Translations under genes and position numbers: made by a program
In this document: positions 1-62,295 of the stretch, piece after piece
Position numbering within the stretch: the first letter of the stretch is position 1
Layout: every line of letters starts with the position of its first letter
Notes under the pieces: generated by a model
What the model was told of the DNA's origin: nothing
Seen by the model: only the letters and a program-made list of their open reading frames with translations
The model's database searches: none
IMG/VR virus record: IMGVR_UViG_3300042357_000538
Location: 1-62,295 of that record
Length of the DNA: 62,295 nucleotides
From: a virus
Lineage: Duplodnaviria > Caudoviricetes
Direction: 5' to 3' (one strand)

Positions 1-99
1 CGAAGAGCTTGGAGGCGACGGCGCCCTCGAGCATCCGGCGGTTGGCGAACGTCTGGGCCTCGCCCAGGGGAGCGATGCCTGCACCTGCACGGGACTGCA
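1..99. repeat. Terminal direct repeat, copy 1 (identical to 62197-62295); probably assembler overlap of a circular contig
   Basis: cgaagagcttggaggcgacg...gcacgggactgca occurs at both ends, and an ORF continues in frame across the join. Confidence 0.95.
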
Positions 100-439
100 G
101 ATCGCGTGCAACTTGCAGTCGGGCGTCCTGCTGGGTGCGGGCGAGCATGGCCTGCCGGTCCCGCTCGGCCTGCTCCTCCTGGCCCTTGCTGACGAGGTAG
201 CCGCCGGCAGCGTTGATCAGCGCGGCACCCGTGGGGGAGGCGGCGAACTGGCCCGCCTGTGCCCAGCCCGACGGCGGGGCGGCGCCCGCCGCGGAGGCCG
301 CGGCCGCACCCCAGCCCACGCCCGGGCGCGTGCCCGCCACGGCTTGCTGGGGGGCCTGCATCCCGACGTAGGGGCTGCGGTTGGCGATCGTGCCGTAGGC
401 GCCGAAGTCGCCGAACTGGGCCTTGAGTTTCTGGTTCAT
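1..439 (-). CDS. 5' part of a junction-spanning gene (ATG at 439, continuing into 61475-62295; about 386 aa in total); putative virion/ejection protein
   Basis: MNQKLKAQFGDFGAYG...QTFANRRMLEGAVASKLF is in frame with ORF 61475..62230; the start lies just after the stop of the 444..2096 gene. Confidence 0.8.
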   Translation of the reverse strand, partial: MNQKLKAQFGDFGAYGTIANRSPYVGMQAPQQAVAGTRPGVGWGAAAASAAGAAPPSGWAQAGQFAASPTGAALINAAGGYLVSKGQEEQAERDRQAMLARTQQDARLQVARDLQSRAGAGIAPLGEAQTFANRRMLEGAVASKLF

Positions 440-443
440 CGCC

Positions 444-2096
444 TCATCCCTGCTGCTGGCGCTGGAGCCAGTTGTAGAAGTTCATCTCGCGGTCGGAGTT
501 GAGGTTGTCGTAGTCGAGGGCGAGGCGCCGGTCGAACTGCCCGCCCTGCTGCGCCAACTGCCGGTCCTGCAGGTCGATGCCCGCGCGGCCCTGCCACTTG
601 TCCTCGAGGAACCGGAGGAAGTCGAAGCCCATGCCCCGGTTGAACTGGTCGTTCTGGTTCTGGACCTTGGTGCTGTCGATGTCCAGGCCGCGCGTGCCCA
701 TGTAGCCGCCGAGCGCGAGCTTGTCCCGCTCGAGCCCCATGCCCTGGTCGAAGCCGTAGGCGTCGTTCTGCGACCCGGCCGCGGCGCGCGCATCGGCGGC
801 GCGCGCGTTCTGCTGGTCGAAGGTGAACTGCTGCCCCGCGAGCCCGAAGGCCGCGTTCCGCTGGCCGCTGTCGGCCACCGCGCGTGCGTCATCGGCGCGC
901 GCGCCCTCGCCGGCGAGCGTGGCCCCGTACCCCTGGGTGGACCGGCCCATCTGCCCCGTGAGGTAGTTGGAGACCGTGCTGGCCGCGTCACGGCGGCTCT
1001 GGTTGTTCAGCCCCGCCGCCTTGAGGTCGATGTCCCGATACGCGCCCGCCAGGGTGCTGGCGGCGTCGTCAGCAATCCGGCGCCCGCCCGCGGCGGCGGT
1101 GCCCCCGCTGCCGGAGAGGCCCCGGGCGGAGAGGTTGCCCTCGAGCTGGGCCCGGTTCTCCAGCGCGCGGCTATTGACCAGCTCCTGCTGCTGGGCCTTC
1201 ATCTGGGTGGCCTGCTCCTGGGTCACCGCATCGGGCCGCTCGAGCAGGCCCTGCACGAGCTGGTTGCCCATCTGCTCGAGCTGCTGCTGCTGCGGGCCCT
1301 GGAACTGGGTGAACTGGCTGCCGCCGTACTGGGGCGCCATCTGGGTCTGGAGGAACTGCCCGAAGTCGTAGCCCTGGTACACGCTGCCGTCGGGCCGCGG
1401 GGCCATGGCGCCGGGCTGGAAGTCGGTGGGCGCGGCGGGCTGGAAGACGCCGTTCGGATCGTCCTGCAAGGACGACCCCAGCGTCACGCCGGGGATGAAC
1501 TGGCCCGGCTGGAGGGTCGGGCGCGGCCCGGTGTAGGCCTTGGCCTCGGGGCTCTTGGCGAACTCCCCCTGGATCTGGGCGAGCTGTTGGGGCGTGAGCT
1601 GGGCCCCGCCGCCGACCTGCGTGATCCAGTGCTGCACCTCCGCGGGGGAGGCGCTGCGCCCGAACGACTGCTGGTACAGCCCGAGGACCTGCTCGCTCGC
1701 GTTCCCGGCCTGCTGGGTCTGGTACTGGTGCGGCGCGTTGGGGGCTGCGGGCGCGCGCAGGGGCTGGGTGAAGACGCTCTGGTAGGCCGGCCGCGGAGCG
1801 GCCGGCTGCCCCCAGGGGGTGGCGGGGGCGCTCGAGAGCTTGCCGTTGGACGAGACCGGGGAGGTGGGCTCGGGCGCGGGGATGGCGCCCTGACTGGCCT
1901 GCGGCTGGCGCGGGCGCGGGGCCTGGGCCTTGGGGGTTCGCGGGGCGGCGGGCGCCGCCGGCGCCTGGTCCTGCTCGTCGTCCTGCGGCGCGCCCCACTG
2001 GGGCTGCGCCGCGGCGTACATGGTGGACTGCTGGGCCTGGAAGCCGGGGTTCTGCTGGGGGTTGGACTGGGTGCCGTAGGCGGCGAAGCTGCTCAT
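444..2096 (-). CDS. Gln/Gly/Ala-rich putative internal virion (ejection) protein, 550 aa
   Basis: Long ORF with GC-rich third positions, tightly packed in the late operon; composition typical of podovirus ejection proteins. Confidence 0.6.
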   Translation of the reverse strand: MSSFAAYGTQSNPQQNPGFQAQQSTMYAAAQPQWGAPQDDEQDQAPAAPAAPRTPKAQAPRPRQPQASQGAIPAPEPTSPVSSNGKLSSAPATPWGQPAAPRPAYQSVFTQPLRAPAAPNAPHQYQTQQAGNASEQVLGLYQQSFGRSASPAEVQHWITQVGGGAQLTPQQLAQIQGEFAKSPEAKAYTGPRPTLQPGQFIPGVTLGSSLQDDPNGVFQPAAPTDFQPGAMAPRPDGSVYQGYDFGQFLQTQMAPQYGGSQFTQFQGPQQQQLEQMGNQLVQGLLERPDAVTQEQATQMKAQQQELVNSRALENRAQLEGNLSARGLSGSGGTAAAGGRRIADDAASTLAGAYRDIDLKAAGLNNQSRRDAASTVSNYLTGQMGRSTQGYGATLAGEGARADDARAVADSGQRNAAFGLAGQQFTFDQQNARAADARAAAGSQNDAYGFDQGMGLERDKLALGGYMGTRGLDIDSTKVQNQNDQFNRGMGFDFLRFLEDKWQGRAGIDLQDRQLAQQGGQFDRRLALDYDNLNSDREMNFYNWLQRQQQG

Positions 2097-2099
2097 GGG

Positions 2100-3095
2100 T
2101 TAGCTCTGGGGCGGGACGGTGAGGCCGAAGGCGCTCGGGTCCATGCCCTGCTGGTTGCTGTACCAGGCCGCGAACATCTGCTTCCAGAGGGGGTGGGACG
2201 TGTCGATGCCCAGGCTCTCGGCCATGGCCATCTCTTCGGCCCCGGCGCCCTGCGCGGCCTGCTGCATGAGGCCCGCGTTGAGGGGACCGGTCATGGGAGG
2301 TGCGCCCTGGCCCGGCTGGTCCCCCCACTGCCAGGCGGCCTCGCCCGAGCCGGCGTTCTGGACCACGTCGATCGGCTCCCAGCCGCGCTCGTTGCTGAAG
2401 ACCTCGATGATGTCGTACTCGCCGGGCTTGACCCGGGCGGGGTAGCCCGCGGCTTCCAGGGCCGGCACCACCTCGGCGGCGAGCTTGGCGCCCACGTCGG
2501 GCTTCGCGAGGCCGCGCACGTCGATCCCGGTCCCGCCGATGATCCGGCGGAAGGCGTCCTTGGCGGACTTGTCATCACCGGAGGCCAGCGCGCGGGCGTC
2601 GTTGAACCCGCGGAACTCCATCGGGTTCTGCTGCGCCGCGTTCGCCCCGAACTGACCGAAGCTGACCTGCCCCGGCACCAGGCCCTGGGCCTGCTGAGGG
2701 CGCTGCTGGTGATCCTGGGCCCGCTCGGCCGGGCTGGGCGCCGTGTCCCACGGGGCCGGGAGGGGCGCAGACGCCTGCGGCGTCTGCCGCTGGATGTCGG
2801 CCATGAACTGCTGGCTGGCGCCGGCGAGCCCGCCCTGGCTGATCGGCGCCGTCTGCGACGGCACCGGCCCCTGCATCTTCGTGGGGTCCTGCTGGTCGCG
2901 ACCGCTCGGCACCGCCTGGGGCGGGGCCGGCGCCCAGGGGGCGGCGGGCTGCTGGTAGTTGGTGGCGGAGGCGGGGGCCTGCTGGGGCGCAGCCCCAGCG
3001 TCCACCGGTTGGAGCTGGCCGCGGCCCGGGACGCCATAGTTCTGCGTGCGGGGATCGTCGTCCTGCTCGGACAGGGCACCGAAGGGGTTATACAT
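2100..3095 (-). CDS. Hypothetical Pro/Gln-rich virion-associated protein, 331 aa
   Basis: ORF packing and codon bias; position in the late operon. Confidence 0.6.
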   Translation of the reverse strand: MYNPFGALSEQDDDPRTQNYGVPGRGQLQPVDAGAAPQQAPASATNYQQPAAPWAPAPPQAVPSGRDQQDPTKMQGPVPSQTAPISQGGLAGASQQFMADIQRQTPQASAPLPAPWDTAPSPAERAQDHQQRPQQAQGLVPGQVSFGQFGANAAQQNPMEFRGFNDARALASGDDKSAKDAFRRIIGGTGIDVRGLAKPDVGAKLAAEVVPALEAAGYPARVKPGEYDIIEVFSNERGWEPIDVVQNAGSGEAAWQWGDQPGQGAPPMTGPLNAGLMQQAAQGAGAEEMAMAESLGIDTSHPLWKQMFAAWYSNQQGMDPSAFGLTVPPQS

Positions 3096-3213
3096 GGGCG
3101 GGAGGATCCGGGGGCGGGGCGGGGGGCTTGGGCTGGAGCTTGCCCACGGCGAGCTCGAGGGCCGCAGGCCCGAGCACGCGAGCGAGCCAGGCGAGGAGGG
3201 GTTTCCAGGTCAT
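3088..3213 (-). CDS. 41-aa amphipathic peptide with a Pro-rich tail; possible lysis accessory
   Basis: MTWKPLLAWLARVLGPAALELAVGKLQPKPPAPPPDPPAHV; ATGA overlap with the upstream gene. Confidence 0.5.
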   Translation of the reverse strand: MTWKPLLAWLARVLGPAALELAVGKLQPKPPAPPPDPPAHV

Positions 3214-3698
3214 CGCGTTTCCTGCCAGATGGTGTCCAGGAGGGGGCAGGCGAGGAACATGCCGGGGGTGACCTTGTCGGAGGGGTAGGCGAAGCCGAAG
3301 AGGGGCCGGCCGGCGAGCTTGAAGAGGCGGGCGATGTGCTCGGAGCAGAAGGCCTTGCTCGTGCCGTCCACACCGGTGTCGGGGTGGAAGAAGCCGAACA
3401 GGCCCCACCAGTCGTAGGCCTGGCCGATCGAGTGGGCCTGGACCTTGACCAGCGCGTCCCACTCGAACTCGGTGAAGGGGACGGTGGGGCGGAGGATCGC
3501 GTAGAGGTCGTCCTTCCGGAGCGGGTACGTCCCCACGCCCTCCCCGTCACGGGAGGCGAAGGCCAGCCCGTCACCGGCGTAGAGCTCGACATGAGAGACG
3601 GGGGAGAAGGTCTTCACCCGGATGGCCCAGGAGAAGAAGCCGCGCCCCTGGTAGAGCAGGACATCGCCGGGCTGCAGTTCGATCCCACGCAGGGTCAT
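3210..3698 (-). CDS. Permuted papain-like (NlpC/P60, YaeF/YiiX-type) amidase/hydrolase
   Basis: LQPGDVLL...SHVELY (His) precedes IGQAYD and FCSE (Cys), the permuted catalytic order. Confidence 0.8.
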   Translation of the reverse strand: MTLRGIELQPGDVLLYQGRGFFSWAIRVKTFSPVSHVELYAGDGLAFASRDGEGVGTYPLRKDDLYAILRPTVPFTEFEWDALVKVQAHSIGQAYDWWGLFGFFHPDTGVDGTSKAFCSEHIARLFKLAGRPLFGFAYPSDKVTPGMFLACPLLDTIWQETR

Positions 3699-3737
3699 GG
3701 GCCCTCCGGTGTGGCAGAAATGGGGTAGGGAAACCTG

Positions 3738-4433
3738 TCAGAACTTCACGCGGATGCGGTTGTTCTGGAGCCAGGCGATGACGAGGTCAGCGATGCCGGG
3801 CTCCTGCCCGGGGCCCTCCCCGAACAGGCGCTTGGTCTGCTGTTCGAAGAGCGTCTCCTGCCGGGTCTCGAGGCGGGAGAGGGCTTCCTGGATCTCGGCC
3901 AGGCGGAGGGGGGTAAGCGTGTCCACCCTGAACTGGCACGGTGCCGCCGGCGGCGTCACCACGGGCGGCGGGGTGACGACCGGCGGGGGGACGATGGGCG
4001 TGCCCCCGGTCCCCAGCTCCTCGTGGGTGACCCGGGGATCGACGAAGCCGCCGCGGGTGCCGGCCGTGATCGTCGGGCCGGTCTGGTCAATCCAGGCGAG
4101 GTCGGCGGCGGAGGTGCCGGCGCTCGCGATGAAGTCGATGATCACCACGCTGGGGAACCGGCCACTGGCATCCCCGGCCCCGCCGGCGAGGACGGGGAAC
4201 ACGATGCAGTCCTGGCTGAGATCGCCCAGGTTCCCGCGCTTGGCGTTCACCCCCACGCGGTGGCCCCGGAGCTGGCCCTCCCGGGCGACCAGGCGGGCGA
4301 ACAGGTCCCCGCGCGCGCCCGGCACGCGGTGCGCGTCGGCCCAGGCCTGGGGGTACGCGCGGCGCACCTCGGCCATGAGGGTGAGGAAGGTCGGACGGAG
4401 GGCGTTGACTTCGGCGTAGGCGTAGGGGGTCAT
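3738..4433 (-). CDS. Hypothetical protein with a PPPVVT linker and C-terminal coiled coil, 231 aa
   Basis: ORF in the lysis region with its own upstream promoter. Confidence 0.65.
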   Translation of the reverse strand: MTPYAYAEVNALRPTFLTLMAEVRRAYPQAWADAHRVPGARGDLFARLVAREGQLRGHRVGVNAKRGNLGDLSQDCIVFPVLAGGAGDASGRFPSVVIIDFIASAGTSAADLAWIDQTGPTITAGTRGGFVDPRVTHEELGTGGTPIVPPPVVTPPPVVTPPAAPCQFRVDTLTPLRLAEIQEALSRLETRQETLFEQQTKRLFGEGPGQEPGIADLVIAWLQNNRIRVKF

Positions 4434-4469
4434 GCGGGGGGAGGGGGATCGGCATGGCCGATCCCCTCT

Positions 4470-4499
4470 AGTCTACCCCTTTCGGGGGTGGTCCGTCAA
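4470..4499 (-). promoter_or_regulatory. sigma70-type promoter TTGACG-N18-TAGACT followed by a leader hairpin
   Basis: Hexamers and spacing read directly; hairpin GAGGGGATCGG...CCGATCCCCCTC precedes ATG 4433. Confidence 0.55.
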
Positions 4500-4984
4500 C
4501 CGCGGGCGACCGCCGTCGCCCGCCTCGTCCAGCCCTTGAGGAACACGCCCAGCTTGGGCTTCTTCCCCACCAGGGCCTTGTAGTACCGGAGCCGGAACTC
4601 GAGGTAGCGCTCCCGGTAGCCCGTCCAGTCCACCGCGGCGTCCAGGGCGGCGCGCAGCGCGGGGGTCCAGGTGGGGGCCTCGGGGGTCCGCATGGTGCGG
4701 TGGAGGAGGCGGAAGGCGCGGCCCAGGCCGGCGTTGACCCCCATGTCGAAGACCTGCTCGGCCAAGCGCGGGTCGGGGATGGCGCCGAAGCCCGGCTTCT
4801 CCCAGTAGTCGCTGCGGTAGATTGCCTTGGCCTGTGCGGGGGTGAGGGCGCGGATGTCCAGGTGGGGGTAGGCGCGCTGGGAGATCCCGTATTTGGTCAG
4901 CCCGCCGGGGTCTCGCGGGTGGTCCACCAGCCCGCCCTCGTGGGCGAGGAGGCGGTCCAGCATCGCCTCAGTCAGTTCGGCCAT
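4496..4984 (-). CDS. Endolysin, glycoside hydrolase family 108
   Basis: HEGG-x-VDHPRDPGGLTKYGIS motif, FDMGVNAG, and a C-terminal FLKGWxRR peptidoglycan-binding motif. Confidence 0.9.
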   Translation of the reverse strand: MAELTEAMLDRLLAHEGGLVDHPRDPGGLTKYGISQRAYPHLDIRALTPAQAKAIYRSDYWEKPGFGAIPDPRLAEQVFDMGVNAGLGRAFRLLHRTMRTPEAPTWTPALRAALDAAVDWTGYRERYLEFRLRYYKALVGKKPKLGVFLKGWTRRATAVARG

Positions 4985-5204
4985 CGCGGCGCTCCAGGAG
5001 GTAGGCGGTGAGGCGGTCGATCTTGCCCTCGAGGCGGATCAGCCCATCCGAGAGCCGGTCGGCCACGTCGGCGGCGGCCTTCGAGGTGGCCTCGAGCGCG
5101 GTCACGCGCTGGGCCAGGTTCCAGGCCCAGGAGAAGATCCCGAACAGGGCCGCGGTGATGGCGGCCAGGGCCGCCCCGAGGTAGGTCTCGGCGGTCGCCA
5201 TCAC
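4968..5204 (-). CDS. Holin-like membrane protein
   Basis: One N-terminal transmembrane helix plus coiled coil; overlaps the endolysin start. Confidence 0.55.
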   Translation of the reverse strand: MMATAETYLGAALAAITAALFGIFSWAWNLAQRVTALEATSKAAADVADRLSDGLIRLEGKIDRLTAYLLERRDGRTD

Positions 5205-6685
5205 TCGGCCCGCTTTCCGGCGGCGGCCTCGAGCGCCTTGATGCGCGCGTTCAGGGTGAGGATGATCTGCTGCTGGAGGTGGACCTCGGCGTGGACTTCC
5301 TGCAGCGCGCGCACGGTGGGGGCGATGAGCTCCTCGTAGCGCAGGCCCAGGCGGCCGTCCTTGCCCACCGAGACCGCGGGGAAGCCCAGGGCCTGGAGAT
5401 CCTGCGCGATGAACCCGTAGCGGCGCGTGGCGGGGTCCGCCACCAGGCGGTAGCTCACCGGCTTCAGGGCGTCGATGAACTCGATCCCCAGATCGCTCGT
5501 GGCGATGTCCTGCTTCAGGTTCCGGTCGGAGCTGACATCGGGGGCACTCGTCAGGTAGATGATCGACCAGCGATCCACCGTGCTGCCGAGTTGGATCCCG
5601 CCGCCCGTGGGGACGAAGGTCCCGCCCGTGAAGGACAGGGTGGAGCTGTTGGCAAACAAGCTCAGGGTGTTCGCGCTATTGCTCGTCTGGATCCCTTCGC
5701 CGTTCCCGTTCGAGACCGTCGGCGCGGTCCCCGAGAGCACGATGTTCCCGCTCGTGACGGTAAGGTTCCCCGTGGAGGCCGTGAGGCTCGTCCCCGTGAC
5801 CGCGCCTGCGTTGACCACGCCCAGGGTCGAGGTCCCCGTCACCGACACGGCGCCCGTCAGCGTGATGTTGGTGGCCGTGAGCGCGGCCGTGGTCACGGTG
5901 GTCCCGCTGCGCGAGAACAGCAACGCCGAGACAGCAACGTTCTCCGCGTCGTTGAGCGCCTGCACCCCGAACTGCGTCCCGTCACCCACCAGACGCCACT
6001 TGCCGTTATCGGCCGCCACCCCCGACTCCGCGAAGTTGAGAATCGGCGAGGCGTTGGCGATGCTGGGCGTACCTGAAAACGTCCACGCGGCGGTGATCGA
6101 CTCGGTCGCGCCCACACGCGCGAGCACACTCCCGTCCGTGATCCCGCTCTCGGCGATCCCCGTGAGCGCGGACGTGGCCGTGGTGCCGGCCGCCGTCAAC
6201 CGCCCGTCGGCGTCCACCGTGAACGTGGGGATCGCGGTCGTCGAACCGTAGCTCCCGGCGGCCACGGCGGTGGCGGCCAACTCACTGGCGCCCACGGCAT
6301 TGGCGGCGATCTCAGCCGCATCGACCCCATCGGTGGCGATCTGGGTAGCGGCCACACACCCTGTACAGGTCAGGGTCGTCACCGTCGCGGTCCCGACCGT
6401 GAGCGCGCCCCCGACCGCCACATCCCGGGAGAACCACCCATCGCGGAAGCGCAGGCTCGTGCTGCCCAGGTCGTAGCTGGCCGTGGTGTCCACGGCCAAC
6501 GTGGCCCGCAGGACGGGGGCGTAGCGGTTCAGCGCCTTGTCGTTGATGTTGGTGAAGTTGCTCGTGAACTGGGCCGATGAGATCGTGCTCTGCGGCGCGA
6601 AGCTGGTGTAGGCCAGGTTGAGCTGGGCCTGGGCGGGGCGCGCGAGCGCCAGCAGCAGGGCGAGGGCGGAGAGAACCTTACGCAT
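5201..6685 (-). CDS. Tail fibre/spike with C-terminal peptidase S74 intramolecular chaperone; N-terminus resembles a Sec signal peptide
   Basis: SSDRNLKQDI...LKPVSY...YGFIAQDL...YEELIAPTVRALQE; likely start MRKVLSALALLLALARPAQA. Confidence 0.8.
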   Translation of the reverse strand: MRKVLSALALLLALARPAQAQLNLAYTSFAPQSTISSAQFTSNFTNINDKALNRYAPVLRATLAVDTTASYDLGSTSLRFRDGWFSRDVAVGGALTVGTATVTTLTCTGCVAATQIATDGVDAAEIAANAVGASELAATAVAAGSYGSTTAIPTFTVDADGRLTAAGTTATSALTGIAESGITDGSVLARVGATESITAAWTFSGTPSIANASPILNFAESGVAADNGKWRLVGDGTQFGVQALNDAENVAVSALLFSRSGTTVTTAALTATNITLTGAVSVTGTSTLGVVNAGAVTGTSLTASTGNLTVTSGNIVLSGTAPTVSNGNGEGIQTSNSANTLSLFANSSTLSFTGGTFVPTGGGIQLGSTVDRWSIIYLTSAPDVSSDRNLKQDIATSDLGIEFIDALKPVSYRLVADPATRRYGFIAQDLQALGFPAVSVGKDGRLGLRYEELIAPTVRALQEVHAEVHLQQQIILTLNARIKALEAAAGKRAE

Positions 6686-6956
6686 CGGAGGCCTCACGGG
6701 GCAGGAAGAGGAGGAGGGTGACGACGGCACTGGCGACCGTGGCCTTCAGGTAGAGCACGCCGGAGGTACGGCGCGATCGGTAGCAGTCCACGGCGCGGTC
6801 CTTGTCCACCACCAGCCACTGCACCTCCTGCGCGCGGCTGGGCGGGAGCTCGTGGGGGACGGCGAACTCGGCGTTGGCGGTGCTGGGGGTGGTGACCGTG
6901 ACCAGTTGGCTCCGCCCAAAGGGCAGGCGCGCTTCGGGAATCCGGGTCTCCCTCAT
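6678..6956 (-). CDS. Small hypothetical tail protein, 92 aa
   Basis: Overlapping start/stop with both neighbours. Confidence 0.6.
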   Translation of the reverse strand: MRETRIPEARLPFGRSQLVTVTTPSTANAEFAVPHELPPSRAQEVQWLVVDKDRAVDCYRSRRTSGVLYLKATVASAVVTLLLFLPREASDA

Positions 6957-9412
6957 CGGCGATCCCCCGCGGCCGAGACATCCATGCCCAGAGCGAGCAG
7001 GACGAAGGGCCGATTCGGCGCGCAGTTACTGACCCGCAGCCGGTAGCTGTTCGCCAGTCGGCCGACGGCGGTGCGGAAGGTCTGGCGCGCCTCGAGTCCG
7101 CCGAACACGGCGGTGTCGAAGGTGGCCGTATCCCAGAGCGCCCCGCCCGTGTCCACGGTGTACACCCGGGTGCGCGTCGGCGTGTCCAGGCTATAGCTGG
7201 TGAACACGTCCAGGCGTGTGTCTGCGGTGCCCCCGTTCGAGAGGGCCGCGAGGTGGGTGTGGTAGTAGCGCTTCTTCCGAAAGGGGTCGCCACTGTCGCT
7301 CCAGTGCGTGTCCCAACTGAAGCACGGCCCCGCGATCGTCAACGCACGGCCCACGGCATCGGCCGCGGCGTAGTCCAGGGTGGGGTACACGTCCACCCAG
7401 GACTCGCCCCCTGCGCCTACCCCTACGGCCACGATCCGCCGGCGCTGCGCGGTGGGCGTGTCCCCGTCCAGGTAGGCGTAGGCATGGCCCGCCAAGTCGG
7501 CATCGAAGATGGCGCCTTGGACCGTCAGGCGCACATTCCCGCTCACCAGACTCGCCGCGCTCACCACCCCGCTCAGGCTGAAGCTCGGGTCGATGATGTA
7601 GGTCGCCGGGGTGAAGCCCACCGGCAGGGCCTGGTCCAGCACCAGGGCGTAGGTCGGCCCCCCACCACCGCCAACGGTGGTGATCCGGGCCACGACCAAC
7701 GCCGCATCAGCGGCCGCGAGCGTGATCTGGTGGCCTTGCATCGCCGCGGTGACCGCGCTGACGTACACGGTGGTGCGATCCCCGCTGACCGAGGCCACGC
7801 TCCCCGAGAGCAGCCCCGAGGTGGCCAGCACCGGGTCGATCAGGCGCGCGCCATCGGTGTCGCTGTCCCACCAGAGGTAGCAGCGCCCGTACACGCCGCC
7901 CAGGATGACCACCGGGCGCCCGCCCTCGTCCTCCCCCGTGACCGCACTGGCCACGTCGAGGGGATCCCAACCGTCGCTCTCCCACACGCCCAGGCGGTAG
8001 TTGAAGGGCAGGCCCCGGTCGTTGACCAGGGAGCCGACAGTGGGGATCCAGAACACGACCTGCTGCCGAGGCGGATCGACATGGGCCACGATGCCGGCCC
8101 ACTTCGCGGGATTGGTCTGGCTGGGGTCGATGGTGTCGCGCAAGAGCTGGTAGCCGAGCTGGATCGGCGCCCCGGTCCCGTCCCACATCATGGGCCCCAG
8201 TTCGGACCACCAGTAGGTCTTGCCCTCCACGGTCACGATGCTGTCGGGCGCCACACAGCCCACGCTCGGATCGAGGATCGAGAGCTCCCACGCGTTGGGG
8301 TCGGTGCCGGCCAGGGCGTAGATCGCGCGACGCTTGAACACCGCGACCAGGTTCTCGTTGATCGGGTGGCAGGCGACCAGCTCCTGGCCGTCGTCGGGGG
8401 CCACGGGCTCGTAGTGCTCGGGGTCGAACTGCTCTGGCTCGTCGAAGCGCGACCAGTAGATCCCGGTCTTGCTCCAGGCGAGGAGGCGACCGCCGTGGAT
8501 CAAGCCCCCGAAGAGATTCTCGGTGGGGGCCGGTGGGTCATACTCGGCGCTGTCGGGGGAGGCCTCGAAGGTCAGGATCGTGGCGTCACTCAGGTCCAGG
8601 ACGGTGGTGGCGGTCGCCATCGGCACGCCCTTCCCCGCCACGTACCCGGTGCCGGCCGTGACGCGGAGGAAGTTGACGTTGGTGCCGATCTTCCGAATGT
8701 GGACCCGGACGTGGGTGATCTGCGTGTCGGGCGAGGTGGCCCAGGTCACCGTGAGCTGGTCGGCGCTGGCGCCGGTCACGGTGTAGCCATCACTCCGGCT
8801 GGACTCGGTCTGGGCGGTGTCGTTCCAGAACGTGAGCGCGAGCTCGTAGTCGCCGGTCATCACCCCGGACCCGCCGGCGGTGGCGTTCCAGTTGAAGCTC
8901 GTGGCGGCGCGCGCGGGCGGGCGCGCGATCCCCAGGTTCTGGACCACGAGACTCCCCGAGAGCTCGAGCACCTTCTTCCGGACGCTGCCGGCCAGGGCGA
9001 TTGCGCGGTTCTTGAACGTCACCCACCCCGGAGCGGGGCCGTTCACCCCGAACACCCCCGCGCTGAGGAGCGTGGAGACGCCCGCGGGAGTCACGGTGTA
9101 GAGGTCCCCGCTCTCCTTCACCGCGGCCAGGTGGGTGTAGGTGTAGGCGCCGCTCGAGACGCGCCGATAGGCGTGCTGGCTGTGGACCGTGGCCGTGGTG
9201 AGGGGCGTCGGGCTCAAGGTGCCCAGGGCCTCAGCGGCCGGCAGCAACACCGAGGCCCCGCGGCGCTTGCCCACGACCGCGCGCCCCAAGCCCGCACCGA
9301 GCAGGGTGCTGTTGCGGCCGCGCGGGCTGGACTCCTGGGGGAGATCCTCCGCGCGCAGCGCGGTAATCACGCCCCCGACCCACGAGCGGAAGGTTTCGCG
9401 GATGCCGGGCAT
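6953..9412 (-). CDS. Tail nozzle / DNA stabilisation protein (P22 gp10 / T7 gp12-like), 819 aa
   Basis: IYWSRFDEPEQF, VFKRRAIY, VGCVAPDSIV, YWWSELG beta-propeller-like motifs; follows the adaptor gene. Confidence 0.7.
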   Translation of the reverse strand: MPGIRETFRSWVGGVITALRAEDLPQESSPRGRNSTLLGAGLGRAVVGKRRGASVLLPAAEALGTLSPTPLTTATVHSQHAYRRVSSGAYTYTHLAAVKESGDLYTVTPAGVSTLLSAGVFGVNGPAPGWVTFKNRAIALAGSVRKKVLELSGSLVVQNLGIARPPARAATSFNWNATAGGSGVMTGDYELALTFWNDTAQTESSRSDGYTVTGASADQLTVTWATSPDTQITHVRVHIRKIGTNVNFLRVTAGTGYVAGKGVPMATATTVLDLSDATILTFEASPDSAEYDPPAPTENLFGGLIHGGRLLAWSKTGIYWSRFDEPEQFDPEHYEPVAPDDGQELVACHPINENLVAVFKRRAIYALAGTDPNAWELSILDPSVGCVAPDSIVTVEGKTYWWSELGPMMWDGTGAPIQLGYQLLRDTIDPSQTNPAKWAGIVAHVDPPRQQVVFWIPTVGSLVNDRGLPFNYRLGVWESDGWDPLDVASAVTGEDEGGRPVVILGGVYGRCYLWWDSDTDGARLIDPVLATSGLLSGSVASVSGDRTTVYVSAVTAAMQGHQITLAAADAALVVARITTVGGGGGPTYALVLDQALPVGFTPATYIIDPSFSLSGVVSAASLVSGNVRLTVQGAIFDADLAGHAYAYLDGDTPTAQRRRIVAVGVGAGGESWVDVYPTLDYAAADAVGRALTIAGPCFSWDTHWSDSGDPFRKKRYYHTHLAALSNGGTADTRLDVFTSYSLDTPTRTRVYTVDTGGALWDTATFDTAVFGGLEARQTFRTAVGRLANSYRLRVSNCAPNRPFVLLALGMDVSAAGDRR

Positions 9413-10050
9413 CAGGGAATGAACCGGATGTAGGTGGGCTGGCCGGCGAGCGTGTGGCTGCCCATCCCGTAGGCGAACACGAGCGCCTCATGCGCCTCGC
9501 GCTGGAACTCCCGGAAGGCGGGGAAGCCCTCGGCGTCGTTGTGGTAGGCCTTCATGCGCAGGAGCGCATCCCAGACCAGGAGGTCGTGGTGGGCGGCGGG
9601 CAGGAGGGGGAGATCAGCGTCGGCCACCAAGGCCGACGGGGTGCGGTAGTAGGCCAGCTCGATCTCGTCGGCCGCCTGGGGCGCGAAGAACACCAGGCTG
9701 CGGGGCGACTCGCCCCGGATCTGGAACAGCCGCACCTGGTCGTTGGTCGGGGAGGGGACGGGGTAGGCGTGCGTGTTGGGGGCCGGCACCTCCTCGTACT
9801 CCCAACCCCGGGTCAGGTTCGAGAGGCGCTGCACGCGGTGGCAGTCGGTGGGGAGGTTCAGGGCGCGCGTGCCCGCGTCCAGGGTCTGGTACACGGGCGG
9901 CGAGGCCAACAGCCAGGGCCAGTCTTGCTCGGCGCAGCGCTGGCGGTGGGCCTGGTTCAGGGCCTGCTTGACCACGGTGCGGGTGACATCCGTGTCGTCC
10001 AGCTCGTCCAGGTAGAGCAGGACCTCGTTCTGGAGCTCGAGGAAGGTCAT
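9412..10050 (-). CDS. Head-tail adaptor / tail tubular protein A-like
   Basis: MTFLELQNEV...LNQAH...WPWL...LPTD...YYRTPSAL..DADLPLLPAAHHDLLVW pattern; synteny. Confidence 0.7.
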   Translation of the reverse strand: MTFLELQNEVLLYLDELDDTDVTRTVVKQALNQAHRQRCAEQDWPWLLASPPVYQTLDAGTRALNLPTDCHRVQRLSNLTRGWEYEEVPAPNTHAYPVPSPTNDQVRLFQIRGESPRSLVFFAPQAADEIELAYYRTPSALVADADLPLLPAAHHDLLVWDALLRMKAYHNDAEGFPAFREFQREAHEALVFAYGMGSHTLAGQPTYIRFIP

Positions 10051-10607
10051 CGGGGGGTCCACTCCGTCGTGGCGGGATCAGGGCGGGGCGCCCAGGTGGC
10101 GGCGGTGGGGCCGTCGAGGGGGGCCCACGCGCCGGCCGTGGCCGGCGCGCGCGTGAACCAGGCGCCCGGGATCCGCACGGCCAGGGGGAAGAGCTCGCCG
10201 GCGGCGGCCAGGAGGGGGAGGGTGAGGCTGGCCGCCTCGGGGGTGAGGGTCGGCGCCCCGAGGGCGGCGCCGCTGGTGAGGGTGGGGAGCCCCAGGGAGG
10301 GGGCGAGGGTGGGGGTGAAGAGCGCCGCGCTGCTGGCGATCGCCGGCAGCGTGAGCGTGGCCGTCCCGGGGGCGACGGTGGGGGCCTGCACCACTGCGGT
10401 GGTGGCGAGGGCCGGGAGGGGCAGGGCGACCGTGCCCGGCGCCAGGGTGGGCGTCCGCAGCACCGCCCCCGACGCGAGCGCGGGGAGGGTGAGCGTGGCC
10501 GTCCCCGCCGTGACGGTAGGCGCAGCCAGCGTCGCCGTGCTCGCGATCGCGGGGAGCGTGAGGACATCCCCCGCCCCCGCGCCGAGATTCAGCGACCAGA
10601 GCAGCAT
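10047..10607 (-). CDS. Virion protein with tandem ~22-aa TLTLPA(L/I)ASxAxxxxPTxAPG repeats
   Basis: About six imperfect repeats visible in the translation. Confidence 0.65.
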   Translation of the reverse strand: MLLWSLNLGAGAGDVLTLPAIASTATLAAPTVTAGTATLTLPALASGAVLRTPTLAPGTVALPLPALATTAVVQAPTVAPGTATLTLPAIASSAALFTPTLAPSLGLPTLTSGAALGAPTLTPEAASLTLPLLAAAGELFPLAVRIPGAWFTRAPATAGAWAPLDGPTAATWAPRPDPATTEWTPR

Positions 10608-10610
10608 GGG

Positions 10611-12512
10611 CTAGGCGTGGACGGAGAAGCCGGTCACATCGTCCAGGGTGACGGCGCCGGTCGCGTCCGTGAGCGAGGCCGTCGCGCAGACGGCGCAGGT
10701 GATGGCCGTGCTGAACGCCATGCCGCCTTCGAGGCTGATGTACACCGGCTGGTTCTGCGGGAGCGGCACGCGCATCGTCGCCGCGGAGGAGGCGAGCGTG
10801 GGCGAGGCGATGTTGAAGACCTTCAGGTAGCGGATGGCGGCGTTCGTATTGACGAGATACAACCCAAGCAACCTCCCAGCCGACCCCTTGATGGTCTGCG
10901 CGACTGGCGTAGCCGGGCAGTTGATCGAGGTGACCGTACCCCCACCCGCTGCGGTGGTTCGGTAGGTCATGGTCACGTCGCCGATGACGTTGTTTCCGGA
11001 GGGCAATCCGCCCGTCACCCCGACGCTGCCAGAGACAGGCTGGGTCGTGACGATAGGGACGAATGGGGCTTGCATCCCCGCCACCACGATGGTCGTCGTC
11101 CCGGCGGTGGTCGCCGTCGTCAGGCGCAGCCTGAAGTAGCGCGCGATGACGTTGGTGTACCGCAAGGCCCCATTGGGGATGGTCGTGCCGGTCGCGCCTG
11201 CCTCTGTCAGGTTCGTGGCGGTGACCCAGTTCGTGAGGTCATTCGACCACGCCGGAGTCACCACACCCGTGGTGCCCAGCGAGACCATGTGAATGGAGAG
11301 CGCCCGCACTTGGCTGCAGTCGATCACCACAAGGTCCGTGTTGATCGCGATCACCCCCGCCTGCGGGCCGTAGCGAACCATCTGCGCGGGCACAGCCGCC
11401 GCCACGATGCGCTCGGTGTCGGAGGTGACGCCAACCTCCAATTTGTTATGGTTTTTGCCGGTCAGGTAATCAATGGTGACCGTCGTGGAGCTGGCCGCGC
11501 CCGTGATGTTGCGGACTTCCACATGGTGCCGCATCGGGTCGTGCTGGGCGGGGACCACCAGCACATGCTCCGCGACGAACGCCCCATCGATGTAGAACCG
11601 AACACTCTCCGTCAGCAGCTCCACCCGGTAGTCGCGCATGGTCGCCGTGGTGGCGAGGGCCGGGAGCGTGACGGTGGTCTGCTCGGTCTCGCTCGCGGAG
11701 GGGGCGCCGGTCGGGTTGCGTCCCGTTTCGCAGATGACCGTGGTGTTGACGGTGCCCGAGAGGAGGAAGCGGGCGAACCACCGGGGGGTCGCCGCGTCTT
11801 CCTCCAAACCCACATGCACTTCCTGGTTCGCAATACGCTGGCTGACCGACGCCCGGGCCCGGGCGACGATGGGGGCGTAGTCGAGCAGGCGGGCCACGCC
11901 GGTGATGGCACTGTTGGTCGTGCCGCTGGTGAGGGTGAGCTGGCCCGAGGCCACCGACAGGGAGCCGCCCGAGCCGGTGTAGGGGCGCACCAGGGCGCGC
12001 GAGGCGTTGCCGCTCGACCCGCCGACGTAGCTCGCCACCAGCGTGAGCTGGGTGTTGCTGTCGACGCTCTCGATCTGCACCCACGCCGACTCGCCGTCCG
12101 CATCCAACTTGAAGTAGTCGTTCAGGTGGAGGTCGACGCCCAGGAACCCGCTGCCGGTCACCGTCGCCCCGGAGATCGTGACCGAGCCGATGGCGACGGC
12201 CAGCGACGAATTGGCGAAGTTGGCCCTGAACGTGCCCTCGTCGGTCAGGACCGTGGCCCGCGCGACCAGTGACCCGCCCTCGTCGACCGCGGCGGCGCGC
12301 TGTGCCGCGCTCGAGGCGCCCGAGTAATGCGGGGCGAAGTCGAGGGGCGCGGCCTGGAGCAGGACCGGGAAACCGCTGGCGGCTGAGGCGTCGGTCGCGG
12401 ACCCGTCAGCCCCGTGCGCGACCTTGACCCGCTGGTAGTGCCTGCCGCTGATGTCGTCGGTGGCAACGGCGGGGCCGCCCGTGCCGGGGTTCAGAGTGAT
12501 GTCGTCAGCCAT
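10611..12512 (-). CDS. Tail spike / receptor-binding-like protein, 633 aa
   Basis: MADDITLNPGTGG..VATDDISGRHYQRVKV N-terminus, a lectin-like middle (YRVEL..VRFYIDG), beta-rich. Confidence 0.6.
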   Translation of the reverse strand: MADDITLNPGTGGPAVATDDISGRHYQRVKVAHGADGSATDASAASGFPVLLQAAPLDFAPHYSGASSAAQRAAAVDEGGSLVARATVLTDEGTFRANFANSSLAVAIGSVTISGATVTGSGFLGVDLHLNDYFKLDADGESAWVQIESVDSNTQLTLVASYVGGSSGNASRALVRPYTGSGGSLSVASGQLTLTSGTTNSAITGVARLLDYAPIVARARASVSQRIANQEVHVGLEEDAATPRWFARFLLSGTVNTTVICETGRNPTGAPSASETEQTTVTLPALATTATMRDYRVELLTESVRFYIDGAFVAEHVLVVPAQHDPMRHHVEVRNITGAASSTTVTIDYLTGKNHNKLEVGVTSDTERIVAAAVPAQMVRYGPQAGVIAINTDLVVIDCSQVRALSIHMVSLGTTGVVTPAWSNDLTNWVTATNLTEAGATGTTIPNGALRYTNVIARYFRLRLTTATTAGTTTIVVAGMQAPFVPIVTTQPVSGSVGVTGGLPSGNNVIGDVTMTYRTTAAGGGTVTSINCPATPVAQTIKGSAGRLLGLYLVNTNAAIRYLKVFNIASPTLASSAATMRVPLPQNQPVYISLEGGMAFSTAITCAVCATASLTDATGAVTLDDVTGFSVHA

Positions 12513-12515
12513 GGC

Positions 12516-12920
12516 CTAGAGCGAGAACCAGCCGGAGCCGTTGACCGTGCCGGTGACGTTGCCGCCGTTGAGGGTGAGGGGCAGGCCGGTGACGCCCGTG
12601 TCGTAGAAAGCGGCCAGGCGGCAGGTCGCGGGCGTGGCGGTATCGCCCACGACCAGGATCACGGCCTCGACCGGATCGCCCGCCGAGGACGGCCAGGAGG
12701 GATCCGCGGAGTCGAAGGTGCCGTCGGTCAGCGTCTTGCTCCCCAGGGCGGCGCTGATCTCCTCACGCGCGGCCGCGGGCACGTCCGAGAGGAACTCGTG
12801 CGCGGCGGAGTAGGTGTAGTCGGCGAGGTCCACGAGGATCGCCTTCACGTCGCTCGTGGTCATGTTGACGTTGCCGCTCAAGCAGGCCTGCTTGAACTTC
12901 GGGTACAGGGCGTTGGCCAT
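12516..12920 (-). CDS. Minor virion structural protein, 134 aa
   Basis: MANALYPKFKQ...DVKAILVD...GLPLTLNGGNVT...GWFSL, a pattern I recognise from phage tail regions. Confidence 0.65.
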   Translation of the reverse strand: MANALYPKFKQACLSGNVNMTTSDVKAILVDLADYTYSAAHEFLSDVPAAAREEISAALGSKTLTDGTFDSADPSWPSSAGDPVEAVILVVGDTATPATCRLAAFYDTGVTGLPLTLNGGNVTGTVNGSGWFSL

Positions 12921-12955
12921 AGGGGAGGGAGTCCGGAGAAGGGGGAAAGGTGCGA

Positions 12956-13612
12956 CTAGTCGCCGTCGGACCAGCAGCAGGAGGCCGCCCCGCCAGGTCC
13001 GCCGCTGCTCTCGCCAAACGCCACGATCACGGACGTACCTGTCCGGTTCGTACCGCCCGTGATCGACCACGTTGCGGTCTCGAGGCTCACGGCAGCGGCG
13101 GCGTCTTGGTACTGGAAGTACGCCTGGCTGGTGGTGCCGATCTGGCCGAAGAAGCCCGACGCGGCACTCCGGTTCGTGGTGGTGCTCGACAGCGCCGTGG
13201 CTGTCACGATGAACGCCGGGCCGGTCGTCGTCACACCCACAGCCCCGCACGGCTGCAGCGCCTGGTCGGCCGGCGTCGTGTAGCTATCGGTCAGCGGGGG
13301 CACCGCCGCCAGCCCGCTCACCTCGTAGGCCACCGCCTGGTAGTTCTGGACGCTACCCCCCGCCTGCGTGACCGCCACCGTGGTGCCGCCCCCAGCAATC
13401 GCGTGGAGGTACAGCACCGCAGCGCCCCGCCCGGGGATGTGGCTGATCGCGGTGGTGTGCCCGGGGATGCTGTAGGTCCGCCCGGAGGCGGCCACCGTTT
13501 GGGCCACCGCCACCACCACTGTGGACCCCGCCGTCAGGGGGGCGGGGAAGGTCAAGGTGAGCGTGGCCAGGCCGGCGTTGGCCCCGACGGGCGTCTGCTG
13601 GATGAGCGACAT
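12956..13612 (-). CDS. Beta-rich virion protein, 218 aa
   Basis: Thr/Ala/Val-rich ORF in the tail cluster. Confidence 0.6.
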   Translation of the reverse strand: MSLIQQTPVGANAGLATLTLTFPAPLTAGSTVVVAVAQTVAASGRTYSIPGHTTAISHIPGRGAAVLYLHAIAGGGTTVAVTQAGGSVQNYQAVAYEVSGLAAVPPLTDSYTTPADQALQPCGAVGVTTTGPAFIVTATALSSTTTNRSAASGFFGQIGTTSQAYFQYQDAAAAVSLETATWSITGGTNRTGTSVIVAFGESSGGPGGAASCCWSDGD

Positions 13613-13616
13613 GGCG

Positions 13617-15290
13617 TTAGCTCGGGGCGGTCAAGAGTGGCGCCCAGTCCGCGGTGCCCAGGGGCGCCTGCAACGCCACGAAGTTCCGGATGTACGCGAC
13701 GAGGTCATGGTTCCCACCCCGCCAGTTCCGGTCGGACGACGTGTTGAACTCCACCCACCACTGCTGGATCAACTGGGGTGCCGAGGTTCCCGTCAGGGTC
13801 CGCACGTTGACGCGGAGGTCGGTGTGGATGGGCACGACGCCCCGCGTACTGTCGGCCATCCAGCTCGAGTGGTAGCCGTAGTCGCCGGGGACGATATCGA
13901 ACCGCTGGATCCAGCGCACCCACCGCCCACGTTCCAACGTGAACCGCCCTGCCTGCGGCGCGATGGCGTCGCCGCCCCCGCGGATGGTCCCAGGGCCGAG
14001 CACCGTCGTATCCGGAGACCAGGCCGTCCCATCGTTGCTGGTGCTGTAGGTGCGCGTGTTCACAGATCCGATCTGGGGTGCGGTCCCGGTCCAGTCCGCG
14101 GGCCGTGTGATCGGGTTCCCGGACGTGGAGCCCCCGTCAAACCCGATGCGTGGTTCGTGCCAGAGTCCGCTCGGGGGGCGCGGCGCCTGGAATTGGAAGG
14201 CCTTGTACGTCAGCCCAGTGCCGCGCACCGAATCGAATGAATTGGTCAGGTACAGGTCCCACACCAAGAAGTAGCTGTTCCCCTCGGTGGCATTGAGCGG
14301 AAACCGGACCTGGTCTTGAAGATTGTTGGTCGAGCGGCGGATTTGCGTGGTGGCGGCCACATGCGTCTGCGCGGTGGTGCCGAACAGCCCGCGGTTCAGG
14401 ATCGTGTACCCGGCCGCCACGCTCCCGGCCGAGTCCACGCAGATGATCTCCTCGTTGGGCAGGCCCTCGTTCAAGCGAAGGTGGCGCACCCCTTGTGGCG
14501 CTTCCGACACGAAGAGCGTCATAGCGCCCGGCAGCAGGTCCTGCGTCAGCACCCCGGTCCAGACCACCCGGTTCCATGCCCCGATGCGGAACTGGGCCGC
14601 GTCCTGCTTCTGTGCGTCCGTGTCGCCCGCCGGGTTGTACGTGAAACTGGTCGCGGGTGTCTGCTGGTAGCCGCCCGCGTTGTTGGCCAAGAGCTGCTCC
14701 GCGTAGTAGGGGTCGGGCTTCCCCGCATGGGGCCCCGAGGCGAAGAACTGGGGGCGCCCCGCCACCGGCCGGAATGACAGCCCGCACCAGTAGTCACTGC
14801 GGTTGATCAGCGTCTCGAAATACCCATGGTCGCCCACCGGCACGGCGCTGTCGTAGATGCTCACCGTCGTGGCGAGGCTCCGCCCCGCGGTGGTGGCCAG
14901 GGGCGTGGCGCCGGCCAACGGCGAGCTCAGCGTGACGGTGAACGTGCGCGTCCCCTGGTCGCCCGCGCGCTCGAGCGTGGGAATGGGCACCGTCACCGAG
15001 GTCGCGCCGATCGGAATCGTCGCGGTCCCGTTTGTGGTGGTGTAGTCGGTCCCCGCCACGGCGGTGCCTGCGGTCGTGGTATGCGTGACCGTGATCGCCA
15101 CATCCCAGGGCTTGTTGATCACGATCGTGGCGACGGCGGGGTTGCCCTCGAAGGGGTTCGTCACGCCGCCCAGGTGGATCGTGGGGGCCTCCACCGGAGC
15201 CACCACCACGGGGCGGCCCTTGAGCGCCCCGCTCGGGGAGCGCCAGAGTTGCTGCCGATCGAGCGACGCGATGATGCGAAGCGCGCTCAT
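13617..15290 (-). CDS. Virion protein with a Calx-beta domain and a putative carbohydrate-binding/lyase-like C-terminus
   Basis: EGNPAVATIV...VTHTTTAGTAVAGTDYTTTNGTATIPIGATSVTVPIP...TFTVTLSSP; likely start MSALRII at 15290. Confidence 0.7.
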   Translation of the reverse strand: MSALRIIASLDRQQLWRSPSGALKGRPVVVAPVEAPTIHLGGVTNPFEGNPAVATIVINKPWDVAITVTHTTTAGTAVAGTDYTTTNGTATIPIGATSVTVPIPTLERAGDQGTRTFTVTLSSPLAGATPLATTAGRSLATTVSIYDSAVPVGDHGYFETLINRSDYWCGLSFRPVAGRPQFFASGPHAGKPDPYYAEQLLANNAGGYQQTPATSFTYNPAGDTDAQKQDAAQFRIGAWNRVVWTGVLTQDLLPGAMTLFVSEAPQGVRHLRLNEGLPNEEIICVDSAGSVAAGYTILNRGLFGTTAQTHVAATTQIRRSTNNLQDQVRFPLNATEGNSYFLVWDLYLTNSFDSVRGTGLTYKAFQFQAPRPPSGLWHEPRIGFDGGSTSGNPITRPADWTGTAPQIGSVNTRTYSTSNDGTAWSPDTTVLGPGTIRGGGDAIAPQAGRFTLERGRWVRWIQRFDIVPGDYGYHSSWMADSTRGVVPIHTDLRVNVRTLTGTSAPQLIQQWWVEFNTSSDRNWRGGNHDLVAYIRNFVALQAPLGTADWAPLLTAPS

Positions 15291-16330
15291 CAGGCCGCCT
15301 TGGTGAGGGTCAGGGCCGCCGCGAAGTCCACCGGCGAGGACACGGCCGTGAACTGGATCGTGATGAGCGCGCCGGCCGTGAACGTGTTCAGCGCCGTCGC
15401 GGTCGCCGCGGCCGGCGTCGCACTCACCGCCACCCCGCTGAGCCCGGTCACCGGCACGCCGTTGATCGCCACCGTCACGGTCGCGGTCCCCGAGCGCAGC
15501 TCGTGTTGGAGCCCCGTGAGCGTGCCGCCGTAGCGCGTCGAGCGCCGAATGGTGTACGTCTGGACCGCGGGCGCACTGTGCCCCCAGCCCCAGTCCACCG
15601 CGCGCTCGTTGGCCGCCAGGTTGAGCAGGCCCCGCACGGCGGCGGTCGCGCTGTTCACCCACTCACCGCCGGTGTAGACGAGGAAGTCGCCCTCGCTGCC
15701 GACGATCTCGGCCACGTCGCCGAAGTCCGCCAGGGTCGGCGTCACGTTCACCCAGTCGGTGCCATTCCACCGCAGGAACTGGCCCGCCACCGGGGTCGCC
15801 ACACTGAAGTCGGCGAAGTCGCCCGTCGTGTGGACGTGCGCGTCGGGGGGGAACGTCGAGGCGTCGATCTTGTCGAGCGAGATGGTGTTCGCCGCGATCT
15901 TCGCGTTGGTGATCGCGCCGTTGTCGATCGTCAGCGCGGCCCCGCCGCCCGACACGGTGATGTCGCCCTTGTCGCCGTCGTCCAGGCCGCCCCCGCCCAC
16001 CCCCGCGGCGCCGACCATCGCGCCGTAGTAGACCCCGCCCAGGGGCCAGAAGGTCAGGATGGTGATGGCGTTGGGCGCTGCGTTGAGGACCGGCGCGGAG
16101 CCCGCGGCCCAGGTCACGTTGCTCGGCCAGGTCAGCGTGCGGCTCCCGACCGCGTCCTGGCGCACAAAGAGGCGCAGCTCCTCGCCCTCCGAACCCCCGC
16201 GCATCCGCGCCACCACCGCCGCCGAGCTCAGCTCGAGCTTGACGTGCCGGGCCAGGGCCCAGTTGACCTCGGTGGCGGCCGAGGCCGACTGGGTGTAGAG
16301 GATATTGCGTTTGGAGTATGTCTCAGCCAT
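15290..16330 (-). CDS. Fibre/decoration protein, 346 aa; N-terminal domain paralogous to 17819..18187
   Basis: ELRLFVRQDAVGSRTLTWP..VTWAAGSAP; DGDKGDITVS and GQFLRWNGTDWVN fibre motifs. Confidence 0.7.
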   Translation of the reverse strand: MAETYSKRNILYTQSASAATEVNWALARHVKLELSSAAVVARMRGGSEGEELRLFVRQDAVGSRTLTWPSNVTWAAGSAPVLNAAPNAITILTFWPLGGVYYGAMVGAAGVGGGGLDDGDKGDITVSGGGAALTIDNGAITNAKIAANTISLDKIDASTFPPDAHVHTTGDFADFSVATPVAGQFLRWNGTDWVNVTPTLADFGDVAEIVGSEGDFLVYTGGEWVNSATAAVRGLLNLAANERAVDWGWGHSAPAVQTYTIRRSTRYGGTLTGLQHELRSGTATVTVAINGVPVTGLSGVAVSATPAAATATALNTFTAGALITIQFTAVSSPVDFAAALTLTKAA

Positions 16331-16553
16331 GGGCGTCGATGGGCAGGAGCGTCAGGCGCGTGGCCACCAGGTAGCGGGCGCCGCAGGTGGGGCAGGTGAG
16401 GGGATCGCTGGGCACGGCCACGACGTAGGGCACGTCCCCGCAGGGGCAGACCAACTCGGCGGGAAAGGACCGGGGGAGCCCCTCGAGATCGAGGTAGGGC
16501 CCCTCGGGGAACTGCTCGTCCATCAGACTTTCGAGGACGTGCCGGGCGTTCAC
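16323..16553 (-). CDS. Small zinc-ribbon protein (CPCG...CPTCG)
   Basis: GTG start overlapping the upstream stop; two Cys pairs. Confidence 0.55.
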   Translation of the reverse strand: MNARHVLESLMDEQFPEGPYLDLEGLPRSFPAELVCPCGDVPYVVAVPSDPLTCPTCGARYLVATRLTLLPIDAHG

Positions 16554-16762
16554 TTCTCGAGCTCCCGCTGAATCAGGCGCTCGAGCACCGCGGCCCGGTT
16601 CTCCTTGGTGGCGTCGCCCGCCGGCGACGCCAACCACCCGTAAGCGGTGGCGCCGGCCTCGAGCTTGCCCTGGGCGGGGGTAATCGCCCGGGTGTACACG
16701 ACGCTGCCGGCAAACGCCAGCAGGATGCCCAGGAGCGTGGCGGCGATGAGGCGCACAATCAT
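16550..16762 (-). CDS. Small membrane-anchored protein, 70 aa
   Basis: N-terminal hydrophobic helix; ATGA overlaps. Confidence 0.6.
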   Translation of the reverse strand: MIVRLIAATLLGILLAFAGSVVYTRAITPAQGKLEAGATAYGWLASPAGDATKENRAAVLERLIQRELEK

Positions 16763-17064
16763 CGGAAGTAGGTGATGTAGAGGACGGCGTTCTGTGTGAA
16801 CGCCCGGAAGCGGTTGATGGCCTGGTAGCCGCGGAGGACGATCGGGTTGCGGTCCACGCTCACATCGACGAAGTGGCCGTCGGTGGCGGTCGGCGTGGTG
16901 CCGTCGATCGTGAAGCGGAAGTCCGTGGTGATGTCGGACGTGATCACCGCGTTCTTCGCCTTGTGGTTGCCCGACGTGTAGGTGGCGAAGGTCAGGGGCG
17001 TGGCGCCTGCCCCCACCGTGATCTTCTCGGAGGCGAAGGGGTCGCCCAGGTATTCAGGCAGCAT
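16759..17064 (-). CDS. Hypothetical virion protein, 101 aa
   Basis: FRFTIDGTTPTATDGH motif; operon packing. Confidence 0.65.
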   Translation of the reverse strand: MLPEYLGDPFASEKITVGAGATPLTFATYTSGNHKAKNAVITSDITTDFRFTIDGTTPTATDGHFVDVSVDRNPIVLRGYQAINRFRAFTQNAVLYITYFR

Positions 17065-17638
17065 GGGATCCTTGGGGGGTCAGGGGGGAGGCGGGCGCCC
17101 CCACCCAGGCCCCGGTCTTGCCGGCGTACCCGAAGGAGGGGATGCCCACCAGCAGGTTGTAGTCGTCGAACGTGGAGGCCTCGATCGCGGTGGACGCCTC
17201 GCGCTCGGCCGAGGCCGTGCGGCGCGCGTTCTCCCGGTCGAGTTCGGCCTTCACCCGGTCGCGGTAGGGGCCCTTGGGGTTGAGCTTCCGGAGCTCGTCC
17301 AGGAGCACATCCCCGAAGGGGAAGCAGCTCACCGTATGCACGTAGCGGCACACGGGGCAGGTCGCCTGGAGCGTGGTGAAGGGCTTCAACTTCAGCCCCG
17401 CGCCGCAAGCGTGGCAGGGCATCTGGGGGTACTCGCGCAGCTCCATGAACAGGCGGTACCCGTCCCGGAGCTGGACCCGCTCGTCCGCGCGCCGGCGGTC
17501 TTCGGTCGCGGTCTCCACGTCGAACAGCCCGCGGCCGGCCTTGGCCTCGAGGAGCCAGGCCCGGCGGGCATCGGACCACCGCAGGCGGAGGTCGGGGAAC
17601 TCGCGCGCGAGCGCGCGCCGGAAGTCGGTAGGGGTCAT
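17054..17638 (-). CDS. Hypothetical protein with a zinc ribbon (CHACG...CPVC)
   Basis: Likely start MTPTDFRR at 17638, just downstream of the tRNA-like element. Confidence 0.65.
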   Translation of the reverse strand: MTPTDFRRALAREFPDLRLRWSDARRAWLLEAKAGRGLFDVETATEDRRRADERVQLRDGYRLFMELREYPQMPCHACGAGLKLKPFTTLQATCPVCRYVHTVSCFPFGDVLLDELRKLNPKGPYRDRVKAELDRENARRTASAEREASTAIEASTFDDYNLLVGIPSFGYAGKTGAWVGAPASPLTPQGSHAA

Positions 17639-17649
17639 AAGGGGTGGGG

Positions 17650-17719
17650 TGGCGGCCAGCGGGGCTCGAACCCGCATTGCCGCGTGCGTAGCGCGGCGAC
17701 TTGCGTTAGTCCATGGCGC
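17650..17719 (-). tRNA. Aberrant tRNA-Arg(ACG)-like element
   Basis: D stem GACT/AGTC, anticodon arm CCGCG-CTACGCA-CGCGG, T arm GCGGG-TTCGAGC-CCCGC; acceptor GCGCCA/TGGCCGC has a bulge. Confidence 0.65.
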
Positions 17720-17818
17720 ACCATGTGGGCGAGGTCTCTCCCCCGCCAGGTCACGTCTATTGCGGCCGGCCGCGGCTCAGCCTTATTCGACCCCGACGTT
17801 GGGGGCCCTGTGGTCCGC

Positions 17819-18187
17819 TCAAATCTGGGCGGAGAGGGCGAGGTGCGCGGCCGTGTTGGCCGCGGTCGCCACCTGGGCGGTCAGCGTGATCCCGAAGTAC
17901 TGGTTGCCGACCTTGAAGAACTTGATGATCACCGCATCGAACGTGGCCGTCGGCAGGGTCGGCGCGGCGCCGCCCACCCACACCACGGCGGCGGGGAAGG
18001 TGGCCGTGCGTGAGCCGGTCCCGTCCTGCTGGAGGATGAGCGTGAGCTCCTCGCCCTCCTGGCCGCCCGTGATCCGGGAGAAGGTCGTGTTGGCGGTGAG
18101 CATCCGGACCAGCGTGCCCGACGGGCCGAAGTTCAGCTCGTCGGCGGTCGTGCGCTGGAGCTTGACGCGCTTGGGGAAAATCGACAT
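17819..18187 (-). CDS. Putative capsid decoration protein, 122 aa
   Basis: Directly follows the major capsid gene; AGGAG RBS; paralogous to the N-terminus of 15290..16330. Confidence 0.65.
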   Translation of the reverse strand: MSIFPKRVKLQRTTADELNFGPSGTLVRMLTANTTFSRITGGQEGEELTLILQQDGTGSRTATFPAAVVWVGGAAPTLPTATFDAVIIKFFKVGNQYFGITLTAQVATAANTAAHLALSAQI

Positions 18188-18200
18188 GGGTTCTACTCCT

Positions 18201-18240
18201 AGGATAGGGGAAGGGAGGGGCGGGTGTCAAGAATTTGACG
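18201..18240 (-). promoter_or_regulatory. sigma70-type promoter TTGACA-N18-TATCCT with a GTCAA-N4-TTGAC palindrome over the -35
   Basis: Read directly; the same palindrome lies at 26746-26761. Confidence 0.65.
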
Positions 18241-18261
18241 GCCCGCCCCCGGGTCCTACGC

Positions 18262-19524
18262 CTAGTCGTTGATGCCGACCAGCTTGCCCAGCGCCGGGCG
18301 GTTGACGCAGGCCAGGTCCCCGTAGTGGAACAGCGTCGCGCCGTAGGCGTCCACGCCGCTCACGCGGGAGAGCACCGCGCCGTCCTCCTCCATCCACTCG
18401 AAGTCCGAGGTCTGGAAGATGCGGAGCGCGTCGGGGACGATCGCGTAGATCGTGCCCCGGCGGCACTGGTTGTCCGGGACCAGCGGCACACCGTTGTGAT
18501 CGACCGCCTTGAAGCCGCCGTCCAGCGTCAGCGTGTTGAACCACTGCCTTTCGTTCGTCGCGAGCTCGACGTACTTGTCGCGCGTCTCGTACGAGCAGAG
18601 CAGGGCCTTGATGTCGGCCTCGCTGTACGAGCTGTTCTTGCCGATGCGCGAGAAGAGGCGCTGGATGTCGGCGAACGAGAGGTCGCGCTTGGCGGCCTCG
18701 CTGCCCACGATCTGCGACTTCCACCAGGTCTCGGTGCCCACCGCCAGGCCGTGGAGGCCCGTCAGGGTGCCGCCGCCCGGCGGCACGACCGGGTCGATCT
18801 CGGAGATGATGCCCTGCAGGCCCATCTTCTGGTGGCCGAGCGTACCGTTGAGGATCAGGTAGTCGCCGTCGGCCGTGGAGGCCACCGAGCCACCCGTGAC
18901 CGCGATGGCGGTCGAGGTGCCCGTGGCGTTCTCGGCGCCCACGGTCACGTTCAGCACGCCCGTGTTGCGGAGGCCTGCGTGCGTCGCGCTGTTGACCAGG
19001 TCGCACACCACCGTCTGGCCCACCGGGAGGTGGGTGAACGAGGTGCCCTGGTTGTCGTCCACGTCCACGGCCGGCAGGGTGTTGTCGCTCGTGGTCCAGT
19101 AGGCGAGCGCGTCCTTGCCGTCGCCGTGGAACTGGCGGTTGATGGCGCGCTTCATGTCCACCATCACGCCCTGGATTTCCGACTCCACCGCGCGCACGAA
19201 GGCGCCGGCGTTGTCGCGGGTCGCGCGGATCGTCGGGCCCGTCACCTGAATCGTGGCGTAGGTGTATTTGTTCGGGACGATCGCGTTGGCGTAGCTCTGC
19301 TCACCCGCGGTCGGGAGCGCGCCGCCGTCCGACGTACCGCGGCCGGCCGAGAGGTTGCGCCCCTTGTGGATCGCGACGGTGAAGTTCTTGCCGTACACGT
19401 CCTGGGTCGTGGAGTCGCGCTCGATCATCGAGAGCAGAACCGTGCTGTTGTTCAGCAGCTTCTGCATGACCGGCAGGTAGTAGTTCTTCAGGGCGTTGGA
19501 CGCCGCATCGAGGTTGAGTGGCAT
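18262..19524 (-). CDS. Major capsid protein (HK97 fold), 420 aa
   Basis: LKNYY..MQKLLNN, DGGALPTAG, AFVRAVESEI...MKRAINRQFHGDG, GVPLVPD; follows the scaffold gene. Confidence 0.85.
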   Translation of the reverse strand: MPLNLDAASNALKNYYLPVMQKLLNNSTVLLSMIERDSTTQDVYGKNFTVAIHKGRNLSAGRGTSDGGALPTAGEQSYANAIVPNKYTYATIQVTGPTIRATRDNAGAFVRAVESEIQGVMVDMKRAINRQFHGDGKDALAYWTTSDNTLPAVDVDDNQGTSFTHLPVGQTVVCDLVNSATHAGLRNTGVLNVTVGAENATGTSTAIAVTGGSVASTADGDYLILNGTLGHQKMGLQGIISEIDPVVPPGGGTLTGLHGLAVGTETWWKSQIVGSEAAKRDLSFADIQRLFSRIGKNSSYSEADIKALLCSYETRDKYVELATNERQWFNTLTLDGGFKAVDHNGVPLVPDNQCRRGTIYAIVPDALRIFQTSDFEWMEEDGAVLSRVSGVDAYGATLFHYGDLACVNRPALGKLVGIND

Positions 19525-19589
19525 GGGAGGGTCCTAGGGGGAGGCCAGAAGGGCCTCCCGCGGGGGGAACTGCGGGGAGGGAACGGGGG

Positions 19590-20705
19590 CTACCGGATCG
19601 CGGCGTTCGCGGCGGCGATCGACTGGGTGACCGCGTCACCGAGCCGCTTCCAGTCCGCGGACCCATCCGACTTGAAGAAGTGCGTCGGGCTGGGGGTCAC
19701 CGGGAGACCCCCGGGGGGCTCGATGCCCACCGTGGGTGAGAGCGGCGCCTGGGGCGCCGTGACGGCCTGCACCTTGCGGCGCAACTGCTCGGCCTGCTGG
19801 TACTTGGCCACCTGCGCCTGGGCCGTGCTCCGGAGGACCTGCTGGAGTTCCTCGAAGCTCTGGGGGTTGGCGCGCATCACTTCGAACTGGAAGACCTGCT
19901 CGACGTAGGGCGTGGCGGCGAGGTAGGGATCGGACTGGACCATGGCGCCGATGTGGCGGTCCAACTCGACCTTGTACGTCGCGAGGGCCTTGTCGTCCTC
20001 GACCTGCTGGATCTTCTGCTCGGTGATCTTGGCGGCCTCCACCTGCAGGTTCTGGAGCTGCTGCTGGTGCTGGGCCTGGAGGTAGGCGATGGCCTGCTGG
20101 AACTGCTCGACCGTGACCAGGTTCTCCGCCGGCGGCTGTGCCGCCGGAGGGGCCTGGACGGGCGCACCGTCCGCCTGGCTGGCGGCCGCCGCGACGGCGG
20201 CCGTGGCCTGGGCCTTGGTGAGGCCGCGTGCCTGGAGCTGCTGCACGACGCGCTGGGGGCCGAAGGCCTCCAGGGCATAACTCAGGACCGCATCATCCGA
20301 GCGCAGGAACTGGTCGATCTGCTGCCGTTCCTGGAGGAGGGCTTCCGCCTGTTCCGCCAGGGCGGCCTTCGACTCGAACGTCTTCCGTTCCTCGGCGAGG
20401 GCCTGGGTCTTGCGCGTGTAGTCGCTCTGAAGGAGGCCGTTCTTCCGGAGCTCGCGGGCCGACACGATGTGTCCCTTGCCCAGGTCGATGAGCGCATCGT
20501 CCGGGAACTCGAAGGGGATCGGGGCGGGCACGTCGAGGACCGGGACGGGGGCCTCGGCCGGTGCCTCCGGCACCGGGATGGCCGTCTCGGCGGGTGCTCC
20601 ACCGGGGGCAACCGGGGGAGGCGCAGGGGCAGCCGGGGGCGCAGACGGGGGCGCCGCCTGCATGGATGCGGCCACCTGGGCCGCGATACCGCTGAACTCA
20701 CTCAT
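19590..20705 (-). CDS. Capsid scaffolding protein, 371 aa
   Basis: ELRKNGLLQSDYTRKTQALAEERK scaffold motif; lies between portal and capsid. Confidence 0.8.
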   Translation of the reverse strand: MSEFSGIAAQVAASMQAAPPSAPPAAPAPPPVAPGGAPAETAIPVPEAPAEAPVPVLDVPAPIPFEFPDDALIDLGKGHIVSARELRKNGLLQSDYTRKTQALAEERKTFESKAALAEQAEALLQERQQIDQFLRSDDAVLSYALEAFGPQRVVQQLQARGLTKAQATAAVAAAASQADGAPVQAPPAAQPPAENLVTVEQFQQAIAYLQAQHQQQLQNLQVEAAKITEQKIQQVEDDKALATYKVELDRHIGAMVQSDPYLAATPYVEQVFQFEVMRANPQSFEELQQVLRSTAQAQVAKYQQAEQLRRKVQAVTAPQAPLSPTVGIEPPGGLPVTPSPTHFFKSDGSADWKRLGDAVTQSIAAANAAIR

Positions 20706-20823
20706 GGTGGTGCGTGTCCTACGAGCCAGTCCCAGAGGGGTGCTGGGCGCGCCGGGCGGCGCGACTTCCGGGAGCCCTGGGAAGATCCAGGGGTGTCCCG
20801 ACTGGCCGGCTGGCGCCGGCCGA

Positions 20824-20898
20824 GGGTTAACACGGCCCGAGTCGAACGGGCTCCTCCCGGCCTTCCAGCCGGGCGCGCTTCCAATGCGCTACGTGATA
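20824..20898 (-). tRNA. Aberrant tRNA-like element with an 8-nt anticodon loop (CTGGAAGG)
   Basis: Acceptor TATCACG/CGTGTTA (one U-U), D arm GCGC-ATTGGAA-GCGC, anticodon stem CCCGG/CCGGG, T arm GCCCG-TTCGACT-CGGGC. Confidence 0.65.
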
Positions 20899-20904
20899 AC
20901 GGCG

Positions 20905-23037
20905 CTAGGCTGCCGGAGGGGCGGCCTGATCTGTGGGCCCGGGGGGCGGCGGGGCCTGCCCCGGGGGCGGGCCCTGCTCAGGCCCCTGCGGGGCCTGCGG
21001 CGGCGCCACGAGGGGCGCCAGCATGGGCATCAGCTCTTGCAAGTCCAGCTCCATCGCCAGGTTGTAGGCGTGGGTGGGGTTGACGTACTTCGCGTGGTAC
21101 ACCGCGTGGAGGATGGCCTGGCGCTTCTGGGCCAGGTCCCAGGCCTCGAACTCGGGGCTCTTGAACAGGGCGGTGTGGACCTCCCAGTGCAGCTCGTGGT
21201 TGTCCCACGGCTGGGGCGGGAGCTCCTGGAACTGGGCGCCGCGCTCGAACTTGGTGTTCTCGAGGCTGGCCTGCTCCTCATCCCGCCGGATGTCGTCCTG
21301 CAGCTCGCCCACGCCGTCGAGGTCGATGACCTTCAACCCCTTGGCGGCGGTCTTCGGATCGGCCTGGGGGCCGAGCATCCCGGTGGCGAACAGCTCCATC
21401 ACCTGCTTCGTGCGGACGGCCGGCGAGGAGGAGAGGGCGTTGCCGGTGAAGATCCGGATCTCGGCGTGCTCGTCGATGTTGTTCTGCGAGAACTCGAAGA
21501 CCTCGGGGGCGCTGTTCTTGCCGCGCACCGCGATCATGCGGGACACGTCGTAGTACTGCTTCATCATCCGCCGCAGCTTGTACATGGCCTCTTCCCAGGC
21601 CATTTCGTGGTTGCGGATGTCGGGCGCGTGGACAGAATTTGTTGCCTCTTGCAACAAATTCACCTGGAACCCCGAGCTGGTCCCCGCGCTGTTGCCCGCG
21701 GCGGTGGGGTACAAATTCGGGATGGTGTCCAGCTCTTGCCGGATGATGTCGAGGTGGCGCCAGGCATCGGCCGCGATGTTCTCGGGGCGGATGACCATCG
21801 GGGGCGGCACGTTCGGCGGGGTGAGGATCCGGATGACTTCGCCGGCCTCGGAGGTCCAGGCGTTCGCCGGGAACTTGCAGAGCGCGCTGACGATGATCTT
21901 CGGGTGCGCCTGGAGCCGAATCTGTTCCGCCGCCTTGGAGCGGATCAGGTTGTACTCCTTGTTGAGCGCCATCAACTGCTCGACGACGGTCGGCACCCAG
22001 TACTGGCCCGCGAACTCGGTGTCGGGGAACTCCACCACCGGGAACGGGTTGGCCATGTCGTGGAAGCCATACGGGAGCTGGTCCTCCGCGCGGAGCAGCA
22101 CGCCCCCGCCCACCACGGTGTAGCGCCCCTTGGGGAACGTCGCGGTGGGGCGCTCGAAGAGCTCCTTGACGATGACGTAGTCCTTCTGGGCCTTCTCCGG
22201 GCCGCCCTGGTGCGTGGCGGCGCCGCTCACCCCCGAGTAGGTGCGCGTGGCCAGGTTCGCGATCTGGCGCTGGTACTGGAAGATTTCCTGGGGCCCGGCG
22301 TCGGCCTTGATCCGCTCGGCGTGCTCGGGGTAGCGCTGGCGGAGGTCGTCCACATGGCGGAGCTTGACCCGCATGACCTTGGTCTGCTCGGCCAGGGAGG
22401 GCTGGCCGGGGTCGCCCACGAGGATCTCGAAGGGCGAGCCGACCTCCACGCACACGTCGCCCAGGGGCAGCTCGAGGACTTCCTCCTGGAGCTGCTGCGG
22501 GCCCAGCGTGCCGGCGGGGAGCTTGACCCGGCCCAGCTTGGACTCGTCCCAGTAGAACCACCAGTACCCGCGGCCCGTGGTGCAGGACCAGTTCAGGGCG
22601 TGGCGGTACTTCTTCTCGAGGCCCTCCTTGGCGCTGATGTACTTGAGCGCGCCCAGGGTGGCGCGCGCGTCCAGCTTGTCCTGGCGATCGAGGGAGGCGG
22701 GCACCACCAGGGGCTCGAAGCGCGTCTGGAGGAAGCGCGCCTGGCGCATCTTGTTCTTGGCGTAGACGTGGTTGATCGCCAGCCGGATGCGGTGGGGCGC
22801 CGCGGGCGTGAGCTCGAGCGCGGCCTGGGCCTCGTTCCACTGGACGTAGTGCTGCCCGCGGAGGAAGGCCGCGTTCAGGAACCACTGGATCTCGTGCGCG
22901 CGCCGATCGGAGCGGGCCTGGGTGAAGAACTCGTCCACCTTGCTGACGCGCTCGCGCTCCGCCTCCTCGGGCGGCGCTTGCGCCATGCCGGGGACGGGCT
23001 TGGTCAGGAAGGGATCGAGGGGGGCGAGTGGTTCCAT
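20905..23037 (-). CDS. Portal protein (P22-like size), 710 aa
   Basis: AFLRGQHY, LAINHV, VGSPFEILVGDP, PFPVVEF, VEQLMALNKEYN; follows the terminase. Confidence 0.85.
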   Translation of the reverse strand: MEPLAPLDPFLTKPVPGMAQAPPEEAERERVSKVDEFFTQARSDRRAHEIQWFLNAAFLRGQHYVQWNEAQAALELTPAAPHRIRLAINHVYAKNKMRQARFLQTRFEPLVVPASLDRQDKLDARATLGALKYISAKEGLEKKYRHALNWSCTTGRGYWWFYWDESKLGRVKLPAGTLGPQQLQEEVLELPLGDVCVEVGSPFEILVGDPGQPSLAEQTKVMRVKLRHVDDLRQRYPEHAERIKADAGPQEIFQYQRQIANLATRTYSGVSGAATHQGGPEKAQKDYVIVKELFERPTATFPKGRYTVVGGGVLLRAEDQLPYGFHDMANPFPVVEFPDTEFAGQYWVPTVVEQLMALNKEYNLIRSKAAEQIRLQAHPKIIVSALCKFPANAWTSEAGEVIRILTPPNVPPPMVIRPENIAADAWRHLDIIRQELDTIPNLYPTAAGNSAGTSSGFQVNLLQEATNSVHAPDIRNHEMAWEEAMYKLRRMMKQYYDVSRMIAVRGKNSAPEVFEFSQNNIDEHAEIRIFTGNALSSSPAVRTKQVMELFATGMLGPQADPKTAAKGLKVIDLDGVGELQDDIRRDEEQASLENTKFERGAQFQELPPQPWDNHELHWEVHTALFKSPEFEAWDLAQKRQAILHAVYHAKYVNPTHAYNLAMELDLQELMPMLAPLVAPPQAPQGPEQGPPPGQAPPPPGPTDQAAPPAA

Positions 23038-23043
23038 GGCGCG

Positions 23044-23517
23044 TTACTGGAGGTGCCGCTGCATCGCGGCCACATCGACGCCCAGGTTAGTGAGGGTCGC
23101 GGCGGGGCCCACCTGGCTGTTCATCCACTCGACCGTGTCGAAGGGGGTGAGGTGGACCGGGACGCCCTGCGCGGCCAGCAGCTCGGCCTCGCGCTCGAGC
23201 GCCATCTTGATCTCGTCGGTCTCGCGCATCGTGGTGGCGATGGGCACGTCGGTCGTCTTGAACCCGTCGAGCCAGCTTTGGAACAACTGCTGCTGGGCGG
23301 CCGTCGCTTGCGCGACGGAGTCCAGGGAGCCCTGCATCAGTTCGGCCATCGCGCGGACCATGCCGTGCTGGGCCTGGAGTTGGCGCTCGAGGAGCGCCAG
23401 TTCATGGGCGCGCTGGGCGGCCACGCGCGACTCCCACCAGGTGAGGGGGGCGCGGAGCGCGCGCCAGGTGCGCTCGAGGAGGACGGCCGTGTAGAAGAGG
23501 AGGCGGGTGGTCAGCAT
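23044..23517 (-). CDS. Hypothetical protein, 157 aa
   Basis: Start overlaps the TerL stop (TGATG). Confidence 0.6.
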   Translation of the reverse strand: MLTTRLLFYTAVLLERTWRALRAPLTWWESRVAAQRAHELALLERQLQAQHGMVRAMAELMQGSLDSVAQATAAQQQLFQSWLDGFKTTDVPIATTMRETDEIKMALEREAELLAAQGVPVHLTPFDTVEWMNSQVGPAATLTNLGVDVAAMQRHLQ

Positions 23518-25166
23518 CAGTCCCAGCTCTGGTCGCCGCTGCGGGCCTTGAGCATGGCGGTCGCTTTCTCGAAGGGGGTCTTCACGCGGTGCTCCTCGGG
23601 GAGGTCGAGGTCGCCGGTGGGGGCCAGCCAGCCCGACTCGCCATCGCGGGTGGCGTGGAAGGCCGCGAGGGCCAGGCACATCGCCATGTCGTCGTGCTTG
23701 CCGGCCGGGGCGGCGATGGTGACCGAGCCGTTGGGGCTAATCTTCCGCTCCAGGTGCTTCAGCTCCTCGATGAGGATCGCGGCCTCGGGGGACGCGGCCG
23801 GATCCGGCAATCGAATCTGGCGTCGGTTGATCAGTTGCTGCAGGTTGCCCAGGATCTTGGCCTTGCTCCGGGCGGTGAAGTCGGTGCCCGAGAGGACGAT
23901 GTCGTACTTCAACGCGAGCTGCTGGAGGGTCTCGAACTGGTACTGGTCGCTGTGGACCTGCTCGACCCGGTAGTCGTTCCACAGCGGGAGGAGCTCGAGG
24001 AACACCGCGTCGGGGTTCAAGCGGGCCCCGCGCAGGGGGAGGAAGCGCCGGAGCGCATCGACCACCACCCCCTTGGCCGGTTCGTAGTGGGCCACCACGG
24101 AGGGGAAGGCGTCGGTCCGGAAGGCCGGGTCGATCGCCGCCACGTAGGTGGGGGTGGGATCGAGGGGCTTGCCCGGTCGGGGCATCGGCGCGTGTTCACG
24201 CACCCCCTTCTCCACGCAGTCCTCAATCGCGGCCCGGGACAGGAAGCCGGAGACCGCATCGGAGAACTGGGAGAGGAACTCACGGCTGAAGGCGTCGGGA
24301 TCCATGTCCCGCTCGGCTTCCAGCGCCTCCCGCGTCACGCGGGGGTTGCCCATCAGCGCGGTGGGCGCTTCGATCACGAGGGCCCGGGCGTAGCGCTTCC
24401 GGAGCTTCTCGGCGTTGGTCTTCAACCCCAGGGTGCCCGCGCTGACGGCGTCGTAGAGGATGCCCTCGCGGATGTAGGCCGAGGAGATCCCGAAGCGCTT
24501 GGCGTGGGGGAACTGCACCTGGGCGGGGGTGATGGCCCGGACGACTTCGTAGTCGGGGTTGGCGCTCTCCGAGTCGGAGTACCAAAAGGCCACCTCGTCC
24601 ATCGTGAGGAGGGGCACCGCGATCCCGCGCTGGTTCTTCAGATTGGGGGAGGCGGCCTCGATCACGATGCCGTTCTTCAGCCGGATGACCTCGGGCGTGA
24701 AGCTCGCGATTTCCCCGCGCAGGAGGGGCGAGCTCTCGATCACCAGGCGGATCGAGGTGAGGTTCTTGATCGCGATGTCCTTGGTCTGGGCGACCAGGAG
24801 CGCGACGCAGGGCATCCCTTCCTTCACGTACTGGGTGTGCCCGCCGAGGAGCAACTCGTAGGCGTTGATCAGGGCGCCCTGCTCGGTGGTCTTCCCGGAG
24901 CGGCGCCCCTCGAGGGCCCAGAGTTCGTTGTACTCACGCGGCACATACGGCACGTCGTGAGTGATGTCCTTCAGGTAGCCGAGTTCGTCGTAGACGCCGG
25001 CGCCCTGCATGGCGGACCAGATGCGGTGGTCCTCCTCCCCGTCGAGGGGCAGGCCGTAGAAGGCCTTCAGCACCACGCGCTGGGCGCGGGAGAGCTGCTC
25101 CCATTGGCGCTTGAGCAGCAGCGGATCGCTGATGGCGACCGCGAAGGGGATCCGAGCGCTGGGCAT
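23517..25166 (-). CDS. terL: Terminase large subunit
   Basis: Walker A GRRSGKT, Walker B LTMDEVAF, nuclease IDPA and HDDMAM. Confidence 0.92.
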   Translation of the reverse strand: MPSARIPFAVAISDPLLLKRQWEQLSRAQRVVLKAFYGLPLDGEEDHRIWSAMQGAGVYDELGYLKDITHDVPYVPREYNELWALEGRRSGKTTEQGALINAYELLLGGHTQYVKEGMPCVALLVAQTKDIAIKNLTSIRLVIESSPLLRGEIASFTPEVIRLKNGIVIEAASPNLKNQRGIAVPLLTMDEVAFWYSDSESANPDYEVVRAITPAQVQFPHAKRFGISSAYIREGILYDAVSAGTLGLKTNAEKLRKRYARALVIEAPTALMGNPRVTREALEAERDMDPDAFSREFLSQFSDAVSGFLSRAAIEDCVEKGVREHAPMPRPGKPLDPTPTYVAAIDPAFRTDAFPSVVAHYEPAKGVVVDALRRFLPLRGARLNPDAVFLELLPLWNDYRVEQVHSDQYQFETLQQLALKYDIVLSGTDFTARSKAKILGNLQQLINRRQIRLPDPAASPEAAILIEELKHLERKISPNGSVTIAAPAGKHDDMAMCLALAAFHATRDGESGWLAPTGDLDLPEEHRVKTPFEKATAMLKARSGDQSWD

Positions 25167-25691
25167 TCAGGGGGTGGTGCCGGAGACCGCCAGGCGGGCG
25201 GTGGCGCAGGCGCCGCGGGGGACGATGCAGGTGGTGACCGTGTAGTCCCCGGCTTCGGACACGGTCCAGTGCAGGCGCTTGACGATGTCCCCGGTCAGGC
25301 CCTCGACGCTGTTCTCCGAGACGATCAGGGGGTCGTCATCCCCATCACGCTCGAGGGTGGTGCGCCAGCTCCGGTCGGCGGGGTCCGGGTAGCGGTAGGC
25401 GAGGACGGTGAGCTCAAGCGGGGCGGGGCCGACTTGCCTCGAGAGCCGCAGCTTCGGCGCATTCGCCGCGCGCGTAGGCGGCACGGACCTCGGCCCACTG
25501 GGGGCTGTCCCACTCCGCGGCGCTGACATCGACGCTGGCGTAGGGGTCGCGCTCGACCACACAGGCACTGGAGTCCACCAGGGCAGGATGAACAGCGCGA
25601 AACTCAGCCACGAGGCCCCGCGCGGCCAGGCGCGCCGCGGCGCGGCGGTGCTTGCGGGAGGCGGTGGGGTGCTGGGCGGAGAGGTGGGCAA
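25167..25691 (-). CDS. Hypothetical protein with a hydrophobic segment and Ig-like C-terminus; start uncertain, overlaps 25414..25740
   Basis: The 3' part has coding-like codon bias and abuts the terL start. Confidence 0.45.
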   Translation of the reverse strand: MPTSPPSTPPPPASTAAPRRAWPRGASWLSFALFILPWWTPVPVWSSATPTPASMSAPRSGTAPSGPRSVPPTRAANAPKLRLSRQVGPAPLELTVLAYRYPDPADRSWRTTLERDGDDDPLIVSENSVEGLTGDIVKRLHWTVSEAGDYTVTTCIVPRGACATARLAVSGTTP

Positions 25692-25740
25692 AGGCGCGGG
25701 TCTTGAGCTCGGCGAAGGCAGATTGGCGGCTGTCGGGCAT
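25414..25740 (-). CDS. Hypothetical protein, 108 aa (MPDSRQSAF...)
   Basis: TGATG coupling to the upstream gene; GC-rich third positions. Confidence 0.55.
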   Translation of the reverse strand: MPDSRQSAFAELKTRAFAHLSAQHPTASRKHRRAAARLAARGLVAEFRAVHPALVDSSACVVERDPYASVDVSAAEWDSPQWAEVRAAYARGECAEAAALEASRPRPA

Positions 25741-25985
25741 CAGAGGCTCTTGGAGGACGAGCCGGGCGGGGTGTGGATGGCGGCCTGGATCTTCCGGTTG
25801 AGCTGCTCCATGGCGGCCTGCTGGGTGGGGGCTTTGGCGGAGAGCCCGTCGGGGCCGGAGACGGTGACCAGGGGCGTGCCGGTCTCGGGATCGGGGGCCG
25901 TGGTCACCGAGACGTGGAGATTGCGCCCCATGGTGGAGGGGCGGCGGCGGCCCATGGTCTGGGAGGCGGTGACGTTCAGGGGCAT
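25740..25985 (-). CDS. Hypothetical protein, 81 aa
   Basis: Operon packing. Confidence 0.55.
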   Translation of the reverse strand: MPLNVTASQTMGRRRPSTMGRNLHVSVTTAPDPETGTPLVTVSGPDGLSAKAPTQQAAMEQLNRKIQAAIHTPPGSSSKSL

Positions 25986-26548
25986 GCGGTGTCCGGTTCG
26001 GTGTCCGGTTCGGGGGAGGGGTCTGGGGCCAGGACTTCCGCGTCGATCGGGGGCTCTTCTGCGCCAGCCGTGTCGCTGTTCCCGGCCCCAGCGGCCGCTT
26101 CATACGCGGCCTTGACCTGCAGCCGCGCGATGTAGTCGCTCAGGGAGGCTGAGCGGTCCTGGTCCTTGGAGGAGCGCGCTTCCGCGCGCTCACCAAGGCG
26201 GACAAGAATGTCCAGAATCTTGAGCGCGACCTTCGTATCGTTCTTGGTCAGCGCCTGTTCGGCGACCTTGACGGCGGAGGGGATGAGCCCCACCACCTGG
26301 TCCTCGTACTTCTCGAGGAGGCCGGCCTTCTGCATCCAGGCCAGCTCCTTCTGGGACTGCCGCTCGGAGAGCCCCACCAACTGGCCCGCGTCTTTCGTGG
26401 TCATGCCGGCCAGCTTGGCGTTCAGGAGTTTGTGGGCCCGGACCTCGCGCACGGTGCCACGGGTGGGCTTGTTCCCCGCACCCCGGGGGCCGGTGCCGCG
26501 GGCGGCCTTGGCGCGCTCGGAGTCGAAGGTGGTGCTGCTGATGGGCAT
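25976..26548 (-). CDS. Putative terminase small subunit (HTH)
   Basis: GMTTKDAGQLVGLSERQ HTH, helical body and acidic tail; first gene of the packaging operon. Confidence 0.6.
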   Translation of the reverse strand: MPISSTTFDSERAKAARGTGPRGAGNKPTRGTVREVRAHKLLNAKLAGMTTKDAGQLVGLSERQSQKELAWMQKAGLLEKYEDQVVGLIPSAVKVAEQALTKNDTKVALKILDILVRLGERAEARSSKDQDRSASLSDYIARLQVKAAYEAAAGAGNSDTAGAEEPPIDAEVLAPDPSPEPDTEPDTACP

Positions 26549-26721
26549 CGTGGGGGTGGGTGGCTGCGCCACCCACCAACGCCACCGCGCTTGGCATCGC
26601 CCGCCGGAAGGCGGGCGGAGGGGGGTAGACCTGGGGGGAGGGGGCCCAGGCCTACCCGATGGGGCGGGGGAGCGCCCGCGGTGCGCCATGGCGCACCGCA
26701 GGGGGAGGAACCACTCTCTGC

Positions 26722-26761
26722 ATTCTAGGGGCGGAGGGGGTGCGGTGTCAAGTTTTTGACG
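26722..26761 (-). promoter_or_regulatory. sigma70-type late promoter TTGACA-N18-TAGAAT with a GTCAA-N4-TTGAC palindrome
   Basis: Near-consensus hexamers upstream of a multi-hairpin leader. Confidence 0.7.
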
Positions 26762-26763
26762 CC

Positions 26764-27042
26764 CTAGCCACGCCCCCGGTAGCGCAGGTCCCAGACCACC
26801 CGCCGCATCTCCATCCGGCAGGCGCGGAGGAAGGGGCCGGGGAAGCCGCGGTCCAGGTACTTCCGGAGGCTCGCCGGCCGCACGCCGAGGAGCTCGAGCC
26901 GGCGGCGGTAGCGGGCGCGCCGGGCGGCCAGGTGGCGCTCCTTGGGCTCCGGCCGGGCGGGGATCGTGATTCGTGCGTGGAGCCGCCGGCCCGCCTGCGC
27001 CTGGTCCCGCTCCCAGAGGCCGAAGTGGAAGCCGCCGGTCAT
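26764..27042 (-). CDS. Arg-rich hypothetical protein, 92 aa
   Basis: ATGA overlap with the upstream gene. Confidence 0.5.
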   Translation of the reverse strand: MTGGFHFGLWERDQAQAGRRLHARITIPARPEPKERHLAARRARYRRRLELLGVRPASLRKYLDRGFPGPFLRACRMEMRRVVWDLRYRGRG

Positions 27043-27230
27043 CCGAGGATCAGGGTCTTGTAGGCCCAGAGGAGGAGGCCGGCGATGTTGGCCAGCGCGA
27101 ACCAGCCCAGGGCCTTGTCCGCGGTGGGGTAGTCGTCCCGCACCGCAGCGACCAGCCACAGGAAGCCCGCCAGGGTGGTGGTGATCCCGACGGCCCAGAG
27201 GGCCATGACCGTCTCGTAACTCAGTTGCAT
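27039..27230 (-). CDS. Small two-TM membrane protein
   Basis: GGAGGAG RBS; two hydrophobic helices. Confidence 0.6.
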   Translation of the reverse strand: MQLSYETVMALWAVGITTTLAGFLWLVAAVRDDYPTADKALGWFALANIAGLLLWAYKTLILG

Positions 27231-27273
27231 GTCTCCTCCGTCTCGGCCAGGGAGGCCGGCAGGGTGGCGTAGC

Positions 27274-27513
27274 TCACAGGGCCCTCCCCAGGGCGATGAG
27301 GCTGATGACGACCCACGCGGCGGTCGTGCCGAGCAGGAATCCCACGCCCAGCCCCACCAGGAGGTTCAGCGCGTACCCCCGCCGCACCTCGGCCAGCAAC
27401 TGGGCCTCGATCTGGTCCCATTCCGTGTCGCTCCCCGCCCGCGCCACGTTCCGCGCGTGGTCGGATAGGGCCAGGTTCCCGCCCGGCTGGCGGCTACAAA
27501 GTGGCATCGACAT
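27274..27513 (-). CDS. Small membrane protein, 79 aa
   Basis: C-terminal hydrophobic stretch. Confidence 0.5.
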   Translation of the reverse strand: MSMPLCSRQPGGNLALSDHARNVARAGSDTEWDQIEAQLLAEVRRGYALNLLVGLGVGFLLGTTAAWVVISLIALGRAL

Positions 27514-28618
27514 GGTCCACCTTCTTGATGAAGTGGCGGTTCTTGTTCATGCCCCGGCCCTCGGCGAGGCGGGCCTGGACGTAGAGCTTCTGGAGCTGGC
27601 CCGCGGTCTTGCGCGAGCGGCTCTTCTGTTCGTTGAACACGTCCCCGAACGTGTAGGGGGAGGGCAGGGCGTTGAAGATCCGCGCCTGTTCCTGCGTGAG
27701 GCCGGGCACGGAGGGGGCGTAGCCGCGCGGGCGGCCGTTCTTGTCGTACACGCGCTCGAAGTACGTGGGGAGAATGTCCCCCTCGTGCTTGGAAAAGCCC
27801 GCGATGCAGTAGGTTTCCTCGGGGTAGGCGGTCCCCGCGCCCTTGGCGATGTCGATCCCCAGGCGGCAGTCGCTCTGATTGATGAGCGCACGGGTGCCGG
27901 CGGCCTCGTTCAGCCACTCGCGGTGGTTGCTTTCCAAATTCGGGGGGTCGATGCCCTTCTGGAGGCGCGCTTCCTTGCGCCGGTGGTGGACGATGATGAT
28001 GGCGCAGGCCGCTTTCGTGGCAATTTGCCGCAAATTGCGCATCACACGGGCGGCGACCTCGCTTTTCAGCTCGGCATCGGGCCAGAACGGCCGCAGGCAG
28101 TCGATGATGACCAGTTTCGGGCCCACGGCGGCCACCAGGTCGCCCACTTTCGCCTCGAATTCGCCCCCCAGGGCCTCTTCCGCCACCTGCGCGTTGGCCA
28201 GGAAGTAGCGGATGTCCTCTTCCCCGGGTGTCACGCCCAGAAAGTCCTCCAGGGCGCGGATGTAGCCCACGAAATGGGAGCCCGCGGACTCCGCATCGCA
28301 GAAGAGGACCTTCCCCTGCTGGGTATCGAGGCCCAGGAAGGGGGTCCCGGTGGCCACGCAGATGGCGAGTTGCTCGAGGAGGGGCGTCTTGCCCAGGCCG
28401 GAGTCCCCGATCAGGAGGTTGACGGTCCCCTCCATGATGAGGTCCTCCACGACGGCGGCTGGGGCCGCCGTCGCGATGGCCCGGAGCTGCGATTTGGTCA
28501 GCGCGTTGCGCAAGGCGAGGCTGTCGCCGGCCATGCCGGCCACGATGGACCCCTGTGGCGGGGCCAACTGGGGGTTGCTGAGGACCACATCGGGCCCCAG
28601 CGTGGTGATATCGACCAT
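27494..28618 (-). CDS. RSF1010 RepA-like (AAA_25, SF4) helicase
   Basis: GDSGLGKT, GKVLFCDAE, LVIIDCL, IIIVHHRRK, AGTRAL; GGAGGAACC RBS. Confidence 0.85.
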   Translation of the reverse strand: MVDITTLGPDVVLSNPQLAPPQGSIVAGMAGDSLALRNALTKSQLRAIATAAPAAVVEDLIMEGTVNLLIGDSGLGKTPLLEQLAICVATGTPFLGLDTQQGKVLFCDAESAGSHFVGYIRALEDFLGVTPGEEDIRYFLANAQVAEEALGGEFEAKVGDLVAAVGPKLVIIDCLRPFWPDAELKSEVAARVMRNLRQIATKAACAIIIVHHRRKEARLQKGIDPPNLESNHREWLNEAAGTRALINQSDCRLGIDIAKGAGTAYPEETYCIAGFSKHEGDILPTYFERVYDKNGRPRGYAPSVPGLTQEQARIFNALPSPYTFGDVFNEQKSRSRKTAGQLQKLYVQARLAEGRGMNKNRHFIKKVDHVDATL

Positions 28619-28719
28619 GGGTGGGTGGTTCCTCCGGGATGTGGGGCCCCGCCGTGGGGCCCCAGGGGTCGGGCGCTCATCCCCGACTCCTTGACCGTAC
28701 CACCCCTCTAGGGGGTAGA

Positions 28720-29470
28720 GTCAAGCGGGTGGCCGCATGGCGGCCACCTCCCCCTCGATCCCCCCGCGTCCCCCGGCGGAGCGCTGCGGAAGGGGGATGA
28801 TGAGGGGTTTGTGGCGCTAAGTCCCGCCACATCAGCGGGTTACGGGGAAAAGAAGGGTGGGGGATGAGGGCGGGAGGTCGGCGGGAGGAGCGTTTTCAGG
28901 CCTGTTTTCGCAGATCCGGCGGGGGATGATCTGGGGGACGATGGCGGGGGAGGCAGTGGGGCGCACACGGCGCCCCTTCGTCCCCCGGGTTGTCCCACTG
29001 GGGAGGTGAGAAAACCGGCCTGTTTTCGCTGAGTCCCTTTGCTCCCCCCTCGATCCCCCTGCTGTAAATAGTGTGTATCCCCTTTATTATCAATAGGATA
29101 GGGGGAAAAGGCGGGTTTCGTCCCCCCAAAAGGAGCTGAATACTCGCCAAGGGACTTCCCAGCCAGGGAAACGCCACCCGTCGGCGGAATGCCTGGACAC
29201 TGTAATCAAACCCCGGGGGGTCGCGCGCGCGGGAAAGGTGGGGTGTGGGTGGGGGTGGCGGGGAGGGGGAGGTCGGCCCCTTGTCCCCCGCCGTGTCCCC
29301 CTCGGCCCCCCTCGTGGCCCCTCTCCTGCCCTGTGTCCTGCTGAGGGGACGGACCCCTGTCCCCTTGCGGCCCCAGTCCCGTCCCACCCGTCCCCTTGCG
29401 GCCCGCTGGCCTGTCCCCCCTATGGGCCAGCCTCCCCGGCTGGCCTGTCCCCCCTATGCCACACTCACCC
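28720..29470. other. Non-coding strand-switch region; candidate replication origin or genome-end region
   Basis: Divergence point of the two gene blocks; AT-rich core at about 29060-29110; many (T)GTCCC(C) repeats at 29280-29455. Confidence 0.5.
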
Positions 29471-29481
29471 CTTGCCTCTGC

Positions 29482-29497
29482 TGGCATCCCCCTTGCA
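29482..29497 (+). promoter_or_regulatory. sigma54-type -24/-12 promoter TGGCAT-CCCCC-TTGCA
   Basis: Matches TGGCAC-N5-TTGCW with exact spacing; identical copy at 31783. Confidence 0.6.
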
Positions 29498-29509
29498 CCC
29501 TAGGTCGGC

Positions 29510-29713
29510 ATGGCACCGACCCGCACCCCCCACGGCTACCCCGTCACCCGGCTTCGTGCCGGGGACTACACCGTCGCCACTCCCGCCGGTGAGTGGACAA
29601 TCCGCCACGAACCCGACTTGCGCGGCTGGCTGGTGCAAGACCGGCACGACGGCGAAGTTTGCGCCACCCTCGCTGAGGCCCTGCGCTACCTCGACGCCAC
29701 CCTGACCCGCTAA
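29510..29713 (+). CDS. Early hypothetical protein, 67 aa
   Basis: First ORF of the plus-strand block; coding-like codon bias. Confidence 0.65.
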   Translation: MAPTRTPHGYPVTRLRAGDYTVATPAGEWTIRHEPDLRGWLVQDRHDGEVCATLAEALRYLDATLTR

Positions 29714-29753
29714 TCCCACGGCACCGACGCCGCCCCTGACCGGAGACACCGAC

Positions 29754-30125
29754 ATGACCACCGCACCCGCCCTGCCCGCCGCCTGCACTGCCGCCCATGC
29801 CGCCGCCGCCCGTGGCGCGGCCCAGTCCTTCCAAATCGAGCGCGAGGCTGAGGCCTTCCTCGGGCGGCGCTGGGCCTTCCTGCCCTTCGACGCCACCCAG
29901 CCCGCCTCGGCACACATCCAGGCCTTCGCGCAGGCCATCCTCCCGAACCTTGGCGAGGCCGAAGCCGCTGAGGCCCTCTGGGCCTGCGGGGAGCGTACCC
30001 CGGCCGACTTCGGCGGCGACGGCCTGCGCGGCTACGCCGACGCCTTCCGCCACACGGTCCTCGGGATGGTCGCCCGCGCCATCCTCGCCCGCTACGTCAT
30101 CGACCTGCCGGAACGGTGGAGGTGA
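29754..30125 (+). CDS. Early hypothetical protein, 123 aa
   Basis: GGAG RBS; codon bias. Confidence 0.7.
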   Translation: MTTAPALPAACTAAHAAAARGAAQSFQIEREAEAFLGRRWAFLPFDATQPASAHIQAFAQAILPNLGEAEAAEALWACGERTPADFGGDGLRGYADAFRHTVLGMVARAILARYVIDLPERWR

Positions 30126-30162
30126 TGGCCCGCTAACCCCCGCGCGGCCCCCCTCGGGGCCG

Positions 30163-30233
30163 CGCCCCGTAATGCCCCGAGCTGGTGACAAGGCCAGCAC
30201 CCGGAATGCCTCCGGGAGGCAGAGTCAGGAGCG
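30163..30233 (+). ncRNA. Twister ribozyme 1 (predicted cleavage U30170/A30171)
   Basis: UAA, P2 UGCC/GGCA, P4 GCUGG/CCAGC, L4 U-GAC-AA-GG, T1 GAC/GUC, T2 CC/GG, P5 hairpin, GA; matches the twister consensus. Confidence 0.88.
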
Positions 30234-30240
30234 AACCCCC

Positions 30241-30489
30241 ATGCAGACCATCTACGCCGCCCTCGCCAACGCCCCCTGCACCCACTGCGCCGGGACTGGA
30301 CTCCTCCACGACGCCCCCGACGAACACACCTGCCCCTACTGCCTCGGGCGCACGACGCCCGACGGCGAGGCCCTCGACAACGCCCCCTGCCTCCTCTGCG
30401 GCGGGACCGGCTACTCGGTGCTGGTCGCTCAGCCGACCAGCGACGACACCTGCCCCGACTGCATGGGCAGCGGCCTCGGCGGCCAGTAG
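30241..30489 (+). CDS. Small DnaJ-type zinc-finger protein (CxxCxGxG-like x4)
   Basis: CTHCAGTG, CPYCLG, CLLCGGTG, CPDCMGSG; AGGAG RBS. Confidence 0.7.
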   Translation: MQTIYAALANAPCTHCAGTGLLHDAPDEHTCPYCLGRTTPDGEALDNAPCLLCGGTGYSVLVAQPTSDDTCPDCMGSGLGGQ

Positions 30490-30492
30490 CCC

Positions 30493-30570
30493 CTATGACA
30501 CACCGGGGCCAGACCACCGGCCCCAGCCCAGCGTATAAAGGGGTAGACCGGGCGGCTTGAGCCGCCGCCC
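30493..30570 (+). promoter_or_regulatory. Repeated element: CTATGACACA, GC inverted repeat, CGTATAAAGG, GAGCC-loop hairpin
   Basis: Same architecture and 41-42 nt spacing at 32462 and 33787. Confidence 0.65.
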
Positions 30571-30597
30571 GCCCCTTGCACCCGGAGGAACCATCCC

Positions 30598-30807
30598 ATG
30601 TCCAGCACCACGCCCATCAACACGCCCTACGCCGTCCTCGAACTGGGCGACGGCCACTTCGTCGTCGCCCGACGGTACCTGCGCGAGGACGGTATCCCGG
30701 TCTACCGGCTGGTGCCGGGAACGGCCGACTGGAGCTACCGCACGGTGCATTTCCGCGCTTCCGGCCTCGCTCAGCAGTCCGCAGTGCGCGAGGAGGTGGC
30801 GAAGTGA
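30598..30807 (+). CDS. Early hypothetical protein, 69 aa
   Basis: GGAGGAACC RBS. Confidence 0.7.
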   Translation: MSSTTPINTPYAVLELGDGHFVVARRYLREDGIPVYRLVPGTADWSYRTVHFRASGLAQQSAVREEVAK

Positions 30808-31145
30808 ACGCCTTCAGCCCGTCCATCCGCTACACCCTCGCCATCGGCCACAACGTCGCCGGTTTCCCCCACTGGTCCCGGGAGACCGTCGAGAGCACGG
30901 TCTCCGCCAATTGGACCCTGCCCGGCTTCACCCTGACCTCGGCCTTTGGCCGCTGGGAAGGCGTGGACGAAGACAGCACCCTCGTCACCTACCTCGGGGA
31001 CGCCTCCGACGAGGCGGCCATCCTCGCCATCGCGGAGCGCATCGCGGCCGACCTGCAGCAGGACGCCGTGCTGGTGACCGCCGAACCCGTGCGCGTCGCC
31101 TTCGTGTCGGCCCTGCGGGCCGACCGGGCCGAACCCGCCGCCTAG
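30804..31145 (+). CDS. SAM-lyase-like / DUF3574-like (PII-type fold) protein, 113 aa
   Basis: GFTLTSAFGRWEGVDEDSTLV...IAERIAADLQQDAVLV resembles the G-x-(W/Y)...E...QD-x-VLV pattern of T3 SAMase; GTG start with AGGAGG RBS. Confidence 0.6.
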   Translation: MNAFSPSIRYTLAIGHNVAGFPHWSRETVESTVSANWTLPGFTLTSAFGRWEGVDEDSTLVTYLGDASDEAAILAIAERIAADLQQDAVLVTAEPVRVAFVSALRADRAEPAA

Positions 31146-31172
31146 CCCCGTGTGGCCCCGCAAGGGGCCCAC

Positions 31173-31252
31173 GCTCGTAATGCCAGCGCCCGGTCCCAAC
31201 TCCGGGCAGTGGCGGGACCATCCTGGCCCCGACCACTCGGCAGAGGGAGAGC
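31173..31252 (+). ncRNA. Twister ribozyme 2 (predicted cleavage U31178/A31179)
   Basis: P1 GCUC/GAGC, P2 UGCC/GGCA, P4 GCCCGG/CCGGGC, L4 U-CCC-AA-CU, T1 CCC/GGG, T2 AG/CU. Confidence 0.88.
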
Positions 31253-31267
31253 AAAGGACACACTGCC

Positions 31268-31456
31268 ATGCCGCGCTACGCGTTCCTGCCCGACCTGCGC
31301 CTCGCGTCCCTCTGGTTCGACGCGGGCTGCGACCCCGTCGCCTACCGCGAGGCGCTCGTCGAGTACCTCGACGAGTCGCCCGACCTGCCGCTGGCCGACC
31401 TGCCCGTGGCCGACGCCGAACTCCGCCGCCTCGACGCCCTGCTGGGCGAGGACTAG
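31268..31456 (+). CDS. Small acidic protein, 62 aa
   Basis: AAAGGA RBS directly after twister 2. Confidence 0.65.
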   Translation: MPRYAFLPDLRLASLWFDAGCDPVAYREALVEYLDESPDLPLADLPVADAELRRLDALLGED

Positions 31457-31460
31457 CGCC

Positions 31461-31772
31461 ATGCCTGCCAACCTCCTCACGCCCATCCCGTGCCCGACCC
31501 CCGGCCGCGTGTGGCTGGTCCCCGCGCTGCCGACCCTCTGGGCCGCCTCCAAAAGCCGCGCCGACAAGGGCCAGGTACTGGCCGCCCTGCGCCGGGAGTG
31601 CGCCGCGCCCAACGTGCGCCGCCCCTTCCGCTGGGAACGGGTTGATGTCGGCCTGCGCACCTACTGGGCACCCTGCTGGGATGCGCCCGCCGCCTGCGCC
31701 CTGTCCCCGCGACAGGCCGAGCAGTACTGCTTTGGGGGACTGGTGCCCTACCCGACCGCCCTCAGGGGGTGA
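31461..31772 (+). CDS. Early hypothetical protein, 103 aa
   Basis: GAGGA RBS; start MPANLLT. Confidence 0.6.
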   Translation: MPANLLTPIPCPTPGRVWLVPALPTLWAASKSRADKGQVLAALRRECAAPNVRRPFRWERVDVGLRTYWAPCWDAPAACALSPRQAEQYCFGGLVPYPTALRG

Positions 31773-31782
31773 CACCACCCCT

Positions 31783-31798
31783 TGGCATCCCCCTTGCA
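31783..31798 (+). promoter_or_regulatory. sigma54-type -24/-12 promoter TGGCAT-CCCCC-TTGCA
   Basis: Identical 16-mer to 29482; predicted start just upstream of GGAGG and ATG 31826. Confidence 0.6.
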
Positions 31799-31825
31799 CC
31801 CTGACCACACCGGAGGAACCATCCC

Positions 31826-32362
31826 ATGAGCCACCCGACCGCCGCCGACTTCGCCTTCATCCGCCACGACGCCCGCGCGTGGTGGCATCACCGTGACCTG
31901 CGCGCCGCCGGTCGCCACGCCGAGGCCGCCCGCCTCGAACGCCGCAGCATCGCCAGCAAAATCCGCGACCTCCGGCGCGCCTGCCTCGTCGGGGTGGGCG
32001 CGGTCTCCCCGTGGTACGTCTCCGGGACGCACAGCAGCCTGTCCACGACCTCCGGCTGCGCGCCCGACACCCTCGCCCTGTTCGCCCGGTTCGCGCCCCA
32101 GACGCCGCGCGTGGACAAGCGCGCGCTGCACGCGGCCGACCCGGCGCGCTTCGCGCGCCTCGTCTACACCGCGCCCCTCCTCTCGCCCGACCGCGCCGAG
32201 GACGAAGTGAGCAGCATCGCGTATGTCACCCCCGGCCTGTACTGCGCCATCTGGGAGGCCCTCGGCGCGACGGTCCACTGGGGCGCGCTTGACGCCCAGG
32301 CCTTCCGCCGCGACCCCCGTGTGGCCGCGCATCTGGCCCGCATGACTCCAGGCGAGGCGTAG
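31826..32362 (+). CDS. Early hypothetical protein, 178 aa
   Basis: GGAGGAACC RBS. Confidence 0.7.
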   Translation: MSHPTAADFAFIRHDARAWWHHRDLRAAGRHAEAARLERRSIASKIRDLRRACLVGVGAVSPWYVSGTHSSLSTTSGCAPDTLALFARFAPQTPRVDKRALHAADPARFARLVYTAPLLSPDRAEDEVSSIAYVTPGLYCAIWEALGATVHWGALDAQAFRRDPRVAAHLARMTPGEA

Positions 32363-32392
32363 TCGGCCCGTCTCGCGGCCCCTCGGGGCCGC

Positions 32393-32463
32393 GCCGTAAT
32401 GCTCCTGACCGGTGCCAAGGCCGGTCGGTCGGTGCGTACCGCACCGCCTCAGCAGAGGCCGGT
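32393..32463 (+). ncRNA. Twister ribozyme 3 (predicted cleavage U32397/A32398)
   Basis: P1 GCCG/CGGU, P2 UGCU/AGCA, P4 GACCGG/CCGGUC, L4 U-GCC-AA-GG, T1 GCC/GGC, T2 CC/GG. Confidence 0.88.
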
Positions 32464-32535
32464 ATGACACACGCGCCCCTCGGCCACCGGTCGGGGGCCA
32501 GCGTCTAAGGGGGTGGAGGGCAGGAGCCGCCCTCC
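32462..32535 (+). promoter_or_regulatory. Repeated element: GTATGACACA, inverted repeat, CGTCTAAGGG, GAGCC-loop hairpin
   Basis: Second copy of the 30493 element. Confidence 0.65.
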
Positions 32536-32558
32536 CCCCGAACTGGAGCGAACCACCC

Positions 32559-32834
32559 ATGACGACTGTCCTGAACCTCCTACACGACGGCCCCGCCGAT
32601 GCGGCGGGCACCCACGGCAACGGCACCCAACTGCATTTCACCCTGACCCCTGGCGAACTGGGCAACGGGGAGGAATTCCTGCTCTCCCTCTGGGACAGTG
32701 CCGAGCAGGCGCAGCGCTACGGGCGCAGCGAGAACGAAGAGGTGCTGGTGCTGACCCTCACCCCCGAGCAGTGCGCCCAGGTCGCCGCTGCCGCCGCCCG
32801 CGCCACCGTCCGCTGGAACCGCGAGGAGGCCTAA
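32559..32834 (+). CDS. Early hypothetical protein, 91 aa; paralogous to 34874..35179
   Basis: LTLTPEQCAQV versus LELTPEQRARL. Confidence 0.65.
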   Translation: MTTVLNLLHDGPADAAGTHGNGTQLHFTLTPGELGNGEEFLLSLWDSAEQAQRYGRSENEEVLVLTLTPEQCAQVAAAAARATVRWNREEA

Positions 32835-32838
32835 CGCC

Positions 32839-33006
32839 ATGCTGAACCCGCGCACCCTCGCCGCCCGCTACCTCCGGACCTACGGCCCGGAGTACGCCCT
32901 CTCTGCCGCCCTGGCCGCCCTCGACGAGGCCCAGGCCTTCGGCTCCGCCACCCGCATCGCGACCCTCGAAGCCGTGGTCGCCACGCTCGAAACCGAGGTG
33001 CTGTGA
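32839..33006 (+). CDS. Early hypothetical protein, 55 aa (not in the ORF track)
   Basis: MLNPRTLAARYLRTYGPEYAL...; GAGGAGG RBS. Confidence 0.6.
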   Translation: MLNPRTLAARYLRTYGPEYALSAALAALDEAQAFGSATRIATLEAVVATLETEVL

Positions 33007-33203
33007 TGCCGCGCTACCGATTCACCCTCACGCGCACCCGCCTGCAGTCCCTGGTGGTGGAGATGGTCGCGCTTGACGCGCAGGAAGCGGAACACCTGCT
33101 GTGCGACGAACTGGATGAAGCCGACCCGTTCGACGCGCTGGTGTGGTCCGACGGCGAGAACGAGGGCGAGGTGGACTACGACTTCGATGGGGAGGTGCGC
33201 TGA
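33006..33203 (+). CDS. Small acidic protein
   Basis: Translationally coupled; D/E-rich C-terminus. Confidence 0.6.
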   Translation: MPRYRFTLTRTRLQSLVVEMVALDAQEAEHLLCDELDEADPFDALVWSDGENEGEVDYDFDGEVR

Positions 33204-33565
33204 TGTTGCGCCTGGGCCTCGACACCGGGTCGGCCATCAACCACCTCATGTCGCGCGCGCGGGTGACCATCCCGGCGGTCGGGGATGGGGCGACCGTCCT
33301 GATGTGGACCGACCGACACGCGGCCACCGTGGTCGCCGTCAAGGAAACGCCGGCGCTGGTCAAGGTGACCGTGCAGGAGGACCGCGCAGTCCGCACCGAC
33401 AGCAACGGCATGAGCGAGGTGCAGGCCTACGCCTTCACGCCGAACCCAGCCGCGCCGCTGCAGACGTTCACCTTCCGCAAGACGCCCGGCGGGCTGGTCT
33501 TGCGGGGCAAGGGGCGCGGTCTCCTGCTGGGCCATCGTGAGGAGTACCGCGACTTCAGTTTCTGA
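33203..33565 (+). CDS. Conserved phage hypothetical protein, 120 aa
   Basis: PAVGDGATVLMWTDRHAATV...GHREEYRDFSF; TGATG coupling. Confidence 0.7.
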   Translation: MLRLGLDTGSAINHLMSRARVTIPAVGDGATVLMWTDRHAATVVAVKETPALVKVTVQEDRAVRTDSNGMSEVQAYAFTPNPAAPLQTFTFRKTPGGLVLRGKGRGLLLGHREEYRDFSF

Positions 33566-33591
33566 CCCAATGGCGGGGCCACGGCCCCGCC

Positions 33592-33666
33592 CCTCGTAAT
33601 GCCGCAGCGCCCAGTGGCAAGCCTGGGCGCGGCGGGGATACTCCCCGCCGAGGGCAGAGCCAGAGG
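33592..33666 (+). ncRNA. Twister ribozyme 4 (predicted cleavage U33597/A33598)
   Basis: P1 CCUC/GAGG, P2 UGCC/GGCA, P4 GCGCCCAG/CUGGGCGC, L4 U-GGC-AA-GC, T1 GGC/GCC, T2 GC/GC. Confidence 0.88.
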
Positions 33667-33677
33667 AAGGAACCGCC

Positions 33678-33785
33678 ATGACCAGCATCCGCTCCCATCG
33701 TGTGGGCCGCGCCCACGCCCTGACCCTGACCGGAGGCCCAGCGATGACCACCACCCTGCCCGACGGCTGGTGGCGGGACGCCTGA
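33678..33785 (+). CDS. 35-aa peptide directly after twister 4
   Basis: GGAAGGAACC RBS; MTSIRSHRVGRAHALTLTGGPAMTTTLPDGWWRDA. Confidence 0.45.
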   Translation: MTSIRSHRVGRAHALTLTGGPAMTTTLPDGWWRDA

Positions 33786-33786
33786 G

Positions 33787-33866
33787 CTATGACACAGCCG
33801 GGGCCGACCAGCGGTCGGCCCCCACCGTCTAAGGGAGTACCAGGGCGCGGGCACTGAGCCGCCCGC
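33787..33866 (+). promoter_or_regulatory. Repeated element: CTATGACACA, inverted repeat, CGTCTAAGGG, GAGCC-loop hairpin
   Basis: Third copy of the 30493 element. Confidence 0.65.
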
Positions 33867-33887
33867 CCCCCTTTGGAGGAACCACCG

Positions 33888-34304
33888 ATGATGACCAACC
33901 CGGCGCAACGCGCCACCCCCACCGTGCAGCAGGAGTCGCAGTTCGGCCAGGACCCCGGCGATATCCAGGTCGCGCTGCCCGCGCTCTTCAGCGCCGACTG
34001 CACCGAGGCGACCCGCGAGTTCCGGACGCGCCCGGACCTCCAGGTGCGATGGTTCATGCCCCTGCGGGCCGCAGGCCCGGAGTCGGACCCGACCGCCCGC
34101 CTCCTCGGGCAGGTGGAACTGTTCGGCGTCCTCCACCACATCGACCTCACCGCCATCCGCCTGGACGGTGACCTCCAGGTGGTGGACTGCCCCGAGGAGG
34201 AGTGCCTGGGCGAGGAGATGTTCACGGTCGTCGGCGGGGCACTCGACCCCGTCATGGTCAACGGACGCCTCTACGGCGTCCTCATCTACCCCTACGGGTA
34301 CTAG
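33888..34304 (+). CDS. Early hypothetical protein, 138 aa
   Basis: GGAGGAACC RBS. Confidence 0.7.
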   Translation: MMTNPAQRATPTVQQESQFGQDPGDIQVALPALFSADCTEATREFRTRPDLQVRWFMPLRAAGPESDPTARLLGQVELFGVLHHIDLTAIRLDGDLQVVDCPEEECLGEEMFTVVGGALDPVMVNGRLYGVLIYPYGY

Positions 34305-34314
34305 GAGCCGCATC

Positions 34315-34542
34315 ATGCCGAACGAAACCTGGGGGGAACTCCTGGCGCGCCAGGAGCGGGAGCGCGCCAACTTCCGGCCCAAGCTGCGCACGTATGCCGT
34401 GTGCCTGCGGGGCATCTGGTCGGAGGTGTACACGGTCGAGGCGCTCAACGAGGAGGAGGCACTCGCTCAGGCCATCGCCCTGGAGCAGGGCAACCAGAAC
34501 CGTGACCTCGACATCAACGGGACCGACATCGACGAACTGTAG
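34315..34542 (+). CDS. Small acidic protein, 75 aa
   Basis: YAVCL...YTVEALNEEEALAQA; AGGAG RBS. Confidence 0.65.
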   Translation: MPNETWGELLARQERERANFRPKLRTYAVCLRGIWSEVYTVEALNEEEALAQAIALEQGNQNRDLDINGTDIDEL

Positions 34543-34555
34543 GAGGACTAGCCCC

Positions 34556-34768
34556 ATGCCGACCATCATCACCCTGACCGTCACCGTCCACGACTCCATC
34601 CCCGAGGCCGCCGAGGCGCTGCATGTGCTGCCCGCGACCCTGCCCCAGGCCATCGCCGAGGAACTCCAGTCCGCGCTGGACTGGGAGACCGGCCTCCACG
34701 CCTCGGTCGAGGTCGCCTCGGTCACCGAGCTGCCCGAGGTCGCGACCGCCACCATCGTTGTGTCATAG
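34556..34768 (+). CDS. Small acidic protein, 70 aa
   Basis: AGGAGG RBS. Confidence 0.6.
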   Translation: MPTIITLTVTVHDSIPEAAEALHVLPATLPQAIAEELQSALDWETGLHASVEVASVTELPEVATATIVVS

Positions 34769-34842
34769 CCCCTTGCGGGGTATTGACACCGCGCACCACG
34801 CGCCCGTAGTATCCGGGGGTCGGGCTTGAGCCGCCCGACCCC
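34759..34842 (+). promoter_or_regulatory. Inverted TGTGTCATAG box, TTGACA-N18-TAGTAT promoter and GAGCC-loop hairpin
   Basis: Read directly. Confidence 0.7.
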
Positions 34843-34873
34843 TGGCTAACCCAGTACCCGGAGGAACCACCCC

Positions 34874-35179
34874 ATGTCCACCCTCAGCCCCGCCGACCTC
34901 ATCCTGCTGCGCGCCACGCGCGGCGACGTTATCACCACGGAGGACGCCGCCCTGGCGCTCTTCCCCGAGCTGGCCTTCACGTTCTACTGCACCGTGGCGG
35001 CCTCCGGCCGACTCGCGCTGTTCCAGAGCCGCGAGGACCGCAACGCGGAAGTGTTCGATGACGAGGTCGCCTTCACGCTCGAGCTGACACCCGAGCAGCG
35101 CGCGCGCCTCATCGAGTACGCCCGGCTGGCCCTCCTCACCCAGGCCTACCCCCGCACCGACGCGCAGGAGGTGGCGTGA
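34874..35179 (+). CDS. Hypothetical protein, 101 aa
   Basis: GGAGGAACC RBS. Confidence 0.7.
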   Translation: MSTLSPADLILLRATRGDVITTEDAALALFPELAFTFYCTVAASGRLALFQSREDRNAEVFDDEVAFTLELTPEQRARLIEYARLALLTQAYPRTDAQEVA

Positions 35180-35604
35180 TGACGGTCACCGTCGTGGAAA
35201 TCGCGCGGAAGAGCAGTTACTACGGTCCCACCTGGACCTGCGTCCCGACCATCGTGCGCGCGGAGACCCCGGAGGACCGCGCCGACCTGCGGACGGCCTA
35301 CGAGAGCTGGCTGAAGCGCACCGAACCCGACACCGAGGCCACCGTGTACCTCCGCGACTACGAGGTGGAGACCGTGGACGCGGTGGTGGCGCGGCTGGCC
35401 CCCACGGTCACCCTGCGCGTGACCCTGGAGGAGGTGGTGGAGCGCGTGGTGCAGGTCGAGGTGCCCGTCACCCACCCCCTGGCCACGGGCAGGGGTTACC
35501 TCCCCGTGCCCGACCTCGCCGAGGTGCTGGACAACGGCGTCACCCTGAGCCGCACCCCCTCATGCCATGTGCGCCCCCTGATCTCCGCCGTGGAGGCGGT
35601 CTGA
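35176..35604 (+). CDS. Hypothetical protein, 142 aa
   Basis: Coupled ORF. Confidence 0.65.
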   Translation: MMTVTVVEIARKSSYYGPTWTCVPTIVRAETPEDRADLRTAYESWLKRTEPDTEATVYLRDYEVETVDAVVARLAPTVTLRVTLEEVVERVVQVEVPVTHPLATGRGYLPVPDLAEVLDNGVTLSRTPSCHVRPLISAVEAV

Positions 35605-35801
35605 TGATCTGGGATCCGCGCTGGGACAGCCTGGACCCCGTGCGCTGCAGCGCGTGCGGGGAGGACGAGGCCCTGCGGGGGGACAGCCGGTGCGCCGACT
35701 GCCTCGCCCAGGCCCAGGCCGAGGAGGCCGAGGCCGCGCTGTGGGCCGAGTGGGACGACGCCCTCGCGGCCACCCCGACCGAGGCGGTGGCCCCCTGGTG
35801 A
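35604..35801 (+). CDS. Small zinc-finger protein (CSAC...CADC)
   Basis: TGATG coupling. Confidence 0.55.
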   Translation: MIWDPRWDSLDPVRCSACGEDEALRGDSRCADCLAQAQAEEAEAALWAEWDDALAATPTEAVAPW

Positions 35802-35932
35802 CGACCCTGCTTGCGCTGCTCCTGGGGCTGGTGCTCCTCGCGACACCGGCCCTGCTCATCCTGTCGTGGTTCTTCCGGGGGCTGACCGCCACGCCCCCAG
35901 CGCCGAGGAGGCCCCCGTGCGCCACACGCTGA
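35798..35932 (+). CDS. Small membrane protein, 44 aa
   Basis: GTGA coupling; Leu-rich TM segment. Confidence 0.5.
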   Translation: MTTLLALLLGLVLLATPALLILSWFFRGLTATPPAPRRPPCATR

Positions 35933-36249
35933 CGCCCGTGCCCGTGCTGACCGAGACTGCGCCCGACCGCTTCGCCTTCCGCTACCGCGATGTGGAAGGC
36001 TCCCTGCTCCCTCCGCACCTCGTCCTGCGCTGGGATGACGACGGCAGCACCTGGGTGGTGGAAGACGGCCAGGGCCGCCCCTTCCGGGGGACCGTGCGCC
36101 GCCTGCTCCTCGCCCACCTGCGCGAGGCCTTCGCGGCCGCCTTCTCGCCCCGTGTGCAGGCCAGCCTGGACCGGGCCATCGACAGCGCTGCCCTCGCCAC
36201 GCACCTCCTGCGCCGGGAAGACCTCGACGCCTTGGCGGTGCCCGCATGA
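35917..36249 (+). CDS. Hypothetical protein, about 110 aa
   Basis: GAGGAGG RBS before GTG. Confidence 0.6.
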   Translation: MRHTLTPVPVLTETAPDRFAFRYRDVEGSLLPPHLVLRWDDDGSTWVVEDGQGRPFRGTVRRLLLAHLREAFAAAFSPRVQASLDRAIDSAALATHLLRREDLDALAVPA

Positions 36250-36407
36250 CCGGGACCGTGGCCCCTCGGCCGCTGCCCCTCGACGACGAACTGCGCGGCG
36301 GCCCGACGGCCGCCGTGCCCGAGGCCACCCCCACGGCGCTGCTGCTGCTCGCCAGCCTCTGCGCCCTGGGACTCGCCCGCCGTGTGCGGGCCTGGAGGAC
36401 ACGATGA
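36246..36407 (+). CDS. 53-aa protein resembling an isolated PEP-CTERM sorting signal (not in the ORF track)
   Basis: ...AAVPEATPTALLLLASLCALGLARRVRAWRTR; ATGA overlaps at both ends. Confidence 0.55.
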   Translation: MTGTVAPRPLPLDDELRGGPTAAVPEATPTALLLLASLCALGLARRVRAWRTR

Positions 36408-36967
36408 GCACGACCACCACCACCCGCGAGTTCAGCCTGGAGGGGCGCGCCCTGGCCGACCTGCAGCAGCAACTCAGCGCCGCCCGCGTGGCCGCCTTCG
36501 AGGCCAAGAGTGTCGCCGACTTCTGGCAGGCCGTCATTGACCTCGGCCCAGTCCAGACCGCCCCGGCCGGTGCCGAGCGCACGCATCTGATGGATGCCTG
36601 CAAGGACAGTGCAGGGTGGGCGCCCTGTCTGTTCGACCTGACGCCACCTGAGGCATGGCAGCACTGGCGCAACATTGCGCACGACCAAGCGACGGAACTC
36701 ACCGCCGCCCGTGCGGAGGCGGCGGCGCTGAAGGCGGACCGTGACGAGTGGATGGCGTCGAGCGCCGGATACGGCAGCGACATGGTCGAGTGGAAGATCC
36801 GAGCGCAGCAAGCCGAAGCCACAGCAGCGCGGCTGCGGGAGGCACTTGAGATTTATGGATGGCATAGGCCGTCCTGCCGCCTCAGGGCACCCGGCATGGC
36901 AACCGACGGGAAGTGTGACTGTGGGTTGAGAGCCGCCCTCGCGGCGAAGGAGGGCGACCGTGGGTGA
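36404..36967 (+). CDS. Coiled-coil protein with a C-terminal H-x3-C...CDCG metal-binding motif
   Basis: GGAGG RBS; start MSTTTTT. Confidence 0.65.
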   Translation: MSTTTTTREFSLEGRALADLQQQLSAARVAAFEAKSVADFWQAVIDLGPVQTAPAGAERTHLMDACKDSAGWAPCLFDLTPPEAWQHWRNIAHDQATELTAARAEAAALKADRDEWMASSAGYGSDMVEWKIRAQQAEATAARLREALEIYGWHRPSCRLRAPGMATDGKCDCGLRAALAAKEGDRG

Positions 36968-37076
36968 GTGGGCACTGTGGATGCTGATAGGGGCGCTATT
37001 CGCGCTGGCGGTCGTGTGTGCGGGGTACCTCTACGCCACCCGCCCAACCGTTCCATGCAAGGGGCGCAGTCTGTGA
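36960..37076 (+). CDS. 38-aa membrane peptide
   Basis: AAGGAGG RBS with GTG; MGEWALWMLIGALFALAVVCAGYLY. Confidence 0.5.
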   Translation: MGEWALWMLIGALFALAVVCAGYLYATRPTVPCKGRSL

Positions 37077-37088
37077 AGGAGGCCGACC

Positions 37089-37280
37089 GTGGGTGAGTGG
37101 CGACCGATTGAGACTGAGATGCCAAAGGGACAGGACACCTTGGTGGTGTTCTCTGACGGCTCCATGCAGGTGGCTGAGTGGGACGCGGGCTGCGACGACC
37201 ATTTGATGGCGTTCGGTGATGGGCTCCCCACCCACTGGATGCCCCTCCCCGCCCCACCGAAGGAGGCCGACCGTGGGTAA
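37089..37280 (+). CDS. DUF551-family protein
   Basis: WRPIET...PTHWMPLPAPP. Confidence 0.8.
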   Translation: MGEWRPIETEMPKGQDTLVVFSDGSMQVAEWDAGCDDHLMAFGDGLPTHWMPLPAPPKEADRG

Positions 37281-37428
37281 CTACGTGACCGACCTCCAGT
37301 GGTGGACCGCCACGACGACGTACACGCACACGCCGCCGACCTGGGTTGACCTGTACCGGCGCATTCCAGCCGATGGGCCGCTGGGCCTGACCCGGCTGCG
37401 ATACGAGGAGGCCAACCGTGGCGAGTGA
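37273..37428 (+). CDS. Small hypothetical protein
   Basis: AAGGAGG RBS with GTG. Confidence 0.5.
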   Translation: MGNYVTDLQWWTATTTYTHTPPTWVDLYRRIPADGPLGLTRLRYEEANRGE

Positions 37429-37672
37429 GCCGGTGACGCCAGTGGAGATTGCCGCCGAGTTCGAGGTCACACGCGGCCGCGTGCTGGGCCTCGTGGAGCA
37501 GATGGCAGTGTGCCGCGCCCTCATCGCCGTCACCGCCGAGCGGGACCGGCTGCGGGCTGTCATCGGAGAGGCGACCGCCAACCTACAGACCGAGGGCTGG
37601 ATGAAGCACACGCCAGCCATTCGGGCCACGCTGGACCTCTGCGACGCCGCCCTCGCGGCAAAGGAGGCGTGA
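37418..37672 (+). CDS. Hypothetical protein, 84 aa
   Basis: Shares MASEP and AVTAERDRL with 37826..38347. Confidence 0.6.
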   Translation: MASEPVTPVEIAAEFEVTRGRVLGLVEQMAVCRALIAVTAERDRLRAVIGEATANLQTEGWMKHTPAIRATLDLCDAALAAKEA

Positions 37673-37836
37673 TGACGTTGTCTTTGGTGGTGGTAATCGC
37701 ATTCGTGGCGGGGCTACTCACGCTGCCCGTCTACCTCGCCGTGGACGAGTGGGCCGCAGATCGGCGGCAGGCGCGGTGGAACCGAGAAGAGCAGGCCCGT
37801 TGGAAGGCCAGGCAGGAGGCCAACCGTGGCGAGTGA
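37672..37836 (+). CDS. Small membrane protein
   Basis: MTLSLVVVIAFVAGLLTLPVYL; AAGGAGG RBS. Confidence 0.5.
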   Translation: MTLSLVVVIAFVAGLLTLPVYLAVDEWAADRRQARWNREEQARWKARQEANRGE

Positions 37837-38347
37837 GCCGATAACGCAGGAGCAGCGCAGGGAGTGGCGGGCCTTAGCCGAACAGGCCCACGAAGGGACG
37901 AAGCGTCAGCCGTGGGTGGCGGTGGACTGTCCGTATGAAGGACGGTGGATTCGCGCAGAGTTTCCCGACTACGGGGATGTGCGGGTGGCCCGAAACGTCC
38001 ACACTAGCGCACACCGCTACATCGCCCACAGTAGCCCCGACCGCGTGCTGGCGCTGCTCGCCGCCTACGACGCCGTCACCGCCGAGCGGGACCGGCTGCT
38101 GGTGACAGTGGAGCGACAGGGCAACGCAAACGAGGGGCTGGGCGCACGGATACGTGAACTGCGGGCCGCGCTGGCACAGGCCGAGCGTGACCTGTCGTGG
38201 ACGGAGCCGCAGCGCCCCCGAGTCAAGAAGGCCCGCGCGGACATGAAGGCCGCGCTGTGGAGAGACGACCATCCCGGCCACACCCACCCCCGCCCCTGCA
38301 GCATCTGCCGCAGGGAGGACTGTACGGTGCTGCATGCGTGCGAGTAG
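37826..38347 (+). CDS. Ead/Ea22-like protein
   Basis: PW...AHRYIAHSSPDRVLALLAAYD followed by a coiled coil. Confidence 0.6.
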   Translation: MASEPITQEQRREWRALAEQAHEGTKRQPWVAVDCPYEGRWIRAEFPDYGDVRVARNVHTSAHRYIAHSSPDRVLALLAAYDAVTAERDRLLVTVERQGNANEGLGARIRELRAALAQAERDLSWTEPQRPRVKKARADMKAALWRDDHPGHTHPRPCSICRREDCTVLHACE

Positions 38348-38620
38348 CCGCATTGATGTGCGGGCCATTTTGCGCGACCCGTGCCTACGCCGCGCGTTGA
38401 TGGTCCCGGTCATCCAGGCCACGCAGGCCCGCGAAGGCATCACGACGACGAGGGAACAGGCCGAGCGCGCGTATGACCGAGTGCAGGTGGAGGCCCGGCG
38501 TGGGAATGAGTAGCCGCATCTGCCCCAACTGCGGGGCCGAGGGCGACCATCCCTGCACGACCGGGGGGTACGTGCTGTGGGTGAGCTACACCTGGTGGGC
38601 AGCGCGGCGAGGAGGAGCCA

Positions 38621-38869
38621 GTGAAGCGATTCAGCGGGACGGCGAAGGACCTGGCGCGGTTGATGCGGGCCAGGGGGTACATCCTGGTGCGGGCCAACCG
38701 GCACTGCGTCTGGGAGCACCCGACGAGCGGGGCGCGCGTGACGACGGCCGTGAGCCCGAGTGACCGACGCGCCCTGGACAACGCGCGGACCAGCATCCGC
38801 AAGGCGGAGCGGGAAGCGGGGGCCCGCGCAACGCAGCCGGAGGAACCACCCAACCACCTGCGCCGCTGA
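38621..38869 (+). CDS. HicA-like (dsRBD-fold) protein
   Basis: KDLARLMRARGYILVRANRHCVWEHPTSGARVTTAVSPSD. Confidence 0.6.
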   Translation: MKRFSGTAKDLARLMRARGYILVRANRHCVWEHPTSGARVTTAVSPSDRRALDNARTSIRKAEREAGARATQPEEPPNHLRR

Positions 38870-38956
38870 GCCCCCTGGCGCGGGCGGGGTGAGCGCCCCG
38901 GTCCCACGCTCCGAGTACGGTAGCAGCACCCCCCGCCCGTATGTCAAACGTGGGGC

Positions 38957-38986
38957 TTGACCCAGGGGTAGGCCAAGGGGTAGGGT
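38957..38986 (+). promoter_or_regulatory. sigma70-type promoter TTGACC-N18-TAGGGT
   Basis: Read directly; back-to-back with a minus-strand TTGACA at 38942-38947. Confidence 0.5.
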
Positions 38987-39071
38987 AGCAGGGCGAGGTG
39001 CGGCAGACGTGTTCGGTTCACCTCAGCCATTCGTTATGAGGAGTAGTACTACCTACTTCGTGGAGGCGTGA

Positions 39072-39305
39072 ATGCCGCAGATGCAGCAGGCGCGGGAGGC
39101 GCTGGCGCTGTTGGAGACCACCCTCGATCTGTACGAGGGCGAACGGCTGGAGCTCGAAGAGCTTCGGAACATCGTGTACGACCTGCGGGCGGTGCTGAGC
39201 GTCACCGCCGAGGTCCCGGATACGCAGCTCCCTGACCTGGTGTGGGAGCGCATCAACGGAGGAACCACCCATGGCCAAGCCCGAGAAGAAGCCGACGTTG
39301 CCTGA
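39072..39305 (+). CDS. Hypothetical protein, 77 aa
   Basis: GGAGG RBS. Confidence 0.55.
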   Translation: MPQMQQAREALALLETTLDLYEGERLELEELRNIVYDLRAVLSVTAEVPDTQLPDLVWERINGGTTHGQAREEADVA

Positions 39306-39549
39306 CCTCGTGGAGATCAACACGAGCGGTTTCGTGGCGGAGCAGTCGCGCACGTTCGTCCCGCCGGCGGAGCCGGCACCCCCCACCCCCACCCTCGCCC
39401 TCGTCCGCAAGGACGCCGAGCAATTCGAGCGCCTCATCGCCACGCTGGAGAAGCTGGGCAAGGCGATGCTCGCCTCCGCCATGGTCGGCCCGCACAAGAC
39501 CGGCCCCGGGATCAAGAGCGACGTCGCGAAGTTCTGGGAGGTGCTCTGA
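39271..39549 (+). CDS. Hypothetical protein, 92 aa
   Basis: GGAGGAACC RBS. Confidence 0.65.
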   Translation: MAKPEKKPTLPDLVEINTSGFVAEQSRTFVPPAEPAPPTPTLALVRKDAEQFERLIATLEKLGKAMLASAMVGPHKTGPGIKSDVAKFWEVL

Positions 39550-40802
39550 TGGAGGGGCTGCGCGAGTACGCACCGGACCAGCACACCGACCCCCTCCGCG
39601 ACACGCCCTCCTTCGGCACCGCCTGGGTGGCCGAGGACGAGGCCCTGTTCGGGGAGGTGGCGGACGAGTACGGCACCGCCGACTTCGAGACCTACCAGGA
39701 CCCTCAGCCCATCCGGGTGTCCCGGTCGGCCATCGCCGACCGCCAGCTCTGCGAGCAGCGCCGGTTCTGGGGCTACCACGCCGGCGGCACGGGCTACGCC
39801 CCGGCGGTGGAGCCGACCTCCCTGGCGATCGGCAACCAGGTCCACACCTGGATGGCGCGCGTCTTCGCCCTGGCCTACGTCGCCGGTGACGAGCCGACCG
39901 TGGTCGGCTCGATCCCCGCCCACCTCCAGGAGGAGGCGCAGGCCGCCGAGGAAGCGCTCGGCAGCCTCAGTGAGGAGGGGCTGCTGGCCTTCGCCCTGGC
40001 CTACGGCTGGACGCGCCACCGCCTCGCGGCCGTGCTGGAGGAGTACCACGTCGTGGCCGCGGAAGAAGAGTGGGCCTTCGCCCCGGCGGGGGATCTCGAG
40101 ATCCCGCAGCGCATGGATGTGATCCTGCGCCGGCGCGCCGACGAGCTGCTCGTCTCGATGGACTTCAAGACCGTGACCAGCCCGAGCCCCGACTGGGCCC
40201 AGAAGTTCTTCTACGACCTCCAGACCCTGCTCTACACCGAGGCCCTGGAGAAGGTGTGCGGGGAGACGGGCGGCATCCAGTACGAGGGCATGGTCAAGGG
40301 CAAGAAGTCGGTGCTGAAGACCGGCGCCTTCGCGGGGGAGACGGCCTACGGGTCCATCCTCGTCAGCCCGTATGCGGACCCGAAGCTGGAGTTCGCGGAC
40401 GGCGTGGGCCTGACTCCCGTCTACCGCCAGGGCCTGACGCGCCACAAGTTGCAGACCGTGGCACAAGTGGTGGCCTGGGTCGAGTACCTCGCCGCCGCCT
40501 ACCCGGACAAGCTGGCCGACCAGTTCCCCGTGTTCCCCGTGTTCCTCCCGAGCACGGCGCTCCGCGCCGAGGTGCTTGGGCCTGTGCTCGACGCCGAGCG
40601 CGCGTTCGCGGGCAAGGTGGCGGCCGGGCAGACCCGCTACGAGCAGAGCACCGGCGCGTGCCTGAAGTTCGGCAGCGACCACCCCTGCCCCTTCATCAGC
40701 CTGTGCTGGGAGGGCGGCGGTGCGGATCCCCTGGGCACGGGCCTGTTCGTCCCGCGCCAGGACCACCACGCGGATGTGGACTACCACGAGGAGGAAGCAT
40801 AG
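39549..40802 (+). CDS. PD-(D/E)XK exonuclease, Cas4/RecB/AddB-like with Fe-S cysteines
   Basis: SRSAI...CEQR, GNQVH, RMDVIL, DFKT, QTLLY, C...CPFISLC. Confidence 0.8.
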   Translation: MEGLREYAPDQHTDPLRDTPSFGTAWVAEDEALFGEVADEYGTADFETYQDPQPIRVSRSAIADRQLCEQRRFWGYHAGGTGYAPAVEPTSLAIGNQVHTWMARVFALAYVAGDEPTVVGSIPAHLQEEAQAAEEALGSLSEEGLLAFALAYGWTRHRLAAVLEEYHVVAAEEEWAFAPAGDLEIPQRMDVILRRRADELLVSMDFKTVTSPSPDWAQKFFYDLQTLLYTEALEKVCGETGGIQYEGMVKGKKSVLKTGAFAGETAYGSILVSPYADPKLEFADGVGLTPVYRQGLTRHKLQTVAQVVAWVEYLAAAYPDKLADQFPVFPVFLPSTALRAEVLGPVLDAERAFAGKVAAGQTRYEQSTGACLKFGSDHPCPFISLCWEGGGADPLGTGLFVPRQDHHADVDYHEEEA

Positions 40803-40806
40803 CCCC

Positions 40807-40836
40807 TTGACAGGGGCGTAGCCCCTGGGCTAGGAT
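40807..40836 (+). promoter_or_regulatory. sigma70-type promoter TTGACA-N18-TAGGAT
   Basis: Read directly. Confidence 0.7.
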
Positions 40837-40941
40837 CCCAGATCGACGGGCGGGTGTGGGTGGGGTGAGCGACCCACCCCCCGCCTGAGTTGGTTGACTG
40901 TTCGTTGACCGTTGCTTGAGCGCAACCCGGAGGAACCACGC

Positions 40942-41157
40942 ATGAATATCAGCGCACGTACCACCCCACCGCCCTACACCCCGACCCGCATCTCCCTCGC
41001 GCCGGGCGTCACGGTGCCCCACGACGACATCCTCTTCGTGTTCCGCGCCTGCTCCCGGCCGGGCAAGCTGAGCCCCACCGAGTGGAACCGCTACTGGGAC
41101 ATCATCGACCAGTACCGCCAGGCCGTGGACACCACCCCCCTCCAGGAGGTGGTGTAA
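40942..41157 (+). CDS. Hypothetical protein, 71 aa
   Basis: GGAGGAACC RBS. Confidence 0.65.
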   Translation: MNISARTTPPPYTPTRISLAPGVTVPHDDILFVFRACSRPGKLSPTEWNRYWDIIDQYRQAVDTTPLQEVV

Positions 41158-42185
41158 TGCACATCGCCAAGACCAAGGCCGCCCGCGTGGACGGCATCTA
41201 CGGCCCCCCGGGGTCGGGCAAGAGCACCTACCTCCTGACCCTGGCGGCCGAGCTCTACAAGGCGACCAAGCTGCACACCCGCGTGTTCGTGGGGGACGGC
41301 AGCGCCGCCACCTACCTCGACTCGGGCCTGGTCGATGCCGGCGTGATCCACCTGATGGACTACTCCGTGCGACCCTACCCCCTCACCGTCACGCAGCAGA
41401 TCGCGGACGGCTGGTGGCCGGTGGATGATGCCGACCCCCTGTCCCCGCTCAAGCCCCTCGCGCCGGAGGCGCGCGCGAAGACCGGCATGTGGATCTTCGA
41501 GGGCCTCTCCGTGATGGGCCTCTACATCATGGGCAACCGTGAGGGCGGCCTCGCCAACCAGGCGGGGAAGGGCATCAAGATCGGGCAGGACTCGCCCTTC
41601 ATGGTGATGGACGCCGAGATCGACCCCACCACCGGGCGCTACAAGCCGAACACCGGCACGGGGCAGAAGTTCGGCGGCAACGCCATGGCCCACTACGGCA
41701 TGGCCCAGACCCAGATGCTCGACCGCATCGAGCGCAGCAAGGCGCTGCCGGGCTGGGTGTGGTGGACGGGGCACGAGGTCAGCGCCGAGGACGGGACCAC
41801 GGGCGAGAAGCTCATCGGCCCCGAGATGGCCGGCCGTGCCAAGAGCGTGAACCTGCCCCGCATCTTCGGCCACATGCTGCACGCCACCACGGCGCTGCAG
41901 GCGGGCGGCAAGACCAAGGTGAAGGACGGCTACACCCAGGCCGAGGTGAAGCAGGCGGGGATGGAGTACCGCCTGTACACGCGGGACCACTTCGACCCCG
42001 ATGGGCTGACCGGCGCCCGGTACAAGGCCTGCGCCCGCACGCCGGCGGTGGCCGACGCCGTCCGCGAGTACTACGTGGACCCCGTCCCAGGCAAGGCGAT
42101 CCTCCAGTTCTTCGCCGACCTCGAGACGGCGAAGCTCCGCTACGCCAAGGAGATCCTCGGCGAGGCCAGCGCGGAGGTCGCGTGA
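41157..42185 (+). CDS. Sak4-like / AAA_24 P-loop ATPase (recombinase)
   Basis: IYGPPGSGKST, WIFEGLS, WTGHE, IGPEMAG; near the nuclease and SSB-like genes. Confidence 0.7.
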   Translation: MHIAKTKAARVDGIYGPPGSGKSTYLLTLAAELYKATKLHTRVFVGDGSAATYLDSGLVDAGVIHLMDYSVRPYPLTVTQQIADGWWPVDDADPLSPLKPLAPEARAKTGMWIFEGLSVMGLYIMGNREGGLANQAGKGIKIGQDSPFMVMDAEIDPTTGRYKPNTGTGQKFGGNAMAHYGMAQTQMLDRIERSKALPGWVWWTGHEVSAEDGTTGEKLIGPEMAGRAKSVNLPRIFGHMLHATTALQAGGKTKVKDGYTQAEVKQAGMEYRLYTRDHFDPDGLTGARYKACARTPAVADAVREYYVDPVPGKAILQFFADLETAKLRYAKEILGEASAEVA

Positions 42186-42376
42186 TGCTCCTCGACTGGC
42201 TGGGGTACGTCGCCTTCGGCCTGGGGATGGGCCTGCTTGGGTACGGGCTGGCCCATCGCCCGGTGCGCCGCCACCAGCACGTCTGGTCGCGCTGGCAGCG
42301 TGACACGGCCACCGCGCTGCACCAGCGCAGGAGCTGCGAGTCGTGCGGGTGGACCGAGATGCGGGGGATGCTGTGA
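42185..42376 (+). CDS. Small membrane protein with H-x-H-x-W...CESCG
   Basis: Coupled ORF. Confidence 0.55.
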   Translation: MLLDWLGYVAFGLGMGLLGYGLAHRPVRRHQHVWSRWQRDTATALHQRRSCESCGWTEMRGML

Positions 42377-42726
42377 TGCTCGACTACATCCTGGGCGCGG
42401 ACAAGCGGCCCGTGCGGTTGTACCCGGGCCCGTCCGCCCACGCAGAGCTGGCGGCGCTCCGGAGTGCGATCAAGGACGCGCAGCGCACGGTGGCGGTGAC
42501 CGAGGTGGCCGAGGGGGTCAGGGTCCTCACGGAGTTCCTCTTCCTGGACTACCAGTGGGGGCAGCGGACGCCCGAGTTCTTCGAGACCCGCGTGATCGGC
42601 GGGCCCCTCGACGAGGAGCAGCGCCGCTACGCCACCTACGACGAGGCCCTGGCTGGCCACGCGCGCATGGCGCACCTGGTGAGGGCGGCACTGTGGGCCG
42701 CCTTCGCTGAGGTGGAGGTGGCATGA
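42376..42726 (+). CDS. Conserved phage hypothetical protein
   Basis: FETRVIGGPLD..QRRYATYDEALAGH. Confidence 0.7.
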   Translation: MLDYILGADKRPVRLYPGPSAHAELAALRSAIKDAQRTVAVTEVAEGVRVLTEFLFLDYQWGQRTPEFFETRVIGGPLDEEQRRYATYDEALAGHARMAHLVRAALWAAFAEVEVA

Positions 42727-43064
42727 GGCGCACGCGGGCCGACGCCGGCACGTCCCGGCCGCGCTCGGAGGGGCGCTGCCGGAGCTGCGGGGCGTACAGC
42801 GACACGGTGAGTATCCAGGGGTTCTGCACCGAGGACTGTGCGAGGACGGGGAAGGACCTGATGCCGGAGGAGATCGAGGCCCGGCTGGCGATGCGCGCCG
42901 CGTTGCGCCGCGCGGGCCTCCTCCCCCGGCTGACCCTGGACGAGGCGGTCATCCACGGGCGCACCGCGCCCGTGGTGGCCAAGATCCACGGGATGAAGAC
43001 CCAGTGGCAGGGACGGGCGACCATCGCCGCCGCGGCGGTGGACTACAAGCGGGGGCAGGTATGA
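42723..43064 (+). CDS. Arg-rich zinc-finger protein (CRSCG...CTEDC)
   Basis: ATGA coupling; GGAGG RBS. Confidence 0.6.
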   Translation: MRRTRADAGTSRPRSEGRCRSCGAYSDTVSIQGFCTEDCARTGKDLMPEEIEARLAMRAALRRAGLLPRLTLDEAVIHGRTAPVVAKIHGMKTQWQGRATIAAAAVDYKRGQV

Positions 43065-43426
43065 AGGCCAAGATCGTCTACGTCGAGTTCAGCGAGGACA
43101 GCTATTCGTCCCCGCATGTGGTGGACGGCATCGACTGGGAAGAGATGGCGGCGGATGATGTGCGCCTCCTGGCCCGCAACATCCGCGAGTTGCCGGATTG
43201 GAATGGGCTGACGGCCAAACTGGTCGTGCAGTCCGAGGTGCCGCTCAAGCCCACCCTATCCCAGGTCGTAGCGCTCCTGAAGGAGCGCGAGCGCGCCAAG
43301 GCCGAGAAGCAGGCCGAGGCCGAGCGCCGGCGGAGCGCCAAGGCCAGGGTCAAGGCGGCCAAGGACCTGGAGGCCAAGAAGCGGCTGCTGGCGCAACTGC
43401 AGGAAGAGCTGGGGGCGCAGGCATGA
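43061..43426 (+). CDS. Hypothetical protein with a basic coiled coil
   Basis: Start MKAKIVY; ATGA coupling. Confidence 0.65.
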   Translation: MKAKIVYVEFSEDSYSSPHVVDGIDWEEMAADDVRLLARNIRELPDWNGLTAKLVVQSEVPLKPTLSQVVALLKERERAKAEKQAEAERRRSAKARVKAAKDLEAKKRLLAQLQEELGAQA

Positions 43427-43761
43427 CACTCACCGACGAGCAGGTGCGGGCGCTGGCGGAGGAAGTCCACGACGTGGAGCAGACGTGGGAGGGGCACACG
43501 TTCCGCTTCATGTTCACCGGGCGTGAGCCGATCCGCCAGCATGTGCGGGCCGACGCGGTCAAGGCCCTCGCCACCGAAGTCCTCGCCAGCCGGGGGCGGC
43601 GGTGTGGGGCGTGTGTCTACTGGGAGGCCCACCCAGACTTGTGGGCACAAGACTCGGACGGCAATCACTTGGGAAACTGTGGCCGAGGAGTGGACGCAGA
43701 GAGTGGCTGCACGCGCCTGCGCTGGTCCTGCGCCGACTTCACCCCCAAGGGTGTGTCATAG
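43423..43761 (+). CDS. Hypothetical protein with CGACVYW...GNC...CADF
   Basis: ATGA coupling. Confidence 0.6.
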   Translation: MTLTDEQVRALAEEVHDVEQTWEGHTFRFMFTGREPIRQHVRADAVKALATEVLASRGRRCGACVYWEAHPDLWAQDSDGNHLGNCGRGVDAESGCTRLRWSCADFTPKGVS

Positions 43762-43794
43762 CCCTTGACAACGGGTAAGCAAGGGGCGTAAGGT
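43752..43794 (+). promoter_or_regulatory. Inverted TGTGTCATAG box plus TTGACA-N18-TAAGGT promoter
   Basis: Read directly. Confidence 0.65.
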
Positions 43795-43800
43795 GCAGAT

Positions 43801-44005
43801 GCTGGGGGCGCGATGGGGTGCGGCGCACCTGACCAGCACAGAGCCAACGCAGGACGTTCGGACAACGCACCCATCGGCGCCATCCCCTCGGCGCCACGCA
43901 GCGTAGGGCCCTGGACATGCCGGCGGATCGCACCTATGGGGGGTGCGCCCGCCGGTCCCAGGGGGTAGGGCAGGACAACAACGCGGGGCAGAGCGGCCCC
44001 ACTTG
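43801..44005 (+). ncRNA. Structured ~200-nt leader or ncRNA candidate
   Basis: Two long stems and a GAGC-loop hairpin between the promoter and the RBS. Confidence 0.4.
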
Positions 44006-44017
44006 GAGGAACCACAC

Positions 44018-44671
44018 ATGAGCAGCATCTTCGAGACGATCGCGAACTACAGCAACGACATCGAGGTGGACTACCGCGAGGAGACCTACGTCGAGCCCAA
44101 GGCGCCGGGCTTCAAGCTGATCCCCCCGGGCAACTACCGCATCAGCATCGCGGCCGCCGACGTGAACCAGCGGGTGCGGAACGGCGTCGGGGTCGAGTCC
44201 GAGGGCTGGCCGACCCTGGTGGTGGAGAAGTTCACCATCCTCGCGCCCGAGAACCTCGAGGGCCGCAAGGTCATCGCCTACGCCGACATCCGCACCAAGC
44301 CGTTCCCGCGTGACGGCTGTGCCGCCTCGGACCTGCTCGACTGGGTCCGCGCCTACGACGCCAGCGCCACCGGCCTCGGCTCGCGCAACGGCCAGCTCCA
44401 GGCGCTCGCCGGCTTCCTCCAGGACGAGGCGCCGCTGACGATCCGCCTCGACTGGGAGGCCTTCGACAAGAGCTACATCGACGAGGTGAAGCTCACGGGC
44501 ACGCCGACCAACGAGGACTACAAGAAGGCGCGCCTCCGCGGCACCAAGGGCTTCGACGAGTTCGGCCAGGGCGTCAGCCCGTACACCGGCAAGCCGCTCA
44601 AGGCGCAGTACCGCATCGCGCAGTTCTACTCCAGCCTCACCGCCAAGGACGTGAAGCTGGCCAAGCCCTAG
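44018..44671 (+). CDS. Putative ssDNA-binding protein (DUF669-like), 217 aa
   Basis: FKLIPPGNYRISIAAA...LEGRKV; GGAGGAACC RBS; near the Sak4-like gene. Confidence 0.55.
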   Translation: MSSIFETIANYSNDIEVDYREETYVEPKAPGFKLIPPGNYRISIAAADVNQRVRNGVGVESEGWPTLVVEKFTILAPENLEGRKVIAYADIRTKPFPRDGCAASDLLDWVRAYDASATGLGSRNGQLQALAGFLQDEAPLTIRLDWEAFDKSYIDEVKLTGTPTNEDYKKARLRGTKGFDEFGQGVSPYTGKPLKAQYRIAQFYSSLTAKDVKLAKP

Positions 44672-44852
44672 GTGTGTGTGGGCTCAGGCCCACACACCCG
44701 AGCCGCACCACGCAGGCGACCCCCAGGGGTCGCCTGTTCGCGTCTCTGGGGCCATGGATGAGGATAGGAAATCTCCGCCTATGGCACACGCGCTCCCGGG
44801 CGCGGGTGTGCGGTCGGCGAGACTGGGACGTTCATCACCAGGGAGGTGCATC

Positions 44853-45317
44853 ATGAGTGCAGTCCAAGAGTTCGAGAGTGCCCTGCGCGCGCTGCGCGTG
44901 CTGCGGGAACAGAAGCTCCAGGAGGTCGCGCAGCTCGACCTGAACATCAGCAACTTCGAGACCCTGCTGGCGACGTTGCCCGAGATGCAGGAGAAGCTCG
45001 CCGCCCTGGGCACGCCCACTGACCGGTACGTGGGGCTGAGTGTGCCCAAGGCCGCGGCCACGTTCCTGCGCGAGGTGAAGCAGGAGCCGGCCACCACCCG
45101 GGAAATCGGCGAGGCGCTGCTGCGGGGCGGGGTGAAGACGGGCTCGAAGAACTTCGAGGCCACCGTCTACACGCTGCTGCGGGAGAGCACGGCACCCCGC
45201 TTCCGGCGCACCCCCGACGGGCGTGGCTGGTGGCTCGACGGGGTGCCCCTGCCCACCGAGGCGTGGGGCCCCGAGGGGCAGACGCCCCCGCCCCCGAAGA
45301 CGCGCACCCGGAAGTAG
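44853..45317 (+). CDS. Coiled coil plus winged-HTH (HARE-HTH-like) DNA-binding protein; candidate regulator
   Basis: SVPKAAATFLRE...TTREIGEALLRGG...ATVYTLL...FRRTPDGRGWWL. Confidence 0.6.
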   Translation: MSAVQEFESALRALRVLREQKLQEVAQLDLNISNFETLLATLPEMQEKLAALGTPTDRYVGLSVPKAAATFLREVKQEPATTREIGEALLRGGVKTGSKNFEATVYTLLRESTAPRFRRTPDGRGWWLDGVPLPTEAWGPEGQTPPPPKTRTRK

Positions 45318-45320
45318 CCC

Positions 45321-46325
45321 ATGCCGACCCTGCTCCAGCGCCCCGGCTCCCCCTACTGGTACGTGCGCGTGCAGCGCAACGGGCGGGAGTTCTGGCGCTC
45401 GACCCGGGAGACCGGGAAGGCGCGCGCGGAAGCCCGCGCGCTGAAGCTCCTGCAGGCGATCCAGGACCAGGCCTATGGGGGCGCGCTGCCCGCGCCCGAC
45501 CCCTGGGTGGGGGTGTGGTGGACCGGGTACTGGGAGGCGCGCACCGGGAGCGTGGCCCGGAGCGCCGCCAGCAAGGGCGCCTACGTGGAGGCGCACCTCG
45601 GGAAGTGGCGCCTGCGACAGCTCCGCCCCTCCCACTTCACGGCCTACATCGCCGCCCGCCGCGCCGCCGGCGCGGCCGACTCGACCATCAGCCTGGAGGG
45701 CCGCCTCCTGCGCCTCTGCCTCCGCGCCGCCCAGGCCGAGGGCCTGCTCGAGCGCGACCCGACCAGGGGCGTGCAGTGGCCCACCATCGGGATCCGCGCC
45801 CGGGTGCTCACCGCCGAGGAGGAGGACGCGCTCTGCGCGGCCGCGCCCCCCTGGCTGGCGCGCTGGATCACGGTCTCCCTCGGCACCGGCCTGCGGGGGG
45901 CCGAGCTCCACGGGCTCACCGTCCCCGCCATCGCCTGGGACACGCCGAGCCTGGCCGTGCTGGGGAAGGGGCAGAAGCGCCGCGAGGTGCCGCTGTGGCC
46001 GAGCGCCCGCAGGGCGCTCCTCGCCCAGGTGGGGGAGCGCACCGCCGGTCGCGTGTGGCCCAGCGCCTCGAGCCCCACCCAGGCCGTGACCAGCACCAAC
46101 CACGCGATCCGCCGCGCCTGGCGCCGGGCCGGCTGCGCCGGCCCCAGCCCCACCACGCACACCTTCCGGCACACGTTCGCCACGCGCTTCCTCCAGCAGG
46201 GCGGGGACATCTACCTGCTCTCGAAGCTGCTGGGCCATGCCTCGGTCACGGTGACCGAGCGCGTGTACGCCCACCTGCTCGCCGCCGATCTGCTCCGGCG
46301 CGCGCTCCGGGTGCAGATGCCGTAG
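45321..46325 (+). CDS. int: Tyrosine recombinase/integrase
   Basis: TGLRGAEL (R), GKGQK (K), HTFRHTFAT (H-x-x-R), LLGHAS, TERVYAH (Y); N-terminal arm-binding-like segment. Confidence 0.92.
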   Translation: MPTLLQRPGSPYWYVRVQRNGREFWRSTRETGKARAEARALKLLQAIQDQAYGGALPAPDPWVGVWWTGYWEARTGSVARSAASKGAYVEAHLGKWRLRQLRPSHFTAYIAARRAAGAADSTISLEGRLLRLCLRAAQAEGLLERDPTRGVQWPTIGIRARVLTAEEEDALCAAAPPWLARWITVSLGTGLRGAELHGLTVPAIAWDTPSLAVLGKGQKRREVPLWPSARRALLAQVGERTAGRVWPSASSPTQAVTSTNHAIRRAWRRAGCAGPSPTTHTFRHTFATRFLQQGGDIYLLSKLLGHASVTVTERVYAHLLAADLLRRALRVQMP

Positions 46326-46327
46326 CA

Positions 46328-46350
46328 GTGGCGTGCTGAAAGCACGCCAC
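46328..46350. terminator. Hairpin GTGGCGTGCT-GAA-AGCACGCCAC after int
   Basis: Perfect 10-bp stem directly after the stop codon; no U-tract. Confidence 0.4.
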
Positions 46351-46432
46351 TCGCCCGTAATTGTTGCGCCTATTGCACATACCTGCGCGTAGCGCCGATA
46401 CCCGCAAGAACTTCAAGTACTCAGGCCTCTGA

Positions 46433-46512
46433 CTATGACACAGCGCGTAACCCCCGCGCGCGCAGAAACATGGCGGAAAGGCCTTGACGCTACCCCTGCC
46501 CACCCCTAGGAT
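46433..46512 (+). promoter_or_regulatory. CTATGACACA box plus TTGACG-N17-TAGGAT promoter; near-leaderless polymerase mRNA
   Basis: The -10 element ends 8 nt before ATG 46521. Confidence 0.6.
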
Positions 46513-46520
46513 AAGAGGGC

Positions 46521-49229
46521 ATGGGATTGAGTCTGGGGACGGAGCAGAAACCGGAGCAGCCCGAAGGCTCCGGCGCCAACGGGGTGGTGCTGTACTTCGC
46601 CAACGCCGCGGAGCAGCGCCACTGGATGGGCAACCGGTTGCTGAAGCGCGCCGGCCTGCAGCGCGAGGCCTTCCGCCTCGTGAACATGGAGGCCGTGGAC
46701 CCGCTCGCGCTGCCCGACTACGTGGTGCGGGAGCGGCTGAAGGTCGTGGTGCTGATGGGCGGGCAGCCGTTGCGCGCCATCCTCGGGCAGCCGCCCTCCG
46801 ATCTCCTGCGCTGGTTCCTGCGCGTGGTGCCGCTGGGCTGGGCCACCATCGTGCCCTGCCTGGCGCCCTCCATGCTGCTGCCCTTCACGGGCGCAGCCCA
46901 GGCGGCCGAGGACGACGACAGCGTCAACGACCTGCTGAACGAGGCCGAGGACCGCCTCCTCCACCCGCCCCGCTACACGATGGCGGCCATGCTCGCCCTG
47001 CGCCGGGCGGTCGATGTGGCGGCGGGGACGTTCGTGCCGGCCGACATCGAGGGGGAGCGGCGCTTCCTCAAGGATCCCCAGCCGGGGGCGTTCGCGCAGT
47101 GGGCGCAGCAGGCGCTGGCGAGCGTGGGCCCGCTGGCCTTCGACATCGAGACGAACTACCACCTGAAGCGGCAGGAGACGAGCGACTCGGACCTGGGCCT
47201 GAGCCAGGACAACCAGATCATCCGGATCTCCTTCGCCTACGCCGCCGGCCGCGCCGCGTCGGTGCCCTTCGAGGGCCAGTACCTGCCCGTGATCGGGGAG
47301 CTGCTCGCCAGCGCGTTGGAGAAGATCGGCTGGAACTCGTGGCAGTTCGACGCGCCCCTGCTCCGCGTCGCCGGCTACCCCGTAGACGGCGTGCATCACG
47401 ATGCCCAGGACGCCTGGCACTTGTTCCAGTCCGACCTGCCCAAGGGGCTCGAGAGCGTGAGCGCGCACTACACGCCGCGCCAGCGCCCCTGGAAGCACCT
47501 CGGGGCGGACCCCGACCAGGCCGCTGAGTACTCCTGCATCGACGCCGACATCACCTGGCGGATCTGGCAGGGCGTGTCCGCTGATCTCCAGCGGACAGGC
47601 CAGTGGGCCTTCTGGCTGGACCAGGTGCGGCTGATGCCCCTGCTGCGCGAGGCCGGGCGCCGGGGGATCTGCATCGACACCGAGAAGCAGGCGGAGCTGC
47701 GGGCGCGGTTCGAGGTCGAGTTGGCGAACGCGCTGCGGGACCTGCAGCCCCATGTGCCCCCGAGCCTGTTCCCCGACGATCTCCGGGCCCGCCCCACCGA
47801 GAAGGAGGGCTGGGCCTGGCTGCCCGTCGAGAGCACCACGAAGGTGCTCTCCTGCGTGGACTGCGGGAAGATCCGCGTGAACAAGAAGCACGCCTGCAAG
47901 GTGGCGCCGGGCGTGTGGAAGATGGGCCATGTGGAGTTGCCCTCCACGAAGTACCGCCCGACCCTCCTCTCGACCGCCGGCCCCGAGGCGATCCGTGAGT
48001 GGGTCCGGGACTGGGGCTTCAACCCGGGGAGCACCGAGCAGATGCGCGCCTACGCGGTGATGCGCGGGCACGAGCTCGGGTGGAATCCCAAGACGAAGAA
48101 GGACAGCCTCGACACCAAGCAGCTCGAGCGCCTGGCCCGGAACCACAAGGACCCGATCTACACCCAGGCGGTGCTGGCCAAGAAGATCGGCAAGGCCCTC
48201 TCCACCTACGTGGAGGCGATTGCCCCACGCCCCGATGGCCGCGTCGGCACCACCTACGTGAACGCGCCCTCGACCTGGCGGCTCGCCTCCCGCTACCCGA
48301 ACCTCCAGAACCAGCCGAAGCGGGGTGGCAACAAGTGGGCGAAGGAAGCCCGCAAGATGTTCGTGCCCAGCCCGGGGCATGTGTTCGTGCAGGCCGACTA
48401 CTCCGCGATCGAGGCGGTGCTCGTGGGCTGGTGCATGGGCGATGCGGCCTACATCGACCTGGCCAAGAAGAGCATCCACGCCTACGTCTGCGCGCTGGAG
48501 CTGGGCTGGGTCACGAGCCCGGCGCAGTTCACCTCCGACATGGGCGACCGGATCAAGGCCGAGCACAAGGACCTGTACGACCGCATCAAGACCGTCGTCC
48601 ACGGGAGCAACTACGGCATGTCCCCGTACCTGATGTGGAAGAGCATGGAGCTCATGTTCCCCACGCTCGCCCTGGCGCAGCAGTCGCAGAACGCGCTCTT
48701 CCGCGCGCTGCCGGGGCTGAAGCAGTGGCAGTTCGACGTGCGCGCGCGGGCCCAGCGCGAGGGGTATCTGCAGAACCCCTGGGGCGTGCGGCACTACTTC
48801 TTCGACGTGTTCACCTGGGCCTATGACGACGAGGGCAGGCTGCAGTACCTGCAGGATGGCAGCCCCAAGGTGAAGCCGGGCAAGGACAGCAAGCGCGCGA
48901 CCGCGTTCCTGCCCCAGAGCAGCGCCGGGTGCGTGATGCGCGACACCCTGCTGGCGGTGGGCGAGACCTGGCTCGGGGGCTACCTCCCCGCCGCGGTCTC
49001 GGTCCACGACTCGATCCTGCTGGACGTGCCGCGTGCGCTCGCCGAGCGCGCGGCCGCGGATCTCACGGCGATCATGACCCGGCCGCAGCCCCGCTTGAAT
49101 GGGCTGCAGATCGGGGTGGAGGTGGAACAGGGCGACAACTGGCTGGACATGGTGAGCATCGCCAAGGTGCCGATGCTCGACGGGAGCAATGGATTGGCGA
49201 CGAGCGCGCTCGCGCTCGTCGGGGCCTGA
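46521..49229 (+). CDS. polA: Family A DNA polymerase with a degenerate N-terminal UDG-like domain and a 3'-5' exonuclease
   Basis: AFDIET, GWNSWQFD, YSCIDAD; TWRLASRYPNLQN, ADYSAIE, KTVVHGSNYG, VHDS; N-terminal LLKRAGL...VVVLMG...CLAPSMLL. Confidence 0.92.
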   Translation: MGLSLGTEQKPEQPEGSGANGVVLYFANAAEQRHWMGNRLLKRAGLQREAFRLVNMEAVDPLALPDYVVRERLKVVVLMGGQPLRAILGQPPSDLLRWFLRVVPLGWATIVPCLAPSMLLPFTGAAQAAEDDDSVNDLLNEAEDRLLHPPRYTMAAMLALRRAVDVAAGTFVPADIEGERRFLKDPQPGAFAQWAQQALASVGPLAFDIETNYHLKRQETSDSDLGLSQDNQIIRISFAYAAGRAASVPFEGQYLPVIGELLASALEKIGWNSWQFDAPLLRVAGYPVDGVHHDAQDAWHLFQSDLPKGLESVSAHYTPRQRPWKHLGADPDQAAEYSCIDADITWRIWQGVSADLQRTGQWAFWLDQVRLMPLLREAGRRGICIDTEKQAELRARFEVELANALRDLQPHVPPSLFPDDLRARPTEKEGWAWLPVESTTKVLSCVDCGKIRVNKKHACKVAPGVWKMGHVELPSTKYRPTLLSTAGPEAIREWVRDWGFNPGSTEQMRAYAVMRGHELGWNPKTKKDSLDTKQLERLARNHKDPIYTQAVLAKKIGKALSTYVEAIAPRPDGRVGTTYVNAPSTWRLASRYPNLQNQPKRGGNKWAKEARKMFVPSPGHVFVQADYSAIEAVLVGWCMGDAAYIDLAKKSIHAYVCALELGWVTSPAQFTSDMGDRIKAEHKDLYDRIKTVVHGSNYGMSPYLMWKSMELMFPTLALAQQSQNALFRALPGLKQWQFDVRARAQREGYLQNPWGVRHYFFDVFTWAYDDEGRLQYLQDGSPKVKPGKDSKRATAFLPQSSAGCVMRDTLLAVGETWLGGYLPAAVSVHDSILLDVPRALAERAAADLTAIMTRPQPRLNGLQIGVEVEQGDNWLDMVSIAKVPMLDGSNGLATSALALVGA

Positions 49230-49252
49230 GCGGGCCCACACGGAGGAACCAC

Positions 49253-49969
49253 ATGGTGAGTGAGCACAACGACACCCAGCGGCTGCTCGACGCGCTGCTG
49301 GCGGACTTCGGGGACCTCGAGGCGCGCGTGCGCGCCCTGGAGGAGGCCGCCGGTGAGGCAGAGGAGGCGCAGGCGCCGCTCTTCCTCCTCGACCTGGACG
49401 GGGTCCTCGCGGACTTCAACCGGGACTACTACGCGTACCTGACGTGGAGCTACCCGCCCCCGCCGGGCGCCTTCGACCGCTGGCACTGGCCGCAGAAGTT
49501 CGTGAGCCAGGCGCTCATCGACGCGAAGTGGCCCGCGCTCGAGACGAGCGAGTTCTTCTGGGCGACGCTCCAGGCCTACCCCGAGGCCCAGGCCATCCTG
49601 CGGTTGACGCGCGAGGCGGCCGCGCGTGTGGGTGGGACGGTGGCGGTGCTGACCAGTCGCCCGGACACGCACGAGGTGCGGCGTGGGACGCAGACCTGGC
49701 TGCGGGAGACCTTCCCCAACTGGGCCCCCGAGACGTTCTTCGCCGAGGACAAGGCGGCGTGGTGTGGGGCGCACCCCGAGGCGGTCTTCCTCCTCGACGA
49801 CAAGCCCTCCCATGTACGGGCGGTGAACGCGCGCAGCCTGCGCTGCGCGGCCTACCTCTGGCGCCAGCCGTGGAACGAGGCGGACGCGGCCCAGGCCGAG
49901 GCGCGGGGGGTCGAGGAACTGCGCGGCGTGCTGGAGGATGTGACCACGCTGGTGGGGGTGGGCGCATGA
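49253..49969 (+). CDS. HAD-family 5'(3')-deoxyribonucleotidase (NT5C-like)
   Basis: LDLDGVLADF, LTSRP, K, LLDDKP, QPWN. Confidence 0.8.
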   Translation: MVSEHNDTQRLLDALLADFGDLEARVRALEEAAGEAEEAQAPLFLLDLDGVLADFNRDYYAYLTWSYPPPPGAFDRWHWPQKFVSQALIDAKWPALETSEFFWATLQAYPEAQAILRLTREAAARVGGTVAVLTSRPDTHEVRRGTQTWLRETFPNWAPETFFAEDKAAWCGAHPEAVFLLDDKPSHVRAVNARSLRCAAYLWRQPWNEADAAQAEARGVEELRGVLEDVTTLVGVGA

Positions 49970-50313
49970 CGCGCGAACGCTTGCACGAGCTCACGGCGCT
50001 GGTGCGCGCCGAGGCCGACCGGGTCACCGCGCCCAAGTCCCGGGAGTACACCCGGGGCAACGCGGACGCGCTGCACAACTTCAAGAGCATCGCGCTGCGC
50101 TTGGGCATGGAACCCCACCAGGTCCTGGCGGTGTACTTCTACAAGCACCTCGACGCGCTCTTCAGCATGGCCGATGGGAGCGCGGACTTCGCCGCGCTCT
50201 CGGAGAGCCCGGCCGGCCGCGCGGCCGACGCCCACAACTACCTGGACCTGCTCTTCGGCCTGATCGTGGAGCGCATGTCCGACACCCAGCAGACCGTCTG
50301 GGGGCTGCAGTGA
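49966..50313 (+). CDS. MazG-like / nucleotide-modification-associated (Nmad1/DUF1599-like) protein
   Basis: KSREY...DALHNF...KHLDAL...ES...ADAHNYL. Confidence 0.65.
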   Translation: MTRERLHELTALVRAEADRVTAPKSREYTRGNADALHNFKSIALRLGMEPHQVLAVYFYKHLDALFSMADGSADFAALSESPAGRAADAHNYLDLLFGLIVERMSDTQQTVWGLQ

Positions 50314-50702
50314 TCGAGACCAGTTGGCTCTGGGGGGCCGTGGTCGGCCTGCTGGTGACGCAGGCCCTGATGGGCGTGTGGATCTACACCAGCCTCGCCG
50401 TCCTTAGCGACGAGATCGCCAAGGTCGAGGCGCGCTTGGTCTGTGAACTCCGCAATGCCGATGCCCTGAGCGACAGTCGCAAGGACTACCTGGCCACGCG
50501 GTTGGACAAGGCGGCCAAGGTCGGGCAGCAGGACCGGGATGCCTTGCTGGCCCTCGCCTCCCAGACCCGGGAGTACGCGACCAAGCTCGAAGCCCTGGCT
50601 CAGGTCCAGGGCTACGTGTGGGCGGTGGGGACCACCACCGAGACCGTCCGCAAGTCGCACTGGCAGCCGGTGGCCCGGGTGGTCACGGAGGAGAAGCCGT
50701 GA
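50310..50702 (+). CDS. Membrane-anchored coiled-coil protein
   Basis: N-terminal TM segment. Confidence 0.6.
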   Translation: MIETSWLWGAVVGLLVTQALMGVWIYTSLAVLSDEIAKVEARLVCELRNADALSDSRKDYLATRLDKAAKVGQQDRDALLALASQTREYATKLEALAQVQGYVWAVGTTTETVRKSHWQPVARVVTEEKP

Positions 50703-51022
50703 GCGTCTCGTCGGCCTTCCTCAAGGCCGTGGAGCACGAGCTGGCCAGCAGCCAGGCAGAGCTGCGCGCGGCCGCCCAGCGCATGATGTGGGCCATCCCC
50801 GCGGGGATGACGGCCACATCGGCGGCCGGCGTGCTGAAGGAGGCGTACCTCCCGTCGCTGGCCGGGTCGATCGTCCGGTGCCCCCCGGGCATGACCCCGA
50901 TGCCGATCTACCAGCGCGCGCCGACGCGGCGCGCGTGCGCCTACTGCGGGAGCGACAAGGACGCGCTCCAGTGCGACGGCTGCGGGGCCCGCGTGGACGG
51001 GAGGGCGCGGCTGGTTGTGTAA
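50699..51022 (+). CDS. Hypothetical protein with a C-terminal zinc ribbon (CAYCG...CDGCGA)
   Basis: GTGA coupling. Confidence 0.55.
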   Translation: MSVSSAFLKAVEHELASSQAELRAAAQRMMWAIPAGMTATSAAGVLKEAYLPSLAGSIVRCPPGMTPMPIYQRAPTRRACAYCGSDKDALQCDGCGARVDGRARLVV

Positions 51023-51160
51023 CGGGCAGCGGTTCCCGCTGGTGTGCCTCGACTTCGACTGCCCGGCGTGTCACCCGCCTATCCTCATCATGGCCCCGGA
51101 GGGTGCGCGGGTGGCTACGACCGCGGAGATACTGGCGGCGCTCGCACGCCGGCCGTAGGG

Positions 51161-51199
51161 AAACGAAAGGGGCCTGGCAATCGCCAGGCCCGTGTCGTT
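51161..51199. terminator. Hairpin at the convergence of the two gene blocks
   Basis: GGGCCTGGC-AATC-GCCAGGCCC with an A-rich 5' flank (U-rich on the minus strand). Confidence 0.6.
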
Positions 51200-51489
51200 C
51201 ACGCCGCCTTCTTCCGCCGTTTCGGCGGAGGGGGTGCCCCCACCAGGGGCACCACCGAGACCACCATGCCTCGGGGGATGAAGCCCCGCGCGCGCCAGGT
51301 GAAGGTGCCGTCGTGCTGGTCGATGCGCTCCTGGAACATCGTCACGCCCACATCGTCATCGCGCGTGACCCAGCCGAGGGTCTCGACCACGAGGGGGCTG
51401 TGCTCGGCCTGGGCGAGCTCCCAGACGGTCTGTGTCGCGTCACCGTGGGCGTCGTGCCAGGTGACCAGGGCGAGGAAGGGGGCGGGCAT
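51199..51489 (-). CDS. Conserved phage protein (V-x-W-x-DA...T-x-GW...IP-x-GMV)
   Basis: Motif recognisable; downstream of the phosphoesterase. Confidence 0.7.
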   Translation of the reverse strand: MPAPFLALVTWHDAHGDATQTVWELAQAEHSPLVVETLGWVTRDDDVGVTMFQERIDQHDGTFTWRARGFIPRGMVVSVVPLVGAPPPPKRRKKAA

Positions 51490-51498
51490 GGGCGGGGG

Positions 51499-51687
51499 TT
51501 ACTCCTCGCCCTCGTCAGACGAGGGCGGGCGGAAGCCGATGGGGTGACGCCAGGGCACGTCGAGGACTTCGGACCCATCGGGGAGGTAGAGGAGGATGGT
51601 GGGCTCGTCGGGCTCGGCTTCATGGAGCATGGGGGAGGCGACCTCCCCCATCTCCAGCCCCTCCACCATGTGGTCGATGTAGATCAT
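51499..51687 (-). CDS. Small acidic protein
   Basis: MIYIDHM...LYLPDGS...PIGF. Confidence 0.55.
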   Translation of the reverse strand: MIYIDHMVEGLEMGEVASPMLHEAEPDEPTILLYLPDGSEVLDVPWRHPIGFRPPSSDEGEE

Positions 51688-51710
51688 GGCGCGCGGGCTG
51701 CGCCCCCGCG

Positions 51711-52466
51711 CTACACGCTGAACTTCTCGCCGTGGACCATGCATGTGAGGGACTTGCCGACCTCGAGGAGCGGGATGGGGGTGAGCTGGACGAAGCCCGT
51801 CTTCGGGTCCAGGGTGCCGAGGCCGAAGCCGAGCGCCCAGTCCCGCGTGACCTTGCCCTTGTGCATGTAGTCGATCGCGGTGCGGTCGCCCAGCCAGCCG
51901 AAGCTGGCCGCGATCTTGGGCTCGCCGAGGAGGTTGCTCTCCACCACCGCGCTGATCCGGTGGGTGTGGCCGGTGACGACCGAGTGCTGCAGCGCATCCA
52001 GCGTGCGGTGGGCGGCATACCGGCCGGCGTAGCCCACGTCGTGGGTAAGGACGAGCTTGCCGAGGGTGGTGTGCGTGCGGTAGGGGGTGTAGCTCCAGCC
52101 CCGGGCCTTGAGCCCGAGCACCTGGGGGATGGAGACCAGGCCCTCGAACATCGGGGCCTTGTCGGCGATGAAGCGCTGGAGCCGGAACTCGTGGTTCCCC
52201 TCGATGAAGTACTTCTTGCCCTTGGTCTTCAGGGCATCGAAGTGGTCGAGGATCCCCTCGGTGTAGCCCACCTCCCAGGCCAGGTCGGCCTTGCGGGAGG
52301 GGTCCTTCGAGTGCGCGCTCACGGAGTAGCAGTCCATGAGGTCGCCGAGGCAGACGAGGTGATGGGGCTGGATGGCCTTGGCTACGTCCAGGACCAGGCG
52401 CAGCGCGCGCTTGTCCTCGAACGGGGCATGGACATCACCGAAGAAGAGGATGGATTCGAGGGCCAT
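51711..52466 (-). CDS. Calcineurin-like metallophosphoesterase
   Basis: GDVH, GDLMD, GNHE, H, GHTH motifs; leaderless after TTGACC-N17-TATGGT (52472-52500). Confidence 0.88.
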   Translation of the reverse strand: MALESILFFGDVHAPFEDKRALRLVLDVAKAIQPHHLVCLGDLMDCYSVSAHSKDPSRKADLAWEVGYTEGILDHFDALKTKGKKYFIEGNHEFRLQRFIADKAPMFEGLVSIPQVLGLKARGWSYTPYRTHTTLGKLVLTHDVGYAGRYAAHRTLDALQHSVVTGHTHRISAVVESNLLGEPKIAASFGWLGDRTAIDYMHKGKVTRDWALGFGLGTLDPKTGFVQLTPIPLLEVGKSLTCMVHGEKFSV

Positions 52467-52507
52467 ACCTGACCATACCCCTGATAGGGGTATGGGTCAA
52501 GGCTGGG

Positions 52508-52732
52508 TTACGCCTTGGGGACGCCAAGGAGCAGGCGCATGTAGTGGCGCACCGAACGGGGCATCGGCCCCGGGTAGCCCGCCAGGTCCGCGCGCATGTC
52601 GTCACTCAGGGGGAAGGTCGGCCCGAAGGGGTCGCAGAGCGCCTCAAGGCGTTCCGCCTTGGTGGGGCGCTGGGGGGTACGCGGCCCATTCGGCGGGCCG
52701 GAAGCCACCGGCGAGGGCTTCGATGCGGTCAT
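52508..52732 (-). CDS. Hypothetical protein, 74 aa, overlapping the end of the polyvalent gene
   Basis: Fills the gap before the next promoter; overlap of 89 nt. Confidence 0.4.
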   Translation of the reverse strand: MTASKPSPVASGPPNGPRTPQRPTKAERLEALCDPFGPTFPLSDDMRADLAGYPGPMPRSVRHYMRLLLGVPKA

Positions 52733-55700
52733 AGAGTTGCGCCTCCGTCAGTGTACCACGGCGGTAGTCCTCGAAGACGCTGGTGAGCGCGGCGTTGAAG
52801 ACGCGGTCGCGCTTCTGCACGGGCGTGAACAGCCCCTTGATGCCCTCCCACGAAATCGACTGGGCCTGCGCCGGCCGGAGGCCACGCTGCGCGGCGGCCA
52901 TGGCCACGGCATCGCGGTACATGGCGTGCCCACCGGAGATGCCCAAGGCGGCGCTGCCGGGGCCAGCCATCACGGCGCCGACCTCGGGGGCCGAACCCCC
53001 CAAGGGGCGGAAGTGGGCGCCGGCGATGTTGTGCGTATCGACGGTGACGCTACGGGAGTCGAGCGGGACGTTGATGTTGTTGAAGAAGCTGCGGACCTTG
53101 TGCCCCATCCCCATCGCGGCGGAGAGGGCCGCCGGGGAGTCGTCCTCGAGCACGGAGAGGCCGTTCGCCATGATCGGGTAGCTCTGCCACTGGAGCAGTG
53201 CCGGGGTGCCGTCGCCGGTTGTCGCGGTGCGGAAGGCGTCCCCCTCGGGGGTGTAGAGGGAGTAGTGCGGGGGCTCGACTAGCTCGCTGTGCGCGCGGAT
53301 CATCTGGGCCCGCTGTGTGTCGGGCAGGCCCTCGAAGCGCGTACCGATGAAGCTCCGGGCATCGGCGAGCTTCTGCTCCGCATTCGCCAGCACCCGGGCC
53401 GCAGCGTCTCCCGTCAGCTTGTTGCTCTTGATCCAGGCCAGCGCGGACTGGGTCGCGGCGTTCGCATACTGGTCGAAGTGCTCCTGGGTGAACGGCGCGT
53501 CGGTATCCTTGAACTCACGCCACCAGCGCCCCAGGCGGTTGGCGATGTCGATGTTCTGGTTCCAGTCCTTGCTCGGGCTCTGGGTGGCCAGGAGGCCCGC
53601 GCCCTGCTGGCCTGACACCCCGATGCGCGCCCCCAGCTCGTTCCCCAGGCGGTGCGCGCCCTCGTACCAGCCGCCCGCCCGGGCGCGGAGCGCCTCCGGG
53701 ACCATGTCGATGAGCCGGCCGATGCTCCCGCTCGCCTGCGAGGCGAAGGCCCCCACCACATCCGCCGGACTGGCGCCCCCGCGTGCGCCCAGGAACGGGC
53801 GGTAGCGGGAGAGGAGCGGGTCCGAGCCGATGCCGAGCGCCAGCTTCCGGAGCAGGGCGGGGTCCTGGCTCGCCTCGGCCACGCCGGTCATCAGGGCGCG
53901 GGTCGGTTCGGTCGCGGCGACCGCAGCCTTCCCCGTGGGCACGCGCGTAGACAGGAGGAGGCGGTCACCCACCATCTCGTAGGGCGCGTTGGCGGGACCG
54001 CCGCGCCTCCGCATGAGCCCCGCCCCCGCCACGCCCAGCCCCGCCGTTGCCAGAGCAACGGCGATCGGGTCCAGCTCGCCGTCCTCGTCCATCGCGGCGG
54101 GCGCGGCGAGCAGCGCGGGGGCCATGCGCGCGCTGGCGCGCGCGGCCTCATCGGCGCCGGCCTGGGAGGCAGCCTTGAGCGGGTCGAAGTTCTGGCCTTC
54201 CTGGCCCCGGAACTTTCGCAGGATCTCCACGATGTCGTCGCGGAAGCTGACGAGGTTCGAGCTCGTCTTCTCCGCTTTCCCGAACCGGGAGATGCGGTCG
54301 AGGTACGTGATCCCATCAATCCCGTCCGCGCGCAGGCGATCGGTGATCTCGGGCTTGGTGAGACCGTTGCGCGTCCCGATGAAGCGGTAGGCTTGCTGAC
54401 CACTGGGGTTGGGGATGTCGATGAGGTCGGGGTCGATCTCGTCCCAGTCCAATTCCGCGGGCTGGTGCTGGACCTTGTGGCCGGCCAGCACATCACGGAC
54501 GTGGGAGGACTGGGCGTCGAGCGGCTTGTCCCAATCGAGGAGGCGCTCTGGTGTCGTGTGCAGCCCGACTTGGTAGAGGAAACCGTCGGCGTCTGGGAGC
54601 GCAGCGATGGCGTGGCGGGCCTCGGCGAGGTCAGCCTCCAGTCGGGCAATCTCGGCCGGGGCGAAGATGCCACGGTCCTTGAGGTCGAGCTGTGTCTGGA
54701 CCTCGGCCTCGCGGAACAGCCACTCGTCCTTGCTCTTCCCGCGCCACTTCGTAGGCGGCGGCGCGACCCCAGGGCGCAGCGAGAGGACACGCTGGTACTC
54801 TTTGGCGACTGCGGGTTCCTGGGCAAAGTACAGGCCATGCCCGTAGGTCTGATTGCCTTCGCCCGTGCCGATCTTGCTCAGGTCGAAGCGATCGAAGTCG
54901 TGGGGCGTGCCGTGATACGCGACCAGCGGCTTGGTCACGCGGCGCGCGAGCGCTGCCCCCGTGACACCCGCCCCGGCGAGCAGTGCCATCTGGACGGGCG
55001 AGAGCCCGTCCTCCCCATCCTCGGCGGCGCCTGCCGCCCCGGCCAGGCCGAGTGGTGCTACCATCGCAGGCGATGCCAGCGCGTCTCTTCCGGTTTCGGC
55101 CGCTGTTCCCCCTGGATTCCGCAGTGCCTCCAGCCAGCTCCGGCGCACCACCGGACGCGGGGCAAACGTCTTCACGTCCTCCCGCACCCCCGTCGGCTGG
55201 TAGCGCATCGCCGCCGGATCCCATTGCTGCGTGGGCACGCTGGAAAGCAGCCCGCCATAGCGCTGCGCGACCTCCTGCTCGAAGAGATTGAGCAGCTCCT
55301 TGTCGTCACGCGCGAGGGGTGTGATCTTGGCGAGGATCTCCTCGACCACCGCCGCATTCGCCGGGTCGTCCGGGTTGAAGAGCGTGCCGGGCTTGGCCCA
55401 GCTCGTGTAGATGTCCCCCTGCTGGGTGCCCTTGGCGACGGCATCCTCGACCGCCGAGCGGGGCGTATTCCAGTACGTGCGATTCAGGAACGTGCCGGGG
55501 TGCGCGCTCTTTCTCGCGAGCTCCGTCCCGGGGATCCCGCGTCCGTGGTACGCCGGGTCCAGGACCTCGAGCCCTGGGGTCGTGGAGCGATGGACCAGTT
55601 CCTGCCACGCGGCGGTCTTGGGCGACAGGGGGTTGGGGAGTTCCTGGCCCGTCCCCATGTGGAAGATCGCGTCCTCCCCGCGACGGCCCGCGAGGGCGAG

Positions 55701-56540
55701 CGCGCGCTCGATCCCCGGCACCGCGTCGGACACGTCCATCGCGATCTGCCCGTCGTCGTTGATCCAGGTGCCGAGCGCCCGGGTCGGATCCTCCTCGAGC
55801 AGGCGGCGGTGATCGCGGGTGAAGCGCGCGAGGGCCTCGGGGGTGAAGTCACCCGGGGGGAGATTCCGCGGCGGCACGACCCCGCCCACCATGCTGTGCG
55901 TCCCATCCGGGACCGTGCCGTCCAGCCGGGTGGTGGAGCCCCCACCGCGGGTCCGGGCGACGATGTCCTCGTAGGGGAGGTCCGGTTCGCCCGTGTTCCT
56001 CAGGGGGAATGAGCCGCGCTCGTCGCGCGCGAAGCGCGACTCCAGGAGGTCATCCGCCAGGCTCGCGCCCGACTGCGTCGGGCGCCCCATCGCCCCCTTC
56101 AGCCCCCACCCACCCAGCGCGGCTTCGATCGCGCCGCCGGCGGCGGTGCCGGCGTCCTCGGCGCCCGCGAGGGTGCCCAGGCCCTCCGCGATGTACGGCA
56201 CGTTCAGGGCCGCCTCGGTCGCGCGGGCACCGCGCGACAGGCCCAGCAGGCCGGCCTTGCCGGCCAGGGACGCGCCCCCGGACAGGGCGAGCCCCGCGAG
56301 GGACAACGGGGAGGTCATGCTCTCGACGAGGCTGGTGCCGACGCGGCCCGCGCCGGAGTCCCCGAAGGTGTCGTCGGCCAGGTCCACGAGGGGGGCGTTG
56401 CCCCACTCCCAGGCCTTGCTCAGGAACGAGGGGGCTTCGGGCGTGGCGTTGCCACGCCCGCCAGCGAGGGACAGGAGTTCCTCATCGCTGGCGTCGGGGT
56501 ACTGGGCGATCAGATCGCGAAACTCGCGGAGTGAGGGCAT
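52644..56540 (-). CDS. Large polyvalent (probably injected) protein with ART-PolyVal, a second ART-like domain and a divergent HhH-GPD-like domain
   Basis: AYHGTPHDFDRFDLSKIGTGEG..YGHGLYFA; HRST...LDPAYHGRG...RTYW; WY...SP..W..N, KVRSFFNNI, VTVDTH, QSISW. Confidence 0.8.
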   Translation of the reverse strand: MPSLREFRDLIAQYPDASDEELLSLAGGRGNATPEAPSFLSKAWEWGNAPLVDLADDTFGDSGAGRVGTSLVESMTSPLSLAGLALSGGASLAGKAGLLGLSRGARATEAALNVPYIAEGLGTLAGAEDAGTAAGGAIEAALGGWGLKGAMGRPTQSGASLADDLLESRFARDERGSFPLRNTGEPDLPYEDIVARTRGGGSTTRLDGTVPDGTHSMVGGVVPPRNLPPGDFTPEALARFTRDHRRLLEEDPTRALGTWINDDGQIAMDVSDAVPGIERALALAGRRGEDAIFHMGTGQELPNPLSPKTAAWQELVHRSTTPGLEVLDPAYHGRGIPGTELARKSAHPGTFLNRTYWNTPRSAVEDAVAKGTQQGDIYTSWAKPGTLFNPDDPANAAVVEEILAKITPLARDDKELLNLFEQEVAQRYGGLLSSVPTQQWDPAAMRYQPTGVREDVKTFAPRPVVRRSWLEALRNPGGTAAETGRDALASPAMVAPLGLAGAAGAAEDGEDGLSPVQMALLAGAGVTGAALARRVTKPLVAYHGTPHDFDRFDLSKIGTGEGNQTYGHGLYFAQEPAVAKEYQRVLSLRPGVAPPPTKWRGKSKDEWLFREAEVQTQLDLKDRGIFAPAEIARLEADLAEARHAIAALPDADGFLYQVGLHTTPERLLDWDKPLDAQSSHVRDVLAGHKVQHQPAELDWDEIDPDLIDIPNPSGQQAYRFIGTRNGLTKPEITDRLRADGIDGITYLDRISRFGKAEKTSSNLVSFRDDIVEILRKFRGQEGQNFDPLKAASQAGADEAARASARMAPALLAAPAAMDEDGELDPIAVALATAGLGVAGAGLMRRRGGPANAPYEMVGDRLLLSTRVPTGKAAVAATEPTRALMTGVAEASQDPALLRKLALGIGSDPLLSRYRPFLGARGGASPADVVGAFASQASGSIGRLIDMVPEALRARAGGWYEGAHRLGNELGARIGVSGQQGAGLLATQSPSKDWNQNIDIANRLGRWWREFKDTDAPFTQEHFDQYANAATQSALAWIKSNKLTGDAAARVLANAEQKLADARSFIGTRFEGLPDTQRAQMIRAHSELVEPPHYSLYTPEGDAFRTATTGDGTPALLQWQSYPIMANGLSVLEDDSPAALSAAMGMGHKVRSFFNNINVPLDSRSVTVDTHNIAGAHFRPLGGSAPEVGAVMAGPGSAALGISGGHAMYRDAVAMAAAQRGLRPAQAQSISWEGIKGLFTPVQKRDRVFNAALTSVFEDYRRGTLTEAQLYDRIEALAGGFRPAEWAAYPPAPHQGGTP

Positions 56541-56576
56541 CAGGGCGGGGGTGGAGCGGGGAGGGAGGGCGCGGGC

Positions 56577-59081
56577 CTACTGGCCCGCGAGGAAGCGCGC
56601 GTACAACCGCGCGGCGCGGTCGTCCGTGTCGTCCAGCGTGGCGGTGTCGAGGGCGGCCTGGCCGGCCTCGGCGGTCGCGAGGCGCTTGCGGCGGGTGGAG
56701 GCCGCGGTGGCATCCCGGGCCTGCTGCGCGGCGCTGCGCTCGGCGACGGGGAGGCCGAGGAACTTCATCCAGCCGGCGGCGTTGCCGGATTCCTCCGGCG
56801 ACATGAAGGACTGGCCCGCGCGGCCCACCGAGGAGAGGAAGGGGAGGGCCTGCTCGAAGGTGTAGTTGGTGGCGACCGGGAGCACGGTCTCGCCGGTCTG
56901 CGGGTCGCGCGAGATCCCGGGCAGGACCTGCGCCACGTCGCGGATCCCGGGGATCTGGAGCAGCCCCGGGGCGCGCTGCTTGTCGCCCAGGAAGCCGAGG
57001 GCGCTGTCGTAGACTTCCTTCTGCTGGAAGAAGTTCCGGTTCGTGCCCAGCTCGATCGGCGCCTTGATCAGGGGGGAGAGGCCCGAGACCACATCGCCCA
57101 GCGCATCCTCCAGGGAGGACATCTCGCCCAGGCCCGCGATCTTGTTGAGGTCGGCGATCGGCAGGTAGGGGTTGACGTAGGCGCGGCCACCCTCGCGGAA
57201 GCCGAAGGGTAGCGGCAGGAAGCCCTGCTTCTGGTACCACTCCGGGCGCAGGGCCTCAGGCGTCGCCGTGCCCCGGTCCTCGCCCAGGTCCTCGAGCGCG
57301 TCGGTGCCCTTGGCCACGAAGGCGGGGACGGCGGGGCGGTCCACGAGGGAGCGGAGCTGCAGCGGGACGTTCTTCCGGGTCCAGGTGTAGAAGGGGAGGA
57401 TGTTCCGCCCGACGTTCTTCTCGAGATCGGTGAGCTCGGCGTAGTCGAACAGCTTGTCCTTCACCGCGAGGACGGCGTCCTCGGGGCTCATGCCCTTCGC
57501 GAGCTCGTCGTAGAATAGGGCCCGCTTCGAGCCCCCCTCGATCGTGTTCCCCAGGCCGTGCATGGCGCCGCTGTACGCCCGCCACGCGGCCTTGATCGGG
57601 TTGCGCGTGGCCGTGTCGGTCCCGTCCAGGGTGGCGGTCAGTTTCCCCGCGAGGCCGTTGGTCGAGCCCACACTCGAGAGCTCGCCGGCGCCGAAGGCAT
57701 CGGCCCCGCCCACCGGCGTGAGCCCGTGCTTCCGCATCAGGTCGTTGATCTGCGCGGGGTCCAGATTCCGGCCGAGGGAGGCGACCAGCTCCGGACTGGC
57801 GCTCTTCGCCCCCATCCCCTGGGCGTAGCGGGTGGCGATGTCGAGCGGGTTGGTGAGGCCCCCGAGGGCCCCGTTGTACAGGTTCCCGATGAGGTTGGTG
57901 GCGTGGAAGCCGGGGCGCAGGACCGTGGCGCCCGTGCGCCACTGCTGCATGACCGCATCCAGGCCCTTGAGCAGGGCCGCGCGCTCGCCGCCGCCCTGGC
58001 TGATCTTGGCCAGGTCCTTGGCGATGGCCTCCGGGATGTAGCGGCGCCCGAGGCTCTCGCTCTGGCGGGCGCTGAGGGGGAGGACCGAGTCCACCCGCAC
58101 GTAGCCCGGGCGCTCGAGCACGCTGCCGTACTGCCCCAGCACCGTGTCCCGCAGGAACTGGGCACTCTGGCGCGAGCGCTCCCCGTCGAGCTCGCGCACG
58201 AGGGCCGCCACAGCGGCGTCGGGCTCGGCGCCATTCGCGATGGCCTCGGCCAGGCTCGCGGTCTCGCGCTCCTTGGCGAAGGGGCTGGTGGGGTTGACGC
58301 GGCGTCCGCGGCCCACGCCCTCCCGGAAGAAGCCGTCCTCGTTCCGGAAGACGTAGGGGGCGTAGTGGCCGGCCTTGCTGGCCACGGCATCCTCGTCGAG
58401 GATGCCGAGGTTGACGCCCGTCGTGCCGATGTCGTCGTAGACCTTCCGCTGCTGCCCGAGCACGGCGCGGAGCGCCGGGTCGAGGGCCGCGTCATCCCCC
58501 GCGTCCAACGCCAGGCCCACCATCTTCCGCTGCTCGGGGGTCAGCCCCTGGTAGCGCGTGGCGACATCCTCGAACACACGGTTCGGGAGGGTGCGCCGCT
58601 CCGAGTCGAAGAGCCGGCGGCTCTTGGCATACTCGGGGAGCTCGCGCAGGTGGTCGTAGGGGATGAAGGCCTCACCGATCGCATTCCGCGCGGCCTTGGC
58701 GCCCTCCACCACCGAGTCGAGCCCCACGCTGCGCAGCCCGCGCGCCGCCACCTCGCCCACCTGGCCGAGGACCTTGCCGCCCAGGCGGGTGGCCCCGCCC
58801 ACCGGGACGAGGTTCAGGGGGTCGAGGGCCACGTCACCGGCGAAGCCGGCCGCGCGCCGGCCCCAGGTGTCCTCGTAACCCGCATCCGCGAGCACGTCAT
58901 CGAAGTCGTCGCGCGTCTCCCCCCGCAGGTTGCGGAGGGCGCGCGCGACCGGGTCGTCCCCGCGCTGGTACGCGCGCACCGCGCCGGCTGTGGCCGCCCC
59001 GGGGCGACCCAGCCAGTCGAGGGCGGCACGCAGCGTGGACTCTTCCGCCTCGGGGGGAGGCGCGCCGAAGCTGATGGGCAT
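56577..59081 (-). CDS. Putative internal virion protein, 834 aa
   Basis: LDPLNLVP, PGFHATNLIGN, LFDYAELT.LEK...PFYTWTRKN, SPLIKAPIEL motifs of large phage virion proteins. Confidence 0.7.
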   Translation of the reverse strand: MPISFGAPPPEAEESTLRAALDWLGRPGAATAGAVRAYQRGDDPVARALRNLRGETRDDFDDVLADAGYEDTWGRRAAGFAGDVALDPLNLVPVGGATRLGGKVLGQVGEVAARGLRSVGLDSVVEGAKAARNAIGEAFIPYDHLRELPEYAKSRRLFDSERRTLPNRVFEDVATRYQGLTPEQRKMVGLALDAGDDAALDPALRAVLGQQRKVYDDIGTTGVNLGILDEDAVASKAGHYAPYVFRNEDGFFREGVGRGRRVNPTSPFAKERETASLAEAIANGAEPDAAVAALVRELDGERSRQSAQFLRDTVLGQYGSVLERPGYVRVDSVLPLSARQSESLGRRYIPEAIAKDLAKISQGGGERAALLKGLDAVMQQWRTGATVLRPGFHATNLIGNLYNGALGGLTNPLDIATRYAQGMGAKSASPELVASLGRNLDPAQINDLMRKHGLTPVGGADAFGAGELSSVGSTNGLAGKLTATLDGTDTATRNPIKAAWRAYSGAMHGLGNTIEGGSKRALFYDELAKGMSPEDAVLAVKDKLFDYAELTDLEKNVGRNILPFYTWTRKNVPLQLRSLVDRPAVPAFVAKGTDALEDLGEDRGTATPEALRPEWYQKQGFLPLPFGFREGGRAYVNPYLPIADLNKIAGLGEMSSLEDALGDVVSGLSPLIKAPIELGTNRNFFQQKEVYDSALGFLGDKQRAPGLLQIPGIRDVAQVLPGISRDPQTGETVLPVATNYTFEQALPFLSSVGRAGQSFMSPEESGNAAGWMKFLGLPVAERSAAQQARDATAASTRRKRLATAEAGQAALDTATLDDTDDRAARLYARFLAGQ

Positions 59082-60391
59082 CAGGGGAGGGGGAGGATGG
59101 ACAGGGGGAGGCCCGCGGCCTGGGCCTGGATCGCGGCCAGGCGGCGCTCGGCGATGGCGAGCTGCGCGGGGGTGCCGGCGCGCTTGGCGGTTTCGACCGC
59201 GGCCGTGGCGTCAGCCAGGGCGGCCACGGCCCGACGAAGGGGGTCGCCCTCACCGGTGGCCCGCTGCGCGAACGACCGGTCGGCGTTCTGCGCCCGGAGC
59301 CGTTCGTCGAGCTTCGACGCCACCTGCAGCGCATCCGGCACGCGGTAGCGGGACTTGGGCGGCTGCTGCCGGAGCCCGTCCGCGCGTGCGACCTGGGTGC
59401 CGAGGCGCGTGTCCTGGGCGGTGCCGAGGTTCCGGCGCAGGCGGTCGAGGCCTGCCGCCTGGCCCCGGGTGAGGCGCTCGTTGAGGGCCGCGAGCTGCTG
59501 CTCGCGCGCGCGCACGGCGTCGGCCTGGGCCACGGTGCGGTCCACATCGGCCACGCGCTGCTGCCCGATGCGCTCCTTGACCGTGCTCCGCGCGGCATCC
59601 TTCTGGAGGAACTCGTCCATACGTGCGGCCGTGAAGGCCGACTCGCCACGGCGCAGGTGCTTCTGCAGCAGCGTGTCCGCTTCGATCTGCTGGAAGACCT
59701 GGGGGAGCTTCGCGCGGTGGGCTTTGCCGGCCGCATCCAGTTCCGCGATGCGGACTTCCCAGGGCGCGGGCGTGGTGCGCCCCATCTTGCCCACCTGGTT
59801 GGCGGCCTGCTGAAGGCGTGGCAGCGCGCGCCCGGCGATCGGCACCTTGGCCAGGACGCCCGGCTTGGCCAGGACGCCGGCGAAGGCGGCATCGCCCGCC
59901 AGCTCACCCCAGCGGCCGCCGGCCACGGCATCCTCCATCCGGTCGGCCGGGATCCCGCCCAGCTCGGCCACGCCACGCACAGCGCCCGGCACATCCCCCC
60001 GGCCCAGGCGCCCGCCGGTCTGGTTCCAAAGCGCCTGCCCGCGCTCGACCTGGCGCCGGCGCGCGGCGTCCATGCCACCGTCCCTGGTGGCCTGGAGATC
60101 GCCCCAGGCATCGGTGAGCGCGCTCACCCCTGGGAGGCTCGCGGGGATGCCCGCGAGCGCGCCCAGGGCGTTGCTCCCGAACTGGGAGAGGGCGTCCATC
60201 CCGTGGCGCACCACGGCGCCGCCGGTGGACTCGGGCGTCAGCCGGCGCGTGATGGAGGAGAAGGCCTCGTCCTCGGACAGGCCGCTGCGCACGAGGCGCT
60301 CGAACTCCTGCTCCGCTTCCTGCTCCGAGCGGGGGACGTAGGCACCGGGGGACTGGGCCGCCTGCAGGGCCAACTCGCGTGGGGTGGGCAT
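59081..60391 (-). CDS. Putative internal virion protein, 436 aa
   Basis: Helical and coiled-coil; tightly packed operon. Confidence 0.6.
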   Translation of the reverse strand: MPTPRELALQAAQSPGAYVPRSEQEAEQEFERLVRSGLSEDEAFSSITRRLTPESTGGAVVRHGMDALSQFGSNALGALAGIPASLPGVSALTDAWGDLQATRDGGMDAARRRQVERGQALWNQTGGRLGRGDVPGAVRGVAELGGIPADRMEDAVAGGRWGELAGDAAFAGVLAKPGVLAKVPIAGRALPRLQQAANQVGKMGRTTPAPWEVRIAELDAAGKAHRAKLPQVFQQIEADTLLQKHLRRGESAFTAARMDEFLQKDAARSTVKERIGQQRVADVDRTVAQADAVRAREQQLAALNERLTRGQAAGLDRLRRNLGTAQDTRLGTQVARADGLRQQPPKSRYRVPDALQVASKLDERLRAQNADRSFAQRATGEGDPLRRAVAALADATAAVETAKRAGTPAQLAIAERRLAAIQAQAAGLPLSILPLP

Positions 60392-60393
60392 GG

Positions 60394-61473
60394 TCAGTAG
60401 TTGTTGTGCTGGGCGCCCGGCTGCTTCGCGAAGAAGTCGGCGAACCGGCCCTTGCCCGTCCCCGTGGCGGGCGCGGCCTGGAGCAGGGGGAGGAGGTCGG
60501 CGGGGATCGGGCGGCCCTGGGCCTGGAGTCGGGCAACGGCCTGGAGGACGGCGGCCTTCTCGATATCCGCGCGCCGCGCGAGCGCGCGCTCGGGGGTCAT
60601 GGGCGGGGTGCCGGCCACCTGGGGACGGCCGAGCTCGGCCTCGAGCAGGTCGTCCAGCAGCTTGGGGCTGATGGCGCTGTCGAGGTAGGCCGCCGCGGCG
60701 GGGTCGGCGGTGTAGCGCCCCCCGAGGGTGGTGCGCGGGGGATCGGCCTCGCGGCGCGAGCCCCCAGTGCGGTAGTACTGGCCCTGGTCGCCAATGAACC
60801 CACGCTGCGCGGCGCCGGTCGCCAGGTCGTCCTTGGTCTGCCAGAACTTGTAGAGGGCCTCGGGGCTCCGCAGGTGCGGGAGGATCTGGCTCATCGCCCG
60901 GCTCGGGTTGCCCCAGTCGATCGTGGGGTCCTTCATCAGCTTGGCGAACGTCGCCTGCTCCTCACGCTGGCGCGTGGCCTCGGCGATCTCGAGCTCGGTG
61001 GCGCGGGCCTGGTTGGCCTGCGTCCGCTCCTGGGCGACCTGGCCCGGGGAGCGGCGCACGTAGTCGGCACCGCGATCGGCGGCGATGCTCCCACCCGCGA
61101 TGCTGTTGGCGTCCGCGGCGAACCCCGTGAGGGGGGCCTCGGTAGAGATCAGCCCGCCCAGGCCGACCGTGCCCGCGTTGGCCTTGAGCATCGGATCCAC
61201 GGGCGCGTCGAACTCACTGGCCCACCGGAGCTGGTTGCTCGTGCGGTCGTACAGGCGCTCGTCCTTGGCCTGCGCGTCCTGGTCCTTCTGCCGCGCCAGC
61301 GTGTCCTGGTATCGTTGGTCCTCGACGGTGTCGCGCGAGGCGCGATACTGCTGCTCGGCCTGGTAGCGGCGGTCGAGTTCCTCCCGCCGGGCGAGGTCCT
61401 CGCGCTCAGCCACGGCCTGGCGAAAGGCCTGGTGGCCACCGATCAGGGCATTGCCCAGGGCTCCCCAACTCAT
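60394..61473 (-). CDS. Putative internal virion protein, 359 aa
   Basis: N-terminal charged coiled coil; operon packing. Confidence 0.6.
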   Translation of the reverse strand: MSWGALGNALIGGHQAFRQAVAEREDLARREELDRRYQAEQQYRASRDTVEDQRYQDTLARQKDQDAQAKDERLYDRTSNQLRWASEFDAPVDPMLKANAGTVGLGGLISTEAPLTGFAADANSIAGGSIAADRGADYVRRSPGQVAQERTQANQARATELEIAEATRQREEQATFAKLMKDPTIDWGNPSRAMSQILPHLRSPEALYKFWQTKDDLATGAAQRGFIGDQGQYYRTGGSRREADPPRTTLGGRYTADPAAAAYLDSAISPKLLDDLLEAELGRPQVAGTPPMTPERALARRADIEKAAVLQAVARLQAQGRPIPADLLPLLQAAPATGTGKGRFADFFAKQPGAQHNNY

Positions 61474-61474
61474 C

Positions 61475-62295
61475 TCAGCTCCTCGCCGCCTGGACCGCGC
61501 CGGCGTAGAAGCGGGGGTCCTTCAGCATCGTCTTGGCCGTCTGGGTCAGGGCGGTCTTGCCGAAGGCCTGGCCCACCCCGGCCCCGCCGCCCCCGCCCAG
61601 GCCGCCCGTGGCGGCGCCGAGCCCGGCACCCATCAAGGCGCCCTTCCAGCCGCCACCCGAGGTCGCGCCCTGGAACGCGCCACTGCCGGCCGCGATGGCG
61701 GCCGCCATCGCCGGGGAGGCCGCACCGGCGGTCGCGATCGTGGCGGCGCCGAGCGCGCCGTACTTGATCGCCTTGCCCCACTTCGTCTTCCAGAAGGACT
61801 CCTTCTTCAGGTCGCCCGTCTGGGGGTCGAGCTCGTAGCCCTTCGGCAGGCCCGTTTTGGGGTTGATCTTCTTGCCCGTCTGGTTGGCCAGGTCCTGGCC
61901 GCGCTGCGCCCCGAGCTGTTCGTCCCAGAGCTGGTTCTGCTGGTTCCAGAGCTGCTGGCCGCGCGCGACCCCCGCTGCGCGGGGGTCCTGGGCGGGGGCC
62001 TGGAGCCCCAGCGCGCCGAGGTCGGTCTGCGCCAGGTGGGGGTTGACGCCGAGGCGATCCGCCTCGGCGTTGGCGATGGCCTGGGCCGTGGCGGCCTTGA
62101 CCTGGGTGGGGTCGGTCATGGCCTGCGTGAAGCCCGCCGGCGGGGCCATGGGCTGGAACTTGGCCCCGGCCGGGCCCGGCACGGCGAAGCCGCCCCCGAA
62201 GAGCTTGGAGGCGACGGCGCCCTCGAGCATCCGGCGGTTGGCGAACGTCTGGGCCTCGCCCAGGGGAGCGATGCCTGCACCTGCACGGGACTGCA
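61475..62295 (-). CDS. 3' part of the junction-spanning virion/ejection protein gene
   Basis: Gly/Ala-rich hydrophobic C-terminus typical of DNA-transfer proteins; in frame with 1..439. Confidence 0.8.
   Translation of the reverse strand, partial: QSRAGAGIAPLGEAQTFANRRMLEGAVASKLFGGGFAVPGPAGAKFQPMAPPAGFTQAMTDPTQVKAATAQAIANAEADRLGVNPHLAQTDLGALGLQAPAQDPRAAGVARGQQLWNQQNQLWDEQLGAQRGQDLANQTGKKINPKTGLPKGYELDPQTGDLKKESFWKTKWGKAIKYGALGAATIATAGAASPAMAAAIAAGSGAFQGATSGGGWKGALMGAGLGAATGGLGGGGGAGVGQAFGKTALTQTAKTMLKDPRFYAGAVQAARS
62197..62295. repeat. Terminal direct repeat, copy 2
   Basis: 99-nt exact match to positions 1-99. Confidence 0.95.

What the first reader, a model, noticed from the sequence alone, without database searches (positions are those of the whole stretch)
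29454..33870. Strict promoter-twister alternation, with a U-less GC hairpin before each cut site
Seen: the order is P(29482), T1, P(30493), T2, P(31783), T3, P(32462), T4, P(33787). Each twister is immediately preceded by a strong GC hairpin lacking a U-tract (about 30143-30164, 31150-31172, 32374-32393, 33572-33591), shortly after a stop codon. Inference: hairpin plus ribozyme replaces a terminator. It gives the upstream mRNA a protected 3' end while polymerase continues, and gives the downstream RNA a structured 5'-OH end that RNase E handles poorly. I know of no described transcription-unit design like this.
Basis: inference. Interest (0 to 1): 0.85.

Follow-up and report, generated by a model that had tools for sequence, protein, structure and literature searches.

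The report
Hairpin-plus-twister ribozyme cassettes in phage
A lake-water phage carries four self-cleaving twister ribozymes, each just behind a strong hairpin at the end of a gene, which probably cuts a long transcript into separately protected messages; other phages and an engineered expression system use the same layout, so it is a good example, not a new principle.

Summary
The window is a complete 62-kb, 70% GC phage record. The four twisters are real candidates. All four share the twister core, P2, P4 and P5, and both pseudoknots are complementary in 4 of 4 through different base pairs. A covariance model built only from other phages' twisters ranks them as the window's top four hits. None reaches an Rfam gathering score.

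Each is preceded by a U-less GC hairpin (-19.5 to -24.8 kcal/mol). The hairpin starts 3-16 nt after a stop codon and ends 3-5 nt before the cut site. This hairpin matches the known optional "P0" stem of twisters and hatchets.

The "promoters" are two unrelated motif kinds: a sigma-54-like 19-mer (2 copies) and a ~100-nt structured motif (3 copies). Neither fits the phage's own sigma-70-type promoters, and promoter identity is unproven.

The layout is not unique. Five other IMG/VR phage records carry 2-9 twisters each, mostly with a hairpin at the cut site, and one array leaves no room for internal promoters. Ribozyme-flanked genes in prophages were described in 2011. A synthetic system (pRAP) uses exactly stem-loop + twister + RBS.

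Verdict: a new member of a known kind. The 3'-end-protection reading is plausible but untested.

The parts
29455..29463 (+). One-mismatch variant of the TATGACACA 9-mer, upstream of g1
29482..29500 (+). Sigma-54-like 19-mer (TGGCAT-N5-TTGCA core), copy 1. It ends 10 nt before the g1 start codon.
   Evidence: 2 exact matches to the 16-nt core; mean 0.07 in 100 shuffles; the two copies are identical, so they count as one event
29510..30125 (+). g1 (29510-29713) and g2 (29754-30125), small proteins of unknown function
   Evidence: third-position GC; no PHROG or Pfam hit
30142..30165 (+). P0-type GC hairpin 1 (10 bp, tetraloop)
30166..30230 (+). Twister T1. The predicted cut is between U30170 and A30171.
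   Evidence: R1 30.6 bits, E 1.3e-6
30241..30489 (+). g3, an 82-aa CxxC zinc-ribbon-like protein, the first gene after T1
   Evidence: phrog_6060 'Q-like', 6.2e-6; DnaJ_CXXCXGXG at 28.5 bits, below the 32.7 cut-off
30494..30597 (+). M1: TATGACACA, stem-loop 1, a CGTATAAAGGGG box, stem-loop 2, then the ribosome-binding site of g4.
30598..31145 (+). g4 (30598-30807) and g5 (30804-31145)
   Evidence: g5: phrog_16022, 4.6e-7
31149..31173 (+). P0-type GC hairpin 2 (10 bp with one bulge, GCAA loop)
31174..31251 (+). Twister T2. The predicted cut is between U31178 and A31179.
   Evidence: R1 23.7 bits, E 1.3e-4
31268..31772 (+). g6 (31268-31456) and g7 (31461-31772)
31783..31801 (+). Sigma-54-like 19-mer, copy 2, in the 53-nt gap before g8.
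31826..32362 (+). g8, 178 aa, unknown function
32374..32393 (+). P0-type GC hairpin 3 (8 bp)
32393..32463 (+). Twister T3. The predicted cut is between U32397 and A32398. It is followed directly by M2, with no gene between.
   Evidence: R1 only 14.9 bits, E 0.049; the MFE fold shows P4 and P5 but not P2
32463..32558 (+). M2.
32559..33565 (+). g9 (32559-32834), g10 (32839-33006), g11 (33003-33203) and g12 (33203-33565)
33572..33591 (+). P0-type GC hairpin 4 (8 bp)
33593..33665 (+). Twister T4. The predicted cut is between U33597 and A33598.
   Evidence: R1 36.5 bits, E 2.6e-8
33678..33785 (+). g13, a 35-aa ORF after T4
   Evidence: read; no Pfam hit
33788..33887 (+). M3.
33888..34304 (+). g14, the last gene of the block, convergent with a minus-strand ORF at 34282-34755

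Best explanation
The 29.5-34.3 kb block holds 14 small genes and is read as long transcripts.

PROPOSED MECHANISM.
1. At four gene ends the RNA polymerase passes a GC hairpin that has no U tract. This is the optional P0 stem of a type-P1 twister.
2. It then transcribes a twister made of P2, P4, P5 and two pseudoknots.
3. The twister cuts itself between U and A, 3-5 nt behind the hairpin.
4. P1 is only 2-4 bp long, so the two products separate.
5. The upstream message ends in hairpin + 4-6 nt + a 2',3'-cyclic phosphate. That end is a poor substrate for 3' exonucleases.
6. The downstream message begins with a 5'-OH inside the folded ribozyme. Its next start codon lies 14-20 nt after the ribozyme for T1, T2 and T4; T3 is followed by motif M2 instead.

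The cassette is thus a natural counterpart of the engineered stem-loop + twister + RBS unit.

SHOWN: the sequence and structure features and their geometry.
INFERRED: transcription through the hairpin, cleavage activity, and every effect on RNA stability.

The interleaved motifs (M x3, sigma-54-like x2) may be promoters or leader RNA elements; this is undecided.
For: TWISTER IDENTITY. The core pattern matches 4 times against 0 in 100 shuffles. Both pseudoknots and the fourth P2 pair are complementary in 4 of 4 copies, with 3-4 different pair types. Among 121 matches of the same loose pattern in other viral contigs, only 4 met these conditions. Model R1 was built from 5 twisters of two other phage records and contains no window sequence. 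It ranks T4, T1, T2 and T3 as the window's top four hits with filters off. The MFE folds agree for 3 of 4.

HAIRPINS. No U tract and no terminator-like call was found at these sites.

SAME LAYOUT ELSEWHERE. RF03160 finds 9, 5, 2, 2 and 2 sub-threshold twisters in five other IMG/VR records. A hairpin of 7 bp or more ending within 6 nt of the cut occurs in 9 of 9 (G004, background 161/2000) and 4 of 5 (G002, background 85/2000), but in 0 of 2 in G001, which has only a 5-bp stem.

DESIGN WORKS. In pRAP the stem-loop before the twister was essential (PMC9872166).

P1 DISPENSABLE. Stem P1 is not needed for twister cleavage (PMC5408937).

POPULATION VARIANTS. DNA contigs from lake metagenomes show few changes in T3 and T4. 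One lies in a loop, one keeps a G-U pair, and one breaks an outer P5 pair.
Against: - No RNA data exist, so cleavage and read-through are untested.
- None of the four reaches an Rfam gathering score.
- T3 is borderline with R1 (14.9 bits, against 14.7 for the best non-twister hit), and its MFE fold lacks P2.
- The A-rich junction before the 3' strand of P2 is 'UAAA' in the Rfam consensus and 'AA' in R1. Here it is A, C, UC and GAG, so activity could be impaired.
- A 5'-OH end is an entry site for RNase J1 (PMC3997798), so the downstream RNA could be destabilised in a host that has RNase J. The host is unknown.
- P0 was found dispensable, and its role 'not apparent', for hatchet ribozymes (PMC4604424).
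- Some phage twisters have a long P1 and no hairpin (L141, L199 family).
- No relative of this phage could be found to test conservation.
Confidence: 0.6

Rival explanations
1. The hairpin is only a folding aid for the ribozyme. As P0, it would shield the core from the upstream coding RNA or pause the polymerase. It would have no role in protecting the upstream message.
For: P0 is a recognised optional stem of twisters, and about 90% of hatchets have one. In G004 and L152 the hairpin at the same place is P1 of a permuted twister, preceded by a second GCAGAG box, so there it is part of the ribozyme itself.
Against: P0 was dispensable for hatchet cleavage, and P1 is dispensable for twister cleavage. 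In pRAP the stem-loop mattered for expression of the upstream cistrons, not for cleavage. The stems here (-19.5 to -24.8 kcal/mol) are much stronger than an insulator would need.
Confidence: 0.15
2. The hairpins are real, partly efficient U-less terminators of a high-GC host. The twisters would then only trim the fraction of transcripts that reads through.
For: The hairpins sit 3-16 nt after stop codons. Another motif that could be a promoter follows within 0-600 nt. One twister in G003 sits 11 nt behind a hairpin with a T run.
Against: No T run follows any of the four hairpins. Four intact ribozymes with covarying pseudoknots would not be kept if they were rarely transcribed. Genes g3, g6-g7 and g13 have no promoter-like motif of their own between the twister and their start codon.
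Confidence: 0.12
3. The interleaved 'P' motifs are not promoters. M would be a structured leader RNA (two stem-loops, an SD-like box without a start codon) inside a single long transcript. The block would then be one operon punctuated only by ribozymes, as in G004.
For: M has no -35 box, and its TATGAC has C where sigma-70 -10 boxes have their conserved T. The sigma-70 scan finds none of the five sites. The phage's clear promoters look different (TTGACA/G-N17/18-TAGTAT or TAGGAT). The three M copies keep two stem-loops, with 5 of 23 predicted pairs changed on both sides, and fold with z-scores of -1.8 to -3.5. In G004, 7 of 8 inter-twister intervals leave 55 nt or less of non-coding sequence.
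Against: TATGACACA occurs 6 times exactly (0.03 expected), always between genes and on both strands. Twice it has a -35-like box 16 nt upstream, and once it lies directly before a possibly leaderless ORF; that suits a -10-like or operator site. If TATGAC is a -10 box, stem-loop 1 begins at about +1. The sigma-54-like core has the exact GG-N10-GC spacing.
Confidence: 0.45
4. RNAs bounded by two twisters carry a 5'-OH and a 2',3'-cyclic phosphate. They would be joined by an RtcB-type ligase into circular or recombined messages.
For: The end chemistry of twister products fits RtcB substrates (established knowledge). The three inter-twister segments are 1.0-1.2 kb long.
Against: Perreault et al. 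looked for spliced or circular products of clustered hammerheads and found none (PMC3088659). No ligase gene was seen among the 39 distinct window ORFs that I scanned.
Confidence: 0.03

Closest known systems
Type-P1 twister ribozyme with the optional P0 stem (Roth et al. 2014, recalled; summarised in PMC5408937, passages read)
   Same: U-A cut site followed by AUGC, P2, P4 with an 8-nt GU..CAA.. loop, a GAG tail, two pseudoknots, an optional P5, and a hairpin 5' of the cut site.
   Different: P1 is only 2-4 bp. The pseudoknot sequences differ from the consensus in 3 of 4 copies. The A-rich junction is not kept. All four score below Rfam gathering thresholds.
Clustered hammerhead ribozymes flanking genes in prophages (Perreault et al. 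2011, PMC3088659, passages read)
   Same: Several self-cleaving ribozymes lie close together, flanking single genes or short gene blocks of unknown function in a phage. They were proposed to cut long phage transcripts into gene-length mRNAs.
   Different: The ribozyme class is different. No role for an upstream hairpin and no interleaved promoter-like motifs were described in the passages I read.
pRAP, ribozyme-assisted polycistronic co-expression (PMC9872166, passages read)
   Same: The same unit order: ORF, stem-loop, twister, RBS, next ORF. The stem-loop ends the released upstream mRNA and was needed for its expression.
   Different: It is engineered, T7-driven, uses identical repeats and runs in E. 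coli. It has one promoter and one terminator, with nothing interleaved.
P0 hairpin of hatchet ribozymes (PMC4604424, passages read)
   Same: A hairpin without sequence conservation lies a few nt 5' of the cleavage site in about 90% of members and is not needed for catalysis.
   Different: The ribozyme class is different, and its role is stated as not apparent.
Twister arrays in other IMG/VR phage records found here (G004 with 9, G002 with 5, L152 with 3)
   Same: Two to nine twisters lie on one strand within 5-6 kb. Each is between genes, with a hairpin at the cut site and a start codon shortly after.
   Different: G004 and L152 use a permuted form in which the hairpin is P1 and a GCAGAG box precedes it. 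G004 has no room for promoters between its ribozymes. These records have 55-58% GC and are unrelated phages.

Membership tests
Twister self-cleaving ribozyme | Conserved core letters: U-A cut site followed by A, P4 loop GU..CAA.., and GAG after the 3' strand of P2 | tested here: met
   4 of 4 copies; the consensus is as printed by Rfam
Twister self-cleaving ribozyme | Stems P2 and P4 | tested here: met
   P2 is UGCY/RGCA in 4 of 4, with one U-A/C-G change. P4 is 5-8 bp in 4 of 4. MFE folds show P2 in 3 of 4 and P4 in 4 of 4.
Twister self-cleaving ribozyme | Two pseudoknots linking the P4 loop to the two internal loops | tested here: met
   All variable positions pair in 4 of 4 copies, with 4 and 3 different pair combinations. 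Only 4 of 121 loose-pattern matches elsewhere do so. The alignment was made by a regular expression of my own, not by a tool.
Twister self-cleaving ribozyme | Stem P1 next to the cut site | tested here: inconclusive
   Only 2-4 possible pairs, read by eye. P1 is reported as dispensable for cleavage.
Twister self-cleaving ribozyme | Score at or above the Rfam gathering threshold (RF03160, RF02684) | tested here: not met
   No hit at gathering score. The best are 19.7 and 18.9 bits against cut-offs of 37.6 and 67.2. The 20 twisters of five other phage records are also all below the cut-off.
Twister self-cleaving ribozyme | A-rich junction before the 3' strand of P2 | tested here: not met
   The junction is A, C, UC and GAG in T1-T4, against UAAA in the Rfam consensus and AA in R1.
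Twister self-cleaving ribozyme | Self-cleavage giving a 2',3'-cyclic phosphate and a 5'-OH | not testable with these tools
   No RNA run holds the stretch.
P0 stem (optional accessory hairpin of twister and hatchet) | A hairpin on the 5' side of the cut site, a few nt away, without sequence conservation | tested here: met
   4 of 4 copies, ending 3-5 nt before the cut-site U, with different stem sequences.
Intrinsic (rho-independent) terminator | GC-rich hairpin followed by a U tract | tested here: not met
   No T run follows any of the four hairpins. The scan reports no terminator-like site there.
Sigma-70-type promoter (for the five 'P' sites) | -35 and -10 hexamers at 16-18 nt, with A at position 2 and T at position 6 of the -10 | tested here: not met
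   None of the five 'P' sites is reported (0 of 5); the only site in 28500-35500 lies at 34783-34812.
Sigma-54 promoter (29482, 31783) | TGGCAC-N5-TTGCW with GG and GC 10 nt apart | tested here: met
   2 exact matches against a mean of 0.07 in shuffles. The two are identical copies, and with one mismatch allowed there is no excess (2 against 2.15). The consensus is recalled.
Sigma-54 promoter (29482, 31783) | A host with sigma-54 and an enhancer-binding activator; a mapped start about 12 nt downstream | not testable with these tools
   The host is unknown. The nearest genome relatives of one phage protein are Acidobacteriota MAGs at 33-38% identity.

The most novel reading that the evidence does not exclude
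This phage, and others such as G002, G004 and L152, would run accessory-gene blocks without terminators. Each message is defined at its 3' end by a hairpin that a twister exposes. The hairpin may be P0 or a permuted P1, so the permutation is chosen such that the upstream product always ends in a stem. In this phage each message would also be defined at its 5' end by a new structured leader (M: a promoter-like 9-mer, a 5' stem-loop, an SD-like box without a start codon, and a second stem-loop). The cassettes would be exchangeable modules: one lake population replaces the T2 module with 353 other letters.
Probability: 0.25. Interest if true: 0.65.

Novelty: new member of a known kind. Interest (0 to 1): 0.4.

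Why it matters
What bacterial and phage twisters are for is still open (PMC6765202 and PMC5408937, passages read). This window gives a clean natural case in which four ribozymes each sit 3-5 nt behind a strong hairpin at a gene end. My survey shows the same geometry in unrelated phages, whichever circular permutation the ribozyme has. Together with the pRAP result, this turns the unexplained P0 stem into a testable idea: the ribozyme exists to expose a protective 3' hairpin and to free the next cistron. It also shows that whole arrays of phage twisters lie below Rfam thresholds (0 of 5 records over the cut-off), so routine annotation misses them.

Tried and rejected
RNA EVIDENCE. No RNA holder is listed among the 24 runs, all lake or freshwater metagenomes. 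I laid four DNA runs instead. Contigs cannot show RNA ends.

FIRST VIRAL SCAN FOR TWISTERS. My pattern was wrong by one letter in the P4 loop and does not match the window's own twisters. Its 47 stretches are chance matches, and its 'no relatives' result is void. The corrected pattern was verified on the window and then scanned.

HOMOLOGUES OF MOTIF M. The 68 stretches in viral contigs and the 33 in metagenome contigs are, in my reading of the printed sequences, chance matches. All 68 viral loci have 28-48% GC. The metagenome loci have 25-53% GC except four (L275, L280, L287, L292, 61-67%). None shows M's GC-rich stem-loops. No homologue was found.

RELATIVES OF THE PHAGE.
- blastn against cultured phages: no match.
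- The AAA_25 protein alone in viral contigs: none.
- Its homologues at 49-87% identity sit mainly on contigs of 1.4-4 kb; only the 49%-identical one (P0011) lies on a 14.7-kb contig.
- An alignment-based search gave only 27-38%-identical loci in genomes and 32%-identical loci in viral contigs.
- Neither set has an R1 hit.

RFAM ON M AND THE 19-MER. Nothing at E up to 10.

FORMAL PAIR COUNTING. MAFFT misplaced T4's 2-nt insertion or the 3' half, and the R1 alignment misplaced one letter of T1. I therefore tallied pairs with a script and did not use the count of structure pairs.

CANDIDATE REPRESSOR AND NEIGHBOUR AT 34.3-35.2 kb. No Pfam hit, so the 'immunity region' reading rests on promoter geometry alone.

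Roth 2014, Weinberg 2015 and Felletti 2017 are not held. What I say of them is recalled or taken from citing papers, and their text and supplements may already describe P0 function or twister arrays. Supplementary files were not opened.

Full report
WHAT THE WINDOW IS. The window is one whole IMG/VR virus record of 62,295 bases with direct terminal repeats and about 70% GC throughout. By third-position GC, the genes run on the minus strand from 444 to 28618. These include a P22-like portal and an AAA_25 ATPase. They run on the plus strand from 29510 to 51158, including a PD-(D/E)XK nuclease, an integrase and a family-A DNA polymerase. They run on the minus strand again from 51199. The finding lies at the start of the plus-strand block, just after a 0.9-kb divergent gap. 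It covers 14 small genes, of which almost none has a family match.

THE TWISTERS ARE REAL CANDIDATES. A core pattern (the cut site with AUGC, the GU..CAA of the P4 loop, and the GCAGAG box) matches four times, at 30168, 31176, 32395 and 33595. All are on the plus strand, and there were no matches in 100 shuffles. Parsing the four copies gives the following:
- P2 is UGCY/RGCA.
- P4 has 5-8 pairs with an 8-nt loop.
- A closed P5 hairpin is present.
- The three loop letters before AA pair with the G of GAG plus the next two letters: GAC/GUC, CCC/GGG, GCC/GGC, GGC/GCC.
- The two letters after P2 pair with the two letters after AA: CC/GG, AG/CU, CC/GG, GC/GC.

Every variable pseudoknot position pairs in 4 of 4 copies, through different pairs. 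At the window's base composition, four such positions pair by chance in about 2.6% of sequences. As an empirical control, 121 matches of the same loose pattern in other viral contigs gave only 4 with all these pairings, and those 4 look like true twisters.

RNAfold returns the P2-P4-P5 junction for T1, T2 and T4, and P4 plus P5 for T3. As an independent test I built a covariance model from five twisters of two other phage records, with no window sequence in it. With filters off it ranks T4 (36.5 bits, E 2.6e-8), T1 (30.6, 1.3e-6), T2 (23.7, 1.3e-4) and T3 (14.9, 0.049) as the top four hits of the window. The next hit scores 14.7 bits and is a truncated match.

POINTS AGAINST. Rfam reports none of the four at gathering score, and only T2 and T4 appear weakly at the E-value threshold. 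T3 is borderline. The A-rich junction before the 3' strand of P2 is not kept. P1 has only 2-4 possible pairs (read), although P1 is reported as dispensable for cleavage (PMC5408937, passages).

THE HAIRPINS ARE REAL AND ARE THE KNOWN P0 POSITION. GC stems of 8-10 pairs with 4-nt loops lie at 30142-30165, 31149-31173, 32374-32393 and 33572-33591, with energies of -19.5 to -24.8 kcal/mol. They start 16, 3, 11 and 6 nt after the stop codons of g2, g5, g8 and g12. They end 4, 4, 3 and 5 nt before the cut-site U. No T run follows, and the terminator scan reports nothing there. By a strict rule, 3 of 4 pass against a background of 202 of 3000 positions; the fourth has a bulged stem.

The literature names an optional P0 stem for twisters (PMC5408937). 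It describes P0 of hatchets as a hairpin a few nt 5' of the cleavage site, present in about 90% of members, without sequence conservation, dispensable, and of no apparent role (PMC4604424).

THE 'PROMOTERS' ARE TWO DIFFERENT THINGS, AND NEITHER IS SHOWN TO BE A PROMOTER.

The 19-mer. The sites at 29482 and 31783 are identical 19-mers whose core fits the sigma-54 pattern TGGCAY-N5-TTGCW exactly. There are 2 matches against 0.07 expected. But the two copies are one repeated element, and with one mismatch allowed there is no excess.

Motif M. The sites at 30493, 32462 and 33787 are copies of a ~100-nt motif that I call M. It consists of the 9-mer TATGACACA, a stem-loop, a conserved CGTCTAAGGGGGT-like box that resembles a Shine-Dalgarno sequence but has no start codon behind it, a second stem-loop, and then the true ribosome-binding site. 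The three copies keep the two stem-loops, with 5 of 23 predicted pairs changed on both sides.

The 9-mer. It occurs six times exactly against 0.03 expected, always between genes and on both strands. Twice it has a -35-like box 16 nt upstream. Once it lies next to an inverted copy and directly before a possibly leaderless minus-strand ORF. That suits a -10-like box or an operator.

Comparison with the phage's clear promoters. Its clear sigma-70-type promoters read TTGACA/G, 17-18 nt, then TAGTAT or TAGGAT, at about 34.79, 40.83 and 46.47 kb. M has no -35 box, and the scan reports none of the five 'P' sites. The order P-T-P-T-P-T-P-T-P is therefore true of motifs. Every gap over 40 nt in the block holds either hairpin+twister, or M, or the 19-mer. 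'Promoter' remains a hypothesis.

THE LAYOUT IS NOT UNIQUE.
- Scans with corrected patterns and an Rfam search of five other IMG/VR records found 9, 5, 2, 2 and 2 twister matches, all below the gathering score. In G004 the nine lie within 5 kb, and in G002 the five lie within 6 kb, each on one strand.
- A perfect stem of 7 pairs or more ends within 6 nt of the cut site in 9 of 9 (G004), 4 of 5 (G002; the fifth has an interrupted stem of -20.3 kcal/mol) and 0 of 2 (G001, 5-bp stem). Backgrounds are 4-8%.
- G003 and G005 show the same two sequences at these sites, so they are not independent.
- In G002 the hairpin is a P0, as here. In G004 and in a further array of three (L152) a second GCAGAG box precedes the hairpin. 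The ribozyme there is a permuted form and the hairpin is its P1. In both forms the upstream product ends in a stem.
- Exceptions exist. L141 and the L199 family have a 5-6-bp P1 and no hairpin, and L121 has P0 plus a real P1.
- In G004, 7 of 8 intervals between cut sites leave at most 55 nt of non-coding sequence beside the ORFs. There is no room for promoters there.

WHAT IS IN PRINT.
- Perreault et al. 2011 reported that several hammerheads often flank single genes or short gene blocks in prophages. They proposed that long phage transcripts are processed into gene-length mRNAs, and they showed cleavage in vitro and in E. coli (PMC3088659, passages).
- A 2019 review repeats the idea for twisters and says the purpose remains to be defined (PMC6765202, passages).
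- The engineered pRAP system places stem-loop, twister and RBS between cistrons. Without the stem-loop only the last cistron was expressed (PMC9872166, passages).
- I could not read Roth 2014, Weinberg 2015 or Felletti 2017.
- My searches found no paper that assigns the natural P0 hairpin a 3'-end-protecting role, or that describes promoter-like motifs alternating with twisters. The library lacks most subscription papers.

MECHANISM. Only 3-5 nt separate hairpin and cut site, so the ribozyme can only be made by polymerase that has passed the hairpin. Read-through is therefore implied. Cleavage would leave the upstream message with a terminal stem, a 4-6-nt tail and a cyclic phosphate. The short P1 would let the products part. 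The next start codon follows 14-20 nt after T1, T2 and T4, while T3 is followed at once by M2.

That 3' exonucleases need a single-stranded tail, and that RNase E prefers a 5' monophosphate, is established knowledge that I recall. That RNase J1 attacks a 5'-OH end is documented for glmS (PMC3997798). The fate of the downstream RNA therefore depends on the unknown host.

POPULATION DATA. DNA contigs of lake metagenomes hold close variants. The listed changes inside the ribozymes are few. 32437 lies in the P5 loop, 32447 breaks an outer P5 pair, and 33608 changes C to T and keeps a G-U pair. One population replaces 31105-31268 (the end of g5, the hairpin, T2 and its leader) with 353 other letters. 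Coverage is patchy and 43 further differences were not shown, so I draw no rate comparison.

VERDICT. It is not new as a design, since the idea, the hairpin and the engineered equivalent are all known. It is a new, well-formed member of a known kind, and it gives a useful lead on what P0 is for.

Noticed in passing
window 30494-30597, 32463-32558, 33788-33887: Motif M is a ~100-nt element in three copies, with two covarying stem-loops and a conserved SD-like box (UAAGGGGGU type) that has no start codon behind it. It matches no Rfam family at E up to 10 and has no homologue in viral or metagenome contigs. It may be a new leader RNA or a promoter-plus-leader.
   Followed up: partly
window 34759-34812: An inverted pair of TATGACAC-like half-sites surrounds a small palindrome and overlaps a canonical TTGACA-18-TAGTAT promoter facing right. 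A possibly leaderless minus-strand ORF (34755-34282) starts 4 nt after the 9-mer. This looks like an immunity switch, but neither flanking protein has a Pfam hit.
   Followed up: partly
window 43752-43760 (-), 46434-46442 (+), 44780-44788 (+): Further copies of the TATGACACA 9-mer (one with a mismatch) lie in intergenic gaps, each followed at once by a short hairpin. The copy at 46434 lies about 50 nt upstream of a clear TTGACG-N17-TAGGAT promoter before the DNA polymerase gene.
   Followed up: no
window 31105-31268: In one lake metagenome run (X7) a contig replaces this stretch (the end of g5, the hairpin, T2 and its leader) with 353 other letters while keeping both flanks. This suggests a module swap at a ribozyme cassette. 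The letters were not shown.
   Followed up: no
G004:C1:20198-25140 (L262) and L152:544-3166: Arrays of 9 and 3 twisters in other phages have a GCAGAG box both before the hairpin and after P4. Two alternative 3' strands could therefore complete each ribozyme. The downstream box doubles as the ribosome-binding site (GAGGAG) of the next gene.
   Followed up: partly
window 29340-29500: The divergent gap holds repeated CCCCTTGC boxes (at least four) and two copies of a ~21-nt repeat ending in CCTATG. These are probably the block's main control region.
   Followed up: no
window 20827-20898 (-): A tRNA gene (47.5 bits) lies among the structural genes, just downstream of the portal gene.
   Followed up: no
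window 30241-30489: g3, the first gene released by T1, is an 82-aa protein with repeated CxxC pairs. It has weak hits to Q-like antiterminator PHROGs (6.2e-6) and to the DnaJ zinc-finger domain (below cut-off). An antiterminator would fit read-through of the hairpins, but the hits may reflect the cysteines alone.
   Followed up: no
window 30226-30240, 33661-33677: The 3' strand of the short P1 overlaps or abuts the purine-rich ribosome-binding region of the next gene (AGGAG after T1, AGAGGAAGGA after T4). Cleavage and release of the upstream product could therefore unmask it.
   Followed up: no

What the first reader, a model, noticed from the sequence alone, without database searches (positions are those of the whole stretch)
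30143..33666. Array of four twister self-cleaving ribozymes punctuating the early region
Seen: four intergenic elements (30163-30233, 31173-31252, 32393-32463, 33592-33666) share CGTAATGC...T-NNN-AA-NN...GCAGAG. They differ in sequence but keep every pairing. The T1 pseudoknot is GAC/GUC, CCC/GGG, GCC/GGC, GGC/GCC; T2 is CC/GG, AG/CU, CC/GG, GC/GC; P2 is UGCC/GGCA or UGCU/AGCA. Each has its own P4 and P5 and no P3 stem. Known: this is the twister fold, which cleaves U/A in UAA to leave a 2',3'-cyclic phosphate and a 5'-OH. Inference: the covariation implies all four are maintained by selection, and the phage cuts its host-takeover transcripts without protein, an RNA-only analogue of T7 RNase III processing.
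Basis: partly seen in the sequence, partly recalled or inferred. Interest (0 to 1): 0.95.

Follow-up and report, generated by a model that had tools for sequence, protein, structure and literature searches.

The report
Four twister ribozymes in phage operon
Four intergenic RNA elements in the early-gene operon of an uncultured lake phage fit the twister self-cleaving ribozyme fold, so the phage probably cuts its long early transcript into gene-sized pieces without a protein nuclease, as hammerhead ribozymes are already thought to do in prophages.

Summary
There are exactly four plus-strand elements, with the predicted U/A cut at 30170/1, 31178/9, 32397/8 and 33597/8. Each has the twister core: UAA, P2, T2, P4 with a GU-NNN-AA-NN loop, P5, P2', GA, T1' and P1'. 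Of 80 pair cells, 74 are paired (T1 12/12, T2 8/8, P2 16/16), with compensatory changes between copies.

Rfam's curated models do not reach their thresholds (best 18.9 bits against a cut-off of 67.2). The reason is the rare architecture: P0 and P5 present, P3 absent. A covariance model built only from 19 twisters of the same architecture in unrelated contigs finds exactly these four (E 2e-8 to 7e-5; next hit E 2.4). It finds nothing in 0.98 Mb of decoy DNA that carries the bare sequence motifs.

Each ribozyme follows a GC-rich hairpin, and three of the four sit just before a ribosome-binding site and start codon. The same hairpin-twister-RBS cassette recurs in arrays in unrelated metagenome contigs.

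Cleavage and its role are inferred, not shown. Ribozyme arrays that process prophage transcripts are already described for hammerheads (2011). These are therefore new members of a known kind, of moderate interest.

The parts
30142..30165 (+). P0-like GC-rich hairpin upstream of twister E1 (10 bp, tetraloop). It would form the 3' end of the upstream cleavage product.
   Evidence: MFE folds
30165..30231 (+). Twister E1. P1 30165-30169/30227-30231; predicted cut 30170|30171; P2 30173-30176/30218-30221; T2 30177-30178/30192-30193; P4 30181-30185/30194-30198; T1 30187-30189/30224-30226; P5 30200-30216; conserved G 30222. P1' (AGGAG) is the Shine-Dalgarno sequence of the ORF starting at 30241.
   Evidence: (26.1 bits, E 2.4e-5)
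31149..31173 (+). P0-like hairpin upstream of twister E2.
31173..31252 (+). Twister E2. P1 31173-31177/31248-31252; predicted cut 31178|31179; P2 31181-31184/31239-31242; T2 31185-31186/31200-31201; P4 31188-31193/31202-31207; T1 31195-31197/31245-31247; branched P5 31208-31237; conserved G 31243. An SD-like AAGGA follows P1'; start codon at 31268.
   Evidence: (36.4 bits, E 2.2e-8)
32375..32392 (+). P0-like hairpin upstream of twister E3.
32392..32464 (+). Twister E3. P1 32393-32396/32460-32463; predicted cut 32397|32398; P2 32400-32403/32451-32454 (UGCU/AGCA); T2 32404-32405/32419-32420; P4 32407-32412/32421-32426; T1 32414-32416/32457-32459; P5 32427-32449; conserved G 32455. No ORF follows directly; the TATGACACA element starts at 32463.
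   Evidence: (24.4 bits, E 7.4e-5); variants
33572..33591 (+). P0-like hairpin upstream of twister E4.
33592..33666 (+). Twister E4. P1 33592-33596/33662-33666; predicted cut 33597|33598; P2 33600-33603/33653-33656; T2 33604-33605/33621-33622; P4 33607-33614/33623-33630; T1 33616-33618/33659-33661; P5 33631-33649; conserved G 33657. P1' (AGAGG) overlaps the purine-rich SD region of the 35-codon ORF starting at 33678.
   Evidence: Rfam twister-P1 18.9 bits; 25.9 bits, E 2.7e-5
29510..34304 (+). Plus-strand run of small ORFs, almost all without annotation, that the four ribozymes punctuate at intervals of 1008, 1219 and 1200 nt. It lies downstream of the 0.9 kb non-coding region 28620-29509.
   Evidence: the consensus scan finds no sigma-70-like promoter between 28500 and 34782

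Best explanation
The four elements are genuine type-P1 twister self-cleaving ribozymes of a rare architecture: P0 hairpin and P5 stem present, P3 absent. They are transcribed as part of the plus-strand early operon of a 62 kb tailed phage from lake water.

Each folds co-transcriptionally into the double-pseudoknot twister fold and cuts its own backbone between U and A of the UAA. The predicted cuts are 30170/1, 31178/9, 32397/8 and 33597/8.

- **Upstream product.** It ends in the GC-rich P0 hairpin, a 4 to 5 nt tail and a 2',3'-cyclic phosphate.
- **Downstream product.** It begins with a 5'-OH on the compact ribozyme fold, followed within 14 to 20 nt (three of four copies) by a start codon with a Shine-Dalgarno sequence.

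The long transcript is thereby cut into pieces of about 1 to 1.2 kb without a protein nuclease. In E1 and E4 the 3' strand of P1 is itself the Shine-Dalgarno region. Loss of the short 5' strand after cleavage would expose it.

**Shown here:** sequence, fold and covariation. **Inferred:** cleavage, the chemistry of the ends, and the effects on mRNA stability and translation.
For: 1. **Exactly four copies, all on the coding strand.** None occur in reverse or in the control.
2. **Core letters agree with the Rfam consensus lines printed.** These are UAAUGC.., GGU...AA..C and .GCAGAG.. of Twister-P5 and twister-P1.
3. **Pairing within the four.** 74 of 80 cells are paired: T1 12/12, T2 8/8, P2 16/16, P4 23/24, P1 15/20. 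Both sides change in T1, T2, P2, P4 and P1. Cross-copy pairings are far worse (mean 52.3).
4. **Pairing in the wider set.** With 17 twisters of the same architecture from other contigs, 87.9% of 420 cells are paired against 66.3% in shuffles (0 of 500 reach the observed value). Sliding the partners by 1 to 3 columns gives 31.7 to 43.1%.
5. **Independent model.** R1 was built from 19 foreign sequences only. Run over the whole window with filters off, it gives 36.4, 26.1, 25.9 and 24.4 bits (E 2.2e-8 to 7.4e-5) at the four sites. The next match scores 9.1 bits, E 2.4.
6. **Decoy control.** In 100 viral loci (980,557 bases), each carrying the bare motifs but failing the pseudoknot test, R1 gives 0 matches at E up to 1.
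7. **Thermodynamic folds.** Without pseudoknots they reproduce P0, P1, P2, P4 and P5 in E1, E2 and E4, and P0, P1, P4 and P5 in E3. The z-scores are -3.3 to -4.9.
8. **Architecture is within the family.** P1, P2 and P4 are essential; P0, P3 and P5 are optional (PMC5408937). P0, P3 and P5 occur in 21%, 78% and 1% of twisters (PMC6154101).
9. **The cassette recurs elsewhere.** Unrelated contigs carry the same hairpin-twister-SD-ATG arrangement. L155 has 5 copies in 4.4 kb and L141 has 3 in 1.6 kb.
10. **Precedent.** Hammerhead arrays flank prophage genes and cleave in vitro and in vivo (PMC3088659).
Against: - **No curated Rfam model reaches its gathering score.** One search gives none. One search gives twister-P1 18.9 bits against 67.2, and Twister-P5 19.7 against 37.6, the latter with an alignment that wrongly uses the P0 hairpin.
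- **The custom model is partly circular.** Its training set was fetched with motifs taken from this window and filtered for T1, T2 and P2 pairing. The E-values come from a shortened calibration.
- **P1 is weak in E1** (3 of 5 pairs). In E1, E2 and E4 the pair next to the cleavage site is a G.A mismatch.
- **The nucleotide before P2' varies.** It is A in 15 of 19 foreign twisters (read by eye) but A, C, C, G in the four copies here.
- **T2 departs from the usual GC/GC** in three copies, though with compensation.
- **E3's minimum-energy fold** replaces P2 with an alternative helix.
- **No cleavage assay and no RNA data.** Activity, end chemistry and every downstream effect are inferred.
Confidence: 0.82

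Rival explanations
1. The elements are twister-derived but conditional or catalytically impaired. They keep the fold, and the variable P5 and P0 domains or the weak P1 make cleavage depend on a factor (a ligand, a protein, transcription speed). Alternatively they act mainly as structured 5'-UTR or 3'-end elements with little cleavage.
For: - P5 differs completely between the copies, in length and sequence.
- P1 is weak, with a G.A next to the cleavage site in three copies.
- The junction nucleotide before P2' is not the usual A in three copies (by eye).
- Authors of engineered twister switches suggested that natural P1 and P5 additions could be regulatory (PMC5052635, passages).
Against: - All core letters that the Rfam consensus lines show in capitals for the cleavage site, P2, the L4 loop and the GA before T1' are kept in all four.
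- P5 stems are simple hairpins with no conserved loop or bulge that would suggest a binding pocket.
- The same simple-P5 architecture is common in unrelated contigs.
Confidence: 0.1
2. After cleavage, the pieces between successive ribozymes are rejoined or circularised. These pieces carry a 5'-OH and a 2',3'-cyclic phosphate. Joining could be by a host RtcB-type ligase or by the reverse twister reaction. On this reading the array makes circular or spliced mRNAs, not just linear pieces.
For: - Successive same-strand twisters would give exactly the ends that RtcB joins (established chemistry; recalled, not tested).
- The P1 strands are nearly interchangeable between copies: 15 of 20 P1 cells pair in the native arrangement, up to 14 of 20 in a rearrangement, and up to 12 of 20 in the derangements. 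The 3' tail of one piece could therefore dock on the P1' of its own 5' end.
- The hammerhead paper raises successive cleavage and ligation as an alternative for prophage arrays (PMC3088659).
Against: - No data show joined forms.
- The interchangeability of P1 is what paralogous copies would show anyway.
- No RtcB-like gene was noticed among the ten larger proteins scanned.
- The host is unknown.
Confidence: 0.05
3. The elements are not ribozymes. They would be a repeated terminator-plus-RBS or protein-binding intergenic cassette whose likeness to twister is a coincidence of a GC-rich genome.
For: - Rfam thresholds are not reached.
- Each element begins with a terminator-like hairpin and three end at an RBS.
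- GC-rich DNA forms stable helices easily.
Against: - Two pseudoknots with compensatory changes in all four copies (T1 12/12, T2 8/8) are not explained by a terminator or an operator.
- 117 of 119 chance matches to the bare motifs in viral contigs fail the T1 plus T2 test. 100 of these loci gave no model hit.
- The hairpins lack a U tract (one search finds no terminator-like site at them).
Confidence: 0.03

Closest known systems
Twister ribozyme, type P1 (Rfam RF03160; clan CL00120 with RF02684 type P5)
   Same: - U/A cleavage-site context UAA.
- P1, P2 and P4 stems.
- T1 and T2 pseudoknots between the P4 loop (GU-NNN-AA-NN) and the strands flanking P2.
- A conserved GA after P2'.

The strings UAAUGC and GCAGAG are identical to the Twister-P5 consensus line printed.
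   Different: - No P3, which is present in 78% of twisters.
- P5 present, as in 1% of twisters (PMC6154101).
- An upstream hairpin in the place recalled for P0.
- T2 is not GC/GC in three copies, but it is compensated.
- Scores are far below Rfam's gathering thresholds.
Multiple hammerhead ribozymes flanking genes in prophages (Perreault et al. 2011, PMC3088659)
   Same: Several self-cleaving ribozymes lie on one strand, each between genes or short gene blocks of a phage. The proposed role is processing of long phage transcripts into gene-length mRNAs. For the hammerheads, cleavage was shown in vitro and in E. coli.
   Different: - A different ribozyme class.
- Here the array lies in a complete free-phage genome record, in the presumed early operon, at a regular spacing of about 1 to 1.2 kb.
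- Each copy carries a 5' hairpin and, in three of four, an RBS directly behind it.
RNase III processing of phage T7 early transcripts
   Same: Intercistronic cuts in a polycistronic early transcript would leave a hairpin at the 3' end of each upstream mRNA. This is recalled textbook knowledge and an analogy only.
   Different: T7 uses a host protein nuclease that cuts within a duplex and leaves 5'-phosphate and 3'-OH ends. Here the RNA would cut itself 4 to 5 nt after the hairpin and leave 2',3'-cyclic phosphate and 5'-OH ends. There is no sequence or structural relation.
Engineered twister switches with the Shine-Dalgarno sequence masked in a ribozyme stem (Felletti et al. 2016, PMC5052635)
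   Same: In E1 and E4 the 3' strand of P1 is the purine-rich SD region. This resembles the engineered constructs in which cleavage raised reporter expression, about 5-fold in the P1 format.
   Different: Those constructs are artificial. E2 has its SD just behind P1', not within it, and E3 has no ORF behind it. No expression data exist for the natural elements.

Membership tests
Twister ribozyme (clan CL00120) | [quoted passage not shown] | tested here: met
   P2 16/16, P4 23/24 and P1 15/20 cells paired in the four copies, with changes on both sides. The stems are reproduced by MFE folds.
Twister ribozyme (clan CL00120) | Two pseudoknots, T1 and T2, between the P4 loop and the strands flanking P2 | tested here: met
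   T1 12/12 and T2 8/8 cells paired. There are four different T1 sequences and three different T2 sequences, all compensated. In the 21-sequence alignment both are 100% paired, but the 17 foreign rows were pre-filtered for this.
Twister ribozyme (clan CL00120) | Strongly conserved nucleotides of L1 and L4, and the scissile U-A next to P1 | tested here: met
   All four keep UAA, UGC of P2, GU and AA of the loop, the C closing the loop, GCA of P2' and GA. This was checked against the capital letters of the Rfam consensus lines and the invariant columns. The primary list of more than 97% conserved positions (Roth 2014) could not be read.
Twister ribozyme (clan CL00120) | Score at or above Rfam's gathering threshold | tested here: not met
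   No hit at gathering score. Twister-P1 scores 18.9 bits against 67.2 at E4, and Twister-P5 scores 19.7 against 37.6 with a misaligned hit at E2. Rfam also gave no hit at E up to 1 for the twisters with P5 and no P3 in L062, L095 and L124, and only a differently placed Twister-P5 match overlapping the one in L125. The failure therefore reflects architecture. It is an operational threshold, not a defining property.
Twister ribozyme (clan CL00120) | Match to a covariance model of twisters with the same optional stems | tested here: met
   R1, built from 19 foreign sequences, hits the four sites at 24.4 to 36.4 bits, and the next hit scores 9.1 bits. It gives 0 hits in 0.98 Mb of motif-bearing decoys.
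Twister ribozyme (clan CL00120) | Site-specific self-cleavage giving a 2',3'-cyclic phosphate and a 5'-OH | not testable with these tools
   No RNA run holds the region, and there is no bench assay.
Twister-sister ribozyme (RF02681) | No T1/T2 pseudoknots, and cleavage on the opposite strand of the internal loop (PMC5408937) | tested here: not met
   Both pseudoknots are present and covary. Twister-sister is not among the hits listed, although one lower-scoring overlapping same-clan match was left out there.
Prophage self-cleaving ribozyme arrays (functional class, PMC3088659) | Several ribozymes on the coding strand, flanking single genes or short gene blocks of a phage | tested here: met
   Four copies on the plus strand lie between blocks of 1, 2, 3 and 4 ORFs. 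The same holds in L155 and L141.

The most novel reading that the evidence does not exclude
The P0 hairpin, twister and Shine-Dalgarno cassette may be a widespread, modular 'self-cutting cistron boundary' of phages that does more than cut.

- It would couple translation to processing, because the SD is held in P1 until cleavage.
- Because every internal piece carries a 5'-OH and a 2',3'-cyclic phosphate with mutually compatible P1 strands, the pieces could be circularised by a host RtcB-type ligase or by the reverse reaction. This would give natural circular phage mRNAs, a natural counterpart of engineered twister-flanked circular RNA systems.
Probability: 0.07. Interest if true: 0.9.

Novelty: new member of a known kind. 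Interest (0 to 1): 0.5.

Why it matters
The biological role of bacterial and phage twister ribozymes is still described as elusive (PMC5408937; PMC6765202).

This record is a complete-looking phage genome with direct terminal repeats. It carries four paralogous but well-diverged twisters at regular intervals in one operon, and each sits in the same hairpin-ribozyme-RBS arrangement. The arrangement recurs in unrelated contigs. That turns a vague idea ('ribozymes near phage genes') into a concrete, testable model of protein-free operon processing, 3'-end protection and RBS unmasking.

There is also a practical point. Rfam's twister models miss this architecture (P5 present, P3 absent), so twisters are probably under-counted in viral and metagenomic data.

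Tried and rejected
**Rfam.** The gathering scan of the whole window found only a tRNA. The permissive scan gave two sub-threshold twister hits among noise.

**Search for relatives.**
- A 6 kb nucleotide search against GenBank phages found no match.
- A protein-based search for related viral contigs with the AAA_25 protein found none.
- The portal protein is only about 24% identical to portals of Arthrobacter and Microbacterium phages, and PolA is similarly distant. No close relative could be surveyed and the host stays unknown.
- tblastn of 37 window proteins against all fetched loci gave only two integrase hits in unrelated loci. The other twister arrays therefore belong to unrelated elements.

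**Sequencing runs.** No RNA holder is listed; all 24 listed rows are DNA runs from lake water metagenomes. Laying four DNA runs gave fragmentary, low-depth contigs. Within the ribozymes, the only changes shown in the listed part of the table (20 further differences were not shown) were 32437 T>C in the E3 P5 loop and 32447 C>A, which turns a U.C mismatch in E3 P5 into U-A. Both come from one contig at depth 2.5, which is too weak to count.

**Bare-motif scan of viral contigs.** Only 2 passed the T1 plus T2 test. A scan of 185,579 species genomes with the CCC/GGG version gave 32 matches, of which 2 passed the P2 and T2 filter. One of those (L239) is a clear twister, so this form is rare in that set.

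**Alignment.** MAFFT on the four copies alone puts E4 out of register. I therefore used the 21-row alignment A5 for the pair counts. L167 and L192, near-duplicates of L130 and L186, were dropped from A5 but kept in the model alignment A2. L095 was excluded from both because its fourth P2 pair is A.C.

**Upstream-hairpin and SD counts.** These are descriptive and have no shuffle control.
- 18 of 29 foreign hits have a hairpin of -10 kcal/mol or better.
- 20 of 29 have a start codon with an SD-like motif.
- 7 of 29 have the SD starting inside P1'.

**Literature.** Searches found no paper in the held library that describes a twister array in a phage operon. The primary twister papers were not held (Roth 2014, Weinberg 2015, Felletti 2017), so they may contain such examples. 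What I say of them is recalled or taken from reviews. Supplements were not opened. The supplements of PMC3088659 (figures of the hammerhead arrays) could bear on the comparison. Passages read in PMC8782182, PMC10879173 and PMC5737381 added nothing specific.

**The TATGACACA elements.** I considered whether they are a second ribozyme class. Rfam gave nothing there and the consensus fold is only two hairpins. This is left as an aside.

Full report
**What the window is.** The window is a whole IMG/VR virus record of 62,295 bases with direct terminal repeats and 70.6% G+C. Its near-identical DNA occurs in lake-water metagenome runs.

Third-position G+C marks the genes:
- Minus strand from 0.4 to 28.6 kb. 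This block includes a P22-like portal at 20905-23037 and an AAA_25 ATPase at 27494-28618.
- Plus strand from 29.5 to 51 kb. This block includes a PD-(D/E)XK nuclease, a tyrosine integrase and a family A DNA polymerase.
- Minus strand again from 51 to 62 kb.

The finding lies at the start of the plus-strand block, just after a 0.9 kb non-coding region (28620-29509). It sits among small ORFs that match almost nothing. 'Early region' is therefore plausible but inferred. The nearest cultured phages are very distant: the portal is about 24% identical to those of Arthrobacter and Microbacterium phages. A nucleotide search found none.

GTAATGC followed 30 to 60 nt later by GCAGAG occurs four times on the plus strand (30169, 31177, 32396, 33596). 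It never occurs on the minus strand and never in the backwards-read control. Each site reads, 5' to 3':
1. a GC-rich hairpin of 8 to 10 bp;
2. a 4 to 5 nt pyrimidine-rich P1 strand;
3. UAA;
4. UGCN (P2);
5. two nucleotides (T2);
6. a 5 to 8 bp P4 stem whose loop is U-NNN-AA-NN;
7. a private P5 hairpin;
8. NGCA (P2');
9. GA;
10. three nucleotides complementary to the loop NNN (T1');
11. a purine-rich P1' strand.

There are only 1 to 2 nt where P3 would be.

**Is it more than chance?**
- Within the four copies, 74 of 80 pair cells are standard pairs: T1 12/12, T2 8/8, P2 16/16, P4 23/24, P1 15/20.
- Pairing the 5' halves of one copy with the 3' halves of another drops this to a mean of 52.3 (maximum 57) over the nine derangements. 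The complementarity is therefore specific to each copy, which means compensatory change.
- Chance matches to the same bare motifs look different. Both of those have a P4 stem as well and look like twisters.
- Minimum-energy folds without pseudoknots reproduce P0, P1, P2, P4 and P5 in E1, E2 and E4, and all but P2 in E3. The z-scores are -3.3 to -4.9 against dinucleotide shuffles.

**The Rfam result and why it fails.** No twister family reaches its gathering score. In the permissive mode, twister-P1 aligns E4 end to end at 18.9 bits (cut-off 67.2). It does so by deleting the model's P3 and inserting our P5. Twister-P5 gives 19.7 bits at E2 with an alignment that misuses the upstream hairpin.

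The consensus lines printed there nevertheless show the same core strings as ours: UAAUGC.GC, GGUC.CAAGCCCG and .GCAGAG.G. According to reviews, P1, P2 and P4 are essential, and P0, P3 and P5 are optional (PMC5408937, passages). The optional stems occur in 21%, 78% and 1% of twisters (PMC6154101, passages). Our elements thus combine a minority state (no P3) with a rare one (P5), which the curated models penalise.

Rfam behaves the same way elsewhere. In five other contigs it found canonical twisters and a hammerhead. It missed the twisters with P5 and no P3 in L062, L095 and L124 at E up to 1. In L125 it gave only a differently placed Twister-P5 match (37.3 bits) overlapping the element.

**An independent model.** I collected twisters of this architecture from other sources. 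The pattern used the CCC/GGG form of T1, with 5 matches in viral contigs and 93 stretches in metagenome contigs. I kept those in which the fourth P2 pair, T2 and T1 all pair: 19 distinct sequences. I then aligned them and built model R1 with P1, P2 and P4 annotated.

- Run over the whole window with filters off, R1 finds exactly the four elements at 36.4, 26.1, 25.9 and 24.4 bits (E 2.2e-8 to 7.4e-5, rough calibration). The next match scores 9.1 bits, E 2.4.
- As a control for circularity (the training set was fetched with motifs taken from this window), I ran R1 over 100 viral loci. These total 980,557 bases and each contains the bare motifs without the pseudoknot complementarity. There were no matches at E up to 1.
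- On a joint alignment of the four with 17 foreign twisters, 87.9% of 420 cells pair against 66.3% in shuffles (0 of 500 reach it). After sliding the partners, 31.7 to 43.1% pair. The foreign rows were pre-filtered for T1, T2 and one P2 pair, so only their P1 and P4 are unbiased there.

**Context and likely mechanism.** The predicted cuts (30170/1, 31178/9, 32397/8, 33597/8) lie 4 to 5 nt after the hairpin.
- Three ribozymes are followed by a start codon 14 to 20 nt after T1', with an SD-like motif (ORFs at 30241, 31268, 33678).
- In E1 the P1' strand AGGAG is the SD itself. In E4 it overlaps the purine-rich SD region. In E2 the SD follows one nucleotide later.
- E3 has no ORF behind it and runs into a separate conserved element.
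- The consensus scan finds no sigma-70-like promoter between 28500 and 34782. One long transcript through all four is therefore plausible but not shown.

The most likely working is self-cleavage that turns the polycistronic RNA into pieces of 1008, 1219 and 1200 nt. Each piece would end in a protective hairpin with a cyclic phosphate. Each would begin with a 5'-OH buried in the ribozyme fold, and in some copies the RBS would be released when the short P1 5' strand leaves. Engineered twisters with a masked SD behave this way in E. coli (PMC5052635, passages). All of this beyond the fold itself is inference.

**The cassette is not unique to this phage.** R1 found further twisters in the loci that had brought in the training sequences (29 hits in 19 loci).
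- L155, a 4.4 kb contig, has five on one strand. L141 (1.6 kb) has three. L062, L145, L169 and L213 have two each, and Rfam's permissive scan found a third in L062.
- In L155, four of the five have a clear upstream hairpin (-11.5 to -20.2 kcal/mol). Four are followed by an SD-like motif and an ATG, and T1 varies between copies (CCC/GGG, GAC/GUC, GGC/GCC).
- Of the 29 foreign hits, 18 have an upstream hairpin of -10 kcal/mol or better and 20 have a start codon with an SD-like motif within 45 nt (no shuffle control).
- None of these contigs shares proteins with our phage, apart from two integrase hits in unrelated loci.

**Comparison with what is known.**
- Arrays of hammerhead ribozymes flanking single genes or short gene blocks in prophages were described in 2011. 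The same processing hypothesis was proposed, and cleavage was shown in vitro and in E. coli (PMC3088659, passages).
- Twister was recognised as a ribozyme because its neighbouring genes resemble those of bacterial hammerheads.
- A role in processing polycistronic mRNAs, and a link to phages, have been suggested for these bacterial ribozymes (PMC6765202, passages).
- My five literature searches found no description of a twister array in a phage early operon. However, the primary twister papers are not held.

I therefore rate this as new members of a known kind. The points of interest are a clean four-copy array in a complete phage genome, a rare architecture that Rfam misses, a recurrent hairpin-ribozyme-RBS cassette, and SD sequences lying in P1'.

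**Verdict.**
- Observation confirmed.
- Identity as twister ribozymes strongly supported in silico (confidence about 0.8 to 0.9).
- Catalysis and function not tested.

Noticed in passing
window 30490-30597, 32459-32558, 33784-33887 (+): A second conserved intergenic element of about 100 nt occurs three times in the same operon. It reads TATGACACA, a GC hairpin, CCA(G/C)CGT(A/C)TAA(A/G)GG, a second hairpin, then the RBS. One copy directly follows twister E3. The other two follow the short ORFs behind E1 and E4. There is no Rfam match and the function is unknown. It could be a regulated promoter or a leader RNA.
   Followed up: partly
window 34759-34812, 43752-43790, 46434-46513: TATGACACA occurs 6 times exactly, and 9 times with up to 1 mismatch against 2.1 expected. 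The two inverted copies at 34759 and 43752 abut sigma-70-like promoters (TTGACA-18-TAGTAT, and TTGACA-18-TAAGGT read by eye). A forward copy at 46434 lies about 45 nt upstream of a third, TTGACG-17-TAGGAT (by eye). This looks like an operator or activator site.
   Followed up: partly
window 28620-29509: A 0.9 kb non-coding region lies between the divergent gene blocks. It has a low-GC patch near 29040-29110 and short direct repeats (GTCCCCTTGCGGCCC twice; CTGGCCTGTCCCCCCTATG twice). It is probably the control or origin region.
   Followed up: no
window 30582, 31810, 34858 (also 33872, 43999, 49238): A near-identical translation-initiation leader, CCGGAGGAACCA(T/C)CCCATG, is reused in front of several genes. 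CCCTTGCACCC occurs exactly at 29490, 30573 and 31791.
   Followed up: no
window 20827-20898 (-): A tRNA gene (Rfam 47.5 bits) lies between the portal gene and the next structural gene.
   Followed up: no
window 36946-37284 (+): Three copies of a 26 nt repeat (GAAGGAGG.CGACCGTGGGT.A.T..) are spaced 129 and 184 nt apart (family D14). They may be repeated starts of small paralogous ORFs, or iterons.
   Followed up: no
L155:1659-4380 and L141:220-1117: Unrelated metagenome contigs carry denser twister arrays: five copies in 4.4 kb and three in 1.6 kb. Most copies have an upstream hairpin and an SD plus start codon behind them. L125 carries a twister and a hammerhead 0.4 kb apart.
   Followed up: partly
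about 25 metagenome loci, e.g. L132:313-375, L134, L142, L149: A conserved sequence of about 130 nt, shared by many metagenome contigs, matched the search pattern by chance and fails the twister pairing test. It is clearly a conserved RNA or gene segment of some abundant lineage. It was not identified.
   Followed up: no
window 30241-30489 (+): The 82-residue ORF directly behind twister E1 is a tandem CxxC zinc-finger protein with an internal 111 nt repeat (family D19). It has a weak PHROG match to Q-like antiterminator families (E 6e-6).
   Followed up: no

What the first reader, a model, noticed from the sequence alone, without database searches (positions are those of the whole stretch)
30222..30243. 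Twister P1 strand overlaps or abuts the ribosome-binding site of the next gene
Seen: in twister 1 the P1 3' strand (AGGAGCG, 30227-30233) is the SD for ATG 30241. In twister 4, GAGG (33663-33666) overlaps GAGGAAGGA before ATG 33678. In twister 2, AAAGGA follows P1 directly. Inference: cleavage releases the P1 5' strand and exposes the SD, so self-cleavage would switch on or time translation.
Basis: partly seen in the sequence, partly recalled or inferred. Interest (0 to 1): 0.7.

Follow-up and report, generated by a model that had tools for sequence, protein, structure and literature searches.

The report
Phage twister ribozymes abutting ribosome-binding sites
Four self-cleaving twister ribozymes sit between genes of a lake-water phage, and three end at the next gene's ribosome-binding site; this looks more like compact mRNA-cutting modules than a proven translation switch.

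Summary
The sequence facts hold. Four type-P1 twister ribozymes lie on the + strand, with cleavage U^A at 30170/71, 31178/79, 32397/98 and 33597/98. Rfam scores all four below threshold. In all four, P2 and both pseudoknots are fully Watson-Crick, with compensatory changes. My descriptor finds 4 in the window and 0 in 100 shuffles.

Each ribozyme follows a GC hairpin, probably the optional stem P0. Three end 14-20 nt before an ATG. The Shine-Dalgarno (SD) sequence overlaps the P1 3' strand in T1 and T4 and starts 2 nt after it in T2. T3 has no adjacent ribosome site.

The switch idea is only partly supported. P1 is 2-4 bp. With the core constrained, folding predicts SD-like bases freed by cleavage only in T4 (0.38 to 0.79), not in T1 or T2. 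Among 53 dereplicated canonical phage twisters, the SD overlaps P1 in 6, abuts it in 7, lies further away in 23, and 17 have no nearby start. By contrast, 38 of 53 carry the upstream hairpin against about 14% in controls.

Best reading: constitutive processing modules of a polycistronic early mRNA. Freeing the SD is a side effect, possibly real for T4. Cleavage itself is untested.

The parts
30142..30165 (+). T1 upstream GC hairpin (10 bp, 4-nt loop), probable optional stem P0. It starts 16 nt after stop codon 30123-30125.
   Evidence: RNAfold of the 30 nt before the cleavage U gives -24.8 kcal/mol, with the 3' end 4 nt from U; sequence.
30170..30226 (+). Twister T1 core. Cleavage is U30170^A30171. 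P2 is 30173-76 with 30218-21. T2 pseudoknot is CC 30177-78 with GG 30192-93. P4 is 30181-85 with 30194-98. T1 pseudoknot is GAC 30187-89 with GUC 30224-26. P5 hairpin is 30200-30216.
   Evidence: All pairs are Watson-Crick. Descriptor hit. Rfam gives only Twister-P5 at 11.1 bits against a gathering score of 37.6.
30227..30233 (+). The SD AGGAG is 30227-30231, 9 nt before ATG 30241. Only G30228 and G30229 pair uncontested, with C30168 and C30167.
   Evidence: The constrained fold gives P1 probability about 0.48.
30241..30489 (+). 82-aa ORF after T1, a DnaJ-type CxxCxGxG zinc-finger protein.
   Evidence: GC at codon positions 1/2/3 is 0.65/0.58/0.95. Pfam PF00684 E 1.9e-6, 28.5 bits against a cut-off of 32.7.
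31149..31173 (+). T2 upstream hairpin (P0-like, GCAA loop, one bulge). It starts 3 nt after stop codon 31143-31145.
   Evidence: -20.2 kcal/mol, 3' end 4 nt from U.
31178..31247 (+). Twister T2 core. Cleavage is U31178^A31179. P2 is 31181-84 with 31239-42. T2 pseudoknot is AG with CU. P4 is 31188-93 with 31202-07. T1 pseudoknot is CCC 31195-97 with GGG 31245-47. It has a long P5.
   Evidence: Rfam Twister-P5 gives 19.7 bits over 31159-31205 against a gathering score of 37.6.
31248..31258 (+). T2: an A, then P1 3' strand GAGC (31249-52, pairing with GCUC 31173-76), then SD AAGGA at 31254-58, 9 nt before ATG 31268.
   Evidence: P1 probability is 0.95-0.98, and SD accessibility is unchanged by cleavage.
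31268..31456 (+). 62-aa ORF after T2.
   Evidence: GC at codon positions 1/2/3 is 0.83/0.41/0.98. No Pfam or PHROG hit.
32374..32393 (+). T3 upstream hairpin (8 bp), P0-like. It starts 11 nt after stop codon 32360-32362.
   Evidence: -19.5 kcal/mol, 3' end 3 nt from U.
32397..32463 (+). Twister T3 core (to 32459) plus P1 3' strand CGGU (32460-63). Cleavage is U32397^A32398. P2 is UGCU with AGCA. T2 pseudoknot is CC with GG. T1 pseudoknot is GCC with GGC. No SD or start follows; the repeated element B begins at 32463.
   Evidence: Rfam Twister-P5 gives 16.8 bits.
33572..33591 (+). T4 upstream hairpin (8-9 bp), P0-like. It starts 6 nt after stop codon 33563-33565 and directly abuts the P1 5' strand CCUC at 33592-95.
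   Evidence: -19.5 kcal/mol, 3' end 5 nt from U.
33597..33661 (+). Twister T4 core. Cleavage is U33597^A33598. P2 is 33600-03 with 33653-56. T2 pseudoknot is GC with GC. P4 is 33607-14 with 33623-30. T1 pseudoknot is GGC 33616-18 with GCC 33659-61. It has a P5 hairpin.
   Evidence: Rfam twister-P1 gives 18.9 bits against a gathering score of 67.2.
33663..33671 (+). T4 purine tract GAGGAAGGA. GAGG (33663-66) is the P1 3' strand, 11 nt before the ATG. AAGGA (33667-71) is outside P1, 6 nt before ATG 33678.
   Evidence: P1 probability is about 1.0 before cleavage, and GAGG is 0.98-1.0 unpaired after it. A 1-nt deletion at 33667 appears in contigs of two runs.
33678..33785 (+). 35-aa ORF after T4.
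   Evidence: GC at codon positions 1/2/3 is 0.61/0.69/0.86. Listed by the ORF listing. Its coding status is less certain than for the other two ORFs.

Best explanation
The four elements are active type-P1 twister ribozymes. Each has an upstream P0-like hairpin and a P5 stem, lacks P3, and carries non-canonical but compensated pseudoknot sequences. They sit in the intergenic gaps of the phage's rightward operon of small genes.

Each gap of 112-122 nt is filled by one module: stop codon, GC hairpin, a 3-5 nt P1 5' strand, U^A, the ribozyme core, the P1 3' strand, SD, then ATG.

Inferred mechanism: the ribozymes cut constitutively and co-transcriptionally, splitting the polycistronic RNA.
- The upstream piece ends in a stable hairpin plus 4-6 nt and a 2',3'-cyclic phosphate, which makes it a poor 3'-exonuclease substrate.
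- The downstream piece starts with a 5'-OH and two free A residues on a compact double-pseudoknot fold, directly before the ribosome site. This acts as a 5' stabiliser and as insulation from upstream RNA.
- Because P1 is only 2-4 bp, the 5' product leaves at once and the P1 3' strand becomes free.

The SD can therefore be packed into or against P1 without cost. On this reading the overlap is mainly a result of tight packing. A real translational gain is plausible only for T4.

Shown: the anatomy, the covariation, and the recurrence of the module in other phages. Inferred: cleavage itself, the fate of the products, and any effect on translation.
For: 1. The twisters are real. Across 4 copies, 9 of 9 P2/T1/T2 pairs are Watson-Crick, with double-sided changes at 5 positions. 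T1 is GAC/GUC, CCC/GGG, GCC/GGC and GGC/GCC. T2 is CC/GG, AG/CU, CC/GG and GC/GC. P2 is UGCC/GGCA in three copies and UGCU/AGCA in one. P4 is 5-8 bp and the P5 hairpins all differ. The descriptor gives 4 hits against 0 in 100 shuffles.
2. Every copy has a hairpin of -19.5 to -24.8 kcal/mol ending 3-5 nt before the cleavage U.
3. The same hairpin occurs in 38 of 53 dereplicated canonical type-P1 twisters from IMG/VR. Controls gave 135 of 1001 random positions and 163 of 1134 post-stop windows. The twister review names an optional stem P0.
4. P1 is short in those twisters too, with mean 3.0-3.9 bp outside the overlap class. P1 is reported dispensable for cleavage.
5. Of the 53, 36 have an SD plus start within 70 nt downstream, spread continuously from +11 to +57. 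The SD overlaps P1 in only 6.
6. T3 has the full module but no ribosome site, so the ribozyme does not need an SD partner.
7. The genes are co-directional, with no consensus promoter or convincing terminator between 29.5 and 34.7 kb.
8. Constrained folding shows no SD gain for T1 or T2.
9. A review notes that processing of polycistronic transcripts has been suggested for bacterial twisters and that the role is unsettled.
Against: - No cleavage assay or RNA data exist. All 24 runs that hold the region are DNA.
- Rfam scores are far below gathering thresholds: 11.1-19.7 bits against 37.6 or 67.2.
- The A-rich junction before the P2 3' strand, typical of the canonical sample, is reduced to A, C, UC or GAG beside P5. 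Activity could therefore be impaired.
- For T4, the constrained fold does predict that cleavage frees GAGG.
- In the comparison set, the SD-overlap class has longer P1 stems (mean 5.3 against 3.0-3.9 bp). An engineered SD-in-P1 twister gave 5-fold. Masking may therefore be real in some phages.
- The claims about product stability rest on general knowledge of bacterial RNases, not on this system.
- The host is unknown.
Confidence: 0.5

Rival explanations
1. One reading: the selected function is cleavage-dependent unmasking of the SD. Before cleavage, P1 (stacked on the upstream hairpin) hides the SD. Cleavage removes the P1 5' strand and turns on or times translation of the genes at 30241 and 33678, and perhaps 31268.
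For: - The SD-like bases do lie in the P1 3' strand of T1 and T4.
- For T4, P1 forms with probability about 1.0, and mean accessibility of the purine tract rises from 0.38 to 0.79 on cleavage. The AAGGA guanines and the AUG stay paired in both states.
- Synthetic precedent: an SD in twister P1 gave about 5-fold and in P3 about 100-fold.
- Some unrelated IMG/VR phages have a 6-7 bp P1 that contains the SD: L221, L189 and L151.
- In the 53-cluster sample, the only two starts called with the conserved GAGGG strand (which stays paired after cleavage) as their SD are L170 (GTG at +11; the script filed it under 'abut') and L222 (ATG at +12, GAGG at -5..-1; dropped to 'none' once that SD was penalised). 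I judge both doubtful. The SD does occur in P1.
- A natural 1-nt deletion at 33667 moves the SD further into P1.
Against: - T1's uncontested P1 is 2 bp (-2.1 kcal/mol), with no predicted gain in accessibility (0.34 to 0.26).
- T2's SD lies outside P1 (0.59 to 0.61).
- Overlap is the minority among comparators, at 6 of 53 with 2 doubtful. The longer P1 in that class is partly circular, because a longer strand overlaps more.
- T3 has no SD.
- There is no sign of any input that would regulate cleavage, so a fast constitutive ribozyme gives no switch or timer.
- The twisters are absent from 80 loci that carry homologues of the gene upstream of T4.
Confidence: 0.22
2. Reverse coupling: ribosome binding at the SD, or a phage or host factor, competes with formation of P1 and the T1 pseudoknot. 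Translation status would then decide whether the transcript is cut.
For: The T1 pseudoknot 3' strand and P1 lie within about 14-25 nt of the AUG. By general knowledge, that is inside or next to a 30S footprint.
Against: The whole ribozyme is transcribed before the SD. Twisters are described as efficient self-cleavers (abstract of PMC5408937). P1 is dispensable for cleavage. There are no supporting data.
Confidence: 0.05
3. The elements no longer cleave. They are structured relics, and the GC hairpins act as terminators, attenuators or stability elements. SD proximity would then be meaningless.
For: Rfam scores are below threshold. The junction nucleotides beside P5 are non-canonical.
Against: Perfect compensatory pairing in two pseudoknots and P2 across four otherwise divergent copies is hard to keep without selection on the fold. 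The hairpins lack U tracts, and none of them was called as a terminator.
Confidence: 0.08
4. The twisters mark the borders of inserted gene cassettes (ribozyme, small ORF, element B). Their primary role would be tied to cassette acquisition or to a separate promoter in element B, not to the adjacent SD.
For: The order twister, then a small ORF or none, then element B recurs three times. Twisters are absent next to homologues of the flanking gene in 80 other phage loci. The small ORFs are orphans.
Against: No repeats, integrase or transposase accompany them. The four copies are too divergent to be recent insertions. Element B has no identified function.
Confidence: 0.08

Closest known systems
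Type-P1 twister self-cleaving ribozyme (Rfam RF03160, clan CL00120), with optional stems P0 and P5
   Same: The order of elements matches: P1, U-A-A, P2, T2 strand, P4 with a U-NNN-AA-NN loop, P5, P2', G-A, T1 strand, P1'. Both pseudoknots are present. P1 is short. A hairpin lies just 5' of P1, as in 38 of 53 canonical phage examples. The setting is a phage.
   Different: The pseudoknot triplets and doublets are not the canonical CCC/GGG and GC/GC in three of four copies, so the Rfam models score only 11-20 bits. The A-rich junction before P2' is reduced. Activity is untested.
Engineered twister and hammerhead expression platforms that sequester the SD in a ribozyme stem (Felletti et al. 2016, PMC5052635; passages read)
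   Same: The SD is placed in the P1 3' strand of a type-P1 twister in the 5' UTR. Cleavage removes the anti-SD strand and raises expression about 5-fold in E. coli.
   Different: In the engineered constructs, the SD and a designed anti-SD were deliberately built into the stem. Here P1 is 2-4 bp, only part of the SD lies in it, and no effect has been measured.
Ribozyme insulators and ribozyme-assisted polycistronic expression in synthetic biology (RiboJ, recalled and not read; pRAP, PMC9872166, search listing only)
   Same: A self-cleaving ribozyme just upstream of a ribosome site cuts off the upstream RNA. Each cistron then has a defined 5' end and is translated independently.
   Different: Those are designed parts. 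The natural modules add a hairpin upstream of the cut rather than downstream, and their benefit is inferred.
Self-cleaving ribozymes in the 5' UTRs and intergenic regions of RNA viruses of fungi and plants, proposed to support translation initiation (PMC13725137; abstract and passages read)
   Same: Viral ribozymes, including twisters, lie a few nucleotides upstream of an ORF start. One hammerhead cuts 7 nt before a start codon.
   Different: Those are eukaryotic hosts and RNA genomes, with cap-independent initiation rather than SD pairing. The paper set DNA bacteriophages aside.

Membership tests
Twister ribozyme (type P1) | Stems P1, P2 and P4 in type-P1 order, with the termini in P1. | tested here: met
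   P2 is 4 of 4 Watson-Crick and P4 is 5-8 bp in all four copies. P1 is 2-4 bp. UAA and P2 5' lie upstream, and P2 3', GA and the T1 strand lie downstream of P4.
Twister ribozyme (type P1) | Two pseudoknots: T1 (P4 loop triplet with the triplet after G-A) and T2 (doublet after P2 with the doublet after the loop AA). | tested here: met
   All 20 cells (5 pairs x 4 copies) are Watson-Crick. There are 2 to 3 pair types at four of the five positions. The descriptor found 0 hits in 100 shuffles.
Twister ribozyme (type P1) | Strongly conserved nucleotides in loops L1 and L4: the cleavage-site U-A-A, the loop U and AA, and G-A before T1. | tested here: inconclusive
   UAA, the loop U, AA and GA are present in all four copies. 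The canonical C and G residues of T1 and T2 are replaced by covarying bases. The A-rich junction seen in the canonical sample is reduced. The full list of conserved positions sits in a figure I could not see.
Twister ribozyme (type P1) | Rfam gathering score. | tested here: not met
   The best scores are 19.7 bits (Twister-P5, gathering score 37.6) and 18.9 bits (twister-P1, gathering score 67.2). T1 scores 11.1 and T3 scores 16.8. Covariance models do not score pseudoknot covariation, which explains the shortfall.
Twister ribozyme (type P1) | Site-specific self-cleavage giving a 2',3'-cyclic phosphate and a 5'-OH. | not testable with these tools
   No RNA run holds the region. This needs an in-vitro assay.
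Twister optional stem P0 | An extra stem besides P1, P2 and P4, named in the refined consensus. | tested here: inconclusive
   A hairpin ends 3-5 nt 5' of the cleavage U in 4 of 4 window copies and in 38 of 53 comparators. The review names P0 but the text I read does not give its position. That it lies 5' of P1 is my recollection.
SD-sequestering ribozyme switch (as engineered) | The SD lies inside a ribozyme stem whose other strand is lost on cleavage. | tested here: inconclusive
   T1 has 2 of 5 SD bases in uncontested pairs. In T4, GAGG lies in P1 but the better-spaced AAGGA is outside. In T2 the SD is outside. T3 has none.
SD-sequestering ribozyme switch (as engineered) | The stem is stable enough to hide the SD before cleavage, and accessibility rises after it. 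| tested here: inconclusive
   Predicted change in mean unpaired probability: T1 0.34 to 0.26, T2 0.59 to 0.61, T4 0.38 to 0.79. The model ignores tertiary structure.
SD-sequestering ribozyme switch (as engineered) | Higher translation from active than from dead ribozyme. | not testable with these tools
   This needs reporter or toeprint experiments.

The most novel reading that the evidence does not exclude
A natural cleavage-gated ribosome site. In T4 of this phage, translation of the downstream small gene would require twister self-cleavage to release the SD from P1. The same would apply more strongly in unrelated IMG/VR phages whose 6-7 bp P1 contains the SD (L221, L189, L151). That would be the first natural counterpart of the engineered SD-sequestering ribozymes, and a concrete biological role for bacterial and phage twisters.
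Probability: 0.22. Interest if true: 0.75.

Novelty: new variant of a known kind. Interest (0 to 1): 0.5.

Why it matters
The biological role of bacterial and phage twister ribozymes is still described as elusive (reviews read; paper introductions).

This phage offers a compact natural test set within 3.5 kb of one operon:
- four divergent but structurally intact twisters;
- three that touch a ribosome site to different degrees (overlap, partial overlap, abutting);
- one with no ribosome site, which serves as an internal control.

Reporter and RNA-end experiments on these four could separate 'processing or insulation' from 'SD unmasking'. So could experiments on the stronger SD-in-P1 cases found in other phage contigs.

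The copies also show that Rfam models miss twisters whose pseudoknots have covaried, so such ribozymes are probably under-counted.

Tried and rejected
- **Rfam Twister-P5 reading.** Rfam aligned the upstream hairpin as a closed P1 in T2 and T3. I rejected this because the P2 3' strand, G-A and the T1 strand all lie downstream of P4.
- **MAFFT alignment A1 of the four copies.** It misaligned the P2/T2 region of T4, so I did not use it for a covariance model. No model was built and the count of structure pairs was not run. The pair table comes from my own script.
- **Loose window-type pattern scan of IMG/VR (119 stretches).** It gave only 2 descriptor hits in 1.02 Mb (L030, L118), against 2 in the reversed control. 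These are not counted as relatives.
- **Unconstrained folding.** It did not recover P1 or P2 and gave inconsistent SD accessibilities (T1 0.36 to 0.24, T2 0.53 to 0.45, T4 0.35 to 0.73). The constrained run superseded it.
- **Search for relatives.** blastn of 29700-34400 against GenBank phages found no match. The 178-aa protein had no relatives in IMG/VR. The polymerase gave one trivial 14-residue match. tblastn of the polymerase and portal found only 23-26% identity, best rows Bacillus, Agrobacterium and Arthrobacter phages for the polymerase and Arthrobacter and Microbacterium phages for the portal. The host stays unknown.
- **Homologues of the 120-aa gene upstream of T4.** There were 56 proteins including the query itself. 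I aligned 34 of the 56. Of 149 IMG/VR relatives, the tool kept 80 loci. The strict descriptor gave 0 hits in 598,401 bases against 0 in the control. The relaxed descriptor gave 4 against 5 in the control. Permuted P3 and P5 types would be missed by both.
- **Sequencing runs.** No RNA holder was listed. All 24 rows are DNA runs labelled lake water metagenome.
- **Laying four runs.** This gave short, near-identical contigs with no substitutions inside the twisters where they were covered, and one 1-nt deletion at 33667. Uncovered parts say nothing.
- **P1-length comparison (permutation p 0.0015).** I reject this as evidence for masking, because a longer P1 strand overlaps an SD more easily by construction.
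- **Element B.** No Rfam family matched it. The three-sequence consensus fold is weak.
- **Literature.** Searches found no report of a natural twister whose P1 holds an SD. That covers only the open-access library. The original twister papers and Felletti 2017 were not held, and supplements are closed. Those may show the position of P0 and gene contexts.
Full report
**What the window is.** It is a complete IMG/VR virus record of 62,295 bases with direct terminal repeats and 70.6% G+C. Third-position GC shows leftward genes at about 0.4-28.6 kb and 51.2-62.2 kb. These include a portal-like protein. Rightward genes run from about 29.5 to 51 kb and include a DNA polymerase. The closest cultured-phage proteins are only 23-26% identical. 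blastn of 29700-34400 against GenBank phages finds nothing. Near-identical DNA occurs in runs labelled lake water metagenome. The finding lies in the first 5 kb of the rightward operon, a run of small, mostly orphan genes.

**Are the twisters real?** Rfam at gathering thresholds reports only a tRNA. At loose thresholds it gives sub-threshold twister hits:
- 19.7 bits at T2 and 18.9 bits at T4;
- 11.1 bits at T1;
- 16.8 bits at T3.

Read directly, all four copies have the full type-P1 layout:
- U-A-A;
- a 4-bp P2;
- a doublet that pairs with the doublet after the loop AA (pseudoknot T2);
- a 5-8 bp P4 closed by a U-NNN-AA-NN loop;
- a P5 hairpin;
- the P2 3' strand, then G-A;
- a triplet that pairs with the loop triplet (pseudoknot T1).

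The pseudoknots covary. T1 is GAC/GUC, CCC/GGG, GCC/GGC and GGC/GCC. T2 is CC/GG, AG/CU, CC/GG and GC/GC. P2 changes from UGCC/GGCA to UGCU/AGCA in T3. No pair is broken in any copy. The P4 and P5 sequences all differ.

A descriptor encoding these rules finds exactly these four on the + strand. It finds none on the - strand, none in the reversed sequence and none in 100 dinucleotide shuffles. A relaxed version gives the same four. The low Rfam scores are expected, because covariance models treat the canonical pseudoknot letters as fixed sequence. I rate the elements as genuine twisters at about 0.9. Catalysis itself is untested, and the A-rich junction before P2' that is typical of canonical examples is reduced here.

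**The observation.** The coordinates are correct.
- T1: AGGAG (30227-30231) directly follows the T1 strand and lies 9 nt before ATG 30241.
- T4: GAGG (33663-33666) pairs with CCUC (33592-33595) and begins the tract GAGGAAGGA before ATG 33678.
- T2: the P1 strand GAGC (31249-31252) is followed by AAAGGA, and ATG 31268 follows.

The three downstream ORFs have coding-like third-position GC of 0.95, 0.98 and 0.86. The first is a DnaJ-type zinc-finger protein.

Two corrections are needed.
1. T1's P1 is really 2 uncontested base pairs.
2. T3 has no ribosome site. Its P1 3' strand, CGGU, runs into a different repeated element.

**Anatomy of the whole module.** Every twister is preceded by a GC hairpin of -19.5 to -24.8 kcal/mol. 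The hairpin starts 3-16 nt after the upstream stop codon and ends 3-5 nt before the cleavage U. The entire intergenic gap (112-122 nt for T1, T2 and T4) is hairpin, P1, core, P1', SD and spacer. No consensus promoter and no convincing terminator lies between the genes.

**Comparison with other phage twisters.** They held 121 matches, of which 88 parsed as type P1. Of those, 85 had enough flank (89 of 92, both counts including the 4 window copies), and they collapse to 53 clusters.
- Upstream hairpin: 38 of 53 have a stable hairpin ending within 6 nt of the cleavage U, most often 3 nt. Controls gave 135 of 1001 random positions and 163 of 1134 windows after stop codons. The twister review names an optional stem P0, which is most likely this hairpin. 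So this feature is known, but its enrichment here is strong.
- Downstream start: 36 of 53 have an SD plus start within 70 nt on the same strand, at distances spread from +11 to +57.
- SD position relative to P1: it overlaps P1 by at least 2 nt in 6 clusters, starts within 3 nt in 7, lies further away in 23, and 17 have no nearby start. By eye, 2 of the 6 overlap calls (L212, L194) rest on doubtful start choices.
- Clear overlap cases exist. L221 and L189 have a 7-bp P1 whose 3' strand, AGGAAGG, runs into the SD. L151 has 6 bp and L144 has 4 bp.
- Only two starts were called with the conserved GAGGG strand as their SD: L170 (GTG at +11; the script filed it under 'abut') and L222 (ATG at +12; moved to 'none' once that SD was penalised). 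I judge both doubtful.

The window's arrangement is therefore a recurrent but minority variant. It sits at the tight end of a continuum of twister-to-start distances.

**Does cleavage expose the SD here?** As two-piece duplexes the P1 helices are worth -2.1 (T1), -6.7 (T2), -4.3 (T3) and -6.2 (T4) kcal/mol. Release of the 5' product is credible. P1 is in any case reported dispensable for catalysis.

I then folded each module with P2 and P4 enforced and the pseudoknot bases held single-stranded.

| Twister | P1 probability before cleavage | Mean SD accessibility, uncleaved to cleaved |
|---|---|---|
| T1 | 0.48 | 0.34 to 0.26 |
| T2 | 0.95-0.98 | 0.59 to 0.61 |
| T4 | about 1.0 | 0.38 to 0.79 |

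In T4, GAGG goes from paired to 0.98-1.0 unpaired. The AAGGA guanines and the AUG stay paired with downstream sequence in both states. The model omits tertiary structure and hairpin-P1 stacking, so these numbers are indicative only.

The engineered precedent (SD in twister P1, about 5-fold; in P3, about 100-fold) shows that the mechanism can work. It used stems built for the purpose. Nothing suggests regulated cleavage, so a 'timer' has no basis.

**Most likely mechanism.** I favour constitutive processing modules, at 0.5. The ribozyme would cut the early polycistronic RNA in each gap.
- The upstream product ends in a hairpin plus 4-6 nt and a cyclic phosphate.
- The downstream product begins two nucleotides before a compact fold that sits directly against the ribosome site.

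Stability and insulation effects follow from general knowledge of bacterial RNA decay. They are inferred, not shown. The short P1, possibly stabilised by stacking on the hairpin, lets the SD be packed into or against it, because cleavage frees that strand. T3 has the full module without a ribosome site, which shows the ribozyme is not there for the SD alone.

The remaining rivals are reverse coupling, inactive relics and cassette borders, at 0.05 to 0.08 each.

**Evolutionary context.** Homologues of the 120-aa gene upstream of T4 are common: 56 proteins including the query and 149 IMG/VR relatives, of which 80 loci were kept. None of those 80 loci (598 kb) has a twister above the control rate. 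The ribozymes are therefore lineage-specific additions, not old partners of these genes. The four copies are too divergent to be recent duplicates. Population data add one variant: a 1-nt deletion at 33667 in contigs of two runs, which turns GAGGAAGGA into GAGGAGGA (low depth).

**Novelty and limits.** Twisters in phages, P0, and synthetic SD sequestration are all known. My literature searches found no report of a natural SD-in-P1 twister and no established role for phage twisters. Reviews call the role unsettled. The library is open-access only. The original twister papers and Felletti 2017 were not held, and supplements were closed. The finding is a sound observation with a plausible but mostly unsupported mechanism. 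Its value is as a compact, testable system.

Noticed in passing
window 30494-30597, 32463-32558, 33788-33887 (+); the 11-mer alone also at 46432-46442 (+), 34759-34769 (-) and 43752-43762 (-): A second repeated element, 'B', has this layout: GCTATGACACA, a variable hairpin, CAGCGTnTAAGGGG, a second hairpin, then GGAGGAACC..ATG. It always lies between a twister (or the small ORF after it) and the next larger gene. T3's P1 3' strand runs straight into it. TATGACACA with up to 1 mismatch occurs 9 times against 2.1 expected. No Rfam family matches. It could be a promoter or operator, or an RNA leader.
   Followed up: partly
window 30142-30165, 31149-31173, 32374-32393, 33572-33591; IMG/VR loci L124-L235: A GC hairpin ends 3-5 nt before the cleavage U in all four window twisters. 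The same is seen in 38 of 53 dereplicated canonical phage type-P1 twisters, against about 14% in controls. It is probably the optional stem P0. Its role (3'-end protection, stacking on a short P1) is open.
   Followed up: yes
IMG/VR loci L221, L143, L207, L166, L189, L151, L144: These unrelated phage contigs carry canonical twisters whose 4-7 bp P1 3' strand is itself the SD (for example AGGAAGG followed by AG, then an ATG 7 nt later). They are stronger candidates for cleavage-gated translation than the window's copies.
   Followed up: partly
window 33667: A 1-nt deletion, one A of GAGGAAGGA, appears in contigs of two lake-water runs (depth 3.8 and 4.7). It shifts the SD into the P1 3' strand of T4.
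   Followed up: no
window 30241-30489: The gene right after T1 encodes an 82-aa protein with repeated CxxCxGxG motifs. It matches Pfam DnaJ_CXXCXGXG (E 1.9e-6, below the cut-off) and gives weak PHROG hits to Q-like antiterminator families.
   Followed up: partly
window 29251-29301 (-): A weak Rfam hit to RAGATH-31 (23.8 bits against a gathering score of 71.8). By my recollection, the RAGATH families are named for association with twister and hammerhead gene neighbourhoods. The hit is probably just a GC hairpin.
   Followed up: no
L125 (- strand), about 30 nt after a canonical twister: The sequence after the twister looks like the 3' half of a tRNA (GGTTCGAATCC motif). This would be a twister next to a tRNA gene in another phage contig.
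   Followed up: no
window 34783-34812 (+) and 46490-46518 (+): Promoter-like sites of sigma-70 type. TTGACA-18-TAGTAT was found by the scan. TTGACG-17-TAGGAT, just before ATG 46521, I saw by eye in the aligned sequence. These hint that the host uses sigma-70-type promoters.
   Followed up: no
window 20827-20898 (-): A tRNA gene (47.5 bits) lies among the leftward structural genes.
   Followed up: no
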